From an uncultured Thermoproteaceae archaeon (GTDB taxonomy: Archaea; Thermoproteota; Thermoprotei; Thermoproteales; Thermocladiaceae): a DNA stretch of 18,757 nt. The stretch is taken from NCBI GenBank assembly GCA_964575955.1, contig CAZNTG010000014.1, positions 1 through 18,757 of the forward strand, given 5' to 3'. The position numbers were made by a program, and so were the translations under genes. Positions 1 to 18,757 of this stretch are shown piece by piece; within the stretch, counting starts at the first letter, position 1; the number at the start of each line of letters is the position of its first letter. The notes below the pieces were generated by a model. The model was not told where the DNA came from. It did no database searches and worked only from the letters and a program-made list of their open reading frames with translations.

Positions 1-1
1 T

Positions 2-142
2 GTTGAAGGTTCTAAGTGTAAGGTTTGTGGTGAAGAAATAGAAGAAGGAGAAAACGCATTCAAAACACTATCAAACATATACAAACACTTCAAAGAAAAA
101 CACCCAGAAATAATAGAAGAAGTAAAAACAAAAATATCATAA
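2..142 (+). CDS. 3' end of a small C2H2 zinc-finger protein (5' end outside window)
   Basis: Own translation from base 2: VEGSKCKVCGEEIEEGENAFKTLSNIYKHFKEKHPEIIEEVKTKIS*, with CxxC...HxxxxH; stop TAA 140-142, followed by a pyrimidine tract near 166-180. Confidence 0.65.
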   Translation, partial: VEGSKCKVCGEEIEEGENAFKTLSNIYKHFKEKHPEIIEEVKTKIS

Positions 143-200
143 CAATAACTATAGAAAAATAAAATCCCTCTTTTTCCCCATTCTTAAAAATCTAAAAAGA

Positions 201-250
201 TCAGCATGTTATGGTATCTTCATCAATTCTGCGTGGGTTCAATTCATCAC
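201..250 (-). ncRNA. Box C/D methylation guide sRNA
   Basis: Minus strand: C GTGATGA (250-244), guide ATTGAACCCACG, D' CAGA, C' TTGATGA, guide AGATACCATAACATG, D CTGA (204-201). Canonical ~50-nt archaeal layout in an intergenic region. Confidence 0.8.
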
Positions 251-293
251 TCAGAAGATTTATCTACCTCAAAATATTAAAAACTATCTAGAA

Positions 294-365
294 CCCCACC
301 TGGCCTCAGCTCGCGGGACAGACCGTGATGGTCTGGATGACCGCGACTGCGGTAGGGTGGGGACA
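294..365 (+). ncRNA. H/ACA-type pseudouridylation guide RNA (K-turn hairpin plus ACA)
   Basis: GC-rich island in AT-rich DNA. Lower stem CCCCACCT/GGGTGGGG, internal pocket, upper stem TCGCGG/CCGCGA, K-turn GA/GATGA, apical stem CAGACC/GGTCTG. ACA at 363-365, 16 nt from the top of the pocket. Confidence 0.75.
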
Positions 366-371
366 AGTATA

Positions 372-422
372 ATGATGATGCGCGTGAGGTATGAATTAAT
401 GATTATGCACCGTTTAAACTGA
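372..422 (+). ncRNA. Box C/D methylation guide sRNA
   Basis: C ATGATGA 372-378, guide TGCGCGTGAGGT, D' ATGA 391-394, C' ATGATTA 399-405, guide TGCACCGTTTAAA, D CTGA 419-422. Confidence 0.75.
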
Positions 423-495
423 TTTTAAACACTTCTAGATATCGAGTGGTCGTTAATTCACTTAACATATATTTAAGATCCTCTATATCAAAAAC

Positions 496-1186
496 ATGTC
501 TCAGAGAGACTTAAGAAATATGAAAGAGTTAGCAGAGTTTACTATAAGACTTGAGAAGTATAGATATACATTAAGTATAACTACAAATTGGATAATCTTT
601 GGTTCGATATCTACATCAATATTATGTATAGCTACTGCCATGATCTTACTGGATGGTGTTGTTAATATGGTTCTAGATATTCCATACATATGCTTAATAT
701 CTATATTTATAGCATTTACTGCAGGTATTTTAACGATGAGATTAGTAAAGTATGATTACAAACCAAAAGATTTTGATGAGATTAGAGTTTAAAAAAAAAT
801 ATACTAATTCGCATATAATATTCATAGTTATATTCCCAATAGCGTATATGTTAGTATCATTTTTAAATATTTCAATATTTCTCAAATGTTATCTATATTG
901 TACTATATGGTATATATGTCTGGGAATAGCACATATAGTAGTATCTCTATTTGAGAGAAAGCTTGTAGAGAAGAAAATAGTACCTGTAAATACTTCAAAG
1001 ATTGCAGGAATAGCTATAATATGTACAGGCCCCATATGCTACATACCCATACTACTACATAGTGAAACTATAGATCACTCATTAATATATGGAGGATTGA
1101 TAGATGTTGGACTTATATTAACGATATACTTCATAACTTACATCATAGGATTTATGAAGATTGTTAAAATACTATATGCAGAGTAG
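496..1186 (+). pseudogene. Multi-pass membrane protein split by a 1-nt frameshift (ORFs 496..792 and 752..1186)
   Basis: Both ORFs are hydrophobic. Removing one T from GTTT (787-790), just before an A9 run (791-799), fuses them (...DEIRVKKKYTNSH...). TATA-like TATATTTAA ~467-475 lies upstream. Confidence 0.6.
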
Positions 1187-1532
1187 TAGAGATAATATTG
1201 AGAAGATTATAAGAGAATTACAGAATGAAGATATGTTAAATATTAGGAAGTTTCTAATATTGACAACACTATATCTATTAAGAAGAACAACAATTACAGA
1301 TCTTTCAAAGATATTGAAAATTCCCTTAAGTACACTACAAGATTTATTGAAAAGACTTGAAGAACTTTGATATGTTAAAGTTAGGAGGAAAGTTATAACT
1401 AGTAGAAGTGTTAGAACTATTGTAGAGATTACTGATCGTGGAGTTGAGAAGTATCTAGATGTGTATAATAAGTTAAGAATATTAGTTAGACATTTAGATA
1501 GTAATGTTGGTGAAGAGGACTTGCCCTGCTGA
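1176..1532 (+). pseudogene. Winged-HTH (ArsR/MarR-like) regulator with an in-frame TGA
   Basis: ATG 1176. HTH ...TITDLSKILKIPLSTLQDLLKRLEEL*(TGA 1368-1370)YVKVRRKVITSRSVRTIVEITDRGVEKY... continues in frame to TGA 1530-1532. The internal stop replaces the conserved Gly of the LEExGYV motif (GGA>TGA). Confidence 0.75.
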
Positions 1533-1557
1533 GTATGATGAAATTACCGCAGACTGA
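1510..1557 (+). ncRNA. Box C/D guide sRNA, both guides complementary to 16S rRNA helix 18
   Basis: C GTGAAGA 1510-1516, guide GGACTTGCCCTG, D' CTGA 1529-1532, C' ATGATGA 1535-1541, guide AATTACCGCAGA, D CTGA 1554-1557. Guides pair with conserved GGGCAAGUCU and GCGGUAAU. Confidence 0.85.
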
Positions 1558-1849
1558 TCTTAACATTATTAATATATAGGTTCTTAACATATTCTTCAAA
1601 CTCTTTTATAAGTCTATTATAGTTTTTCTCAACCTTCAACTTAACATTTAGTATAACTCTATCCTTATCTAAAGTAATATACTTACCTTCAGCAAGCTTA
1701 TTTAGAATATAGTTAGCAACATCTTTACCAAGCCAAAAGCATAGTAATCTGAAAGTTTTCAAATATCTTAATCTTGAACTACCTCCTCTAAGTGCAAGTT
1801 CTTCAAGGATGTATGTTGCAATTTTTACTCTATGATCAATTTGAGACAT
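1544..1849 (-). CDS. Hypothetical protein, possible winged-helix fold
   Basis: 101-aa basic ORF overlapping the HAD gene end; LNKLAEGKYITL resembles a wHTH helix-wing junction. Confidence 0.65.
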   Translation of the reverse strand: MSQIDHRVKIATYILEELALRGGSSRLRYLKTFRLLCFWLGKDVANYILNKLAEGKYITLDKDRVILNVKLKVEKNYNRLIKEFEEYVKNLYINNVKISLR

Positions 1850-2480
1850 GTTTTAGAAGTTTAGAAACGTACTTATATACTTCAACAATATCCTTAACAG
1901 AACACTTCCAAGAATATCCATACCTGTCTACAAGAAGGGTCTTAATACCCAGCTTATCAGCTGGCTCAAGATCGTATTGAGGATATGCAGAAACGTGAAG
2001 AATATTCTCAGGTTTTTCATCTATATATCTTAAAAATCTTTTAAAACATTCAATATTAGGTTTATAACATTCCAAATCTTCAGCAGTAACTATAATATCT
2101 ATAAGATCATCAAAACCTTTCACAGTATTTTCTATAAGTCTACGTTCAGTATTTGAGAAAATTACAACTTTAACATCAAGTCTTCTCAACATCTTCAAAC
2201 CTATTAAAGTATCAGGAAATGGTGGAGACTTAGAAAATAATGTTGGAAGTATATCTATGAGGTCAGTATCAACATTATCACAACACTCATATAAACACTC
2301 TCTCAATATTTCAGAATACTTCTTATACACTCCAGAACATACTTTCTCAAATTCGCATCTTAAAAACTTGTTGAGATATATTAAATATCTATCACCATAT
2401 AGATATTTGAAGAAGTTTTCAAAAACGTATAACCAGTCTACTAGAGTACCATAACAATCAAATGATACAACCTTTATCAC
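1836..2480 (-). CDS. HAD-superfamily hydrolase (type II haloacid dehalogenase-like)
   Basis: Motif I SFDCYGTLVDW, FPD, motif II FSN, motif III YKP, HVSA..YDLEPA..LGI. Confidence 0.9.
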   Translation of the reverse strand: MIKVVSFDCYGTLVDWLYVFENFFKYLYGDRYLIYLNKFLRCEFEKVCSGVYKKYSEILRECLYECCDNVDTDLIDILPTLFSKSPPFPDTLIGLKMLRRLDVKVVIFSNTERRLIENTVKGFDDLIDIIVTAEDLECYKPNIECFKRFLRYIDEKPENILHVSAYPQYDLEPADKLGIKTLLVDRYGYSWKCSVKDIVEVYKYVSKLLKHVSN

Positions 2481-2505
2481 ATAAATTCAGATTTTGAGAA
2501 TATAT

Positions 2506-3303
2506 TTAAATATTTTGAAAAGTCTTAGACTTATCTAGAGATACTGTATAGTTTATCTTTACTAGAGAACTCCTAATCTTTGATAATATTCTACATATCT
2601 TTATCACATCACTACAAGATACTAAGTCTGAAAGTTCAAAACCTCTAATTATTACATCTAAAACATCCATTATTGGTTTTATAACTATACTACTCACATT
2701 ATTTGATACATAATCTATCAATGCACTTCTCAACATATTAACTTGCTTAGAATCTCCTAACATACTTAAGATAATGTTGCATATAGGCACATTCCTATAA
2801 ACATATGCGAGACTTCTACTAATTAATTCAGAAAAACACGATGGTAATAACTCACTTACCATAAATATTGTTGAATATATCGAATCTAGAAGATTTTCAT
2901 CTTTAAACACATCTCTACGCTTTATAAGATTTTTAATATATGTTAAATATGTCTTAAATTCACCATTAGATAACAAGTACATTATTAGAAGTCCTACACT
3001 TGATGTTAATGGTCTTAAAGATATTGAAAATATATCTAGATAATCTTTTAAGAACTCTCTACAAATCTTCATACATGTGTTATAGAACTCTTCCTGTAGA
3101 AAATTTAGATAACCTCTACAAATCTTAATTACACACCTATCATAGTCTACATATGTTGGATAAATACTAACATCATCAAAAATTTCTAATCCAGGCTTTT
3201 CCAAGTTAAATATCTCAAAAACAACATCTAGATACGTATAGACAACATCTATAATAGGCATATAGTACATTAAGATATTGTAGATACGTAATATTAAGTA
3301 CAT
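2506..3303 (-). CDS. Hypothetical protein
   Basis: 265-aa ORF with host-like composition, co-oriented with the HAD gene; no motif recognised; start uncertain. Confidence 0.65.
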   Translation of the reverse strand: MYLILRIYNILMYYMPIIDVVYTYLDVVFEIFNLEKPGLEIFDDVSIYPTYVDYDRCVIKICRGYLNFLQEEFYNTCMKICREFLKDYLDIFSISLRPLTSSVGLLIMYLLSNGEFKTYLTYIKNLIKRRDVFKDENLLDSIYSTIFMVSELLPSCFSELISRSLAYVYRNVPICNIILSMLGDSKQVNMLRSALIDYVSNNVSSIVIKPIMDVLDVIIRGFELSDLVSCSDVIKICRILSKIRSSLVKINYTVSLDKSKTFQNI

Positions 3304-3856
3304 GTCTTACTATCTCCCATACCTCACCTTACTTTTTGGGAGCTCTCACTTAGGCGTATCCTTTGCCTTGATATCTCTAGATTCAGCGTAGCATTCACAG
3401 AGCTATAAGCGTAAATGATGCTGTGCTGTTATCGGTCTTCAACATTTTGCTACTTATCTTAATTCTGTGGTAAATCGGTAACAAGCATATTGCGATTAAT
3501 AGCTCTCAGCTTAGTATCAGCAGACAATTACATGGTAAAGGCATATCACCTGTACTGCACAACGGGTCAAGTTGTCTGCAGGTTCGCTCGTAATGTAGCA
3601 TCGAGCAACTTCAACTAGTCTAGGAGGCTGATAGGCTTGAAGACCCTAGTGGTCGTTCTCAGTGTTACACTGTCTCTTAAATAAGTGGTTGAGGATACAC
3701 CTAAGTGCTAATCTCTAGTATATCATACTACGTATGGACAGTCTATAGAAACTCTCGCACAACGTTGTGAAACGATAAAAATTGTAACGTAGACTAGGGT
3801 TGTATTGAACGTTTATGATAAGTATTAAGAGTCAAATGATAGGTAGTATCAGAAGG

Positions 3857-3863
3857 GGAGGTG
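3857..3863 (+). promoter_or_regulatory. Shine-Dalgarno site of ORF 3870
   Basis: GGAGGTG 6 nt upstream of ATG 3870. Confidence 0.65.
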
Positions 3864-3869
3864 TAATCT

Positions 3870-4886
3870 ATGATGTGCAACTTGACGAGACTTGCTAATG
3901 AGTGGCTAGTACTGTACATTCTCGAGGAGTTGCAGAATATAACTGTCAGAGACTTAATGCTAATACTATTCTTGCTTGACTATATTACGAAGAAGCGTCT
4001 CGGTAAAAGCATAACTAGAACGAGATGGTGGAAAATACAGGACTCCTCTGTAGACTTGCCAATATGGAACTATTACTTCGAGAGAGAGCTTCAATCTTTA
4101 GCTGCTCGAGAACTTATCGATATGCACACTGAGACCTCAGTTAAGGTCGAGGTGGAGTATCTTAAGAGAATTATTGCGCAGTTGGAAGAATTAAAACCTC
4201 TGATCCATAAATTATATAAGCTAGAAAATCTGCTGCATGAAAGAATAGCATTACGAGAACCCATAAAGCCGGAAGAACTCGACATGTATAAGTATGAGCT
4301 TAAACGTATACTAAGCAGCCTCATTTCCATAAGTGAACTTGTAGGTGAGCTAATAGATGCAATATCGCGTATGCCAATAATTAGTAAGGTCCTAGTACCC
4401 ATACCTACACTGAGACTTAAGACTGTTGTCACAGTTACTGAGGGAGGGAGGAAGGTTAGGAGAGAAATTGATGTCTCTTATGTATTTTCATTCAAAGAAG
4501 TTGAATTAGTTAAACATATAATTAAGACCCTAAGGGAGAGGTATTACCTAATTCTTAGTGGAGAACTTACAAGGCTTGTAGATAATTTACCCGAGGTCAA
4601 GCGAACACCAGTCGGATGTGCTGTAGTGATAACGAGTTCAGCAGATACAGAGTTAAGGAAGGTGTCATCTATTCTCAAAAAACTTAATATTGAAATAACG
4701 CAACCAGTAACGATAGAATCACTACGACGTATTATCGATGAGATACAGGAGAAAATAAAGAGAGGTGAAGTTCCTGAACATCCAACATGGGAACATTGTA
4801 TAGAGCTTGAAAATCTTCTGGAGTTCTTGCAAGAAATTGAAAAGTCCTATCGAGAGTTATGTTCAAAGCTAGGCATACCTAGCTAG
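3870..4886 (+). CDS. Putative antitoxin with a divergent Panacea (DUF4065/SocA-like) domain, helical insertion and C-terminal helical extension
   Basis: N-terminal LMLILFLLDY...LGKSITRTRWWK...LPIW...ELQSL and later FSFKEVELVKHII...SGELTRLV..LPEVK.TP.G resemble the two halves of Panacea domains. The GPV motif is degenerate. Confidence 0.55.
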   Translation: MMCNLTRLANEWLVLYILEELQNITVRDLMLILFLLDYITKKRLGKSITRTRWWKIQDSSVDLPIWNYYFERELQSLAARELIDMHTETSVKVEVEYLKRIIAQLEELKPLIHKLYKLENLLHERIALREPIKPEELDMYKYELKRILSSLISISELVGELIDAISRMPIISKVLVPIPTLRLKTVVTVTEGGRKVRREIDVSYVFSFKEVELVKHIIKTLRERYYLILSGELTRLVDNLPEVKRTPVGCAVVITSSADTELRKVSSILKKLNIEITQPVTIESLRRIIDEIQEKIKRGEVPEHPTWEHCIELENLLEFLQEIEKSYRELCSKLGIPS

Positions 4887-4892
4887 ATTTAC

Positions 4893-5291
4893 GTGAGTTG
4901 TATTACTGAGGTTGTAGAGTCTGCACGAAGATGTCTACAACATTATTTTTACCTTGATAGAGAGTATACAATCAACGTGAGTAGAGGTGTAGCACACATG
5001 TCGATTCTCATATGTGGTAAACAGCTTATTCTTACTCTAAGATTTCATTGTACAAAAGACTACGCAGTGGTGTTAAGACGTAAATGTGAGAATAAATGCA
5101 AAGAGCTCATAAGATGGGATAACGCACATCATTACGATCATGTACATGATTATATTCGACATTGTGGAAAGGCAAAACCTTGGGAATATACGCCTGAAAA
5201 CAATGTAGAAGGATTCTTTCAAAAGGTTGCTAAATACATAATGTGCATTAGTGAGGAAATATGCAAAGATACCATCTGTCAAGACCCGTAG
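4893..5291 (+). CDS. Putative toxin, DUF6516/TumE-like
   Basis: YAVVL...ELIRWDNAHHYDHVH matches the Y...R(W/Y)DNAxH...HxH signature; GTG start 6 nt after the upstream stop. Confidence 0.6.
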   Translation: MSCITEVVESARRCLQHYFYLDREYTINVSRGVAHMSILICGKQLILTLRFHCTKDYAVVLRRKCENKCKELIRWDNAHHYDHVHDYIRHCGKAKPWEYTPENNVEGFFQKVAKYIMCISEEICKDTICQDP

Positions 5292-6494
5292 TAAAAGTCA
5301 CACTAAATTCAAGATTCTCGTATACGTTACGACAATCCCCTACAAGTCTCCTTGGAACAATACCGCCCTTTCTAAATGGCTTAATGTGTGTCTCTGGAGA
5401 GCACGTCCCAATAGCTAGCCTGCATAGTAATGTTGCATAATGTGTCCATTCCCGCTACTGAGCTCAGATATATCTCAGCTGAGGGCAAGTTTTTTGTAAT
5501 GAGATTGTAACACTCCTCCACACAGCGATGTCTACTCCATAGGAGCGACAATACTAGGGACACACCATGTATTATATCAAGTATGATTACCTAACCTAGA
5601 GATTACACGTAGGTTTGCCTAGACAGTCTTAGACACGTTCCGCAACACTGAACACTATATCTCAAATAACGGTATGTTACTACTATGTAATTGCAAAGAT
5701 AGGACTTTACTAGTGAGATTGCTACTCAGAAAGAACCTGACGAAAGAAGAGATCCTCACTAGGATTCCCATCTGCACATGTAGTAGGTTATTACTATATA
5801 GAATGAGTACCTTTATTGCATTTATCACAATACTGCAGAGGTATCACGTTGAGAGTTTTTAAAATACACAAGTACTCACACAGTTAGACTTGAGGTTAAG
5901 AATGGTACGACTATTCTGCGAAATATTCGTAAATCACCAATCATCATCTTTAAGAGACCTAGCACCGCCGTGGTATACCGTGCGGATTATCGATATGCGA
6001 TACCTCTTAGAAATAAGATCCTAACAATTGACACCTTAGGTCTTCTCGCAATCAAGCATAGTAGTCCTCTAGAACTACTTGCTCAAGAACTCAATCCTAT
6101 ATGCAACATGACTGTTCATACATATACTGGCCCCATGGAGGTATGTGCATTTGAGGTAGCGGACAGTACACTCTATAATCTTACTTGTCCTTGACTATCT
6201 TTAACCGCTTAATAGCATCTGGTCTCTGAAAAAGCTTGTTAGACATATATTCATGAGATCGAGAAAAGTGAAATGAGATAGAACAACGAATTGTTCGTGA
6301 GATTTTTGCCTATCAAATGTTCTGCTATTTACGATGTTGTAGAGTACAAGTATTAACCCTCTATTAAGTTTTGCAATACCAGTAAGCTTACGGCTATATA
6401 ACCCAGTACACCGAACAGCAGATATGTGGCAAGTTGACCTTAAATGTCGTGCAAGGCTTAGGTAGGCTGACTTCACGCATATGAGGAATACATA

Positions 6495-6701
6495 CTACAA
6501 GAATTTACCCTTTAGGGCTAACTCAACCCTAATCCTAAAAAGTCTACCTGTACCATCTAAGTGCCTGACAAATCTTAGAAGAATATCACGATAATTTTCA
6601 AACTACCTCTTAACATCATGGTTATATATTCTAACGTACTCCTGCTTATCGTTAACAGTCACAGTGAGGGATGACTTATAAAGACATTGAGAGCCTATCA
6701 T
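6495..6701 (-). pseudogene. Degraded ORF relic
   Basis: ATG 6701: MIGSQCLYKSSLTVTVNDKQEYVRIYNHDVKR*FENYRDILLRFVRHLDGTGRLFRIRVELALKGKFL*, protein-like sequence on both sides of an internal TAG. Confidence 0.35.
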
Positions 6702-6709
6702 CCTTTCAA

Positions 6710-6757
6710 TCAGCGCTATTAACCTCGATCATCATTCACACAGCCTGGGTTCATCAT
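6710..6757 (-). ncRNA. Box C/D guide sRNA
   Basis: Minus strand: C ATGATGA (6757-6751), guide ACCCAGGCTGT, D' GTGA directly abutting C' ATGATGA, guide TCGAGGTTAATAGCG, D CTGA (6713-6710). Confidence 0.8.
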
Positions 6758-6787
6758 TCTAGTATAAATTTACTTATGGTGATATTG

Positions 6788-6795
6788 TTTATAAG
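6788..6795. promoter_or_regulatory. TATA box for leaderless prs, possibly also serving the divergent sRNA
   Basis: TTTATAAG ends ~24 nt before ATG 6819; the reverse complement CTTATAAA lies ~30 nt upstream of box C at 6757. Confidence 0.5.
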
Positions 6796-6818
6796 TTTTC
6801 GAATTTTTAATTTTTTCA

Positions 6819-7703
6819 ATGATTGTATTATCATTTCCTGATGATGTTAATCGAGCTCGAAGATTAGCAGAATTGTTAGGTTTTGATTTTTTCTGTGTTG
6901 AGTATAAGGTATTTCCTGATGGTGAAGATTATGTTAGAGTTCCTGTAGATGTTAAAGATAGAGATGTTGTAGTATTTTCTAGCCTGTATCCAGATCAGGA
7001 TAGGAAGATATTTAGAACAATATTGCTTTTAGATGCTTTAAGAGATTTAAATTGTAGAAGTCTAGTACTTGTATGTCCATATTTAGCATATTCAAGACAG
7101 GATAGGAGATTTAGAGATGGTGAGGCTGTTAGCTTGAAGACTTTAATAAAAATATTTGAAAATTATGTAGATTACATACTTACAGTTGATGTACATAAAC
7201 CTCAAGCATTTACTAGTAGTAAAGCTGTGTGTATTAATGTTGAACCTTTTGAAAAATATGCAAAATATATAGAGAATAATGTTGGTAGAGAAGATTTAGT
7301 TATTTTAAGTCCTGATTTTGGCTCATTATGGAGAGCTGAGAAAGTTGCAAAGATTTTAAATGTTAATTATGACTATTTTGAAAAGTATAGAGATAGAGTA
7401 ACTGGTCAAATTACTATGAAACCTAGAGAAGTTGATGTTAAGAATAGAATTGTTATAATTATAGATGACATAATTGCTACTGGAGGAACTATTAGAGAAG
7501 CTACAAGAATATTGAAAAGTATGAATGCTAAAGAAGTCTATGCATTAGCAACTCACTGCCAATTTTTAGATAATGCTGATAGAAAACTTGTAGAGAGTGG
7601 TGTAAAATCTATAATATGTTCAGACACTATAGAGACAGGATATAGTAAGATAAGTGTTCTAGATCTAATAGCTGAACATATACATAAAATACTTTCTAAA
7701 TAG
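6819..7703 (+). CDS. prs: Ribose-phosphate pyrophosphokinase
   Basis: FPDGE, PYLAYSRQD, TVDVH, SPDFG and the PRPP-binding IIDDIIATGGT motif. Confidence 0.97.
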   Translation: MIVLSFPDDVNRARRLAELLGFDFFCVEYKVFPDGEDYVRVPVDVKDRDVVVFSSLYPDQDRKIFRTILLLDALRDLNCRSLVLVCPYLAYSRQDRRFRDGEAVSLKTLIKIFENYVDYILTVDVHKPQAFTSSKAVCINVEPFEKYAKYIENNVGREDLVILSPDFGSLWRAEKVAKILNVNYDYFEKYRDRVTGQITMKPREVDVKNRIVIIIDDIIATGGTIREATRILKSMNAKEVYALATHCQFLDNADRKLVESGVKSIICSDTIETGYSKISVLDLIAEHIHKILSK

Positions 7704-7721
7704 AAGACCAATTTTAAATAA

Positions 7722-8408
7722 GTGTATACTGACATAATCACAGTGTCTAATAGTGAAATTATCTGTGGTATCGATGAAGCTGGTAGAGGACCTGTAATAG
7801 GTCCTATGGTTATTGCATGTGTATGTGTTGACTCTAATGATATTGAGAGATTGAGGTCTCTAGGAGTTAGAGATTCTAAATTACTTACACCAGATAGGAG
7901 ATACTTACTCTATTCAAAGATTAGAGAAATAGCTAAATATGTAGAGTACGTTATTGTAAATCCTGAAGAAATTGATAAATATGTAGAAGATAGACTTCTA
8001 AATAAGTTGGAATTTGATAAGATTGTTAAGATTTTAGAGAATTTAGTTAGAAAGTTTAAAAATGTTAAAGTATTTATAGATTCACCAACAGTCAATTCAG
8101 AGAAGTTTAGGAGAGATCTTGAGAATATATTTAGAAATTTAGAGATATATGTTGAACATAAGGCTGATCTAAATATCGTTGTCGTATCTGCTGCAAGTAT
8201 AGTTGCTAAATGTGTGAGAGATCTCGAGATTGAGAAATTGAAGAAGGTTTATGGAGATTTTGGTAGTGGATATCCTAGTGATCCTAGAACAATAAAATTC
8301 TTAATATCATACATATCTAGACATGGTAAATTACCACCTATTGCTAGAAAAAGTTGGAAAACTTGTAAAAAATTGATAAGTGAATTTAAGAGAGGTAAGT
8401 TGATGTGA
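7722..8408 (+). CDS. rnhB: Ribonuclease HII
   Basis: GIDEAGRGPVIGP, GVRDSK, KAD..VSAASIVAK..RD, GSGYPSDP. Confidence 0.97.
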   Translation: MYTDIITVSNSEIICGIDEAGRGPVIGPMVIACVCVDSNDIERLRSLGVRDSKLLTPDRRYLLYSKIREIAKYVEYVIVNPEEIDKYVEDRLLNKLEFDKIVKILENLVRKFKNVKVFIDSPTVNSEKFRRDLENIFRNLEIYVEHKADLNIVVVSAASIVAKCVRDLEIEKLKKVYGDFGSGYPSDPRTIKFLISYISRHGKLPPIARKSWKTCKKLISEFKRGKLM

Positions 8409-8453
8409 TGAAGGTCTACAGCACTGAAATTTGATGATAATGGTCGGGTCTGA
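8405..8453 (+). ncRNA. Box C/D guide sRNA overlapping the rnhB stop codon
   Basis: C GTGATGA 8405-8411, guide AGGTCTACAGCA, D' CTGA 8424-8427, C' TTGATGA 8431-8437, guide TAATGGTCGGGT, D CTGA 8450-8453. Confidence 0.85.
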
Positions 8454-8491
8454 GAAATGTTAATATTTCCAACATATCGAAAAGCTATATC

Positions 8492-9259
8492 ATGAATTTG
8501 ATTGTTCAATATGATAGATATGTTGGTCTTAGTCGTGAAGAACTTTATAATATATTGAAGATCTATGCTGAATCTATAAGTGATGAAAAGATTAGAAATA
8601 TTGTTATTGATCTATTAGAAAATCCTATAATAACATTCACGAGAGTTGAACCGAAGATTAGTATATTTGAATCACCTGCAGCACCTGTAAAACACCACGC
8701 ATATCCAGGAGGACTAATAGACCATACTATCAGTGTTGTTGAACTTTCACTATCTATAGCAAAGACATTTGAGAAAATTTATAACATATCTTCAAATTTA
8801 GATTTAATAGTTGGTGCAGCAATTCTTCACGACTTATTTAAATATTATCAATATGAGCCAGATCCTGTAACTGGCGGTGTACGTCCAAGAAGTGATTGGT
8901 ATCTTAGTCATGAATTTTCTATGATTGCTGAACTTACAAAACGTGGTGCTCCTGATGATCTTATACGTGTGATAGCTGAGACGCATGGTGCTGTTAGTTT
9001 TAGTAAGATTGAAGGTCAGATAGTACATCTTGCAGATAGTATTGATTCACAATTTGCATCACAGATACAGGATATTGTTTGGAGAGTTTGTGTTGATATT
9101 GAGATACAGAGTGATGGTAAGTATAATGCAAAGAAGATATTTAATAAATTAATGAGAGTTAAAAATCTATTTGAACTTGCAAGAATATACTATAAAGATG
9201 GTAGAGAATCATTAAAGAGATGTATTGTAGAATCACTAAACCTTGATATAAACATATAG
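8492..9259 (+). CDS. HD-domain phosphohydrolase (YhaM-like HD domain)
   Basis: PAA..HHAYPGGLIDHT, AILHDLFK, H...HG, HLAD. Confidence 0.88.
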   Translation: MNLIVQYDRYVGLSREELYNILKIYAESISDEKIRNIVIDLLENPIITFTRVEPKISIFESPAAPVKHHAYPGGLIDHTISVVELSLSIAKTFEKIYNISSNLDLIVGAAILHDLFKYYQYEPDPVTGGVRPRSDWYLSHEFSMIAELTKRGAPDDLIRVIAETHGAVSFSKIEGQIVHLADSIDSQFASQIQDIVWRVCVDIEIQSDGKYNAKKIFNKLMRVKNLFELARIYYKDGRESLKRCIVESLNLDINI

Positions 9260-9299
9260 AGACAAGGTTTAAATATCTCTAAAACATTTAAGTTAATAC

Positions 9300-9776
9300 A
9301 TGTCAAGTAAGCAGTCAAGTTCAAGTGAGGGTAAAACAGGATGGCCAACTCCACCAGTAATACCACAGGAAGAGTGGAAGAACTATAGGTATAGAGGATA
9401 CACATTTGAAGAACTTCTAAAAATGCCTATGGAAGAATTCATAAAGTTACTACCTGCAAGACAGAGAAGATCATTAATGCGTGGATTAAAGCCTGAACAT
9501 AGAAAGCTTCTTGAGAAGATTAGAAAGGCTAAGAAACTCATGGCTGAAGGTAAGAAGGTTGTCATTAAGACTCATTGTAGAGATATGATCATATTACCAG
9601 AGATGGTTGGATTAACAATACATGTATATAATGGAATAACATACATACCAGTATACATATCACCATGGCATATAGGTCACTATCTTGGAGAATTTGCTCT
9701 CACATGTAAGATAGTGCAACATGGAGAGCCAGGACTTAAAGCTACTAGAAGTACACTACACGTTGCAGCAAAGTAG
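9300..9776 (+). CDS. rps19p: 30S ribosomal protein uS19
   Basis: [48 protein letters not shown]; TTTAAA TATA ~9268-9273 upstream (leaderless). Confidence 0.97.
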
Positions 9777-9847
9777 TACTATCACAATACCTACAAGTTT
9801 TATATAGTTCCTAACCAGTTTTAAACCTATTCTAGAAACCTAATATA

Positions 9848-10999
9848 ATGTCACCTCAAATTAATAGAAAGATAGGATTTATTGTAGCTACAATAATAGC
9901 AGCTGTAATAATATGTGTATCAGCAATAGTCGTATATTATAGCAACACGCTCAAAACTTCACATATTTCAAAATCTAGAATACCATCATTAATAGAGCAA
10001 AATAAGACTAAGACTACACAGATAGAGCATAAACATAGAGCAAAATCATGTCTAGCTGGAATTTTGATATATAATGTAAGTAGAGCAAAGCTAAACTTCA
10101 TACTAAATATATCACACTACTTTGGAATTGTAGCACATAGAGGATCAGGAACAGTGTATGTAATATTTTTTGTCAGTCCAACATGTCCCTTCTGTAAGAC
10201 TGAGATATTAGCACTATACAAAGATATTCTTAATGGAAACTTTACAGGTAATCCAACTATAATAGTATTTCCAGTACCTGAACATGGATTACCAGATGTT
10301 TTGAATGTAGCAACGCTACTATGCATACTTAACAAGTATGGTAATGACACCGCATTTAGAGCATTAATCGATATGTACCATAGGTATTATACACAGAGAG
10401 ACAATATATACAATATATACTATCCAAACATTGTTAATATATGTAAAATCTTCAACGTAAGTTTAGATAAATGTATAGGATTTAAGAATATGACTATAGT
10501 GTATAGAAAGGTAAGTCAAGGTTCAATAAATCTATATGCATCATTTATAAACTGTACAAAAGAGTTTTATGAGAAATGTATAAACGAGACTAAGAATTCT
10601 ACAAAATGTATACAAATGTGCTATGCAGGAATATATATGAAAATTTCAAATAGCATAAGTAGGCTGTATAATAAGCTTAAGACAGAGAATGTAACAGTTC
10701 AAGATTTTACTAGTGATAACATGTTTATTAAATCTATAAAATCAGACTTAGCATGGTTTTATATAAACAAGATTTTAGGTAAAATTGATCTACGCGAGCT
10801 TGGTACACCTGAGATAATGTACATAAATGTTAAGAAGAGAGAAGTGTTAGTATATATTGGTCTTCAAATCCCGTTTTCAGAATATTCTAAGTATAGTAGT
10901 GAGATTTGGAGCGTAGTTGTGCCCAAGAGTATTGTGCCTAGAGAGATTAGGAATATAATCTATAACACATTTACAGGATGTTTAGATGTTGTAGAATGA
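9848..10999 (+). CDS. Membrane-anchored extracellular thioredoxin-fold (DsbA/DsbG-like) protein
   Basis: N-terminal basic residues plus a TM helix, FVSPTCPFC active site, late GTP cis-Pro motif, many N-x-S/T sequons. Confidence 0.75.
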   Translation: MSPQINRKIGFIVATIIAAVIICVSAIVVYYSNTLKTSHISKSRIPSLIEQNKTKTTQIEHKHRAKSCLAGILIYNVSRAKLNFILNISHYFGIVAHRGSGTVYVIFFVSPTCPFCKTEILALYKDILNGNFTGNPTIIVFPVPEHGLPDVLNVATLLCILNKYGNDTAFRALIDMYHRYYTQRDNIYNIYYPNIVNICKIFNVSLDKCIGFKNMTIVYRKVSQGSINLYASFINCTKEFYEKCINETKNSTKCIQMCYAGIYMKISNSISRLYNKLKTENVTVQDFTSDNMFIKSIKSDLAWFYINKILGKIDLRELGTPEIMYINVKKREVLVYIGLQIPFSEYSKYSSEIWSVVVPKSIVPREIRNIIYNTFTGCLDVVE

Positions 11000-11008
11000 T
11001 TTAGTATA

Positions 11009-12487
11009 TTAGTATCTTAATGCTATTCTAAGTAGTGTATTAGCCCTTTCTCCACATATTGGATCTCTAAGATCTTTAATTTCACTACTAACATCTTTAT
11101 CTATTGGTGTTCCAAGTGCGTCTGAATCTGTAAGTTCCTGTATCTTTAATCCACATTCTTTTCTACCACACCACGGTATTTCAACTATGTTACCCTTATC
11201 TACAAGTTCTTTTGCTTCCTCTATTTTTGATACTAACTTTATTCTACTTGTGAGGAAGTTCCATGCTTCTTGTCTAAGGTTTTCTATAACTTTATTGAAT
11301 AGGTATTTTAATGCTTCTATAAGTTCCGTTCTATCTACTTCATATTTTTCAAATGTGTCTCTTCTAACTACTGTAACTTTTCTACTTTCAATATCTTTTG
11401 GCCCAATTTCTATTCTTATAGGCACGCCTTTAAGTTCCCAGTAGTAGTATTTCCATCCTGGTGTTTTATCTTCTCTATCATCTACTACAGCTCTTATATT
11501 ACTACTCTTCAATTCTTCAAGTATTTTGTATGCTTCTTCTCTAACCTTCTCTTTGACTTCTTTATACATTATTGGTATGATTACTACCTGTATTGGTGCT
11601 ATGTTTGGAGGTATACATAGTCCTCTATCATCTCCATGTAATGCAAGCATTGCAGCTATAGATCTCTCAGATATTCCGTAACATGTCATGTGTACATAAT
11701 CTCTCTTACCATCAGGTTTGAGATACATAACTTCAAAAACTTTTGAGAAGTTTGTACCTAGATAGTGTATTGTACCTATCTGAAGTGTCTTACCGTCAGG
11801 CATTATTGTATCAAAAGCTATTGTATATACAGCACCTGGAAACTTATCCCATTCAGGTCTTATAGATATTATATATGGTACACATAGTTGATCAAAATAT
11901 CTCTTATATATTTCCAATGCTTCTCTAATCTGTCTTTCAGCATCTTCACGATCTGCATGAAATGTATGTGCTTCTTTAAACATTGATATCTCTCTAAGTC
12001 TAATCATGGGATGTGTCATCTTTGTTTCAGCTCTAAACACATTAACTATTTGATATATCTTGAATGGTAGATCTTTATGATCATAAATCCAATTTTTAAC
12101 CATTGGGTATATAGCAGTCTCACTAGTTGGTCTTAATATAAGTCTCTCTTCACCACTAAGACCTTTAGTTACCCAAAATACTTCCTGTTCAAAATTTCTA
12201 AAATGTTCAGCTTCTTTAGAGAAGAATTCTTGTGGTATAAATACAGGAAATTTAACCTCTTCATGACCAGTCTCATCGAGAAGTTTTCTTAATAAATCTT
12301 CAACATTTCTCCTAATCTTCATACCATATGGTCTCCATACATAACAACCCTTTACAGGATATCTAAAATCATAAATCTCACTCTCCATTATAACACTATT
12401 AAACCATTCTATGAAGTTTCTCCACTTTTCTCTAGGTCTACTCTGTCTCTCTCGAACAATTCGTAGTGATTCAATTTGTGTGGCAAT
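11009..12487 (-). CDS. proS: Prolyl-tRNA synthetase, archaeal/eukaryotic type (start uncertain)
   Basis: [56 protein letters not shown] and terminal Tyr. The ORF-track start at 12604 lies inside the upstream gene. Confidence 0.95.
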
Positions 12488-12517
12488 AAGTATCCCCTGA
12501 TTTGAGTTTAGATATGT

Positions 12518-12532
12518 TATATAAACTTTTTC
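12518..12532 (-). promoter_or_regulatory. BRE-TATA promoter of proS
   Basis: Minus strand GAAAAAG-TTTATATA; predicts a transcription start near 12495. Confidence 0.6.
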
Positions 12533-13460
12533 AGAAAAGAAATGAAATACTCTCCTCAGGACTAATCTCACTCTCCCTAGATACACAGACAGTAGGTGAT
12601 ACACAAATCTTGCCTCTATCAGGAATTATGAAGAATTTTAAATATCTAATACTTCCTGATCTATCAACAACAGGTACTGTAAGTATATTACCATCAAAAG
12701 TAATCTCATAACTACCTAAGTATGTTAGATTACCATAATTATAAACTTCTATAACAATCTTCTCAAAAATCTTACCATCAACATGATTAAGATCTACACT
12801 AGTATCTACAACATCTATAATAAATCCATACTTTCTAAATATATGCCTCAATGAGAATACTAAAGTTCTAGGATTTATTATGTAGAAGTTTGATATAGAT
12901 TCTACAGATTGTAATACACTTCTCATAATATGCATCAACTCTCCATAATCTAGATTTGATAAATCTTGCTCAATATCAACTCTATACTCAACATTTCTAA
13001 CGTATAGAAGATATATTAAGGATACTGCTTCATATGCAGGATTATTAAACATATCTGTCCAATATCTATACAAATTTATATTCCAATCAAACTCTCTATA
13101 ATATCCATACTCATCTACTATTACTACAAGATTTCTAGCAGATATCTTATTTAAATCTCTCATACTTAGAGTCTCATCACCGTATCTAGACACTACAATT
13201 ATAGTATCGTTATCATGAGCGTTCTCCATTATACTCTTGTACACGTCTACGTGATCTTTACGTATACTTACAATTTCTTTAAATGTTTTAATTGGAATTC
13301 TAGAATATCTAACTAGATCTCCCAATTTTACTCTCCTCTTAGTAACTATGATGTATTTTGATAGTTTAGTAGCTATGTACGCTGTTCTCAATAATACACC
13401 TGCATAGTATATATCTTCAGGATATGTGTAGACTATTGTCAGCATCCGGGTTATCACCAT
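12531..13460 (-). CDS. Degenerate SPOUT (TrmH/SpoU-like) domain plus an uncharacterised C-terminal domain
   Basis: [14 protein letters not shown] resembles SpoU motif 1; LVVIVDEYG and [13 protein letters not shown] resemble eroded motifs 2 and 3. Start may be M6 (13445). Confidence 0.55.
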
Positions 13461-13487
13461 CTACTCAGTCTAGGATACCTTCATCAT
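13439..13487 (-). ncRNA. Box C/D guide sRNA at the junction of the two SPOUT-like genes
   Basis: Minus strand: C ATGATGA (13487-13481), guide AGGTATCCTAGA, D' CTGA (13468-13465), C' ATGGTGA (13460-13454), guide TAACCCGGATG, D CTGA (13442-13439). Confidence 0.75.
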
Positions 13488-13916
13488 TTCTTGAAACATT
13501 ACTTCTGTAATTAACATTACTAGACTAGTAACTACATTATAACTCGTTCCCTGTATATTCATTGGAATTCTAACAACCTGAACTCTAGAACTATCAATTT
13601 TTACTAACTCATCCTTAGGTATTCCAATATCTTCAGCACCTACAATGATAGCTATATCACTACTAGATAGATCTACCTCATTAACATATTTATCTCCATA
13701 TGTCTCTAATACAACATACCTGATATTTCCATCATCAATACTCTTATAAGCTTCCTCAATATCTCTATAGTATAGAATACCCTCAATATTTGGAATTTCA
13801 ATATCCTCTCTCTGTATATACATGGGTTTTATATTATTAGCCCTACATATTTGAACAATATCCTCAATATTCTTCAAATTTTTCAATTTATACATTATAA
13901 CATATCTAATTCTCAT
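13470..13916 (-). CDS. Minimal SpoU/TrmH-family SPOUT RNA methyltransferase
   Basis: Motif 2 IIVGAEDIGIP and motif 3 VRIPM...SYNVVTS intact; VLETYG; motif 1 has Gln where Arg is expected. Confidence 0.85.
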   Translation of the reverse strand: MRIRYVIMYKLKNLKNIEDIVQICRANNIKPMYIQREDIEIPNIEGILYYRDIEEAYKSIDDGNIRYVVLETYGDKYVNEVDLSSSDIAIIVGAEDIGIPKDELVKIDSSRVQVVRIPMNIQGTSYNVVTSLVMLITEVMFQEMMKVS

Positions 13917-14698
13917 AAACTAGATATTGTACTTATTGAGTCTAGAATAAACTTAACTCCAAGTATTAGAAAGACAATACTAAACATAAATCTAACAATC
14001 CTTACAGAACTCTTCATAAGTAATTTAGAACCAACTCTAGCACCAATAACTAGTCCAGGCATTATGTAAAATGCTATTAGATAGTTACAACTACCTGATA
14101 TAAGTTTAATAATTGCACTAATGAATGACATCGGTGTAAAGCAGATTAATGATGTACCTATAGCAATTTTGATAGGTATATTGAAACCATAAGATAACAC
14201 AGGAACTAGAATTGAACCTGCACCCATACCTAAAATTCCAACTATAAATCCTGAAAAGATACCTAGCAGAGGTATTACATTGTTTGAATTAAACTTAATA
14301 TTGAATATAGGTACTCTCCTATTAAGATTCTCTAACATAGATCTAGATGATACATATATGAAGTATATCCCTACCAATATCTTCAATATCCATGATACAT
14401 ATCTCAAATATTGAAATATTATTGAACCTAATATCGTACCAACTATTCCAAATGTTGTAATGCTTGGTATTATGTCCCTTTTAAAATTTCTTAATCTTAG
14501 ATGCATTAAACTACTAATAAGACCATTCATGAATACTATTAAGTTTGTAGTACCTATAGCGATGTCTATGGGGAGATTTAGTATAAATGTTAAGAATGGT
14601 AAAACTGCAATACCACCACCAATACCTAGAAAGCTACTTAAGAATCCTGATACTATTCCTATAAGTATAGATTCTAAAATTATTACTGTGATGTTCAT
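13913..14698 (-). CDS. Sulfite exporter TauE/SafE (TSUP) family membrane protein
   Basis: Duplicated GFLSSFLGIGGG..P / GFIVGILGMGAG..VP and AIGT motifs; about 8 TM helices. Confidence 0.9.
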   Translation of the reverse strand: MNITVIILESILIGIVSGFLSSFLGIGGGIAVLPFLTFILNLPIDIAIGTTNLIVFMNGLISSLMHLRLRNFKRDIIPSITTFGIVGTILGSIIFQYLRYVSWILKILVGIYFIYVSSRSMLENLNRRVPIFNIKFNSNNVIPLLGIFSGFIVGILGMGAGSILVPVLSYGFNIPIKIAIGTSLICFTPMSFISAIIKLISGSCNYLIAFYIMPGLVIGARVGSKLLMKSSVRIVRFMFSIVFLILGVKFILDSISTISSL

Positions 14699-14785
14699 AA
14701 AGTTTTGATTTATAGAACATGTTTTTAAATATGTTTTAGTTTTGATTTTTGTATTAAGTATGTTTTGTGTAGTTGTTATTATTCT

Positions 14786-15517
14786 CTATCTGAAGTATTT
14801 ATCCAAACTTTCAATCCCAGCTTCTAGTCTTCTCTTATATTCATTACATAGTTTATGTGCATATAGTATTGGTATTGGCATTTGTGATCTTGTTTTTAAT
14901 AATGATCTAACTATTCTACATGCTGTTTCAAGTGTTATTAAATTTCCAACACTTACATATACATACTTGTTATAGTGTTTTAATGCTCTTCCAATAATAT
15001 CTCCTGTCTCTGGATCTACTATATTACAATAATCTTCATTACAATCTCTCAACTCTCCATATAGTAGAGATTTTGCACATCCTACAGTTGGTACTTTCAT
15101 TACTACTCCAAAATGTGCTGCAATTCCAAGTCTATATGGATGTGCTTTTCCATGACCATCTACTAAAACTACATCAGGTTTTATATTCAATCTTCTATAT
15201 GCCATTATCATAGGTCTCAACTCTCTTAAAGATAGTAGTGTAGGTATGTATGGAAATTCTATCTTCGTAACTATGCATGCTCTATCTATCAATTTTCCAT
15301 CTATGTCACATACAGCAGCACATGCAATACCATATTCTCCATCTTTAGAATATCTATATGCTAGATCTATTCCACATACCTTCTCAATCCTAGTTAATGT
15401 ATCTACTTCCTGAATTCTCTCTGATAGTATTTTCTGCATATTTCTAAGCTTTTCAAGACTATAATCTTTCGGTAATCTAGACTTTGCAATTATGTCAAAC
15501 TTCCTTCTATTTTTCAT
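14786..15517 (-). CDS. nfi: Endonuclease V
   Basis: GIDLAY, FPYIPTLLSLRE, VDGHG.AHP..GIA.H.G, GCAKS, YVSVG, P.PI..AH. Confidence 0.95.
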   Translation of the reverse strand: MKNRRKFDIIAKSRLPKDYSLEKLRNMQKILSERIQEVDTLTRIEKVCGIDLAYRYSKDGEYGIACAAVCDIDGKLIDRACIVTKIEFPYIPTLLSLRELRPMIMAYRRLNIKPDVVLVDGHGKAHPYRLGIAAHFGVVMKVPTVGCAKSLLYGELRDCNEDYCNIVDPETGDIIGRALKHYNKYVYVSVGNLITLETACRIVRSLLKTRSQMPIPILYAHKLCNEYKRRLEAGIESLDKYFR

Positions 15518-16134
15518 TCCTTATCACTCTCTTCAAAAACTTCTCTATAAACTTTCAATCTTGCAATCATTAGATCAGCTCTAGTTATCTCAACCATCTT
15601 CCTTATAAAATCAACCTTACCTCTAAGACCTGGAACTAATGCATCAGGTATAACTATTAGAGATAGATTTTCATAAATCTCCTCCATATATTTAAATATC
15701 TTCTCAGCATACTTTAAATCACCATTTCTCAAACTATCGACAACAATTCTTCTAAGTTCACCAACAACATCACCTAAACCTAAGAGATATGGTACTACCT
15801 CGACATTTAACTCATCTATTGTTGGTATTCTATCTCTACAAACTATCTCATAAAGTATCTTCGCTTCAACATACTCAGTTAATGGTCCATATATTAGTCC
15901 ACTATAGTATAGTTGTGGATATTTTTTAACTTCTTCAATTATCTTCTTAATAATATCTTCAAGCTTTTCTAATTTATTTTTAGCTTCTTCAATATTTTTC
16001 TTATGTATTGAATGTATTATCTCTCTTGACATTTTTACAATATCTCTACTCTCTTTAATAACTCTATCTCTAACATCTTCTAAAATTTTCAATTCCTTCT
16101 CTATATTCTCGATAGTTTCTCTTAACATCAACAT
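15514..16134 (-). CDS. Translin-family protein
   Basis: RD..IK.SRDI, EYVEA, YLLGLGDVVGELRR, LRGKVD; stop overlaps the nfi start (ATGA). Confidence 0.9.
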   Translation of the reverse strand: MLMLRETIENIEKELKILEDVRDRVIKESRDIVKMSREIIHSIHKKNIEEAKNKLEKLEDIIKKIIEEVKKYPQLYYSGLIYGPLTEYVEAKILYEIVCRDRIPTIDELNVEVVPYLLGLGDVVGELRRIVVDSLRNGDLKYAEKIFKYMEEIYENLSLIVIPDALVPGLRGKVDFIRKMVEITRADLMIARLKVYREVFEESDKE

Positions 16135-16180
16135 GTCTTTAAGATTAAATAAGGCTTAAGAATTTTGTACATATAGATAC

Positions 16181-16242
16181 CTAACCGCCCTGAGAACCCC
16201 GAGAAAGGGGTATCTATGAGGGGTCTGGACTTGCCCCCCGCA
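16181..16242 (+). ncRNA. Non-canonical H/ACA-like pseudouridylation guide (K-turn hairpin plus long 3' guide)
   Basis: Stem GCCCT/GGGGT, K-turn GA (16192-93) / TAT-GA (16215-19), apical ACCCC/GGGGT, then CTGGACTTGCCCCCCGC complementary to crenarchaeal 16S GCGGGGGGCAAGUCUGG; GCA at 16240-42 in the ACA position. Confidence 0.75.
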
Positions 16243-16719
16243 TTATTGTTCTACAATTTCAAATTCTGCAATTGCACCATCCTCAGTTATGTACGGGTAC
16301 CTCTTAGTAAATTTAGCATTTAAAAATATTCTAGGACCCATAGCTAACAATATCATCAATACCCAAGGGCATAGATGTTCTTTTCTACTCATTCTAGAGT
16401 GTAGTTGTCTTGCAAGTACACATCCAACTACATGTATTGTTAATATATTTCCATTTCTCTTAATTTGAATATCTTGAACTATCTTAGCCTTCTTCAAACT
16501 ATCTTTCAATCTATCAACACCTAGATTTAGAAGATCTTTAACACATGGACAATCACCAAATATGTCTCTAACAAGTTTAAGCATCTTAATACCATAGACT
16601 AGAGGTAACGTACTTACAATCTCCTCTAACGCATACACAAATATACATCTAACACATAGTAGAGATAGTAGTACCCTATAGTCAATTATGTCACCTCCCG
16701 ATCCACTAGACATAAACAC
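16243..16719 (-). CDS. Hypothetical protein with a 4VR/MetOD-like Cys pattern
   Basis: 158-aa ORF; IHVVGCVLA...HLCPW and terminal AEFEI recall 4VR-like ligand-binding domains (weak). Confidence 0.55.
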   Translation of the reverse strand: MFMSSGSGGDIIDYRVLLSLLCVRCIFVYALEEIVSTLPLVYGIKMLKLVRDIFGDCPCVKDLLNLGVDRLKDSLKKAKIVQDIQIKRNGNILTIHVVGCVLARQLHSRMSRKEHLCPWVLMILLAMGPRIFLNAKFTKRYPYITEDGAIAEFEIVEQ

Positions 16720-16821
16720 ACATAATCACCTTAAAAAGATCAACAAAGTACCACACTAAAAATAGTCATAAATATGTCAACAGATACCAAATAAAGATGA
16801 ACAGAGAAACACTTAAAAATA

Positions 16822-16835
16822 GAAAACCTTAAAAA
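16822..16835 (+). promoter_or_regulatory. BRE-TATA promoter of tRNA-Asp
   Basis: GAAAAC-CTTAAAAA ending ~24 nt before the tRNA. Confidence 0.6.
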
Positions 16836-16858
16836 GGCGTAGACAATAAAGAGAACAA

Positions 16859-16936
16859 GCCCCGGTAGTATAGCCTGGCCCAGTATGCGGGCCTGTCGAG
16901 CCCGTGACCCGGGTTCAAATCCCGGCCGGGGCGCCA
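16859..16936 (+). tRNA. tRNA-Asp (GTC), intronless, encoded CCA
   Basis: Acceptor GCCCCGG/CCGGGGC, anticodon arm CGGGC-CTGTCGA-GCCCG (GTC 16895-16897), T arm CCGGG-TTCAAAT-CCCGG, G73, CCA 16934-16936. Confidence 0.98.
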
Positions 16937-17399
16937 CAAAAAGGCGCTTCTATCACTCTAACTTCCACTCACATATTAGATAGATTATGAGGTTGAAGCA
17001 TATGCACATCAACATGCACTTCTAGATACATGTTTGAAAGTTATAGACAAGGTATGTTAATAAGTATAGCATAAATTTCTAAGAATAATTAAATCAATCT
17101 AAGAGGTTGTTAAGAAAGATAGAATAGATATTAGCGAGGATCATAAATCACTATCAATGGTAGGTATGTGCCCTAAGTATACTCTTGAAAAATGTAATAT
17201 TCTACATATCCAAAAGACTTGATAAAATTAAAAATTAATAAAGTCAATTAAGTTACTATTCTTAATTCAGTATGAAGTTAGGAGATCACTCATAAGAAGA
17301 AATACATTATCAGGTATCTGTATGATAACGAGCTAAATATCTAACAAACAAGACTAGCTAAAGAAATTACTAACACTATACAACACCTAATTAGCACAA

Positions 17400-17659
17400 C
17401 ACAACGACTTCTCATTCAAATCTAAAGCTAACGCTAAACAAGTTGAATAACACAAGCAGTAACATACTAAAAATTCAACTTCCCAAACTGCATCTCGTAA
17501 CCTCCGTATTACTCTTTTTTGTATTACTTGTTTCTTGTGGAAATGTTTCTCTTCAGGAGAGTTGAATTGTTGCATTTTCCTAATGGTAAGACATAAAAAC
17601 ATGTATGCAGAAGATAAGTACAGACAACAGGAAATAAAAAACCAAAATAAAAACCTTCA
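17400..17659 (+). promoter_or_regulatory. Probable CRISPR leader
   Basis: AT-rich non-coding region directly before the first repeat, on the side expected from the 3' GAAAG repeat end; left boundary approximate. Confidence 0.55.
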
Positions 17660-18757
17660 GAAAAATCTAGAAAAGAATCGAAAGTCAGTTCTCTTCTGAT
17701 CTTTCTTCGAAGTTCTAATAGGAAAAATCTAGAAAAGAATCGAAAGTAGTCTTATGTCCTCAATGTCCTCCGCCTCCTCACCTGCTGGGAAAAATCTAGA
17801 AAAGAATCGAAAGTCTTTTTCAATTTCTGGATCTGTTTCTATATACCAATATCTTCTGAAAAATCTAGAAAAGAATCGAAAGGCTGGTTAGACGACATTA
17901 ACGGTAATGTTGATATCTACATGTCTAGAAAAATCTAGAAAAGAATCGAAAGTAAAGCTTATATACCTGCAACGTTCAAACTTATGAAAAATCTAGAAAA
18001 GAATCGAAAGTTTTACACCTTGATATACAGTTGACACATCTATACTTTCACCTTCAGGAAAAATCTAGAAAAGAATCGAAAGTGAAGAGCTTTCTGAGCA
18101 ATACAAGAATAATAAGTTTGTGAAAAATCTAGAAAAGAATCGAAAGAGTTTTCATGGTCTTTATCACCTTCAAAAACGTATATGTCTATAGAAAAATCTA
18201 GAAAAGAATCGAAAGTTGGGTTGAATGTTGGTACAATTGCAACTTTTGCTCCTGACACGAAAAATCTAGAAAAGAATCGAAAGCAACTATGGTGCAATCG
18301 GTTGTATTCAAAATAGTATTTGGAAAAATCTAGAAAAGAATCGAAAGACTTCCTTTCCATCTTCTGTCGTTCCGGTTGTTATTATCGGTGAAAAATCTAG
18401 AAAAGAATCGAAAGGTAGTAGATAGTAACGTATGACTTACATCTTCAACATGAAAAATCTAGAAAAGAATCGAAAGTTCTATTTCTTCTGGTTTTAAACA
18501 TGTCTTACGCATGTATAGAAAAATCTAGAAAAGAATCGAAAGGCCTCATCACTATTCAACACCTTAACTATCTTTCCACCATCGAAAAATCTAGAAAAGA
18601 ATCGAAAGATATTAAATATATGTCTATGACAGTTAGGATAAAAAGCACAGAAAAATCTAGAAAAGAATCGAAAGTCCAATGTGGCATAGAGTTTCATTTA
18701 CAATTATAGCGAAAAATCTAGAAAAGAATCGAAAGACTGTGCTGTGACCATGATAGC
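17660..18757 (+). CRISPR. CRISPR array, 25-bp repeat GAAAAATCTAGAAAAGAATCGAAAG; 17 repeats, 16 complete spacers of 33-47 nt; continues beyond the window
   Basis: Identical repeats starting at 17660, 17722, 17789, 17858, 17928, 17986, 18058, 18122, 18191, 18259, 18323, 18390, 18452, 18518, 18584, 18650 and 18711. Confidence 0.99.

Follow-up and report, generated by a model that had tools for sequence, protein, structure and literature searches.

A candidate heterodimeric SpoU/TrmH-class RNA 2'-O-methyltransferase encoded by two genes of an uncultured Thermocladiaceae archaeon

In enzymes of the TrmH family, the catalytic arginine acts in trans. A sequence-only reading of the locus described here had taken this as established, and it is in print in the available text of two reports (PMC5372735, PMC12123411). 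In the RlmR–RNA structure, as described there, the target ribose is enclosed by N122, S236 and N238 from the protomer that holds SAH and by R128' from its partner, and substitutions N122A, R128A, D235A and N238A each nearly abolish activity (PMC12123411). The residues that bind RNA (R35', R39', R83', R153', N154' and T156') come mostly from the arginine-donating protomer, and RNA occupies only one site of the dimer (PMC12123411). For TrmH, the accessible part of the source describes one AdoMet-binding subunit and a tRNA-binding subunit whose Arg41 acts on the substrate (PMC5372735). The motif-1 spacing N-x5-R is given as Asn35/Arg41 in TrmH (PMC5372735) and as N122/R128 in RlmR (PMC12123411), and it is also found in two canonical SpoU proteins (NIGYVIR and NIGAILR). 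One arginine per dimer suffices, since an engineered NHR wild-type/R135A heterodimer still methylates, with reduced activity (PMC4409310).

That SPOUT 2'-O-methyltransferases use their arginine in trans and bind one RNA per dimer has so far been inferred from homodimers. The two roles of a subunit in a homodimer are genetically inseparable and have been parted only in laborious mixed-dimer preparations, such as that of NHR. Here we analyze two neighboring genes, A and B, whose products, we think, probably form a SpoU/TrmH-class RNA 2'-O-methyltransferase that is an obligate heterodimer and has one composite active site. They lie in a window of 18,757 nt (the whole stretch of DNA analyzed), contig CAZNTG010000014.1 of assembly GCA_964575955.1, from an uncultured Thermoproteaceae archaeon of the Thermocladiaceae.

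The locus and gene A

The two genes, their spacer and their neighbors are as follows.

14786..15517, minus strand: Endonuclease V gene (Pfam PF04493, E 2.3e-52)
13913..14698, minus strand: gene for a TauE/SafE-family membrane protein (Pfam PF01925, E 1.5e-42), whose stop overlaps the A start by 4 nt
13470..13916, minus strand: gene A, 148 aa, a minimal SpoU/TrmH-class SPOUT protein (ORF and Pfam)
13461..13469, minus strand: A–B spacer, 9 nt between the A stop and the Met1 codon of B (24 nt for a start at Met6)
12531..13460, minus strand: gene B, 309 aa (ORF)
11009..12388, minus strand: prolyl-tRNA synthetase gene, downstream of B (Pfam tRNA-synt_2b, HGTP_anticodon and ProRS-C_1)

The coordinates of A and B and the 9-nt spacer between them, as first read from the sequence, match the open reading frames. 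Translation of B may begin at Met1 (13460) or at Met6 (13445), the second being where several homologues begin. The synthetase ORF as listed extends to 12604, with Met73 at 12388 as its likely start. Neighbors vary within the genus. In the four other species checked (L002, L004, L005 and L006), the TauE/SafE gene is missing at that position and Endonuclease V abuts A directly upstream; the synthetase gene lies downstream of B in L004 as well. A bacterial-type scan of 12300..15000 found no terminator-like sites, a weak result given the archaeal host, and a scan of the same type gave 29 promoter-like sites versus 21 ± 5.3 in shuffles, which is uninformative in an archaeon.

Gene A, the proposed SAM-binding subunit, passes the cut-off of Pfam PF00588 (42.4 versus 29.7 bits, E 9.9e-11), with a match that spans residues 44–135 only. 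Its closest solved sequence relatives are TrmL chains (4pzk, E 1.6e-4). It is no TrmL orthologue, because it scores 24 bits against the NCBIfam equivalog model for TrmL, TIGR00185, whose cut-off is 190.6 bits. Three motifs can be placed in its translation.

13851..13871, minus strand: motif 1 of A, N16-IEDIV-Q22, with the Asn kept and Gln at the catalytic-Arg position
13623..13640, minus strand: motif 2 of A, G93-A-E95-D-I-G98 (GAEDIG), the SAM-binding knot loop
13533..13568, minus strand: motif 3 of A, I117-P-M ... S125-Y126-N127-V, IPMNIQGTSYNV

Thus A does keep GAEDIG, IPM, SYN(V) and N16, with Gln22 in place of Arg, as the sequence-only reading had it. For comparison, motif 1 of T. thermophilus TrmH reads, for example, HNLSAILRTC. 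N16 is invariant in a 13-sequence alignment and in 13 genomes. In the same alignment, G93, E95, D96 and G98 of motif 2 and I117, P118, S125, Y126 and N127 of motif 3 are invariant too. Position 22 is a different matter: across the A-family sequences examined it is occupied by any of eight residues (Q, E, N, K, A, S, T or Y), with Arg in 0 of 13 aligned sequences, 0 of 13 genomes and 0 of 9 metagenome loci.

Two further residues of A, Arg36 and K12, are invariant in the 13 sequences, and Arg36 could in principle act as base or bind RNA, which would make for a working A homodimer. B would then be a separate protein sharing operon and pathway with an enzyme that uses another base or no arginine, and would act as an accessory or regulator or bind RNA independently. 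This explanation, which we judge unlikely, would fit the description of characterized SPOUT 2'-O-methyltransferases as one-protein dimers (bioRxiv 10.1101/2025.04.03.647152, in the text available) and the activity of TrmL, which needs no extension domain (PMC3763551). Yet TrmH, TrmL, both TrmJ enzymes and RlmR lose all or nearly all activity when the motif-1 Arg is mutated, according to the available portions of the reports, and the R135A variant of NHR is likewise called inactive (PMC4409310). A heterodimer, by comparison, would draw its arginine from gene B.

Gene B, a predicted SPOUT protein with an extra domain

Five features of B bear on this proposal.

12981..13460, minus strand: residues 1–160 of B, a predicted degenerate SpoU-type SPOUT domain (AF2 model and structure searches)
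13386..13388, minus strand: codon of Arg25, within YYAGVLLR25TAY (13377..13409), the putative counterpart of the catalytic motif-1 Arg
13293..13310, minus strand: R51-Y-S-R54-I-P56, a conserved basic patch and proposed RNA-binding loop
13011..13046, minus strand: motif-3 remnant (PAYEA), with Ala and Glu at the places of S125 and N127 of A and Tyr143 kept (translation)
12534..12968, minus strand: residues 165–309 of B, a predicted alpha/beta domain of no recognized fold (AF2 model)

Searches by sequence left B without a family. It matches no Pfam or NCBIfam family, and none of the 31 members of its own family matches PF00588. Among PDB sequences, phmmer with B returned just a weak TrmL row (7e3t, E 0.25), and the B-family profile found no SPOUT chain and nothing relevant. 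Alignment of the B and A families by hhalign was not significant (probability 0.5%, E 0.11). The sequence-only reading had the two roles split after a duplication; the split of motifs stands, but the origin of B by duplication of A finds no support in this comparison. At E ≤ 1e-3 the B family comprises 45 sequence clusters, two of them doubtful, and carries no family annotation. No A–B fusion protein was found among its 43 credible members, which are 146–320 aa long.

Because sequence methods give no SPOUT link, the fold assignment for B rests on predicted models (10–12 sequences). The AF2 model of the whole protein has a pLDDT of 82.7. For residues 1–160, Foldseek gave at least 47 matches at E ≤ 1e-3, nearly all of them SPOUT among the matches listed. 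The best were to TrmL, RsmE, AviRb, TrmJ, RlmB and TrmH, with a TrmL structure (7e3t) at the top and a Foldseek probability of 1.00 for TrmL, TrmJ, RlmB and TrmH. VIA-align superposed the model on 2ha8_A with Z 14.0 and an rmsd of 3.1 over 151 of 159 residues, and reported 152 chains at Z ≥ 8, all SPOUT among the matches listed (Z 14.0 to 11.5 for residues 1–162). By its alpha/beta fold, then, this part of B is predicted to be a complete SpoU-type SPOUT domain, in keeping with the SPOUT-like character first read from the sequence.

Could B be unrelated, with an incidental pairing and a SPOUT-like model and motif-1-like peptide that arose by chance? The lack of a significant sequence match to any family would agree with this, as would the ESM Atlas result for B: no usable feature match, structure rows under the bar and a poor single-sequence model (pLDDT 0.59). 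The strength and uniformity of the VIA-align matches tell against it, and so do the adjacency of the genes in two orientations across lineages and the presence of both in 13 of 13 genomes (see below). We regard such a coincidence as highly improbable.

Within the predicted SPOUT domain, the losses complement those of A. As had been read from the sequence, translation of B shows Arg25 kept, the motif-1 Asn missing (Tyr19 is at its position) and the knot motifs eroded. The motif-2 place reads DEYGYY, so that its Glu is lost, and the Ser and Asn of motif 3 are gone as well. SPOUT pockets bind the cofactor mainly via backbone atoms, and B may for that reason still bind SAM. Arg25 is invariant in every alignment (10/10, 31/31, 13/13 genomes and 7/7 metagenome loci) and present in all 38 covering rows of a 46-row alignment. 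Only R25, R54, P56 and Y143 are invariant in the 31 sequences, with S53 nearly so. The VIA alignment ranges would put R25 on residue 20 of EcTrmL and residue 21 of SaTrmJ, the catalytic Arg in each case, a placement that we infer by arithmetic from the range starts. The sole invariant arginine at that structural position belongs to B, which speaks against a self-sufficient A homodimer. The spacing from R25 to the basic patch appears to resemble that from R20 to K42–R46 in TrmL (PMC3763551) and, in the available description of RlmR, that from R128' to the trans RNA-binding residues R153', N154' and T156'. The N-domain, which is basic (pI 8.60), is the proposed arginine-donating and RNA-binding part of the subunit.

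Beyond this domain B carries the extra C-terminal domain noted in the sequence-only reading, here modeled at residues 165–309 (pLDDT 89.4, pTM 0.81). Foldseek found 0 matches to it in the PDB at E ≤ 1e-3, and the best of 48,161 chains compared by VIA reached Z 4.7, which is at noise level and does not make the fold new. As the domain is acidic (pI 5.11) and without a known fold, an RNA-binding role for it is a guess.

Co-occurrence and the modeled complex

Genes A and B travel together. Searches of 41 relatives and of 401 phylum genomes found both genes in 8 and 6 of them, respectively, each time in the same genomes for A as for B. Altogether, 13 distinct genomes carry both and none of those searched carries one alone, a co-occurrence without exception, though these counts overstate independence because the pair-bearing genomes represent three lineages whose members are related. 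In 12 of the 13 genomes A lies next to B, in one of two orientations: the pair is co-directional within the genus, and G026 and 4 of the 5 genomes of family f29 have it head-to-head. In one genome (G125) both are present and unlinked. That the co-occurrence persists there is another point against A acting as a homodimer beside an operon partner. At nine A-family metagenome loci, B is adjacent in seven and the contig ends in two; a related-locus search with a narrow B alignment returned only three loci, in MAGs of the same group. A match in G015 (E 0.0067) from the search of relatives was set aside as a false positive, the ORF sequence looking like a short-chain dehydrogenase with ∼61 residues aligned.

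The close relatives that belong to other genera of the family of the window, or to a second family of its order, lack SpoU-family genes: none of these 32 genomes has a PF00588 match. The idea that A and B replace a TrmJ-like enzyme of those relatives was therefore rejected, and the pair may mark a lineage-specific RNA modification.

The A:B complex was modeled. Three runs gave an ipSAE of 0.90 (best control, 0.05), a pass that, as the tool itself warns, may stem from the predictor having learned the many solved SPOUT homodimers. Among solved complexes 58 of 80 attain this mark, as do 2 of 110 mismatched pairs. At least 93% of contacts are common to the runs, and partner pLDDT is 81 or higher. 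In the model, the interface comprises residues 15, 19, 22–23, 26–27, 117–121 and 124–145 of A and residues 18, 22, 25–26, 28–32, 54 and 135–157 of B, with Y143 of B packing on residues 19, 23 and 129–133 of A. This is predicted to be the canonical SPOUT dimer interface, into which the model places R25 and R54 of B and the IPM/SYN loop of A. The predicted SPOUT fold of B and its canonical modeled interface with A weigh further against an A homodimer. Charge does likewise: with a pI of 4.74 A is acidic, and the contrast with the basic N-domain of B is counted in favor of the heterodimer.

A heterodimer need not methylate, and might instead be a scaffold or chaperone that binds RNA. The yeast SPOUT heterodimer Upa1–Upa2 is judged catalytically inactive and structural in the available text of PMC13015370, and in the present pair A is without the canonical Arg and B without the SAM motifs. 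We nevertheless consider a non-methylating role quite unlikely, for all the residues of one full site are invariant, each on the correct subunit: N16, G93, E95, G98, I117, P118, S125, Y126 and N127 in A, and R25 in B. Retention of a full site while position 22 of A varies over eight residues is unexpected for a scaffold. Judged from the sequences, the pattern of motif loss in A and B is more than chance.

Proposed mechanism and comparison with known systems

Interpretation of A and B as a heterodimeric methyltransferase is well supported by computation. The four checks from the sequence-only reading that were carried out all favored it: the predicted SPOUT fold of B, the invariance of R25, the co-occurrence of the genes and the geometry of the A:B model. 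The split between them matches the RlmR–RNA crystal structure, because A keeps the exact cis set and B the trans Arg. We infer that A and B bind each other, that they are catalytic, that R25 enters the pocket of A and that RNA is the substrate. A would give the SAM-binding trefoil-knot pocket, with Asn16, Glu95, Ser125, Tyr126 and Asn127 acting in cis on the target nucleotide. B, as a degenerate SPOUT paralogue, would pair with A via the usual helix alpha1/alpha5 interface, lend Arg25 in trans as catalytic base and bring an RNA-binding surface, the basic N-domain with its RYSRxP patch; its C-terminal domain would probably fix substrate specificity. The mirror-image site, formed by the pocket of B and residue 22 of A, would be dead. 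Somewhat more tentatively, we lean towards a natural obligate heterodimer with the cis and trans halves of one composite site on two genes and an unseen C-terminal fold on the arginine-donating pseudoenzyme, acting at an RNA position that has no assigned protein enzyme in these archaea.

If this is true, each role could be mutated, labeled and crystallized on its own gene product, which would allow the mechanism seen in RlmR and proposed for TrmH to be tested cleanly. The unannotated B family and a domain without a known fold would gain a function, and SPOUT 2'-O-methyltransferases would join those RNA-modifying enzymes that pair a catalytic subunit with a degenerate paralogue. Trm6–Trm61 (m1A58) is such a two-subunit enzyme, though of Rossmann rather than SPOUT fold. 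Its second subunit is an RNA-binding paralogue, and to our knowledge its active site is not built with a trans catalytic residue in the manner proposed for A and B.

The sequence-only reading had taken the arrangement itself to be undescribed. This holds for the complementary split, of which we found no other case in the literature, but not for SPOUT heterodimers as such, natural examples being mt-LAF5/mt-LAF6 and Upa1–Upa2. The former, from T. brucei (PDB 6YXX), is, like the one proposed for A/B, a natural SpoU-type heterodimer; it is bound to rRNA H92 and, in the available description, is a eukaryotic mitoribosome assembly factor made of long proteins. Its chains are among the matches to the B model (6yxx_EE by Foldseek; 6yxx_EF, Z 13.3, and 6yxy_EE by VIA-align). 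Upa1–Upa2 (COG2106), a heterodimer predicted in 2007 (PMC1829167), resembles the proposed A/B enzyme in being formed by SPOUT paralogues with distinct subunit roles (PMC13015370). Unlike that enzyme, it belongs to another SPOUT class with an OB insert and, as far as the available text goes, shows no apparent SAM binding and has a structural role.

The homodimers are closer in chemistry. TrmL (YibK/CspR), the bacterial tRNA Cm34/Um34 2'-O-methyltransferase, is like A about 150 aa long and a SPOUT domain only, whereas each of its two identical subunits has the Arg as well as the SAM motifs, and B has an extra 145-aa domain. The NHR wild-type/R135A dimer is, like the proposed A/B enzyme, a SpoU-family dimer that methylates with one catalytic Arg; it differs as a laboratory construct from one gene in which both subunits bind SAM. 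RlmR (T. thermophilus 23S rRNA Um2552) and TrmH (tRNA Gm18) share with A/B the class, the motifs and the cis set plus trans Arg, which the available reports define by structure or mutagenesis, with one RNA per dimer. They are homodimers with two potential sites, whereas the halves of A/B lie on two products, such that only one site would be possible.

Gene A and its surroundings

Genes A and B lie in a run of genes on the minus strand of the window, which has a G+C content of ∼30%.

Genes around A and B in the window
15514..16134, minus strand, translin-family gene (Pfam PF01997, E 4.7e-19)
14786..15517, minus strand, Endonuclease V
13913..14698, minus strand, TauE/SafE membrane protein
13470..13916, minus strand, gene A, 148 aa
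12531..13460, minus strand, gene B, 309 aa
11009..12604, minus strand, prolyl-tRNA synthetase (ProRS), listed ORF; probable start Met73 at 12388

The start of A overlaps the stop of the TauE/SafE gene by 4 nt. Between A and B lie 9 nt, as the sequence-only reading had it, or 24 nt if B begins at Met6, as in several homologues. The listed ProRS ORF begins at a GTG inside gene B and shares 74 nt with the 3' end of that gene; the Pfam core of ProRS runs from residue 151 onward, and the Met at 12388 is the more likely start. Endonuclease V and the translin-family gene overlap by 4 nt, and possibly form an operon of two nucleic-acid-processing proteins. ORFs 9848..10999 (383 aa) and 16243..16719 (158 aa) matched no Pfam family at E ≤ 0.001.

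Gene A matched Pfam PF00588 with an E of 9.9e-11 (42.4 bits; cut-off 29.7 bits), and by its sequence is a SpoU/TrmH-class SPOUT protein. Among solved structures, TrmL chains are closest to it in sequence (4pzk, E 1.6e-4). Orthology to TrmL was rejected, as A scores 24 bits with TIGR00185, below its cut-off of 190.6. In a 13-member alignment, invariant residues include K12, N13, N16, D19, R36, the LETYG strand, G93, E95, D96, G98, I117, P118, G123, S125, Y126 and N127, which cover the motif-1 Asn and the whole of motifs 2 and 3. Two canonical SpoU proteins have NIGYVIR and NIGAILR as motif 1, and the Asn/Arg pair of this motif is reported as N35/R41 for TrmH (PMC5372735) and N122/R128 for RlmR (PMC12123411). 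In A, Gln22 lies six residues past N16, at the place normally held by the family's catalytic Arg. Position 22 varies among eight residues (Q, E, N, K, A, S, T or Y), and Arg was seen there in none of 13 sequences, 13 genomes and 9 metagenome loci. The claim that A keeps N16 and the SAM-binding motifs and lacks the Arg holds in the family members examined.

The predicted fold of gene B and its conserved arginine

Gene B matched no Pfam or NCBIfam family; a Pfam SpoU match was found in 0 of 31 members of its family, and the family profile had no relevant match among PDB sequences. Despite this absence of a sequence-family match, residues 1–160 were modelled by AlphaFold2 as a full SpoU-type SPOUT domain (10-sequence alignment, mean pLDDT 82.7). 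Foldseek matched the model to TrmL, RsmE, AviRb, TrmJ, RlmB and TrmH, all with probability 1.00, and 47 of the matches listed had E ≤ 1e-3. In VIA-align, 151 residues aligned to 2ha8_A (Z 14.0, rmsd 3.1); Z was still 11.5 at rank 50, and 152 chains reached Z ≥ 8. The SPOUT fold proposed for B is therefore borne out, as a prediction. The additional C-terminal domain was likewise recovered: residues 165–309, modelled with confidence (pLDDT 89.4, pTM 0.81), form two helices packed against a long antiparallel sheet, with no convincing structural match in the PDB.

When 1.84 billion representatives were searched with a profile, the B family proved wider than a first search had indicated, with 45 matches at E ≤ 1e-3, 41 at E ≤ 1e-10, and 43 credible members of 146–320 aa. 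Across 31 members, only R25, R54, P56 and Y143 are invariant, and R25 is present in all 38 rows (of 46) that reach that position. The surrounding peptide, GVLLRTA, resembles GAILRSA of canonical motif 1. Tyr19 takes the place of the motif-1 Asn, and DEYGYY and PAYEA stand where motifs 2 and 3 would be, in line with the description of B as a protein with eroded motifs that keeps the Arg. By arithmetic on VIA range ends, which is not a residue-level alignment, residue 25 of the model falls on residue 20 of EcTrmL and 21 of SaTrmJ, and one residue short of 41 in TtTrmH. The catalytic arginines reported for these enzymes are TrmL R20 (PMC3763551), TrmJ R21 and TrmH R41 (PMC5372735).

Linkage of A and B and their predicted complex

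Gene B was found in 8 of 41 relatives (one false positive was dropped) and A in the same 8; both occur in the same 6 of 401 genomes sampled across the phylum. Together these sets hold 13 distinct genomes with both genes and none with only one, counts that are not independent because the pair-bearing genomes are mutually related. Neither gene was found in one 71%-complete genome from a genus in which the pair is otherwise present. In the window's genus, A precedes B on one strand. A head-to-head arrangement is found in G026 and in four of the five genomes of the pair-bearing family f29, and in G125 both genes are present but ∼730 kb apart. In G026, B shares 4 nt at its stop with a DUF72 gene (L008 2400..3116; PF01904, E 7.3e-48), and downstream of A comes a PaREP1/HEPN-like gene. 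Twelve metagenome loci matched the A profile, and nine score as A family. B adjoins A in seven of the nine; in the other two, the contig breaks off at the place expected for B. The remaining three are much weaker matches (E 1.6e-8 to 1.9e-11); L042 and L044 carry N-x5-R, and L045 has the same score as L044.

We modelled A (1–148) with B (1–165), supplying an alignment for each. The pair gave an ipSAE of 0.90 in three runs versus 0.05 for the best control, a mark that 58 of 80 solved complexes and 2 of 110 mismatched pairs also attained, although pairs that resemble solved complexes can pass on that resemblance. Because the PDB contains many SPOUT homodimers, this score shows likeness, not binding. 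Contact agreement between runs was at least 93%, and partner pLDDT at least 81. The modelled interface comprises helix α1 and the C-terminal helix of both chains, the canonical SPOUT arrangement, and takes in R25 and R54 of B and loops 117–121 and 124–127 of A. Residues 15, 19, 22, 23, 26 and 27 of A are equivalent by pseudo-twofold symmetry to 18, 22, 25, 26, 29 and 30 of B, so that Q22 of A would be the counterpart of R25 of B.

RNA target and relation to known enzymes

Within the window's own genome, only A exceeds the PF00588 cut-off. L029 1399..2412 (contig C3) encodes a 337-aa protein whose C-terminal half matches SpoU weakly (E 6.8e-4) and which is much extended at its N terminus; it brings to mind the THUMP-SPOUT enzyme TrmTS. 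L030 1453..1953 (contig C12) encodes a 166-aa DUF2122 protein (E 2.3e-22). PF00588 was matched at E ≤ 0.001 in 0 of 32 genomes (G007–G025, G027–G040) from other genera of the window's family and a second family of the order, and in 14 of 14 control genomes. These relatives seem to lack SpoU-class methyltransferases altogether, so complementarity of gene presence gives no clue to the RNA target. Endonuclease V lies directly upstream of A in four congeneric species (L002, L004, L005, L006), with a 4-nt overlap in three and a 7-nt gap in L006, and ProRS lies downstream. The window differs in having the TauE/SafE gene between Endonuclease V and A, which looks like an insertion into a string of Endonuclease V, A, B and ProRS. 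In all five f29-type loci checked, A adjoins a gene for GTP cyclohydrolase I (PF01227, E ∼1e-67).

GTP cyclohydrolase I genes beside A
L018 501..1070, convergent to A
L019 2732..3298, convergent to A
L021 2848..3417, convergent to A
L039 2702..3403, convergent to A
L041 3453..4022, convergent to A

Since the archaeal enzyme feeds 7-deazaguanine tRNA modification, its position may hint at a tRNA context. As a clue to the target, these neighbors (Endonuclease V, ProRS, GTP cyclohydrolase I) are only suggestive.

[quoted passage not shown] The sequence-only reading knew of no description of this arrangement for the TrmH family. Natural heterodimers of SPOUT paralogues are already known: T. brucei mt-LAF5/6, reported on the mitoribosomal A-loop helix, and yeast Upa1-Upa2, predicted in 2007 (PMC1829167) and judged inactive (PMC13015370). 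The division of labor may set A and B apart: in the openly searchable literature covered, as listings and passages, we found no SPOUT enzyme with its cis residues and trans Arg on separate genes, which is not proof of absence.

In the RNA-bound crystal structure reported for RlmR, N122, S236 and N238 of the SAH-holding protomer hold the target nucleotide together with R128' of its partner; N122A, R128A, D235A and N238A each nearly abolish activity, and RNA occupies only one of the two sites (PMC12123411). Most RNA contacts come from R35', R39', R83', R153', N154' and T156', all on the Arg-donating protomer (PMC12123411). Similarly, in TrmH, one subunit is described as binding AdoMet while Arg41 comes from the tRNA-binding subunit (PMC5372735), in agreement with the trans Arg on which the proposal was built. 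An engineered NHR dimer with a single Arg still methylates (PMC4409310), and hence one composite site should suffice. B has an invariant basic patch, R51-Y-S-R54-x-P56, 26–29 residues past R25, a spacing that may parallel that of RlmR R128' to R153'–T156' and TrmL R20 to K42–R46. The predicted pI is 8.60 (basic) for the N-domain of B and 4.74 (acidic) for A. Computation thus confirmed the original observation and supports the heterodimer interpretation; A and B probably form a heterodimeric, single-site methyltransferase. Compared with RlmR and TrmH, A retains the cis set and B the trans Arg.
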